DNA from: a virus
Taxonomy: Duplodnaviria; Caudoviricetes
Reading direction: 5' to 3' (one strand)
IMG/VR virus record: IMGVR_UViG_3300022178_001754
Coordinates: 1 to 30,099 of that record
DNA length: 30,099 nucleotides
Shown here: piece after piece, positions 1 through 30,099 of the stretch
How the letters are laid out: every line of letters begins with the position of its first letter
Position numbering within the stretch: position 1 is the first letter of the stretch
Program-made: the position numbers and the translations under genes
The notes under the pieces: model-generated
Databases searched by the model: none
Seen by the model: only the letters and a program-made list of their open reading frames with translations
Told to the model about the DNA's origin: nothing

Positions 1-217
1 AGAAGTCTGGGAAGTATCTGTGCCATCTACCGTCAATAGGACTCTTATATGGTATGATGACCTCTTCGCTTGCCCACTTAATGACGTGAGGATGCTTGTC
101 TAGATAACGCATCAACGCCAATTCCCATCCAGATCGATATACAATATTCGTAGGGTCACCTAGATATTTATCTGGATTCAGTGGTTTAAACTTGCCTTTG
201 TATGTCTTGTATGCCAT
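1..217 (-). CDS. gp4: Head completion nuclease (T4 gp4-like), 3' end runs off the window
   Basis: Manual translation from ATG (CAT at 215-217): MAYKTYKGKFKPLNPDKYLGDPTNIVYRSGWELALMRYLDKHPHVIKWASEEVIIPYKSPIDGRWHRYFPDF. The KY.GDP.NI.YRS.WE, W.SEE..IPY and HRYFPDF motifs are typical of gp4. Not in the supplied ORF track. Confidence 0.93.
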   Translation of the reverse strand, partial: MAYKTYKGKFKPLNPDKYLGDPTNIVYRSGWELALMRYLDKHPHVIKWASEEVIIPYKSPIDGRWHRYFPDF

Positions 218-226
218 AATAACTCA

Positions 227-234
227 TATAAATA
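227..234 (+). promoter_or_regulatory. T4-type late promoter TATAAATA for the baseplate cluster
   Basis: Exact TATAAATA about 40 nt upstream of the ATG at 274. Confidence 0.85.
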
Positions 235-252
235 ATTGATAGTGTAACTTAA

Positions 253-260
253 TATTTATA
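253..260 (-). promoter_or_regulatory. T4-type late promoter TATAAATA (minus strand) for gp4
   Basis: TATTTATA on the plus strand is TATAAATA on the minus strand, about 36 nt upstream of the gp4 start. Confidence 0.8.
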
Positions 261-273
261 AAGGTATAAAACG

Positions 274-1848
274 ATGCCATCAGATCAGACAGGATTGAAG
301 TCAAACGATCCAAGTACAATAATCAATAAGAGAAAGAACCCGCCTTCAGGTCTGCTGAAATTTCCTGCTAATCTGGGTGTTCACTCGACATTAATGCGAT
401 TCTTTAAGTACAGCTACGGTGGTGTACGGGGATCGGAAATCACAGGTAGCGTTGATATAGTATTACCCCTTCCGAAGCAGATCCAGGACTCGTTCAAGAT
501 CAATGTGGCTGGTGATGAAATCGGAGCAATATCAGCTGGTGCAGCCCAAGTGTTAGCAGCTGGAGGAGATATGGACTCTCTTGTTGGTGATGCCGGAGCT
601 TCTACTGCAAAGTCGATTATCGATGCAGTATCCGGTGGAGGTGGTATAGGCCAGTTGGGCACTGATATGATCCAGATGGGTTTATCCAAATCAAACCCAA
701 ATATATCCAATATGATGCGTAGTGGTAAGGGTAATGCACTCAACCCATTCGCCACATTAGTATTTAAAGGCGTTGATCTTAAAGTACACTCATTGGAGTG
801 GATGTTATCCCCTGATAGTGAGCAAGAGAGTGCTACGCTGAAAGATATAATCAAAAATCTTCAGAGCATGGTTCTTCCTACGGTTGGTGGTATTGGAGCA
901 GGCGGTGATCTATCTGCCATAGAGCGTGGACTCCTGCGTTATCCACATATGGTCGATGTGTACTTTCAAGGCATTGATATGAACTATTACTTCAAGTTCA
1001 AGACATCGATGATCAGTCAGATTAGCGTTGATTACACTCCTAATGGCATTGCTATCAACAAAGGTGGTCGGCCATCAGCAATTCGATTAACTATGACGCT
1101 TCAAGAAGCTTTCATTCATACAGCAGATGACTACGAGACTGGAGAGATAGAGGTCGCAGCCTCACCAGAATCTACTGGTAGCGCATCTGGTAATTACCCA
1201 TACGTATTTGGGTCAGGCACTGGCGCAGATGGAGACGCAACATCAAGCGATGATGGTTCTATAACTAACGCATATGCTGCCGCAAATGGTGGAATCTTAT
1301 GGGGTGGCGGTGCAGCCGAAGGTAACGATTCACCAACGGATATCATAACAGTTGGAGGTGTAGCAAGTACTAGGGCGACTCTAAACTCACAAGGAATCAC
1401 CGATGATACAATCGCAAACAGTCCAGAGCTGTACTCGGTCAGTGGGGTTAATGTTGCGGATATCGTTGCCGTAAATGGAGTACCGAGAACGAGAGGAGAC
1501 CTTAACGCAGAAGGCGTTACCGACGAAACCATAGCAAATAATGAATCGAAGTATTCTGTCACATCTAAACCAGCTGGTGGTTCTGGTGGTGGTTCTGGTG
1601 GTGGCTCTCCGTGGCCCAAGTTTGCAGGAGGAACAACTTCAAATAGTCCCGATGGACAAAGTAAAGCTACTGCTACATCAAATGGTTTATTAGAAGACGA
1701 AGTGTTCGTTGTTAACGCAAGCGGTGATGGTGGATATGTGGTGTCTAGGGCGGTTTTGAACTCGAGGAATATCACAGACGAGACGATTGCTAGCAACAGT
1801 GCATTGTATATTACCGGAACAGACAGCGTATTACCGAGTGGAGCATAA
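274..1848 (+). CDS. gp48: Baseplate tail-tube cap protein (gp48-like) with a long C-terminal extension
   Basis: LKFP, I.LPLP, NPF..LVFKGVDLK.H, LRYPH, ISVDYTPNG and P.AIRLTMTL.E motifs. Lies between gp4 and gp53, as in many T4-like phages. Confidence 0.85.
   Translation: MPSDQTGLKSNDPSTIINKRKNPPSGLLKFPANLGVHSTLMRFFKYSYGGVRGSEITGSVDIVLPLPKQIQDSFKINVAGDEIGAISAGAAQVLAAGGDMDSLVGDAGASTAKSIIDAVSGGGGIGQLGTDMIQMGLSKSNPNISNMMRSGKGNALNPFATLVFKGVDLKVHSLEWMLSPDSEQESATLKDIIKNLQSMVLPTVGGIGAGGDLSAIERGLLRYPHMVDVYFQGIDMNYYFKFKTSMISQISVDYTPNGIAINKGGRPSAIRLTMTLQEAFIHTADDYETGEIEVAASPESTGSASGNYPYVFGSGTGADGDATSSDDGSITNAYAAANGGILWGGGAAEGNDSPTDIITVGGVASTRATLNSQGITDDTIANSPELYSVSGVNVADIVAVNGVPRTRGDLNAEGVTDETIANNESKYSVTSKPAGGSGGGSGGGSPWPKFAGGTTSNSPDGQSKATATSNGLLEDEVFVVNASGDGGYVVSRAVLNSRNITDETIASNSALYITGTDSVLPSGA
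1339..1818 (+). repeat. Three ~36-40 aa repeats in the gp48 C-terminal extension, with a GGSG linker
   Basis: DIITVGGVASTRATLNSQGITDDTIANSPELYSV / DIVAVNGVPRTRGDLNAEGVTDETIANNESKYSV / ...SRAVLNSRNITDETIASNSALYIT. Linker GGSGGGSGGGS at about 1576-1608. Confidence 0.85.
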
Positions 1849-1850
1849 TA

Positions 1851-2405
1851 ATGTCATACTTTAAAAACTTTCCAACTGTGATGATAAAAGGTCAAGAAGT
1901 ACTTGACATTACACGAAAGGTGAAACTATCAGCTGCACTTCGTTCGGTGAGTTTAGAGTATCTAAGCTATACGTTAGAGGATGGAGATAAGCCAGAGGAC
2001 ATCGCCAATTACTACTATGACAGCCCGGAATATGCATGGCTAGTGTTACTGTCTAACGAGATAGTCGACCCATACACTGAATGGTATAAGTCCAAATTAG
2101 AACTGGAAGCTTATATAAAGGTTCAGTACGAGTCCAAGTCTGGATTGACTGGTGACGCCGTGCTGAATTGGGCTAGGAACTCCAGTCTATCTAGTAATAT
2201 AATACATTACCGAAGTCTGTATGAGCCTGCTGTCCAGATCAATCGTGCTACCTACCAACAGTCGCCTGCTTCCGAGTTCTATGCTATGCGTGTGTATGAC
2301 TATGAGTATGAATTGAATGAGTCTAGACGAGAGATTAACCTGATCAATAAGTCGTATCTATCTCTTATTACAGATAGGTTTGTGGAGGTAATAAATGGCG
2401 AGTAA
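1851..2405 (+). CDS. gp53: Baseplate wedge subunit (gp53-like, LysM-like fold)
   Basis: YFKNFP N-terminus, Y...DGDKPE.IA..YY....Y.WLVLL.N.I.DP, and C-terminal YDYE.ELNE.RR.I.LI. Confidence 0.92.
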   Translation: MSYFKNFPTVMIKGQEVLDITRKVKLSAALRSVSLEYLSYTLEDGDKPEDIANYYYDSPEYAWLVLLSNEIVDPYTEWYKSKLELEAYIKVQYESKSGLTGDAVLNWARNSSLSSNIIHYRSLYEPAVQINRATYQQSPASEFYAMRVYDYEYELNESRREINLINKSYLSLITDRFVEVINGE

Positions 2406-3816
2406 TCAACAGCAGGCTGGCTTTTATACGCTAAAGCAGTTTAAGATCAGTCCCGTCATACAAAACGTTAATGACGTTGTTGATAAGAACTTGCCGGAAA
2501 GTACCGAATTGAATAAGGTTATTCTTAATTGGGGCATAAGCGAGAGTGTCAATAGTCCTTATGTTCACGGATATGCAGTAGTTCATGAAGGTAACAACAT
2601 ATTAGCAGATCTACCTATTATCGGCGAGGAAGAAGTTGATATCATGTATATAGATTTCTACGGTAAAACTCGCCGTGAGAGCTATTACGTATATGCTGTT
2701 GAGGAGATTCAACCTGAGAGTAGCATTAACGATAAAATCGTAAAGTACATTATTCGATTCTGTTCGAAGCAGAAGTTACATGCCGACACCACTGAGTTGC
2801 GTAGATCTTACGCAGACCAGACTATTAGTAGTATGGCAAGATCTCTATATGAAGACTACTTCTTAAGTGGCAATAGCTCTGATAAGGAAATTGATATAGA
2901 AGAGTCTGATGGGGACCAAACCCTTGTTATTCCGAATCTACGTCCTGACGAAGCAATGAACTTCCTCGCACGGCGAGCATTCTCTTCTAATAGTAAATCG
3001 TCATTGTTTAGATTCTTCGAGACTCGAGAGAAGTATTTCTTCTGTACGCATGAATACCTTATTGAAAAGTATAAGAATGATGTTTCTAATGATGCAATAT
3101 CTATAAGCAACAATTTAAAGTTCATATATAGCACCATTGACGATAACACTGGACCCGGACAGATGATTGCCCAACAGTCTATATCATCGTTAGTGTATGG
3201 TAAGAAGGTCAATACGATAAGTGACATAAAGACCGGCGCATACCGTCGACGAGTCACAGAATTGGATTACATGAATAGAACTCGTATCACCCGTGACTAT
3301 GACTATTCGGCGGAGCATGGTCAATATAAAGCAGTTGATAAGCTAAAGTTAACTCATACAAAAGCTTATATCGATACGTTCATGCAAGCAGACAATGCAC
3401 CCGAGACTGTACTCGTTGCAGATTATCCACAGATCGGTCAGGGTAAAGGAACAGACCACCAGCTTAAGCCATATCAGTATTACTATGAGAACTACACGAC
3501 AAAGCCTATCATCGATTATCACATGGAGGCGAATTCCATAGCATTTACCATCAAGGGCAGGGTTGATCTATATCCAGGAAAGCTTATTACAGTAGAGCTG
3601 TACGACTTTGCTGAAAGCCTTAGTGGTATGCGTACGCTAGATAAAGAACGAGCTGGATCGTATTTAGTACTTTCTGTCGAGAGTAGCTTTATTAATGACG
3701 AGTTTCTACAAAAATTGGTGGTATCGAAGGGCGGACTTTCTGGAACAGCAGAGAAGGCGGCTAGTACCACAACAGTCGATACAACATTTAACATGATAAG
3801 TGGGTTGATAAAATGA
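2395..3816 (+). CDS. Baseplate hub protein (gp27-like position and features)
   Basis: LPIIGEE, L.IPNLRP..A..FL..RA, FRFFET and G.YLV..V motifs. Lies between gp53 and gp5. Confidence 0.7.
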   Translation: MASNQQQAGFYTLKQFKISPVIQNVNDVVDKNLPESTELNKVILNWGISESVNSPYVHGYAVVHEGNNILADLPIIGEEEVDIMYIDFYGKTRRESYYVYAVEEIQPESSINDKIVKYIIRFCSKQKLHADTTELRRSYADQTISSMARSLYEDYFLSGNSSDKEIDIEESDGDQTLVIPNLRPDEAMNFLARRAFSSNSKSSLFRFFETREKYFFCTHEYLIEKYKNDVSNDAISISNNLKFIYSTIDDNTGPGQMIAQQSISSLVYGKKVNTISDIKTGAYRRRVTELDYMNRTRITRDYDYSAEHGQYKAVDKLKLTHTKAYIDTFMQADNAPETVLVADYPQIGQGKGTDHQLKPYQYYYENYTTKPIIDYHMEANSIAFTIKGRVDLYPGKLITVELYDFAESLSGMRTLDKERAGSYLVLSVESSFINDEFLQKLVVSKGGLSGTAEKAASTTTVDTTFNMISGLIK

Positions 3817-5357
3817 GTGGACTATTTAATAACTTAGTTTGGTTTGTAGGCGTAGTCGAAGACAGCGCTGACCTGACTAATGCAGGACGTGTTCGTGTGA
3901 GAGCATTCGGCGTACATCCTCCTAAAGGCGAAGCATTACCCACAAACCATCTACCATGGGCCACAGTACTTGATGGTACATACGGAGCGGCTCAAGTGGT
4001 TCCAAAGGTCGGTGATTGGGTATTTGGGTTCTTTGTTGATGGCAGAGAAGCACAGCATCCTATGGTTATGGGTAGAATTCCGGGCATGAACTTATCATGG
4101 CCCGCTGGATCTGGTAAGCCAGGCGAAGATAGCTATATTCCGCCTGAGAGTCTACACGAGTTTGGTGCACCTCCGCTTCATAGATACGTCAGTGGAGAAG
4201 ACTCCGAATTCGGTCAAGCCATTCTACAGAGAGCATTCCAACGCAGTGGTATAGACACAGCGGGCGATACCACGTTCGACGAACCACCTATTATGACTCC
4301 CGAGAGAAACCTCGACAACCGTGTTATTAAGTCTAAGAATGGCGATAACTTCTTAGTGCTATGTGATCCTGTAGAGAATGAGGCAGGTGACTTCATATTG
4401 CTATCACATTCGAGCGGATCTGTATTCCAGATTGATCCCAATGGTACAATATTCGTTAAGTCGTTCGGTGACACTTACAACTCAACCGAAGGCTTAGAGT
4501 TTAATAACGTACAAGGTAGTCAGCATACTAATATATCAGAAGACTGGACATTAAAGGTAGAGACTGGATCTGGTAAGGTATGGATTAATGGCGACCTCGA
4601 TATCGAATGTGAGAACTTCAATGTAACTGCTCGTGGAACGGCGAACATTCGATCTGCTATTAAGACGAATATCTCGGGTGGTAGTGTTGGCATATTTGCA
4701 TCAACTGATGATATCAACCTTGCAGCTAATAATAATATCAAGAATAAGTCTGGCAGTCTACTGAATGGTGGTGGATTTTACGTACAGAGCGATTATGGCG
4801 ACGTACATCTCGATGCATATAAGATGAATCTATATAGCTCTACATACACTAAAATTACCGCAGCAGGTATACCGGCGATCAGTACACAACTATTACCATA
4901 TCCCGATGTTACACATAAGGGCGTTGAGATAAACTCTCCAGCTGTTGTTAGCATTTCAACATTAGGCGCACTAGCACTTTCTGGTTCTACAACGTCAATC
5001 AAGGGCACTGTCGAGGCTAACCTAACCGGCGCAATCGTTGACGTTAAAGCGGATGGCCTTTTGAATCTGGAAGGTGGTGGCATAGCGAGTCTTGACGGTA
5101 CGTTAGTTAACATTGGTATGGGTACTGGCGCTGCGGCTGGCATTACCGCTTCAACTACCGCTACGACTACGATACGGGGTACACAAGTTGCATTCCCATC
5201 AGCAGCGAAGAGTGTGACCGAGGTTGCAGCAGCAGTCGATCCGGGCGAGATACCAGCTAGTCGTGCGTCAATATTTGGTGGTAGTTTCGTTGAGAGACAG
5301 AACGCACCAATGACCAGTTTTATGGGACACGATGATGATACGAATGGTCCTAGATAA
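3813..5357 (+). CDS. gp5: Baseplate hub / tail spike protein (gp5-like): OB-fold plus beta-helix, no recognisable lysozyme domain
   Basis: WFVGVVED...GRVRVRAFGVH...LPWA...G.WVFGFF.DG..AQ.P.VMG (gp5 OB domain), then HSSGS..QIDPNG and beta-helix-like repeats. Confidence 0.92.
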   Translation: MSGLFNNLVWFVGVVEDSADLTNAGRVRVRAFGVHPPKGEALPTNHLPWATVLDGTYGAAQVVPKVGDWVFGFFVDGREAQHPMVMGRIPGMNLSWPAGSGKPGEDSYIPPESLHEFGAPPLHRYVSGEDSEFGQAILQRAFQRSGIDTAGDTTFDEPPIMTPERNLDNRVIKSKNGDNFLVLCDPVENEAGDFILLSHSSGSVFQIDPNGTIFVKSFGDTYNSTEGLEFNNVQGSQHTNISEDWTLKVETGSGKVWINGDLDIECENFNVTARGTANIRSAIKTNISGGSVGIFASTDDINLAANNNIKNKSGSLLNGGGFYVQSDYGDVHLDAYKMNLYSSTYTKITAAGIPAISTQLLPYPDVTHKGVEINSPAVVSISTLGALALSGSTTSIKGTVEANLTGAIVDVKADGLLNLEGGGIASLDGTLVNIGMGTGAAAGITASTTATTTIRGTQVAFPSAAKSVTEVAAAVDPGEIPASRASIFGGSFVERQNAPMTSFMGHDDDTNGPR

Positions 5358-5358
5358 C

Positions 5359-5366
5359 AATAAATA
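5359..5366 (+). promoter_or_regulatory. Putative late promoter variant AATAAATA
   Basis: In the short intergenic gap before ORF 5400. AGGAAGGA Shine-Dalgarno-like sequence at about 5388-5395. Confidence 0.55.
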
Positions 5367-5399
5367 CACAATACGTCAATATAAATTAGGAAGGAATAT

Positions 5400-7751
5400 A
5401 TGACCTTTTGCGATTCCAGCACACCTCTATCGTCGAGATTTGATGCACAAGTCTTGCGACCAGACAGTGCTATATTCGATAAGCTCTTCGATCCGGCGGC
5501 GCTTATTGAACAAGGTAACCCCTTGGATAAGGTGGATCGACAAAGTGTCGTCAATGTCACTAATAGACTAAACGATATACTTTCTGATATGGATCTTGAT
5601 GCGTATCCAACTTTGAAGAAAAGGTTTGCGCAGCTGCCTATATCATACGTCGAGGTCGCAGACTTCGCACTAGCTGATAGCACCGACTTGGATAAAGTTT
5701 ATGCTGCCATGCGAGACTTTGATCCAACTGGCGGCACTGCCACTGGAACCGCTGGTGCTGCTACTGGAACCGCTGGTGCTGCTGTGAGTAATTCTGCGAA
5801 TGAGTCTGGGTCAGGCGGAACTGGTGGCACTAGTGTTGGTCAAACGGGAGTAGGTGGTACTGGAAGCGATGCTGTAGTGAGTGCAGCAGCATCTGGTATC
5901 GGCGCTGGCATACCAGGGACAACATCAGTAATAGATGCTAATGGAAACACACTTGACGTGACACGAGATGTGAACGATAATATAACATCTGTTGTGACGA
6001 GTGACCCGTCTGGTAATGCAATATCGTCTACAGAAGTAACTACAGATATTGATGGTAACGTGAAATCAGTAACTAAAGATTCTGAAGGTAATACCACCTC
6101 AACATCAACTCGTGATACGGCTAGTGATGGCACCGTATCCACAAAAACAACATCGTCCACAGGCACCACGTCGACCAGTAAAACCGATGCGACTGGCACG
6201 AAAACTACAGTAACTGATTCGTCGGGTACCACAACGACTACGAATACGGACACTGCTGGTAATACGACGACTACCACTACCGATGCATTAGGTGGAACGA
6301 CGACGACTACGCAGCAAACAGGAACGACTGGATCGGCAACACGGGAAAATGATGTCCTTGATGTATTAGCTGCGTTAGCTGTTCCTGTAGCTATAATAGC
6401 ATTTCTATCAAACTTCGATTTCCACCTAGACAATAACATTGGTGGATCTATAGCAGGTGGTCTGTGTGGACAGTTCGGAAACATATTCGATAAATTGTTT
6501 GGACTCTTTGATCTAATCAAATCTGGTAAAGATAAGATATCGGATATTGGTAACGATAATGAGAAAGACCCTGTAAAGAAACTTAAGTCTATAGGGTTTA
6601 GTCTAATCATTAAAGAGATGTATGCTAATATTGTCAAGATCATTAAAAAGCTTGTTAAGGAAATAAAGAAACGAGTTAAAGCTATGGTGGACTTCTCGGT
6701 GTCTATAGCAAGTAATATATACAATAAGATAAAAAAGATGGCAGAGAGTATACTAAACTTCTTCTCTGACATAAACATAGGTAAGTTTTTCCTAAGAATA
6801 GAGTCGTTTGTCGCCTCCACTGCATCACAGTTCGAAAGAATCACGGCAGAGGTCTTAGGTTTGTTGATGTTTCGTTTCTGTCAGTTCTCGGATACACTAC
6901 AAACAGTTCTTATGGGGCCAGCAACAGCACTAACAACTCTAGCTACCGCTGTTGCGACCGAGACTAGTATTGCTCAGAATACATCACTAAGACAGACAAG
7001 AGAGGCAGTGAGTGCCGGTGGAATACGAATAACGGCAGTCGATCGAGAGAAGGCAAAGGCTGAAGCGATTGCTACCAATAATGCACCACGTGCTGGTAGA
7101 GTCACCACAAAAACTGATGCTGTATTTGATCCTCAAGTTGATTGGCAGACACCACGTGGAGCCACTTTAGCTGAAAATGCTGCGATTAGCACACTGACCG
7201 AAGATGGTATAACCAACAAGTTTTCATTCTCGGCGAGTCTTAAGAGCGATGTTGGAAATTGGCAGAAAGTACAATCAGATGTGTGGGTTCGACTATTGAG
7301 AATCAGTGAACAGACGGGCAAACAGTACGTTGTTAACTCTGGATTTCGAGACAAAGCGCATAACATCGCAGTTGGTGGATCTTCGGACTCGATCCATATG
7401 AGTGGCTATGCGATCGATGTTATCGTATCGTCTGCGGACAGAGAGGACTTCTTCCTAGCAGCAGAACGAGCGGGATTCACTGGTATTGGTATATACAACA
7501 CATTCATTCACCTTGATTGTGGTGCGAGAAGGATGTGGGTAGCAGGACATGGATCTGAGAGTGGCTCTAGCTATGCGCTGACAGGTTCCACTAAGAATAA
7601 GTGGGTTAATGCTATACCAAAGCACAATAGAGACGAATATAGAAAGAACTCTGGTATACCAGTTGAACAGTTGGCTAGGCAGAACTCTCTTGAGACTAAG
7701 CGAGCTATTGCAGCAGAAGCTGCTACTCAACACACAAAACGCCGTGGCTAA
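5400..7751 (+). CDS. Large virion-associated protein with Thr/Ser-rich repeats and a C-terminal peptidase M15A (Zn DD-peptidase/Hedgehog fold) domain
   Basis: NSGFR...HN..VGG...S.HMSG.AID and GFTGIGIY.TFIHLD motifs at about 7330-7520. TD..GN.T.T repeats at about 5920-6340. Confidence 0.85.
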   Translation: MTFCDSSTPLSSRFDAQVLRPDSAIFDKLFDPAALIEQGNPLDKVDRQSVVNVTNRLNDILSDMDLDAYPTLKKRFAQLPISYVEVADFALADSTDLDKVYAAMRDFDPTGGTATGTAGAATGTAGAAVSNSANESGSGGTGGTSVGQTGVGGTGSDAVVSAAASGIGAGIPGTTSVIDANGNTLDVTRDVNDNITSVVTSDPSGNAISSTEVTTDIDGNVKSVTKDSEGNTTSTSTRDTASDGTVSTKTTSSTGTTSTSKTDATGTKTTVTDSSGTTTTTNTDTAGNTTTTTTDALGGTTTTTQQTGTTGSATRENDVLDVLAALAVPVAIIAFLSNFDFHLDNNIGGSIAGGLCGQFGNIFDKLFGLFDLIKSGKDKISDIGNDNEKDPVKKLKSIGFSLIIKEMYANIVKIIKKLVKEIKKRVKAMVDFSVSIASNIYNKIKKMAESILNFFSDINIGKFFLRIESFVASTASQFERITAEVLGLLMFRFCQFSDTLQTVLMGPATALTTLATAVATETSIAQNTSLRQTREAVSAGGIRITAVDREKAKAEAIATNNAPRAGRVTTKTDAVFDPQVDWQTPRGATLAENAAISTLTEDGITNKFSFSASLKSDVGNWQKVQSDVWVRLLRISEQTGKQYVVNSGFRDKAHNIAVGGSSDSIHMSGYAIDVIVSSADREDFFLAAERAGFTGIGIYNTFIHLDCGARRMWVAGHGSESGSSYALTGSTKNKWVNAIPKHNRDEYRKNSGIPVEQLARQNSLETKRAIAAEAATQHTKRRG
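5739..5780 (+). repeat. 21-bp tandem duplication (ATGTAGA x2)
   Basis: gccactggaaccgctggtgct / gctactggaaccgctggtgct, 1 mismatch. Confidence 0.9.
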
Positions 7752-7753
7752 CG

Positions 7754-7761
7754 CATAAATA
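7754..7761 (+). promoter_or_regulatory. Putative late promoter variant CATAAATA
   Basis: Directly after the stop of ORF 5400 and 17 nt before the gp25 ATG. AAGGA Shine-Dalgarno follows. Confidence 0.65.
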
Positions 7762-7778
7762 CAAGAAAAGGAAATACA

Positions 7779-8189
7779 ATGGCAGGTCTAACACCAAGAA
7801 CACGAGCACGAGAATTGTATTCCGATTTCTCTAAGAATCTGGATCAAGTACCCGGACGCAATGATCTATCTAGGAAGATCAACGAGAATGCGGTGAAAGA
7901 GTCTATTAAGAACATCGTCCTCACGAATAAGGGCGAGAGGCTGTTTCAACCAAGCATAGGGTGTAATATTTCGGCATCATTATTCGAAAATCTGGATGCT
8001 AATACGATTCTTATTCTAAAGGATAACATTAAAACTGCTATCCGTACGTATGAACCACGTTGCGATCTAAAAGACGTAGAGATTATAGCAGACTTAGACA
8101 CTAATAATTTGCAAGCGACTGTTCTGTTTAGCGTACTAAATACAAGTACGACCTCATCTATAACACTCGATCTTGTCAGGGAAAGATAA
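7779..8189 (+). CDS. gp25: Baseplate wedge / sheath initiator (gp25-like)
   Basis: YSDF, NE.AVKESIKNIVLT.KGERLFQP.IG and I..YEPR motifs. Confidence 0.95.
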   Translation: MAGLTPRTRARELYSDFSKNLDQVPGRNDLSRKINENAVKESIKNIVLTNKGERLFQPSIGCNISASLFENLDANTILILKDNIKTAIRTYEPRCDLKDVEIIADLDTNNLQATVLFSVLNTSTTSSITLDLVRER

Positions 8190-9956
8190 ATGGCTAATAT
8201 ATCACCAGTAACAGACTTAGACTTCTTTGCCACTAAAGAAGCCCTTAAGACGTTCCTAAAGAACCAAGACAGGTTCAAGGATTACGACTACGAGGGGTCG
8301 AACATGAATGTCCTATTGGACGTTCTATCATACAACACATTCTATAATAACTACTATTATAACATGGCAGTGTCTGAGATGTTTCTTGATAGTGCCTCAC
8401 AGCGTAATAGTGTCATTAGTCACGCCAAAGAGCTTAACTATATGCCACGGAGCAGACGGTCATCCGCCGTCACGTGTGATATTACCTTCACTGCGGCTGC
8501 TGATTATGGGTCTAACTTCATAGCCATACCTGCTAACTCATCGTTTACTGGACATTGTGGCAATAAGACCTACATCTTTTTAAACGAGAAGGCATACGTT
8601 GCTGCACGAAGCTCAACATCACCAACGTCCTTTGTAGCAAGCTCGGTTGAGTTGTTTGAAGGTCGATACATAACCGAAGTGTTATCCGTTGCTGATACCA
8701 CCATATCCAACTCTTGGATAGACACCCGTAGTATCACCATGACTGTTAATGGCGTTGCATTCACTTATAAGAGTGAGATATTTGGTGTGGGATCGGTCGA
8801 TAAAGTATTCTATCTCCAACCCGAGAATGATGGTCGATACAGCGTACAATTTGGTCAAAATCGATTCGGATTTCAGCCTACGATCACAGATTCGATCTCG
8901 GTGTCGTATAGACTGTGTACAGGCCCGGAAGCGAATGGCGTTAATAGTCTGTCACTGCCATCATCATTCGGTGGAGCAAGTTCTAACATAATCGCAGTAT
9001 CTGGTCAGTCTGCCGGTGGATTCTATGGCGAGGGCATTGAGTCTATTCGTACGTTTGCACCGAAGGCGCTTCAAGTACAAGAGCGAGCTATCACTAAGCG
9101 TGACTACGAGACTCTGTTACGAGCAAGATTTCCGAACATCCAAGCAATCTCTGTGTACGGCGGTGATGAAGTTGATCCTCCTAAGTACGGCAAGGTCATC
9201 ATCTCCATCGATGTTGCTGGTGGCCAAGGCGCTGCCGAATATGAGGTAGCTAACTTTAAAAACTACCTAAAAGACAAGACTCCTTTGACGATTGATCCGA
9301 TCTTCGTTGCAGCTAAGTTCTTGTTTGTCGACACAGTAATCAATGTCAAGTATGATGCTAACCTTACTTCTAAGTCAGCAGCGCAGATCAAAAACGAAGT
9401 GTATTCTGCCGTTCTCACCTATCAGACTACATACTTAAACGATTTCAATAAGACACTCCGCCAATCTCGATTAGCGGCAACCCTTGATTCGGTAGATGGA
9501 TCTATCATAAGTACTGATATCGTTGCTAAACCAATTATCGAATATATTCCTGTACTTAACATAGCAAGTAGTCCGTCGTTCTCATTTGAGGATGCACTTG
9601 TTAAGCCATATGCATTTGATGCTATCACTGGTTTCGATTCATTCAATCCAGCTGTAAGTACAACCAAGTTCACTTATGATGGCGCACTCGTTACCATGCA
9701 AGACGATGGGTTGGGCAGCTTCATGCTCGTCACGGCAGGAACGGATGTAGCACGAGTGTTTAAGTACGGCGTTGGTACGGTAAACTATACGACTGGTGCT
9801 ATCAAGCTATCGAACATCACCGTTGATGACTTCGAAGGCGCAGCAATCAAGTTCACAGCTTCTACTGTAAACAAAGACGTTAAGACTCCAAAGGATAGAA
9901 TAATATCTATTCGTGGCGAAGACATTACAATCAACGTAACACCATTGGCGACATAA
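8190..9956 (+). CDS. gp6: Baseplate wedge subunit (gp6-like)
   Basis: LDF...K..LK.FLK.Q..FKDYDYEGS..NVLLDVLSYNT.YN, EMFLDSA.QR.SV.SHAKEL.Y.P, Q.RA.T..DY and GG....PP.YGKV motifs. Confidence 0.96.
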   Translation: MANISPVTDLDFFATKEALKTFLKNQDRFKDYDYEGSNMNVLLDVLSYNTFYNNYYYNMAVSEMFLDSASQRNSVISHAKELNYMPRSRRSSAVTCDITFTAAADYGSNFIAIPANSSFTGHCGNKTYIFLNEKAYVAARSSTSPTSFVASSVELFEGRYITEVLSVADTTISNSWIDTRSITMTVNGVAFTYKSEIFGVGSVDKVFYLQPENDGRYSVQFGQNRFGFQPTITDSISVSYRLCTGPEANGVNSLSLPSSFGGASSNIIAVSGQSAGGFYGEGIESIRTFAPKALQVQERAITKRDYETLLRARFPNIQAISVYGGDEVDPPKYGKVIISIDVAGGQGAAEYEVANFKNYLKDKTPLTIDPIFVAAKFLFVDTVINVKYDANLTSKSAAQIKNEVYSAVLTYQTTYLNDFNKTLRQSRLAATLDSVDGSIISTDIVAKPIIEYIPVLNIASSPSFSFEDALVKPYAFDAITGFDSFNPAVSTTKFTYDGALVTMQDDGLGSFMLVTAGTDVARVFKYGVGTVNYTTGAIKLSNITVDDFEGAAIKFTASTVNKDVKTPKDRIISIRGEDITINVTPLAT

Positions 9957-9957
9957 A

Positions 9958-12468
9958 ATGAGTTTAGTAGTCCGAGATAGTATACACTCAGGAATCGACC
10001 AACAGTTCCCATCTGTCTACAGAGAAGATGGCGAGTTCATGGTCGAGTTTACAAAGGCATATTACAAGTTTGTCGACGAGCGCATGGATCGAAATATACC
10101 TAAGTTGCGGGACATCGACACTACGCTTTCATCCTTTCTAATATTCTTTAAGAAGAAGTATCTAGCAGATCTACCACTTGATACCGTGATTGATACACGC
10201 TTTATCATCAAGCACGTATCGGACTTGTATCGAAGAAAGGGTACTCAGGAATCACTTGAACTTCTCTTCCAATTGTTCTATAATGAGCAGATTGAAGTGT
10301 TCTATCCTAGCTCGAACATACTGCGTCCTTCGGATTCTGTTTGGGGTGGCGACATATTTCTCGAGATGCGACCAGTGTCCGTCGTTGACGACTATCCCAT
10401 TCAAAAGGGTGATCGAATTTCTGGTGATATATCATCTGCTGTAGCATTCGTGGATCAGGTCAACTTCGTAAACTTCTCGGGATCTCTTATTCCGCTAGTG
10501 TACGTGTCTAGCACAGTAGGTAAGTTCTCTTCGGATGACGGTTTGACTGTAGTTCGATCAGGAGTGACGATTATAGTAGGAAAGCTGATATCAGGATCGA
10601 TTAGTGATGTCACGGTTAGTCCAGAGTTTCGAGTGTCTGGTCAAGTATCTGGCGATAGACTTAAGCTTCTATCTACCAAGTTTGGCGTTGATGCTACAGG
10701 ATATGTACTATCGATATCTGATGCGCCGACTGGACAGATCACATTCAACATCGAAGACGGTGGATTTGGGTATGTTAACCCACTGTCTGCTTATGCATCA
10801 AACAGCATAGGCATCAGTAATCAAGTATTAGTTGTTGACCCAACGAGTGTGGTTAGTATTAAGGCAGGCGACATAATCTCCTGCGATGAGGCTGAAGTAG
10901 TATCAGCAAGTGGAAGTGTGTATGCATCGACACCGAGTCCAATCAATGGGACCGGGGTCGTAGTAGCTTTTGTTAAGCACCTGCTATACATTAGAACAAC
11001 AGATGATGTTACCCGAGCGTCTAGATTAAACGAGACTGTATCATCGGGAACCTATATCGGACAGTATGTGATACCAGTTGAGCTGTTAAGGACCATCGCT
11101 GGTGATGCTACGGATAATCATGGTTGGGGTATCATACTAACTACAATTTCGAACAATGGATTTGCTAACGGCGATATAACCAATAGCGGTGGATTAACTG
11201 CTCAAGATGCGACTGAGTTAGAGTCTTATATAAACGGGAGTCAGACTGATGTGAACTACATAAATCACATCGAGACACAACTTCTTCCCTCGTTGGGCAT
11301 CTATAAGCAGTTCACGTCATTCCCTGTCGCACCCGAAACGTCTGGCGGCGATGCAATTACCGATTCTACCACAACTATTAAAATTAACGACCTCGCCTCG
11401 GACACAATCACTGCCATTGCGGACTATAACGATACTGCAAATTTCGAAATTGCTGGTATCACAGAGATCGAGGATGTTACGCTAATTACAGATCAGATCG
11501 GTGACTATAGCAATATAGCACTCGATTCTACCGACTATGGTATGTCTGGTGCCGGGTCCGAAATAATAACTACCACGATAAATGATGCGTTCACTCCATT
11601 GTCCATACAGTTAGGTGCAATAGCATCACTTAAGATAACATCATCTGGCACGAACTATCAGAATAATGTGTTTATCGATGCGCTCCATGCCAACGTCTCC
11701 AAGTTCGATAAGAAAGATCTTATAATCAACTTCACCAATCCAAACTTCTTAATGCAAGTCGGCGACATTATCACCCAGGAAAGGGAGATCGAGAACTTGG
11801 TATTGGGTGACGGATCAATGATCGATTATACGGTTAAGGCTAGATTTCTTAAGCGAGTTGACAACGATTATTACTTTAGACAGATAAGCTTCTACGACTT
11901 TGATGAGGACATATCGATATTAATTGTAAACAACCCATATAACATAGCCAGTATTAGATATGACGTAGACTCACTGCCAATGGGCGCAAACGCATCGATA
12001 AGTGGTACTGCTAGCTATGAGATCGGTCAGATCGAGACCATAGCAACCATCAACAGTGGCTATAGATACACAGACGGCGAAGTCGTATCAATCGTTAACA
12101 TCGAGCCAAACAGTGCGTACTACAATCAGGTGGTGGCCAGTGCGACCATACGAACATTTGGTGCTGGTAGTACAGAGGGACGTTGGAAAACCACTACGTC
12201 CTTCTTAAGTGAAGCGAGTAAGCGGATTCACGATAACCATTATTATCAAGAATATTCGTATGAGGTGTCATCTATTATTGACCCGGCTAAGTACGAACCG
12301 TTGATCAGGGACACCATTGGCGTTGCTGGCACAAAAATCTTCAGTTCACCTTTGATAAATAGTAGTAATAATGTAAGCTCCAAGGTAGACATTGATTTCC
12401 AAATTTGGGATGGTGATGTACTCGATACAGAATATACGGCAAGCATAACCGCATCCATGGGGAATTAA
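9958..12468 (+). CDS. gp7: Baseplate wedge initiator (gp7-like)
   Basis: QFP..YRE.G...V.F.KAYY, RDID.T, LYRRKGT..S..LLF.L.Y and C-terminal FLS....IHD.HYYQEYSY motifs. Follows gp6. Confidence 0.75.
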   Translation: MSLVVRDSIHSGIDQQFPSVYREDGEFMVEFTKAYYKFVDERMDRNIPKLRDIDTTLSSFLIFFKKKYLADLPLDTVIDTRFIIKHVSDLYRRKGTQESLELLFQLFYNEQIEVFYPSSNILRPSDSVWGGDIFLEMRPVSVVDDYPIQKGDRISGDISSAVAFVDQVNFVNFSGSLIPLVYVSSTVGKFSSDDGLTVVRSGVTIIVGKLISGSISDVTVSPEFRVSGQVSGDRLKLLSTKFGVDATGYVLSISDAPTGQITFNIEDGGFGYVNPLSAYASNSIGISNQVLVVDPTSVVSIKAGDIISCDEAEVVSASGSVYASTPSPINGTGVVVAFVKHLLYIRTTDDVTRASRLNETVSSGTYIGQYVIPVELLRTIAGDATDNHGWGIILTTISNNGFANGDITNSGGLTAQDATELESYINGSQTDVNYINHIETQLLPSLGIYKQFTSFPVAPETSGGDAITDSTTTIKINDLASDTITAIADYNDTANFEIAGITEIEDVTLITDQIGDYSNIALDSTDYGMSGAGSEIITTTINDAFTPLSIQLGAIASLKITSSGTNYQNNVFIDALHANVSKFDKKDLIINFTNPNFLMQVGDIITQEREIENLVLGDGSMIDYTVKARFLKRVDNDYYFRQISFYDFDEDISILIVNNPYNIASIRYDVDSLPMGANASISGTASYEIGQIETIATINSGYRYTDGEVVSIVNIEPNSAYYNQVVASATIRTFGAGSTEGRWKTTTSFLSEASKRIHDNHYYQEYSYEVSSIIDPAKYEPLIRDTIGVAGTKIFSSPLINSSNNVSSKVDIDFQIWDGDVLDTEYTASITASMGN

Positions 12469-12505
12469 CGCATGTCTACTATAACACGGATAAACGGATA
12501 GACTA

Positions 12506-14482
12506 ATGGCAAAGATTATTACAGAGAACTTTAGAGTTGAAACTGCTAGCGAGTTGTTTAATTCACTTAAGAACGAAAACACTACGTTAAGCGATAATTT
12601 TCTAACACTACTTCAGTCATATAACACTGATAATACGCTAGGGCTTTCTTCTGCGAATACGACTGATATTCAAGATTTCGTCGATGCACAGCTAACGAGT
12701 CTGAGACCAGAATCGCACTACTACATCATGGCATCAAGTATTGATAAAGCCAATGTGATCTCGAATACTCAGATAGAAAAACGATTGTTTACCAATAGGG
12801 TTATCTTTGGAAATAGGATAACAGATAACGATGTTCGCTATATGTTCTATAAAAATAACTGGACATCTGGCATAGTATATGATGACTTTGATGATATGGA
12901 AGATGTCACCACATCGAATACGGTTGTAACCGTTCCTGATATTGAAGGCAACTATACAGTTTTTAAGTGTATAGAGAATAATTACGATAGCCCTTCTACG
13001 ATAACTCCAGTGTTTAGTGGTATCGTATCATCTTCGGACGAGTTTATCGTTACAGCAGACGGCTATGTGTGGAAGTATCTATTTTCCATCACGGCTTCTG
13101 ATGCCACTATCTATCAAACGTCGGACAGCTTACCTCTTCCTTATCCTGCATATGGAGACGTTGATGTAATTTCTGCTGCAAGAGAGACTGTTTCGCAGAT
13201 TATAATCGAATCTACGCCTATCAATCAGTTCAGTGCATATCTATTCGGTCCTAATGGTAGCAACACCAATGCGTCCGATGTTACAGTATTCTCTCAAGCT
13301 CAGAGTGGTACAACAAAGAACGTTGTTGTTGATATAACGCCAAAGGTTGGCTTTTCCTTATACTCGACAGATGATGCGTACGCTAATATGTATCTAAAGA
13401 TATCGGAGTCTGGAGAACTGTATAATGTTGTTGCATCTTCGTATGCTTCTGCTACACAGATCAGACTCACGATAACGACTGAGGTTGATATTCCACAGAA
13501 CACATTATGCCAGTTACTTCCTAAGATTATAGTCAGTGAGAGCACTCTTAGCGGATCTCCTTGTCTAGCTCACGGTATTCTTGATCAGTTCGGGACACTG
13601 GTTAGAATTGGTTTCAGATCAAAAGGCACCGAGTATAAGATAGCTAAAGCCCAAGTTGCTTACCCAAAAGGTCTTACTGCAACATCACCTACCGTTCTAC
13701 GGTGCGTTGTATCGCCAAGAGGTGGACATGGCTCTGAGCCAGTTCACGAGATGGCCATGAGTAGACTTGTGATCATCACAAACTTTTCGGGCGTCGAGGG
13801 TATTATACCTGACGCAAACTCGTACACTAAAGTCGGTCTAGTGAAGAATCCAGAATTTAGTGATGCTGTGTTCGTTGACTCATTCGATAACAGAGCTTCG
13901 ATGACCATAGCTGGGGATGTAACGGGTACTGCTTTAGCAGGACATGTTATTCAGCAGTATCTCAAAGATTCCTCTGTCACTACTTTGTACCCAGGCAACT
14001 CGTATGTAATAACGGATTTTGGTACAACTACACAGTCACTATGGAACATTGCTGCCGGTACGTCTGGGGTTGTTTATAAGCTAGGAGACGCATTCGTTGC
14101 AGTATCTGTGACATCTGGCACTGGTGTTGTGAGTCATTATAAATTTGCTCCTACAGCTGGCGATGTCATTGATGAAGGCGATGAGGTCATAACTGCTAAA
14201 ATACACCAAAGTGTGTATGATTCTGGTTTGAACTCGACCACAATCTATATGGTAGACTACGTGGGTGCATTTGAGAATAAGTTTCAAAATGGCACTATCT
14301 ACATCAGAACCAGCTTGACTGCCACTAGTGCTTATACATTGAGTATAAATAATGCTAGTACCGATGTAGTTTATGGAAAATACGTAGCCTATACCGGAGA
14401 TCTACTTCATTACATTGATTTTGATCCTATCACCAGACAAATAGATCGCAAAGAAAAGATAAAATTTATCTTTGACTTTTAA
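12506..14482 (+). CDS. gp8: Baseplate wedge subunit (gp8-like)
   Basis: IITENFR, NWTSG.VYD.FDD, VFKCI.NN....ST..P, DGYVWKYLF, SP.GGHG and C-terminal R...EKIK.I.DF motifs. Confidence 0.82.
   Translation: MAKIITENFRVETASELFNSLKNENTTLSDNFLTLLQSYNTDNTLGLSSANTTDIQDFVDAQLTSLRPESHYYIMASSIDKANVISNTQIEKRLFTNRVIFGNRITDNDVRYMFYKNNWTSGIVYDDFDDMEDVTTSNTVVTVPDIEGNYTVFKCIENNYDSPSTITPVFSGIVSSSDEFIVTADGYVWKYLFSITASDATIYQTSDSLPLPYPAYGDVDVISAARETVSQIIIESTPINQFSAYLFGPNGSNTNASDVTVFSQAQSGTTKNVVVDITPKVGFSLYSTDDAYANMYLKISESGELYNVVASSYASATQIRLTITTEVDIPQNTLCQLLPKIIVSESTLSGSPCLAHGILDQFGTLVRIGFRSKGTEYKIAKAQVAYPKGLTATSPTVLRCVVSPRGGHGSEPVHEMAMSRLVIITNFSGVEGIIPDANSYTKVGLVKNPEFSDAVFVDSFDNRASMTIAGDVTGTALAGHVIQQYLKDSSVTTLYPGNSYVITDFGTTTQSLWNIAAGTSGVVYKLGDAFVAVSVTSGTGVVSHYKFAPTAGDVIDEGDEVITAKIHQSVYDSGLNSTTIYMVDYVGAFENKFQNGTIYIRTSLTATSAYTLSINNASTDVVYGKYVAYTGDLLHYIDFDPITRQIDRKEKIKFIFDF
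14344..14351 (+). promoter_or_regulatory. Possible internal late promoter TATAAATA upstream of the 1788-aa gene
   Basis: Exact consensus inside the 3' end of gp8, about 155 nt before the ATG at 14507. Confidence 0.5.
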
Positions 14483-14506
14483 ACTGTTAAGGAAAGAGTA
14501 TAATAC

Positions 14507-17500
14507 ATGGGCATTAATACAGACTTAAACGTTGATCCGTACTATGATGACTTTAGCGAGGCAAAACAGTTTAACCGCATTCTGTTTAAGCCCGCCAAGG
14601 CAGTACAAGCACGAGAACTGACGCAATTGCAGACGATCCTCCAACAACAGGTAGAACGTTTTGGTGCGAACATCTATAAAGAAGGTACCATCATTAGTGG
14701 TATCAACCTTACTGCTCGTGACGATCTTTTCTTTGTAAAATTAAACGATCAAGCTGGATTTGTGAATCCAGCCGTCTATGATCAAGTGACTACAGTTGAA
14801 GGTGTTATAACCTCATATACGATCACTGGTCAGACTTCAGGTCTAGTCGCAGAAGTAGTCAAGGGTCAGAATGGCTTCCAAACTCAGAATCCTGATCTAA
14901 AAACATTCTACATCAAGTATTTGACCTCGACTCAAGACGGTGACAATGATGTTAAACAGTTTCAGTCAGGCGAGTCACTCGTTGTAACTGATTCATTAGG
15001 CGCACAAGTAATCACCGTTACGGCAGCGACTGTTGCTAGTCACGTTGGTCGATCCTTTGGCGTATCTTGTGAAGCTGGAGTTGTCTTCCAAAAAGGACAC
15101 TTCATATTCGTCGAGAAGCAGTTCATTATTGTATCAAAATACTCTAACATTCCGGGCACAGTGTCAGTTGGTTTTGCGGTAAAAGAGAACCTAATTACAT
15201 CGAATGGTGATTCTACGTTACTTGATAACGCATCTGGTTTCAACAACGAGAATGCTCCAGGCGCTGATAGACTTCAGTTGGTCCCAACACTCGTATCCTA
15301 CTCGACTGCAACAGAGCCAACAGAGTTCTTCGCACTCATTCGATATGTAGATGGCAGCCCAGTTCGTATTCGTGATCGTACCGAGTTCAATTCTATCAAC
15401 TCCGAACTCGCTCGTCGCACATACGAAGAATCTGGCAACTACGTAACTCGTGGACTTAATGTCACACTCGAGCAGACTGGTCTGGATGCATATGCTGTAG
15501 TATCTCCTGGTAAAGCGTACGTATTTGGTAACGAGATCGTTAACGTTTCAAGCAAGCGTCTATTGATCGATCCTACAACTCTTACGCAGACGAAGACTAA
15601 CCAGTTCACTGGCGTATCTTATGGTCAGTACTATACGTATGATCACACAACTGGTCAGGCATTGGATAACTTTGCAATTGACGGCAGCCGAGTGTCTATC
15701 TATAATGGCGCTACCGTAGTTGGAACATGCTCCATAGCAAACGTAATTCCCGGCAAACTCTTTGTATATGCAATCGATCGTGTTGCCGGACAAGAGAACG
15801 CTACACCAACTAAGATCTCTAATACTCCACTGACAAACACTGGTGTATTATACGGCGCTAACGGTGCAGGTAAGATCTTCGATGCAGGTAAATCAAGTCT
15901 ATCATCAATCTCTGCGGTATCATTCGTACAACGAAAGCGCATTGCCGTAGCATCTCCTTCAGCAACTTTGACTATATCGCCTACCTCTAACGAGCAGCCA
16001 TTGACATCAAACATATTCGCCGTAGACGCAGTAAATAATGTTATTGCATGTACAGCGACAGTATCCGCTGGTATAGTAACCATAACTCTCGAAGCTAGCG
16101 ACCCAGCATTCTTGTACTATGATGCGATCGTCACTAATACTCAGCAAGATGCACTGGAAGAGATTGACGTTTACGTGAAAGCAGTGTACGCTGACGGTAA
16201 AGTGACGACTGGTCTGCCTAACGTTGTACAGATTCTTGAGGTAGTAGATGACTTTGGAAGTGTTGATGCTATCGACGTTACCGGTAAGTTCAGACTTGTC
16301 ACGAATCAGAAAGATCATTTCTATGACATTTCTCACCTAACAGTGAAGACAGGCGAGACCCTCGAGAACTCAAATCTTCTGATGAAAGTTAAGGTTCTGC
16401 GCCGAACGTCTACCATTGGTAGTGGATATTTGACTGTAGACAGCTATAATAACGTAACATCTAAGACGCTGATTAAGTTGTATTATGGTAAAAATGGTGT
16501 TGAATATAACCTGTTGAACGCATATGACTTTAGACAGTACGTCACTCCGGTTGTTACATACTCAACAAGTTCAGCTGGTGCGCCGACGGCAACGGTGGTA
16601 TCTAAAACTATCATATCTGGTGTATCTCCATCAATCGATAGCAGCATATCATCAACTCAGTCATATTATATGGCCAGAATCGATAGCTTAGTGGTTGACG
16701 AGTTTGGGGTGTTCTCTATATACAAGGGTGGTGAGGCAGAAGCTCCAAGAAGACCTTCTATTGCTGGATTGTACGCAATCAACCACATACTAGTTCCTGG
16801 AGATCAGGCAAATAACTTAACGAAGATCTCTGGTAATAACTCTATACAGATTCAAGACGTTTCTAATAAGACGTATACGATGGATGACATCGGAAAAATT
16901 GAACGAAAGATTGATCGGCTCACTGATCTAGTGGCTCTTAACGTACTAGAGAAAGAAGCTAATGATATCTTCATTCCAGATGCATCAGGCATCAATCGAT
17001 TCAAGAATGGTATCCTGGTAGATGGATTCAAAGGACTCCAGATAGGTGATGTATCTGATCCTGCTTTTAAAGCTGGTGTAGATAAGTCTAGAACCGTTGC
17101 AACTCCTGCGGTAACGCAATACCAAGTTGATATGAAGATTGCGTCATCTGTTGGCGCTAACGTATTTCAAGATGTCGCAACTCTGGCCGATGTAGGAACA
17201 CGAGTAGCATCTATTCGTCAACCGTATGCCACTACCTTCAGAAACTGTGTATCTAGTTTCTATAGCTATCAAGGCAGATCAAACTTGCATCCTCCATTCG
17301 ATGCTGGTTACAATATGATCACGAACCCAGAAGTCGAGTTCGAAGTTGATTTTGCCGAATCTCTTCTGGATCTGGTCGATAACATCCAAGAGATGATGCC
17401 ACTCACTCGAGAAGATGTGGACACGTCCGAGTCTAACGGATTTGTTGGTATTGGATCTGGTCAGGCGCAGCGAGATTATATCACGTCTCATGCACAAACA

Positions 17501-19873
17501 GCCGATATATCAGCCGTAAACAGCAAGTTCTCTACACCTGTAGGCAACTTCGTCACTGATATCAACACTAAGCCTTATGTTCAGGCTAGAGAAGTTAAGG
17601 TACTTGTGACAGGTCTTAGACCAAATACACGTCACTACTTCTACTTCCAACAAGCAGCTGTTGACACCCATGTGTATCCTGGTACAATTAACTCTACTAC
17701 TGAGTATAACGTCTCCGCAGTTCAGATTAGTGGAACCAAAGGTGGTGCAGTTCGTACAGATTCAGAAGGAACACTCAGTGCAGTCTTTAAGATTCCGGCT
17801 GATACGTTCTTTGTTGGTGAAAATGTATTAGAGATGGTTGACGTAAACGTCTATGCTAATATAGAGTCAACCAAGACTTCGTACTCAAAAGCAACTTACC
17901 GAGCGTTTAACTTCGATATCGGTAAGTCCGAATTGAACTATACGACTCGTACCGGCGATATCGATGTGTCTGATACTGTTGTGCAACGTCAGTTTACTCG
18001 GGCAGCTCCAACAGATCCTATCGCTCAAACGTTTAAAATACGAACAGCTCAGGCAGCTGGCGCAAGTACTGTGATGCTTAGTGAGATTGAAGTATACTTC
18101 AAAACTAAGAGCATTGCGACTGGCGTTACAATAGAGCTTCGTGAAGTTGTAAATGGGTACCCAGCAAAATCTATACTTCCTTTTGCTAGAAAACATCTAC
18201 GTTCAAGCCAAGTTAATGTATCAACTACTGCTGCAATAGCTACTACGTTTGAATTTAAGAACCCAGTTAAACTTAATGTAGAGAAAGAGTACTGCTTCGT
18301 TGTTATTCCTGATGCAAACTCTCCTGACTATTTGATCTGGACTTCAAAGGTTGGTGGCACTGATGTCGCAACTGGAGTATCAATCACTAACGATTGGGGT
18401 GACGGAATTCTGTTTACCTCAACTAACGATAGTGCTTGGAAGTCCTACCAAGATGAGGATATCAAGTTCTCGGTGAAGCGTTATGATTTCCAAACAACCG
18501 GTGGATATATAAACCTTGTTCCGAATGATGTTGAGTTTCTGACTGTACGTGGAACAACCAATAACTTCGTTAACGACGAACTGGCTTTTATCAAAAAGTC
18601 AACTTCATATACGGCTGCTATTACCGGTGACACGCTACAGACAATAACAATTGCTGGCACTACACTATTCGCACAAAACGATTACGTCTACATAGAATCT
18701 GGTGCAAATACGTTCTTGTCTAAGATATCTGTTGTTACTACGACTGTTGTCAGTGAAGTCACAACAACGACTTTAACCATAGAGACTCCTTATAACTCAA
18801 CGACAACTTCGTCCGCAACGGCGTACATATGTGTTGCTGGTAGAGTGTCGCACTTCGATAACAAGAAGCCTGATCGACTGTTCCTAAAAGCAAGTTCTGC
18901 AACAGCAACCAACTTTGTGGATGATAATGCGTCAACTACTATGGGATCTCTTATCATAGGCGACACATACACGATCACGAACTTAGGCGAAGTCACGACA
19001 ATTGCTAACTGGAATGATGCTGGCGCAACTGGTACTCCGTACGTTGGACAACAGTTTGTTGCAATTTCTGTAGGAGTGGCAAGTGACGGTACGGCAAGAG
19101 ACAATTCTCAAGTCATTACTGGTTACGATAGCGGCGCATCTGCGACGATAACTACTGTTGATAATGAGCCACTCTCATACTTCCAACCACAGATACTGGC
19201 CAATAATTCAATCAGAACATCAACAGATCTAACTCTGTATAATGGTGAAGATGTTGATAAGACTATTCCTGCGAACGGAAACGTCTATATGTTGAACAGT
19301 AATCGTATTATGAACAGTAAGAGTCGTATCGTAAATACAGGCGATGCATCTTCTGAAGACTTCATTATTCGGGTTACGATGTCAAACGGTGGATATAAGA
19401 CAGCTTCTCCTATACTTGATGCAGACTTATCAATTCTAAACGTATATCAGTACCAAATAACATCAAGTGTTGATACTTCATCTAGCTGGATCTCTAAGGA
19501 GATTGTCTTACAGGAGCAGTTGGATGCGAATGGTCTGAAGGTGTTCATGAGTGCATATCGACCTGCTGGAACGATCGTTGATGCTTATGTTAGATTCACG
19601 TACCCAACAAACGTCGAAGTTCAAAGTGATTGGATATTGATAGATAACCAAAATCCAGATCTATACTCAAACACTGCGAACACAAAGGATTATCGACAGT
19701 TCGAGTACATTCTCGATGAGGCAACATACACGTATGCATACAGCTCTTTCCAGATGAAGTTCGTGTTAAGACACGCAACTGACGTGGAACTATATGCAAA
19801 CGATTTGACTATAACACCATCGGTCAATTTGTTTCCACATATATATGACTACAGAGCGATTGCACTCACATGA
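14507..19873 (+). CDS. Large virion structural protein (VrlC / DUF4815-like)
   Basis: LNV.PYYDDF...K.F.RILFKP..AVQARELTQLQTILQ.Q.ERFG, APGADRL, LARRTYEESGNY, NRFKNGILVD.F and DPIAQTF motifs. Confidence 0.88.
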   Translation: MGINTDLNVDPYYDDFSEAKQFNRILFKPAKAVQARELTQLQTILQQQVERFGANIYKEGTIISGINLTARDDLFFVKLNDQAGFVNPAVYDQVTTVEGVITSYTITGQTSGLVAEVVKGQNGFQTQNPDLKTFYIKYLTSTQDGDNDVKQFQSGESLVVTDSLGAQVITVTAATVASHVGRSFGVSCEAGVVFQKGHFIFVEKQFIIVSKYSNIPGTVSVGFAVKENLITSNGDSTLLDNASGFNNENAPGADRLQLVPTLVSYSTATEPTEFFALIRYVDGSPVRIRDRTEFNSINSELARRTYEESGNYVTRGLNVTLEQTGLDAYAVVSPGKAYVFGNEIVNVSSKRLLIDPTTLTQTKTNQFTGVSYGQYYTYDHTTGQALDNFAIDGSRVSIYNGATVVGTCSIANVIPGKLFVYAIDRVAGQENATPTKISNTPLTNTGVLYGANGAGKIFDAGKSSLSSISAVSFVQRKRIAVASPSATLTISPTSNEQPLTSNIFAVDAVNNVIACTATVSAGIVTITLEASDPAFLYYDAIVTNTQQDALEEIDVYVKAVYADGKVTTGLPNVVQILEVVDDFGSVDAIDVTGKFRLVTNQKDHFYDISHLTVKTGETLENSNLLMKVKVLRRTSTIGSGYLTVDSYNNVTSKTLIKLYYGKNGVEYNLLNAYDFRQYVTPVVTYSTSSAGAPTATVVSKTIISGVSPSIDSSISSTQSYYMARIDSLVVDEFGVFSIYKGGEAEAPRRPSIAGLYAINHILVPGDQANNLTKISGNNSIQIQDVSNKTYTMDDIGKIERKIDRLTDLVALNVLEKEANDIFIPDASGINRFKNGILVDGFKGLQIGDVSDPAFKAGVDKSRTVATPAVTQYQVDMKIASSVGANVFQDVATLADVGTRVASIRQPYATTFRNCVSSFYSYQGRSNLHPPFDAGYNMITNPEVEFEVDFAESLLDLVDNIQEMMPLTREDVDTSESNGFVGIGSGQAQRDYITSHAQTADISAVNSKFSTPVGNFVTDINTKPYVQAREVKVLVTGLRPNTRHYFYFQQAAVDTHVYPGTINSTTEYNVSAVQISGTKGGAVRTDSEGTLSAVFKIPADTFFVGENVLEMVDVNVYANIESTKTSYSKATYRAFNFDIGKSELNYTTRTGDIDVSDTVVQRQFTRAAPTDPIAQTFKIRTAQAAGASTVMLSEIEVYFKTKSIATGVTIELREVVNGYPAKSILPFARKHLRSSQVNVSTTAAIATTFEFKNPVKLNVEKEYCFVVIPDANSPDYLIWTSKVGGTDVATGVSITNDWGDGILFTSTNDSAWKSYQDEDIKFSVKRYDFQTTGGYINLVPNDVEFLTVRGTTNNFVNDELAFIKKSTSYTAAITGDTLQTITIAGTTLFAQNDYVYIESGANTFLSKISVVTTTVVSEVTTTTLTIETPYNSTTTSSATAYICVAGRVSHFDNKKPDRLFLKASSATATNFVDDNASTTMGSLIIGDTYTITNLGEVTTIANWNDAGATGTPYVGQQFVAISVGVASDGTARDNSQVITGYDSGASATITTVDNEPLSYFQPQILANNSIRTSTDLTLYNGEDVDKTIPANGNVYMLNSNRIMNSKSRIVNTGDASSEDFIIRVTMSNGGYKTASPILDADLSILNVYQYQITSSVDTSSSWISKEIVLQEQLDANGLKVFMSAYRPAGTIVDAYVRFTYPTNVEVQSDWILIDNQNPDLYSNTANTKDYRQFEYILDEATYTYAYSSFQMKFVLRHATDVELYANDLTITPSVNLFPHIYDYRAIALT

Positions 19874-20052
19874 TACATTCAGATTACGTAAGAACTAATG
19901 CTGGCGTTGTAAACACCGATATGAATGCATATCGGAGCGCTAAAGCTAGGCGTGACCATGATAAATACATAAAGAACCTAGAGACTAGGATATGTAAATT
20001 AGAGTGTGCTATGGAAGCAATCCAAACCACAGTTAAAGAGATGATAAAATGA
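19870..20052 (+). CDS. Small hypothetical coiled-coil protein
   Basis: ATGA overlaps with both neighbours. VVNTD..AY...K.RR followed by a heptad-like C-terminus. Confidence 0.75.
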   Translation: MIHSDYVRTNAGVVNTDMNAYRSAKARRDHDKYIKNLETRICKLECAMEAIQTTVKEMIK

Positions 20053-23000
20053 GTACAAGTCTAACAGCTATTAACAACGTAAACACCTTCGGACAATGGA
20101 AGGATAGAACCAATCAGATCATTACTGCGTTAGGCAATACTGTTACGATTGGTGACTCCGAAACGAATGCCGGCAACATAATTTTAACTGGTGATATCAC
20201 ATCAGGCGGGACGCTGTTTGTCGACACGATTGATGCGACCTCGTCAAATTCTGCAAATATAATAACCGTAAATGCTGATGTAAAAGTTAACGGCGAGATG
20301 CAAGTTAATAACACAGTTGCATCTGAAGTAAAATATTACTTAAGTGACATCCTCACATGGACTGCTGGCACGAACGCAACTCATACTCAGTTTGATATTA
20401 AGAAAGGCAGTGTTGTGCTCAGAGTAGACGAGACTGCTGGTGCAATCACTGGCTCTGGTCTAATCATCGACGATAGTCTTTTACCTGACCTGATTACGAG
20501 TAACATCGATGGTAATGTGACCGGTCAACTCTTAGCGACCGACACCGAGCGATCGCATGGTGCATATGGGGCATATGCAACTACAAGGATTGGTCATGTT
20601 TGGTCAATGGGCACTGCATATAAGATACCAGATGATGGTTACACCTTTGGTAATTTGCATGGGATAGCGTACTATCACCCAGATAACCTCACGGCGCTGA
20701 CTTCTCCAACATATACCGCTGCTCAGCAGTTGATGGCATCGGGTAATCAAATTGTTTTCACGAATAATGGCGTCCCGGGCGTATCCATTGGATTGAATGG
20801 TGGTAATATATGGGCTAAGGGAAATATCTATGAAAATGAAACTCTATTAAGCACCACGTATCTAGGTAGAGCAGGCGGATCGATGTCTGGCGCTCTAACT
20901 ACGACTAAACGTATCACGCTTACTGGTACTGGCGCTGACGGAACGGTCACGGCGGCCAAATTCGCTGGCCCACTAACCGGTGCTGTTACCGGTAACGTAA
21001 CAGGTAATGTAACTGGCGATGTGACTGGTAATGCAGATACTGCCACTAAACTAGCGACTGGCCGAACAATCGATATTACCGGTGATATTACTGCTACAGC
21101 AGTCTTATTTGACGGCAGTTCCAATATTGCGATATCAGCTTCTGTTGATAACAATAGCCATACGCATACTTCCTCTAATATAACAGATGCGTCATCAACA
21201 AACGCCGCCTCTAAGATAGTTCAGCGAGATGGTTCTGGCAACTTTGCAGCTGGCACCATCACAGCTACTAGATTTACTGGTCCCGTAACTGGCGCTGTTA
21301 CTGGTAACGCAAGTACTGCTACTAAATTAGCTAATTCTAGAACAATAACACTTGCTGGCGACGCATCTGGATCTGTAAGTTTTGATGGTAGCGGTAATGT
21401 AACACTCACCGTTGCTGTGTCCGATGATAGTCACGCTCACACATACGGCAATCTAACTAGCATACCGTCATCATTTACGCCAAGTTCGCATACGCATGGT
21501 AATTTGACTAATGACGGAAAGATAGGCACCACTGCTAGTAAAGTTATTGTGACCAGTACAGGTGGGGCTATTGCAGCAAAGACTTCCGGTACTAGTGGTC
21601 AGTTTCTAAATGGACTTGGCGCATGGGCTACTCCGCCAGACAACGACACCATATACAGCCATGCCACTGATCACCCAACTACCGCTGGAAATAAACACGT
21701 TCCATCGGGTGGGTCTTCAGGAAAGATATTAACATGGTCAGCAGATGGTACTGCGACATGGGCCACTGAGTACTCATACACGCATCCAACTGGCGCTGGA
21801 TATAAGCATATTCCATCGGGTGGCGCTACAGGACAGATCCTTAAGTATAGCGCATCTGGTACTGCGACATGGGCCACTGAGTACTCATACACGCATCCTA
21901 GCGTCAACCACATTCCAGAGCTTGGGTCTACAGGACAGATATTAAGATGGGATTCCTCAGGAAAGGCAAAATGGGGCGAGGATGTTGATACCAACACAGA
22001 TACAGTATACACGCATCCAATCACCGCTGGAAATAAACACGTTCCATCGGGTGGGTCTACAGGAAATTTCCTTAAGTATGGTACAACATCTGGCGAGGCC
22101 GTTTGGTCAAGTCTTCCTAGCGCAAGTACCGCAGTAACTGGTATCGTTAAACTATCATCCAGTGTCACTGGCACTTCAACATCGCTCGCAGCAACAGAGA
22201 GTGCTGTCAAAGCCGCCAATGATAATGCTAACGGTAGACTAGGATCATCAGCTACTGCGGTGTCTGCTACTAAACTAGCGACTAGTCGAACAATCGATAT
22301 TACTGGTGATATTACTGCTACAGCAGTCTCGTTCAATGGCACTGCTAATATTTCGATATCAGCTTCTGTTAATAACGATAGCCACTCTCACACATACTCC
22401 AATCTAACTAGCATACCGACTACCTTTAGACCACACCTCAATGGATATGTCTTTATAGATAACAACCTGGTAGTGGGTGGTGGTGATAGTAGTCAGTACC
22501 CTACCGCCTACACCAGCTCGGACAACAACGTTGTTATAAGCACCAACAGTAAAGTAGCGAGCGGCAGTGGCGATGATAACATTGCTATTGGTGTGAGTGC
22601 GTTGTATGCCTTGGGCTCAGGCCGTGGCAACGTTGCGGTCGGTCGTAGCGCAATACAGAGTGCAACAAACAATTGTGAATATAACACGGGTATAGGATAT
22701 GAAGCGCTGTTCGGTGTCACGACCGGTGAGAATAATATCGGTCTCGGAATGTCCGCCGGTCGGAACATAACAACCGGTGACGGAAATATCGTAATTGGTG
22801 GATCTAGAGACTATGGCTACTACAGCCCGGTCTACACCATCACAACGCAGAGCAACCTGATAGCAATGGGATCAACCTCAGTCACTAACGCTTACATAAA
22901 GGTTGGCTGGACGGTGACATCGGATGCACGAGACAAAACTGAAATTAAAGAAGTGCCTCATGGGCTAGATTTCGTTAAACAACTATCTCCAGTGTCTTAC

Positions 23001-23228
23001 AAGTTTAGGGAAAGTCGTGAAGATGCGACTCCTACCGGTGATGAGCATTATGGATTTTTAGCGCAAGACATTCTGGCAATAGAGGGCGAAAACTCTGTGG
23101 TGGTTGACAGTAAGGACTCAGAGCACCTGTTCTATAAAGACCACAATATGACCGCTGTATTAGTTAATGCAATTAAGGAATTGACGTTGAAGGTCGAAGA
23201 GCTGGAAGCTAAGTGTGCTGGCCTATAA
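20049..23228 (+). CDS. Long tail fibre with a C-terminal intramolecular chaperone (peptidase S74-type)
   Basis: N-terminal TFGQWKDRTN anchor, G.VTG repeats, HxH motifs, a phage fibre repeat (ASTAVTGIVKLSSS...LAATESAVKAA), N.AIG..AL YadA-like repeats, and the SDARDK autocleavage motif followed by a coiled coil. Confidence 0.9.
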   Translation: MSTSLTAINNVNTFGQWKDRTNQIITALGNTVTIGDSETNAGNIILTGDITSGGTLFVDTIDATSSNSANIITVNADVKVNGEMQVNNTVASEVKYYLSDILTWTAGTNATHTQFDIKKGSVVLRVDETAGAITGSGLIIDDSLLPDLITSNIDGNVTGQLLATDTERSHGAYGAYATTRIGHVWSMGTAYKIPDDGYTFGNLHGIAYYHPDNLTALTSPTYTAAQQLMASGNQIVFTNNGVPGVSIGLNGGNIWAKGNIYENETLLSTTYLGRAGGSMSGALTTTKRITLTGTGADGTVTAAKFAGPLTGAVTGNVTGNVTGDVTGNADTATKLATGRTIDITGDITATAVLFDGSSNIAISASVDNNSHTHTSSNITDASSTNAASKIVQRDGSGNFAAGTITATRFTGPVTGAVTGNASTATKLANSRTITLAGDASGSVSFDGSGNVTLTVAVSDDSHAHTYGNLTSIPSSFTPSSHTHGNLTNDGKIGTTASKVIVTSTGGAIAAKTSGTSGQFLNGLGAWATPPDNDTIYSHATDHPTTAGNKHVPSGGSSGKILTWSADGTATWATEYSYTHPTGAGYKHIPSGGATGQILKYSASGTATWATEYSYTHPSVNHIPELGSTGQILRWDSSGKAKWGEDVDTNTDTVYTHPITAGNKHVPSGGSTGNFLKYGTTSGEAVWSSLPSASTAVTGIVKLSSSVTGTSTSLAATESAVKAANDNANGRLGSSATAVSATKLATSRTIDITGDITATAVSFNGTANISISASVNNDSHSHTYSNLTSIPTTFRPHLNGYVFIDNNLVVGGGDSSQYPTAYTSSDNNVVISTNSKVASGSGDDNIAIGVSALYALGSGRGNVAVGRSAIQSATNNCEYNTGIGYEALFGVTTGENNIGLGMSAGRNITTGDGNIVIGGSRDYGYYSPVYTITTQSNLIAMGSTSVTNAYIKVGWTVTSDARDKTEIKEVPHGLDFVKQLSPVSYKFRESREDATPTGDEHYGFLAQDILAIEGENSVVVDSKDSEHLFYKDHNMTAVLVNAIKELTLKVEELEAKCAGL
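21041..22417 (+). repeat. Dispersed direct repeats within the tail fibre gene
   Basis: 21041-21160 vs 22265-22384 match at 105/120 nt by hand count. A diverged copy lies at about 21317-21436. A perfect 42-bp repeat occurs at 21746-21787 and 21857-21898. Confidence 0.92.
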
Positions 23229-23234
23229 TACAAC

Positions 23235-23293
23235 ATCTCGATACTAAGATAAGCTATAACGGGAGTTAGTAACTCCCAATCTTAGTATCAGAT
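23235..23293. other. Bulged inverted repeat / hairpin after the tail fibre gene
   Basis: GATACTAAGAT (23240-23250) pairs with ATCTTAGTATC (23279-23289). Inner stem GGGAGTT/AACTCCC (23261-23277). No U-tract follows. Confidence 0.8.
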
Positions 23294-23416
23294 CCACAGA
23301 CTCAACTGATTATAGAAAATCTATACTCCCAACTCGGCATATATTCGCAAGTTTATCAACATGTAGTATACGTTTTATGTGATGAATCTATCTGGTGTAA
23401 AGTTAGTCGATATCAT

Positions 23417-23428
23417 TATTTATAAATA
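23417..23428. promoter_or_regulatory. Palindromic TATTTATAAATA: late promoter consensus on both strands
   Basis: TATAAATA on plus at 23421-23428 and on minus at 23417-23424. 26 nt upstream of ORF 23455. Confidence 0.8.
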
Positions 23429-23454
23429 CATGTAGCATAGATTAGGGAAAAATC

Positions 23455-23787
23455 ATGGCAATTAAAGCAAATATCATAATCGACCAAGGCACAGACTACT
23501 CTGCTATCATTGACGTAGAAACTGCGTCTAATACTGTATACGATTTACGTGACCATACAGTGGCGGCTCAGATGAGAAAAAACTATTCATCCGCCAACGC
23601 TACCACGTTTATCTGTACGCATAATGGTGTGCTTGGCCAGATATCGATGTCGCTCGGTAAAGATGAGACCACTCTTTTGGAGCCTGGTAGATATCTGTAT
23701 GACATAGAAATAACAACATCAGGAGGATCAGTATCACGTGTTGTACAAGGCACCGTAACTGTATCACCTGGAATGACGAGGATATAG
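23455..23787 (+). CDS. Small conserved virion structural protein (BppU N-terminal-like adaptor)
   Basis: N..IDQG.D, AAQMRK.Y.S, L.PGRYLYD.EI and RVVQG..TV.PG.TR motifs, typical of T4-like structural regions. Confidence 0.75.
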   Translation: MAIKANIIIDQGTDYSAIIDVETASNTVYDLRDHTVAAQMRKNYSSANATTFICTHNGVLGQISMSLGKDETTLLEPGRYLYDIEITTSGGSVSRVVQGTVTVSPGMTRI

Positions 23788-23791
23788 CGTC

Positions 23792-24019
23792 ATGGCAGTC
23801 AATCAAAACATAAAAGCTAAGCTGACTCCTAATCAGAATCTAATGGTGACGAACTATCAAATTAATGCTGCCACTATTAAATTGGGTGATCTATTCGATC
23901 TAGATACTAATAATCAAGCGGATGGCTCTGTAATACTATATAACGGCACAACTTCTAAGTGGGTAGCTACAAATCAAATGGATAACGTAAATACAATTAT
24001 AAATGGGGGCAACTTTTAA
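23792..24019 (+). CDS. Small structural/fibre-associated protein
   Basis: L.DL.D.D.....DGSV..YN.TTSKWVA motif. Ends INGGNF. TAATG coupling to the next gene. Confidence 0.75.
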   Translation: MAVNQNIKAKLTPNQNLMVTNYQINAATIKLGDLFDLDTNNQADGSVILYNGTTSKWVATNQMDNVNTIINGGNF

Positions 24020-26103
24020 TGTCTATAATTAAGATAAAAAGATCCAGTGGTGTCATAGCACCCACAGCGCTTGCGCTGGGAGAATTAGGTTATACCTATG
24101 GTGCTGGTATTCAAGCCAACGGCGGCGATCGACTGTACTTAGGTACAAGCGGCGAGTCTGGTGGAATAGCAAACGCAATTGATGTCATCGGCGGTAAGTA
24201 CTTTACTGACATGACAGACCACGTACATGGTACGTTGACAGCAAGTTCTGCTCTAATTGTTGATGCTAACAGCAAGATTGATATCCTTAACATTGATAAC
24301 ATAACTATCAACGGTAACACGATATCCTCAACAGACACCAATGGAAATATCGTTCTTACTCCAAATGGCTCTGGACTTGTTCAGCTAAATGGCGTCGTAG
24401 AGTTTGCATCTTCCACATCATTCACTGGCGTACTTAACGCTAATGGTGGTATTGCTGTAGATTCAACCAACTTCACCGTTGATGGAACTACTGGTGCAGT
24501 ACACACGGCGAGCACTTTAGAAGTTGCTGGTCAGTCTACTTTGGCATCTGTCGCAGTAACCGACTTGACGAACAATCGAATCGTCATTGCTGGCACAGCT
24601 GGTGAACTAGAAGACGACTCGAACTTCACATTCGATGGCACAACACTGACCGTAGTAGCTGATTATTCTCAGACTGGTACTGGAACAGTTACTGGCCAAT
24701 GGAATGTTGATAACATGCGGCTCGATGGCAATACACTGTCATCAACTGATACCAATGGTAATATCGTACTGACCCCGAACGGTACTGGATATGTTACAAT
24801 ATCTGGCACAAACGGTCTCGTTATTCCATCAGGCACCAATCTTCAGCAAGGTCCTACTGTAACTGGCGCAATTCGCTATAACAGTGACAACACTCAGTTC
24901 GAAGGTTACTCTGGTGCTAACTGGTCATCTCTTGGTGGTGTTCGCTCTGTCGATGGTTTCACATACATCATTGCAGAATCTTCACCTGCTGCTTCTGACG
25001 ATATTCTGCACTTCTACGCTGCCGATGCTGCTGGTACTGGTACAGTCGAAGTCAGTCAACTAGATCGAGTAAGTCTTCGATTATTGCAGACAACTGGCGC
25101 AGTAAGCAATACAACTGGCGCACTTGTAGTCGCTGGTGGCGCAGGCATTGCCGAGAATCTATATGTCGGTGGCGACACGGTTCTTACTGGTGATCTAGAA
25201 GTAGTTGGTGGTGATATCACTACTGATCAGACTACTTTCAATCTCCTCAATACCACTGCTACTACTGTTAATGCATTCGGTGCAGCAACTACTGTCGCAA
25301 TCGGTACTGGTGGCGAAGGTGGTGGCACAACAACGATCGGTCATGACTTAACAGTCGTTGGCGATTTGGACGTTGGTGCTGGTAACTTTACCGTAGATGC
25401 TACAACTGGCGACTTCGAAACAGCTGGTGATGCAATCATTGGTGGTAACTTAACTGTTAATGGTACTACAACCTCTGTTAATGTTGATGTGCTTGAAGTT
25501 GAAGACGCACTCATCAGACTTGCTTCTGGTAACACAGCTGATTCAATCGATATCGGTTTTGTTGGTAGCTATAACGATGGAGTTAACGACCAATTCGCTG
25601 GTATCTTCCGAGATTCTACCACCAGTGAGTTCTACGTATTCGATGAACTGATCGACACAGACTTAAACGATAACGTAGTCAACCGAGCTGATGCATCGTT
25701 CAGTCTTGCCAACGTTAACGTAGACACTGTTAAGTTTGCTTCGCAAACATTCACCCTAACGGGCGATGTTGCTGGTCAGATTACAGTAAGTGACTTCGGT
25801 ACAACTGCACACTCGATTGCTACCACTATCCAAGCTAACTCTGTTGCTCTTGGCACAGACACTACCGGTGCATATGTCTCTACACTTGCCGAAGGTACAG
25901 CTGGACAGACAGACGCTAATGGCACCACATCTAACGGTGTTGTTGTTACTGGTTCTGGAAGTGAGACTGCTGCTGTTACGGTTGATATCAACATTGCTGA
26001 TACAGTTGGCGGGATTGGTACTTCTACGTACGATGCAACTAACTTTGATGTTACTGCTGGTGGCCTTGTAACTATTGATACGATCGATGGTGGAACGTTC
26101 TAA
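24019..26103 (+). CDS. Tail fibre-like structural protein with an Mtd-N-like N-terminus
   Basis: IKIKRS...P..LA.GELGY N-terminus, two DN...GNT.SSTDTNGNIVLTPNG.G.V repeats, G.IRYN....FEGY and GNLTVNGTTT motifs. Ends IDGGTF. Confidence 0.8.
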   Translation: MSIIKIKRSSGVIAPTALALGELGYTYGAGIQANGGDRLYLGTSGESGGIANAIDVIGGKYFTDMTDHVHGTLTASSALIVDANSKIDILNIDNITINGNTISSTDTNGNIVLTPNGSGLVQLNGVVEFASSTSFTGVLNANGGIAVDSTNFTVDGTTGAVHTASTLEVAGQSTLASVAVTDLTNNRIVIAGTAGELEDDSNFTFDGTTLTVVADYSQTGTGTVTGQWNVDNMRLDGNTLSSTDTNGNIVLTPNGTGYVTISGTNGLVIPSGTNLQQGPTVTGAIRYNSDNTQFEGYSGANWSSLGGVRSVDGFTYIIAESSPAASDDILHFYAADAAGTGTVEVSQLDRVSLRLLQTTGAVSNTTGALVVAGGAGIAENLYVGGDTVLTGDLEVVGGDITTDQTTFNLLNTTATTVNAFGAATTVAIGTGGEGGGTTTIGHDLTVVGDLDVGAGNFTVDATTGDFETAGDAIIGGNLTVNGTTTSVNVDVLEVEDALIRLASGNTADSIDIGFVGSYNDGVNDQFAGIFRDSTTSEFYVFDELIDTDLNDNVVNRADASFSLANVNVDTVKFASQTFTLTGDVAGQITVSDFGTTAHSIATTIQANSVALGTDTTGAYVSTLAEGTAGQTDANGTTSNGVVVTGSGSETAAVTVDINIADTVGGIGTSTYDATNFDVTAGGLVTIDTIDGGTF

Positions 26104-26115
26104 ATAGATAGTACA

Positions 26116-26160
26116 GAGACGGGGATGCTTTGGTACATACCATTCAAGCATCTCTGTCTT
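26116..26160 (+). other. RNA hairpin with G-U pairs between two fibre genes
   Basis: AGACGGGGATGCTT (26117-26130) pairs with AAGCATCTCTGTCT (26146-26159), including two G-U pairs. Inner stem TGGT/ACCA with a 3-nt bulge. Confidence 0.75.
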
Positions 26161-26201
26161 AATTAGAAGCTATATAGCTATTATATCAGGTGTGAGCATA
26201 C

Positions 26202-27170
26202 ATGTCAACCATTAAATTAAAAAGAAGTGCAGTTGCGGGTAAAGTCCCGACAACAGCCAGTCTAGCATTAGGCGAAGTCGCACTTAATACGTATGACGGA
26301 AAACTGTACATAAAGAAAGATGTTGGTGGAGTAGAATCCATTGTATCCTTCGCAGGTGCAGCAGGAGCATCATCAGCCGCAGAGTCAACTGTTTATCTTG
26401 ACACTGGTACAGGTGATGGAACTACCGCAACGTTCACTATGTCGGTCACCCCGGCTGCTGAACAGAATATATTCGTATATCTCAATGGAGTGCTTCAGCA
26501 CACATCTGAGTATTCGTATTTGGGTCCAATCCTAACATTCACAACAGCTCCTGAGCTTGACGATGAGATCGAAGTTCGTATCATCGCAACACTATCAGCT
26601 GCCGTCTCAATCCGAGACTATAAGAATTTTCTATACACATTCGCCACTTCTCAGCAGACCTTCACTGGCGCTGATGATAACGGTGATGTGCTTGCTTACG
26701 ATGTAGGCAAAGTCGAGGTCTATGCAAACGGTATTAGACTCGTAAACGGTGATGATTATACGGCCACAGGTGGTACTTCAATTGTACTGCAACAGCCAAT
26801 AACATCCGGCATCGTAGAGATCGTCTCTCTGGCACGAGCAGCATTCCTCAATCGTGACGCACTCAATCCAGTAGAATCAGCTCTAACTACAACAGACGTA
26901 AATCAAGTGGCTGATGCATTCCTAGCGACTACATACAGAACTGCCAAATACTTGGTACAGATGTCCACAAGTACAGCATTTCATTCAACCGAAGTACTGC
27001 TCATTCATGACGGAACGACTGTTTATATGACCGAATTTGGAACAATCTATTCCGGTAGTAGCCTAGGCACCATTGATGGCGACATCGTTGGTGGTGAGGT
27101 TCGGTTACTTGTTTCTCCGGCGAATGTTGACACTACAGTCAAAGCACAACGATTAACGGTGGCAGTATAA
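26202..27170 (+). CDS. Virion structural / fibre-associated protein
   Basis: IKLKRSAV.GK.P....L.LGEVALNTYDGKLY N-terminus, two beta-sandwich-like repeats containing V(Y)xNG(V/I), and C-terminal YRTAKY.VQ......E.L.IHDG. Confidence 0.8.
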   Translation: MSTIKLKRSAVAGKVPTTASLALGEVALNTYDGKLYIKKDVGGVESIVSFAGAAGASSAAESTVYLDTGTGDGTTATFTMSVTPAAEQNIFVYLNGVLQHTSEYSYLGPILTFTTAPELDDEIEVRIIATLSAAVSIRDYKNFLYTFATSQQTFTGADDNGDVLAYDVGKVEVYANGIRLVNGDDYTATGGTSIVLQQPITSGIVEIVSLARAAFLNRDALNPVESALTTTDVNQVADAFLATTYRTAKYLVQMSTSTAFHSTEVLLIHDGTTVYMTEFGTIYSGSSLGTIDGDIVGGEVRLLVSPANVDTTVKAQRLTVAV

Positions 27171-27171
27171 T

Positions 27172-28026
27172 ATGACAACTAAGATAAAACACAGTAATAT
27201 AACCCAGCCGTTAGTCGGTGCGTTCGTAGTAGATGGTGCTATAACATCATCCTCTTTAAACACTAATGCTATAACGTCAACCTCCATAGATAATGGGGTC
27301 AATGCTATAACGACCGGATCTATAGCAACTACCGGCGATGTTGGTATTGGTGTAGCTGTTCCCGTTGCTAGACTTCATATAGATGGAGCTGAAGACGCTA
27401 CTGGCGGCATCACGCTATCAGCTGGTGCTCAGAACCATCAGTGGTTCCTGTCTTCTGATTTTGTAAACGTACATAACATTGCAACAAGCTCCGCTGGCGC
27501 TGCTCATACTTGGCAGACTAACAGCGTTGAGCATATGCGGATTGATGGGTCAGGCAATGTCGGGATTGGCACGACTGCTTCAAGAAAGCTTACGATAAAA
27601 GGTGGTACTGGAGACAACCTTCCGGTTAGAGTTATCGGTGGAACTGGTACTACTAAGGCCCACATGGAGTTCCAAGACCCAACAACCACCGCTGATTATA
27701 AAGTTACAATAGGGTCCATAGGTGATTCCCTTACCTTTAACGCTGGTGGTACAGAGCGTATGATTCTGTCGGCAACAGGAGATCTAACGGTATCTATCGG
27801 AGATGTGTTACCTGGAACCAATACTCAAGACTTAGGTAGCGTTGCTAGTCCTTGGCAGAACATCTACACACAGGATTTAGTACTTTCTAACGAATCACGA
27901 GCTGAAGGTAACTCTGTTGATGGGACTAAGGGTAACTGGACAATCCAAGAAGGCGAAGAGCACTTGTACATCATAAACAATAAGAATGGTAAGAAGTATA
28001 AATTCGCACTTGAGGAGATCATGTAA
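27172..28026 (+). CDS. Short tail fibre-like protein
   Basis: G(D/N)VGIG repeats, E.MRI.G.G, DLGS...PW.NIYT.DL.LSNE and GNWTIQEGEE.LYIIN.K.GKKYKF.L.E C-terminus. Confidence 0.8.
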   Translation: MTTKIKHSNITQPLVGAFVVDGAITSSSLNTNAITSTSIDNGVNAITTGSIATTGDVGIGVAVPVARLHIDGAEDATGGITLSAGAQNHQWFLSSDFVNVHNIATSSAGAAHTWQTNSVEHMRIDGSGNVGIGTTASRKLTIKGGTGDNLPVRVIGGTGTTKAHMEFQDPTTTADYKVTIGSIGDSLTFNAGGTERMILSATGDLTVSIGDVLPGTNTQDLGSVASPWQNIYTQDLVLSNESRAEGNSVDGTKGNWTIQEGEEHLYIINNKNGKKYKFALEEIM

Positions 28027-30099
28027 TGGCTATCATAAAAACCGCAGTTGATGCAACGATTGCCGTAACAGCAGTCGATACGTTCATATATGATACCCGA
28101 AAGGATTCGGACGGCGGTGCATGGCGTAAGCGTACTCAGAATACCAGTTGGTATAATGAGGAACTAAACACTGCCACTCGTGGATCACGCAAAGAGTTTC
28201 CCACCGTTGCTGTGATTGTGGCTGAAGCTGATAAAGTTACCATCTACGATGGTGATGATTCAGCTCTGCCAATGTGGATGGTGTTTCAAAGACCGGGAAC
28301 TGGTAGTGTAGCGGCATTAGGAATGCTGGCTGTGCAAACGGGCATAAAGAGTATGATGGTAAACGGTATTCTTGCAAGCTCGGGAAGAGGATCATGGGGT
28401 GAAGGGCTAACAACAATATCTTTTATAGATGAAAAAGCTATATATAACAAATCCGCAACAGTTTATGCTTCACAAAAAAATATAGCAGATAGAAATTTAT
28501 CTGGAGGATATATCCAGATTGATTATGTGACTGGTATCGTCTTCGCCGCAGCCAACGACGTAGCCATGACCGTCCTTCCCAACGCACCAATAGACCCTGC
28601 CACTGGACTACCTGTCCCGACTATTGCTGTTGCTACTGATGGCGGCGTGAGTGTGATTAAGGATAATGGGACTGTTGTTGATATAACTCAGTCATCTGGG
28701 GCAACATATAGTTACTCATACCTAGTGCGATTCAAGAACGGTCTACTATTCTTTGGTTTAGATAATAATGGAATTTCTGGTGGACGTAGGTATTATTTAA
28801 GGAGCATACCTTCAAGTGACATTGTGTTGACTTACAATGACATATCATTAATCGTATCTACATCTGAAACGGATGGTGTGCCTGTCCCTTTATCCACTGG
28901 TAGGTTTAAGTTGTATGATAAGGTTGGGATAGGCTCTATTTCTGGCCTAACACTCCTAGACGAAAACCCAGCAACCCCATCAAAAGGCTCTGTAGCCTAC
29001 ATAACCTCAGACTACAACACAGGCTGGATGAACGGTGACATCAAGTTAGCTACCCTTTCGGATACTGATACGACTGATGTTGTTGGTACTGAGTTGGTGA
29101 CTAATGGTGATGGTGGCACTACTACAGGGTGGACTGCTTATAACGCTGTAATTTCATCGGTGGGAGGAAAGCTACGGGTAAGTGATAGCGCCAATGCTGG
29201 TAGTTGGTCGTCAGCAGTACAAGAATTAACAGGCATGGTTAGTGGGGAGCTTTATACACTGTCAATGGATGTTGATGTAATTAGTGGGGCAACTGCCCAC
29301 TTCGGACTAAATGGGGATGCTACAACCGCTCCCGACCGTCAGGTGGACCCCGATATTGGTAGTATGACTTACACCAATACATTTATAGCAGATGAACATA
29401 ATTTCCTATATGTGGGGGCAGGTGGAACAGGTGTAGTAGACCTAGACAACATCTCAGTACGCCTAGCAGAACCAGACCGCAGTGCTAACGGCAACGGTCT
29501 CCAAGTATTCGGCACAGTCAACAAGACGGCCGTAGCAACGGGTGCTGACCTTGTAGGGTACAGTGGGTTTAGTTCTAGTAATTATTTAAGTCAGCCTTAT
29601 AACAGTGATCTGGACTTTGGTACTGGTGACTTTAGTGTGATGGGTTGGGTTAATTTGACAGGTGATGATGAGGCTATCATCGATAGAGGTAACGGCGTAG
29701 ATTCGACTAATAGAATACAATTTCATGTATTCAACAACGCACTTCGCATGGTAACAGCAGGCACCACCATTATAGCGGGAGGGGCTGTTGCAGATGGGGC
29801 GTGGTCACACTTTAGCTTCAAGCGGCAAGGTGGCGTAGGCACTTGTTACTTAAATGGCATAGCGGTAGCTAGCGGCAATTGTACTGATAATCTATCAGGT
29901 AATTTTTCAACAAAGGTCGGTGTGAGCCACACGCTAGCTAACCCAATGTCAGGTTCCTTAGCACTCCTCCGAATCTCAGCAACAGCCCCAACCGCTGAAC
30001 AGATAGCCAAAATCTACAACGACGAGAAGCCTCTCTTCCAAGAGAATGCTCAAGCAACTCTGTACGGCACCTCAGACGCTGTAACAGCCATTGCATATG
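28026..30099 (+). CDS. Modular tail / receptor-binding protein with CBM-like and LamG (ConA-like) domains, truncated by the window end
   Basis: Manual translation from ATG 28026 (TAATG overlap) is open for 691 codons to the window end: MAIIKTAVDATIAVTAVDTFIYDTRKDSDGGAWRKR... CBM-like ELVTNG...GW...Q...G..YT.S...DNISVR at about 29091-29462. LamG-like DFGTGDFSVMGW...WSH...R.GG....YLNG at about 29610-30020. Not in the supplied ORF track. Confidence 0.88.
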   Translation, partial: MAIIKTAVDATIAVTAVDTFIYDTRKDSDGGAWRKRTQNTSWYNEELNTATRGSRKEFPTVAVIVAEADKVTIYDGDDSALPMWMVFQRPGTGSVAALGMLAVQTGIKSMMVNGILASSGRGSWGEGLTTISFIDEKAIYNKSATVYASQKNIADRNLSGGYIQIDYVTGIVFAAANDVAMTVLPNAPIDPATGLPVPTIAVATDGGVSVIKDNGTVVDITQSSGATYSYSYLVRFKNGLLFFGLDNNGISGGRRYYLRSIPSSDIVLTYNDISLIVSTSETDGVPVPLSTGRFKLYDKVGIGSISGLTLLDENPATPSKGSVAYITSDYNTGWMNGDIKLATLSDTDTTDVVGTELVTNGDGGTTTGWTAYNAVISSVGGKLRVSDSANAGSWSSAVQELTGMVSGELYTLSMDVDVISGATAHFGLNGDATTAPDRQVDPDIGSMTYTNTFIADEHNFLYVGAGGTGVVDLDNISVRLAEPDRSANGNGLQVFGTVNKTAVATGADLVGYSGFSSSNYLSQPYNSDLDFGTGDFSVMGWVNLTGDDEAIIDRGNGVDSTNRIQFHVFNNALRMVTAGTTIIAGGAVADGAWSHFSFKRQGGVGTCYLNGIAVASGNCTDNLSGNFSTKVGVSHTLANPMSGSLALLRISATAPTAEQIAKIYNDEKPLFQENAQATLYGTSDAVTAIAY

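Follow-up and report, generated by a model that had tools for sequence, protein, structure and literature searches.

A mirror-image silent-site skew borders the exchanged modules of a predicted receptor-binding gene family in aquatic phages

Introduction

Why would a gene switch repeatedly, at its silent positions, between codons ending in C or A and codons ending in G or T? The question is raised by a predicted receptor-binding tail protein gene at the end of a 30,099-nucleotide stretch of a Caudoviricetes virus (IMG/VR record IMGVR_UViG_3300022178_001754), which is referred to here as the window. An earlier note, made from the letters alone, had counted runs of both kinds by eye around module-sized segments and proposed that the skewed blocks are homology anchors across which variable modules are swapped.

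Results

A skew beyond synonymous codon choice

The eight hand counts of the earlier note were exact in frame (20/27, 21/27, 19/21, 26/27, 20/20, 27/30, 33/40 and 21/23). We used a boundary-free statistic, the variance of the sliding third-position G/T fraction, and compared it with 2000 amino-acid-preserving codon shuffles. ORF 28026-30098 gave z=10.8 with 15 codons and z=10.5 with 25 codons, values reached by 0 of the 2000 shuffles. Comparable runs were lacking elsewhere in the window, where 14 of the 15 other ORFs tested had |z|≤2.0; the exception was a short ORF, 23455-23787 (z=3.5/2.7). The gp6-like ORF 8190-9956, a core-gene control, gave z of −0.2/−0.6. Homologues carried the skew as well: counting near-duplicates, 47 of 56 target ORFs had z>3, against 25 of 338 for the other ORFs of these loci.

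Layout of the gene and its predicted protein

The gene is a mosaic in which five DNA-conserved anchors (C1-C5) alternate with four hypervariable, independently swapped modules (V1-V4). Its full length takes the 3' end from the overlapping locus L141. The features are as follows.

28026..30099, + strand: predicted receptor-binding tail protein gene, 691 of 736 codons, truncated by the contig end
28068..28289, + strand: anchor C1, aa 15-88; first part weakly C/A-rich, G/T-rich from about 28197
28290..28535, + strand: module V1, aa 89-170, unskewed
28536..28685, + strand: anchor C2, aa 171-220; C/A half, then G/T half
28686..28988, + strand: module V2, aa 221-321; the window's C/A run begins earlier, at 28944
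28989..29120, + strand: anchor C3, aa 322-365; C/A half 28989-29060, G/T half 29061-29120
29121..29444, + strand: module V3, aa 366-473; core of a predicted carbohydrate-binding sandwich
29445..29660, + strand: anchor C4, aa 474-545; C/A half 29445-29522, G/T part 29523-29660
29661..29957, + strand: module V4, aa 546-644; LamG core
29958..30099, + strand: anchor C5, aa 645 onward; C/A-rich for about 20 codons

The position of the flip is conserved in the family, at aa 187-197 in C2 (about 28620 in the window) and at aa 343-350 in C3. Two of the runs counted by hand depart from the family pattern. The C/A run at 28944 is present, although its start lies some 15 codons before the family-conserved block, and the G/T run 29538-29657 is strong in the window, but the family mean is skewed only in the middle of the G/T part of C4, 30-39 codons from the module. 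C5 has no G/T half within the gene, and no module comes after it.

A Pfam search of ORF 28026..30099 returned a single domain, Laminin_G_3 at aa 519-661. There was no PHROG match, and tblastn of the protein against 50,697 phage records (cultured phages) gave no match. A domain search detected CBM_4_9 in 2 and DUF642 in 2 of 60 family members. The structure model (pLDDT 72, pTM 0.45) predicts a beta-propeller-like region, an inserted carbohydrate-binding-type beta-sandwich and a LamG domain; fold matches had a whole-chain TM of about 0.2 and indicate domain types only. The earlier note had equated the framed segments with protein modules, and this holds for predicted domain cores or propeller parts, not for entire domains. 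Lectin-type domain content and a position among tail genes suggest a role of the family in host range, and we therefore treat its members as predicted host-recognition genes common to very different aquatic phages. The 16 window ORFs comprise structural genes only, with no recombination protein among them. Three hits were found in bacterial genomes; two are on contigs (1.7 and 3.4 kb) that carry the labels Roseovarius and Thalassovita, which we take as a host lead only.

Modules are exchanged one at a time

The skewed blocks are the nucleotide-conserved ones: median pairwise DNA identity was 0.66-0.75 in C1-C5 versus 0.48-0.50 in V1-V4, where amino-acid identity was 0.20-0.25. Allele clusters numbered 111 among 131 sequences for V1, 116 among 140 for V2, 119 among 139 for V3 and 113 among 137 for V4. 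The modules are also discordant with one another, with rank correlations of identity from −0.06 to 0.11 over 630 pairs. Among 67 pairs that share any module at ≥0.70 identity, 54 differ at another module; 39 pairs have all four modules, and these share one (29 pairs), two (3 pairs) or four (7 pairs), the unshared modules being 0.27-0.58 identical (n=129), all with the caveat that sequence pairs are not independent. The window's V3, for example, is 86% identical to that of L142 and L147, and its V1, V2 and V4 are unlike those of L142 and its V4 unlike that of L147.

Bridging contigs joined the window's anchors through different sequence at V1 (28286 to 28549-28555), and others spanned V2 (28675-28688 to 28989-29012) and V4 (29633-29653 to 29958-29973). 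We used only such contigs as evidence and took depth as a hint, because the parts of a gene cannot be ranked by contig depth and a coverage hole proves nothing. Window-module contigs lay below the upstream contigs in X2 (234 vs 97/103/68/82), X7 (836-982 vs 556/498/399/297) and X8 (2433-2699 vs 1264/1176/993/880), which may be one campaign, and some window modules were without contig cover in X10, X11, X16 and X17. The summed depth of alternative alleles exceeded upstream depth, as paralogs or other phages would produce.

Crossovers lie inside the anchors, so the proposed swapping of modules across homology anchors was borne out; the breakpoints are scattered along the anchors and mark no fixed crossover site. 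Over 12 right and 8 left flanks of pairs that share a module, mismatch amounted to 0.10-0.26 of background beside the module and climbed to 0.73-0.87 at the anchor's distal end. Module-proximal flanks are thus usually co-transferred with the module. This co-conversion gradient is present on both flanks, and accumulated ordinary crossovers would give it too.

Modules are exchanged also between phages of different tail type with unlike neighbouring genes. In L033 the genes upstream are those for tape measure and distal tail; its V2 is 0.96 identical to that of L072 and its V4 0.77 identical to that of L037, which lies downstream of portal and capsid genes; L195, with a T4-like gp9 upstream, shares V2 at 0.86 with L052. 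Over 327 nt, one V3 matches a gene of a different family at 92% identity. When ORFs of at least 100 codons within the 3.5-6 kb flanks were searched for donor cassettes, a module matched another ORF of the fetched loci in 0/131 (V1), 0/140 (V2), 1/139 (V3) and 0/137 (V4) cases. Module donors appear to be other phages and paralogs.

The polarity is mirrored around modules in three gene families

In 138 of 139 homologues, the stretch of about 20 codons that follows a module is C/A-rich, and the anchor turns G/T-rich ahead of the next module. Residual skew stayed within 0.05 of zero in the modules and fell to −0.27 to −0.37 over the first ten codons past each; the skew changes abruptly at the module edge and has no gradient inside modules or along the gene. 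The C/A zone is constant after all four modules, C5 included. The G/T zone varies more: left of V4, the family mean was 0.00, −0.01, +0.06 and then +0.19, leaving the first 20-30 codons unskewed. Skew correlated with identity to the consensus (rho 0.73), a relation that is partly circular.

The same polarity was found in two neighbour families. The predicted sign was seen in 51/52, 61/61 and 57/58 sequences at three flanks of neighbour family 1, and in 8/8 and 10/10 sequences of neighbour family 4. Altogether it held at 13 of 13 flanks in three gene families, one of them displaced from the edge and two not independent. It was absent from T-even gp38 (z>3 in 0/17) and from the distant homologues L044, L045 and L220, and the widespread fibre motif GNVGIG had at most a weak flip (−0.10 to +0.09, 61 occurrences).

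Composition, motifs and structure of the anchors

Over all positions of the top strand, G/T halves contain A.22, C.18, G.30 and T.30 and C/A halves A.29, C.30, G.20 and T.20, which makes them mirror-symmetric. The skew is real, yet it is mainly a rise of G and a fall of A on the G/T strand, not an equal gain of G and T. G+C at four-fold sites was 0.42 and 0.53 in anchors versus 0.30 in modules. On the G/T strand, TGG, GTG and GGT reach 11.8 and 6.6 per 100 nt, where module codon usage would give 6.9 and 2.9; recoding with the anchors' own usage gave 10.8 and 5.9, so composition explains almost all of the enrichment.

These data bear on a programmed pathway, in which a protein of phage or host origin would recognise G/T-rich DNA, nick, cut or load at the anchors and direct replacement. 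A polarity that is alike in three families and absent from gp38, L044, L045 and L220 would suit such a protein, and genes of an HNH endonuclease family (6 unique genes) adjoin some members. However, no 4-6-mer was common to the anchors beyond composition (P=0.34-0.96). The E. coli Chi octamer, which may differ from the host's own Chi for AddAB or RecBCD, was exact on the 3'-tail strand in only 12 of 1007 anchor halves, and one-mismatch matches exceeded recoding in K2 and K4 only. A G4 pattern occurred in 0 of 1007 halves. Together with the scattered breakpoints, and with the 22 largest neighbour families (partly annotated) giving only HNH and peptidase-like genes, this makes a programmed pathway quite improbable. 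A TGAG-like motif noticed by eye was rejected as not significant, with CTGAGA occurring in three of the eight consensus halves (P=0.93).

The two kinds of half complement each other in base composition, and codon choice at domain borders or hairpins between halves could in principle produce the pattern at the level of RNA or translation. Pairing or looping-out of the halves was discarded as a candidate, since in the 40 of 65 complete sequences that were computed, with RNA as well as DNA parameters, cognate halves had no better duplex energies than non-cognate pairs or composition-matched recodings. The C2 flip is placed by the structure model in a loop inside the predicted propeller region, and homologues exist that have the same protein blocks without the skew. 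The V3 module of the window does lie between the arms of one 18-nt imperfect inverted repeat (29086-29103 / 29443-29460), which would favour an RNA-level cause, but we regard such a cause as very improbable.

Alternatively, ancestral blocks skewed by chance may have been homogenised through recombination. In line with such a frozen accident, four-fold sites are more conserved in anchors (ten of 11 windows at 0.48-0.60, the other at 0.36) than in families of core type at like protein identity (0.35-0.49; one small family 0.56). Bases nevertheless turn over within class, G/T exchanges making up 43% of differences in G/T halves and A/C exchanges 36% in C/A halves, and one sign recurs at 11 non-homologous flanks. 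A frozen accident is thus hardly to be expected.

Mutation or selection

The earlier note had offered strand-specific mutation or repair of single-stranded DNA as one source of the skew. Single-strand exposure or error-prone repair beside modules would raise A-to-G and slightly C-to-T change and leave a neutral footprint. If only transitions are allowed, with a 10-14-fold rise of A-to-G and a 1-2.4-fold rise of C-to-T, a model matches both four-fold composition and the polymorphism spectrum, and point mutations in recombinant gp38 chimeras have been ascribed to possible local error-prone repair (PMC3157838). The synonymous polymorphism spectrum of random pairs was fitted equally well by mutation-only and selection models. 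We dropped an argument for selection from the substitution spectrum (within-class changes 41-51% vs 12-14% expected), because mutation-only models give the same spectrum at the observed diversity.

Rare non-synonymous variants were more informative. They had no strand bias, with 15/44 vs 14/56 sites (P=0.38) and, in a stricter pool, 10/50 vs 14/65; a threefold mutation bias would give about 25 sites (P of about 0.001 or less) and can be rejected, with the caveat that rare variants may include assembly errors and imports and that sites differ in tolerance. In the anchors, which were the part covered, there was no A-specific excess. The absence of strand bias counts against mutation as the cause, as do the step at the module edge and the lack of a gradient in modules or gene. 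Spontaneous deamination, moreover, would favour C-to-T over A-to-G. Mutation is therefore disfavoured, and we consider it improbable.

A proposed recombination model for the polarity

We consider it somewhat probable that homologous recombination itself keeps up the polarity, the strand that runs 3' into the module being held G/T-rich by selection or biased conversion, because it is this strand that would invade and prime on a diverged partner. During co-infection, a genome would break or stall with an end inside a module. Resection would leave 3' tails, of the top strand left of the module and of the bottom strand right of it, which would pair with the 60-200 bp anchors of another phage, be trimmed back and then copy the partner's module plus part of its flanks.

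The bias might be maintained in two ways. Wobble mismatches may be tolerated in trimming and extension, and G.T mismatches may survive trimming better than A.C mismatches; the tail strand would then be converted towards G and T without selection on the phage. Alternatively, RecA-family proteins may hold TG-rich single strands more stably, in which case alleles with stabler filaments would gain modules more often and hitch-hike with them. Filaments of the E. coli RecA protein are reported to be most stable on TGG and least stable on CCA repeats (PMC3763553). Selection for the RecA-preferred strand fits our data, is indistinguishable from biased mismatch resolution, and the two ways are not separable here. 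In either case the dominance of A-to-G over C-to-T would reflect the general rise of G+C in the anchors.

Some observations run counter to this mechanism. The skew is strongest exactly where the recipient tail is mostly replaced. Since the proximal flanks travel with the module, the mechanism needs trimming, and hitch-hiking becomes weaker. The family-mean flank left of V4 starts unskewed, and gp38 recombines at conserved motifs without skew, so the polarity is not a general consequence of such exchange.

There is a modest chance that the opposite strand is the active one. Donor fragments with a G/T flank before the module and a C/A flank after it would be resected to C/A-rich 3' tails, which would be nearly structure-free and would anneal to the recipient through a single-strand annealing protein of Red-beta, Sak or Erf type or by second-end capture. 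Both proximal flanks tend to move together with the module, as such fragments would require, and it is the C/A zone that is constant, including at C5, which has no competing G/T half; the G/T zone is less uniform and is shifted away from the edge at V4. Low structure by itself, however, cannot set a polarity without an extra assumption, nor does it predict the gain of G+C in the anchors, and no annealing protein was found in the window or among the annotated neighbour genes.

Recombination as the force that keeps up the polarity could be extended to a community-wide cassette standard, in which myo-, sipho- and podo-like phages of one host group pool hundreds of modules and a specific G/T-strand-preferring pathway reads the silent-site polarity, a directed diversification without reverse transcriptase or recombination site. 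We think this doubtful.

Discussion

If the recombination reading is true, silent DNA would here be shaped for the swapping of host-range modules in a way not described before. Silent sites would provide a sequence-only footprint of recombination polarity, from which the pairing strand on each side of an exchanged module could be read. Maintenance by selection would make it one of the few measurable cases in which silent DNA is tuned for evolvability, and maintenance by biased mismatch resolution a keto-biased, strand-polar gene conversion distinct from GC-biased conversion. The skew statistic finds anchor-module genes without alignment and flagged two more families here. The family illustrates the exchange of host-recognition parts between phages with otherwise unlike neighbouring genes, and its module mosaicism explains why metagenome assemblies break at such genes.

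Comparison with known systems

Diversity-generating retroelements and shufflons or invertases diversify phage tail tips, as this gene family is predicted to do. Here, no reverse transcriptase was found in the 16 window ORFs and no template repeat among the repeats in 26000-30099. Adenine-specific mutagenesis on one strand, typical of such retroelements, is not what we see either: rare variants in the anchors have no A-specific excess, the polarity inverts across modules, and modules are replaced whole. A repeated specific crossover site, expected for shufflons and invertases, is lacking (no common motif, scattered breakpoints), and no site-specific recombinase was found in the window or among 47 annotated locus proteins (of 746 unique genes). 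The suggestion of a diversification free of reverse transcriptase and recombinase therefore stands for the 30 kb window and the fetched flanks; as a claim about the whole genome it goes beyond that scope.

Borrelia vlsE, Treponema tprK and Neisseria pilE (the last with a G4) vary by gene conversion from silent cassettes. They resemble the present family in that variable segments are replaced between conserved flanks by homologous recombination, with a G-rich strand in some, and differ in that no silent donor array was seen among ORFs of at least 100 codons in the 3.5-6 kb flanks here and no G4 was found. Homing-type repair shares the co-conversion gradient on both flanks, but no endonuclease is linked to the family, HNH genes numbering 6 versus 159 unique members.

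TG-rich DNA is reportedly preferred by RecA. E. coli Chi and such DNA share with the anchors a G/T-rich strand whose 3' end would point to the break (PMC3763553). Instead of an octamer or motif, we find a silent-site compositional zone of 60-100 bp that is mirrored on both sides of a module. In human adenovirus D, hypervariable segments are associated with GC/AT transition zones and Chi-like motifs (PMC6010623). There too a compositional step at conserved/hypervariable junctions marks recombination hot spots and RecA is invoked; it is a step in G+C with a motif 5' of one loop, whereas here it is a strand skew of opposite sign on each side.

A close likeness is to T-even gp38, in which four hypervariable segments lie between five glycine-rich motifs and gp37 exchanges as well (Trojet et al., 2011; PMC3157838). 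Both are host-recognition genes with five conserved blocks and four variable segments, and exchange occurs in or near the conserved blocks. The proteins are unrelated, the window protein having no gp38 homology or glycine-rich motifs. Modules of 60-120 aa, common to several tail types, take the place of short loops, and single-module exchange is the rule here, whereas 0 of 14 selected gp38 chimeras described there had an internal exchange (PMC3157838). In the literature searched, which included few subscription journals, we found no account of a G/T-C/A polarity of anchors. Exchange at conserved blocks was thus already known from gp38, which lacks the polarity; the strand polarity is the new part.

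Conserved anchors and variable modules

The window covers a T4-like myophage baseplate and tail region, with matches to gp53, gp5, gp25, gp6, a gp8-like protein and a fibre, and the runs containing it are labeled as freshwater, aquatic and seawater metagenomes. After the gp5-like gene, positions 5400-7751 encode a baseplate-region protein of 783 aa that contains a peptidase M15 domain. Alignment of 51 sequences divided the last gene into five conserved blocks (C1-C5, the anchors) and four intervening variable modules (V1-V4). Among 42 near-complete sequences, DNA identity was 0.66-0.75 in the blocks and 0.48-0.50 in the modules, where protein identity was 0.20-0.25; the segments framed by the codon skew are thus more variable than the skewed blocks, as the earlier note had proposed. 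The homologues (members) comprise 159 unique sequences, or 146 once near-identical ones were removed, and each module fell into 111-119 allele clusters (131-140 sequences). Independent contigs from public runs, part of which may derive from other phages, join the same block ends through other sequence at all four modules.

Features of the gene and its surroundings
28026-30098 (+): last ORF of the window, truncated at the contig end
L141 847-1926 (window contig continued): next gene downstream, a 359-aa tail-fibre-type gene of family 1
28286 to 28549-28555: bridge over V1 in independent contigs
28675-28688 to 28989-29012: bridge over V2 in independent contigs
29030-29092 to 29465-29469: bridge over V3 in independent contigs
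29633-29653 to 29958-29973: bridge over V4 in independent contigs
aa about 365-480: sandwich, predicted structure
aa 520-660: LamG domain, predicted structure

The overlapping locus L141, identical over aa 457-691, places the end of the full gene at aa 736. The product is probably a receptor-binding protein. In its predicted structure (pLDDT 72, pTM 0.45), aa 60-330 form putative beta-sheet repeats consistent with a propeller. Pfam assigned LamG to 53 of 60 members and CBM_4_9 to 2/60, and a fold search matched propeller-plus-lectin enzymes and phage lectin proteins, with low whole-chain TM. Among L001-L055, two-ended members vary greatly in N-terminal extension (ORFs of 646 to 1237 codons, open-ended ones longer), and the L009 member carries an Mtd_N domain. 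An HNH endonuclease gene lies immediately 3' of one member gene (L025 2122-2727; 6 unique genes in its family among the fetched loci). In L208, L192 and L074 the gene is split over reading frames, possibly through assembly errors.

Exchange of single modules

Modules are exchanged singly between the anchors. Of 67 pairs with any module in common at an identity of at least 0.70, 54 differ at another module, and the unshared modules of such pairs are 0.27-0.58 identical. Among 39 pairs with all four modules present, exactly one was common in 29, two in 3 and four in 7, the last being near-identical copies; the pairs in these counts are not mutually independent. Mismatches in module-sharing pairs were 0.10-0.26 of background at the module side of a block, climbing to 0.73-0.87 at its far end. 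Breakpoints of individual exchanges scatter, and with the mismatch gradient this points to homologous recombination with no fixed site.

Modules also cross between phages. In 11/17 pairs with a testable flank, blastn covered only 0-2% of it, a figure that overstates unrelatedness because variable fibre genes are included. Annotated neighbors of members are tape-measure and distal-tail genes, internal virion proteins, portal and capsid genes, or a T4-like gp9, and phages with such differing contexts have modules in common (L033/L037, L195/L052). Family 4, consisting of small stand-alone sandwich-domain genes (L032 6613-7287 and relatives), has the G/T anchor of C3 in common at the DNA level and exchanges modules with V3 (L072/L103, 92% identical over 327 nt). 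In family 1, downstream (68 genes), 49 variable cores fell into 40 allele clusters, and C5 plus the start of the family 1 gene form a single long anchor spanning the gene border. L200, L207 and L112 each carry two paralogs on one contig, whose modules are dissimilar and whose anchors share 62-81% identity (45% in one case); in the second L112 paralog the sandwich domain lies inside C1, not between C3 and C4. At 27507-27780, contigs break off and numerous others accumulate at a GNVGIG fibre motif (ORF 27172-28026), which suggests a candidate further common short anchor, with weak skew.

Strand skew at third codon positions

The third-position skew described in the earlier note was confirmed. 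All eight hand counts were exact, and a boundary-free statistic gave z=10.8 and 10.5 against synonymous shuffles (0/2000 as high). It is not general in the window, since 14/15 other ORFs had |z|<=2.0. The exception is a 110-aa ORF at 23455-23787 (phrog_1084/tail fibre assembly match) with z=3.5 (15 codons) and a 12-codon C/A run close to its end, marginal given 16 ORFs tested. In the first 58 loci, near-duplicates included, z exceeded 3 in 47/56 scored homologous ORFs vs 25/338 other ORFs. The sign was the same in 138/139 sequences (median difference 0.43) and the flip points were positionally conserved (quartiles aa 187-197, 343-350 and 496-520). Skew was weak in the divergent L044, L045 and L037. 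The L220 homologue (5227-8205; 72% G+C, Rhodospirillales bin) had none (z 2.2); it keeps the conserved protein blocks and lacks the sandwich insertion.

Measured relative to module codon usage, residual third-position G/T inside modules deviated from zero by no more than 0.05 (by up to 0.12 over the ten codons at an edge). It fell to between -0.27 and -0.37 over the first ten codons behind every one of V1-V4, and over the last ten ahead of V1-V3 it reached +0.19 to +0.31. The flank ahead of V4 was irregular: the value was 0.00 next to the module and rose to +0.19 only at a distance of 30-39 codons. C5 has no G/T half, and no module follows it in this gene. The same polarity rule holds in families 1 and 4 (the latter 13 genes) at five further flanks, of which two are homologous to flanks of V3; it does not hold in a family of 15 virion-protein genes.

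Base composition at four-fold sites
Left flanks, G/T strand: A.08, C.09, G.33, T.49
Right flanks, G/T strand (bottom): A.14, C.11, G.42, T.32
Modules, top strand: A.32, C.16, G.14, T.39

The skew is mostly a rise in G and a fall in A, with G+C higher than in modules, and within-class base turnover occurs in the blocks.

Origin of the polarity

Pairing between block halves did not exceed that of composition-matched recodings. At the family level, the halves framing V3 paired slightly better than recoded controls (-13.4 vs -12.1 kcal/mol, DNA), and an 18-nt inverted repeat, 83% complementary, flanks V3 (29086-29103/29443-29460). The halves have no 4-6-mers in common beyond composition; E. coli Chi occurred exactly in 12/1007 halves and a G4 pattern in 0/1007.

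A first substitution-spectrum test in favor of selection was undone, since a mutation-only model, with A-to-G elevated 10-14-fold, fits the spectrum equally well at the observed diversity. Strand-specific mutation, one of the causes offered in the earlier note, predicts that rare variants changing an amino acid at a conserved site show an equal excess. These variants, which may include errors and imports, showed none (15/44 vs 14/56; 10/50 vs 14/65), and a threefold excess was rejected. The cause that remains is a force on existing variants, confined to the pairing zone and opposite in sign on the two sides of a module. We consider a recombination-linked, non-mutational origin likely, whichever strand supplies the tails.

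In the simplest geometry a different strand would pair on each side of the module: a break inside the module would be followed by repair, both 3' tails being G/T strands. G.T mismatches are better tolerated than A.C. Filaments of E. coli RecA have their highest stability on TGG repeats and their lowest on CCA repeats (PMC3763553). We lean slightly towards such G/T tails. Against them, proximal flanks mostly move with the module, the V4 flank departs from the rule, and TGG enrichment comes almost wholly from composition. Annealing by C/A-rich donor 3' tails is a live alternative, favored by the greater regularity of the C/A zone.

Comparison with known systems

Features of DGRs, shufflons and silent cassettes were sought in the window and fetched loci, and none was confirmed, part of them being of a kind that needs whole genomes. 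The literature searched, with subscription journals mostly outside its coverage, held no description of the strand polarity. In adenovirus D, hypervariable junctions carry steps in G+C content and Chi-like motifs (PMC6010623), not a mirror skew. The gene studied here is no homologue of T-even gp38, and z exceeded 3 in 0/17 gp38 sequences. In architecture and mode of exchange the two are alike: gp38 has five conserved motifs and four variable segments, and exchange takes place in or near the motifs (PMC3157838).
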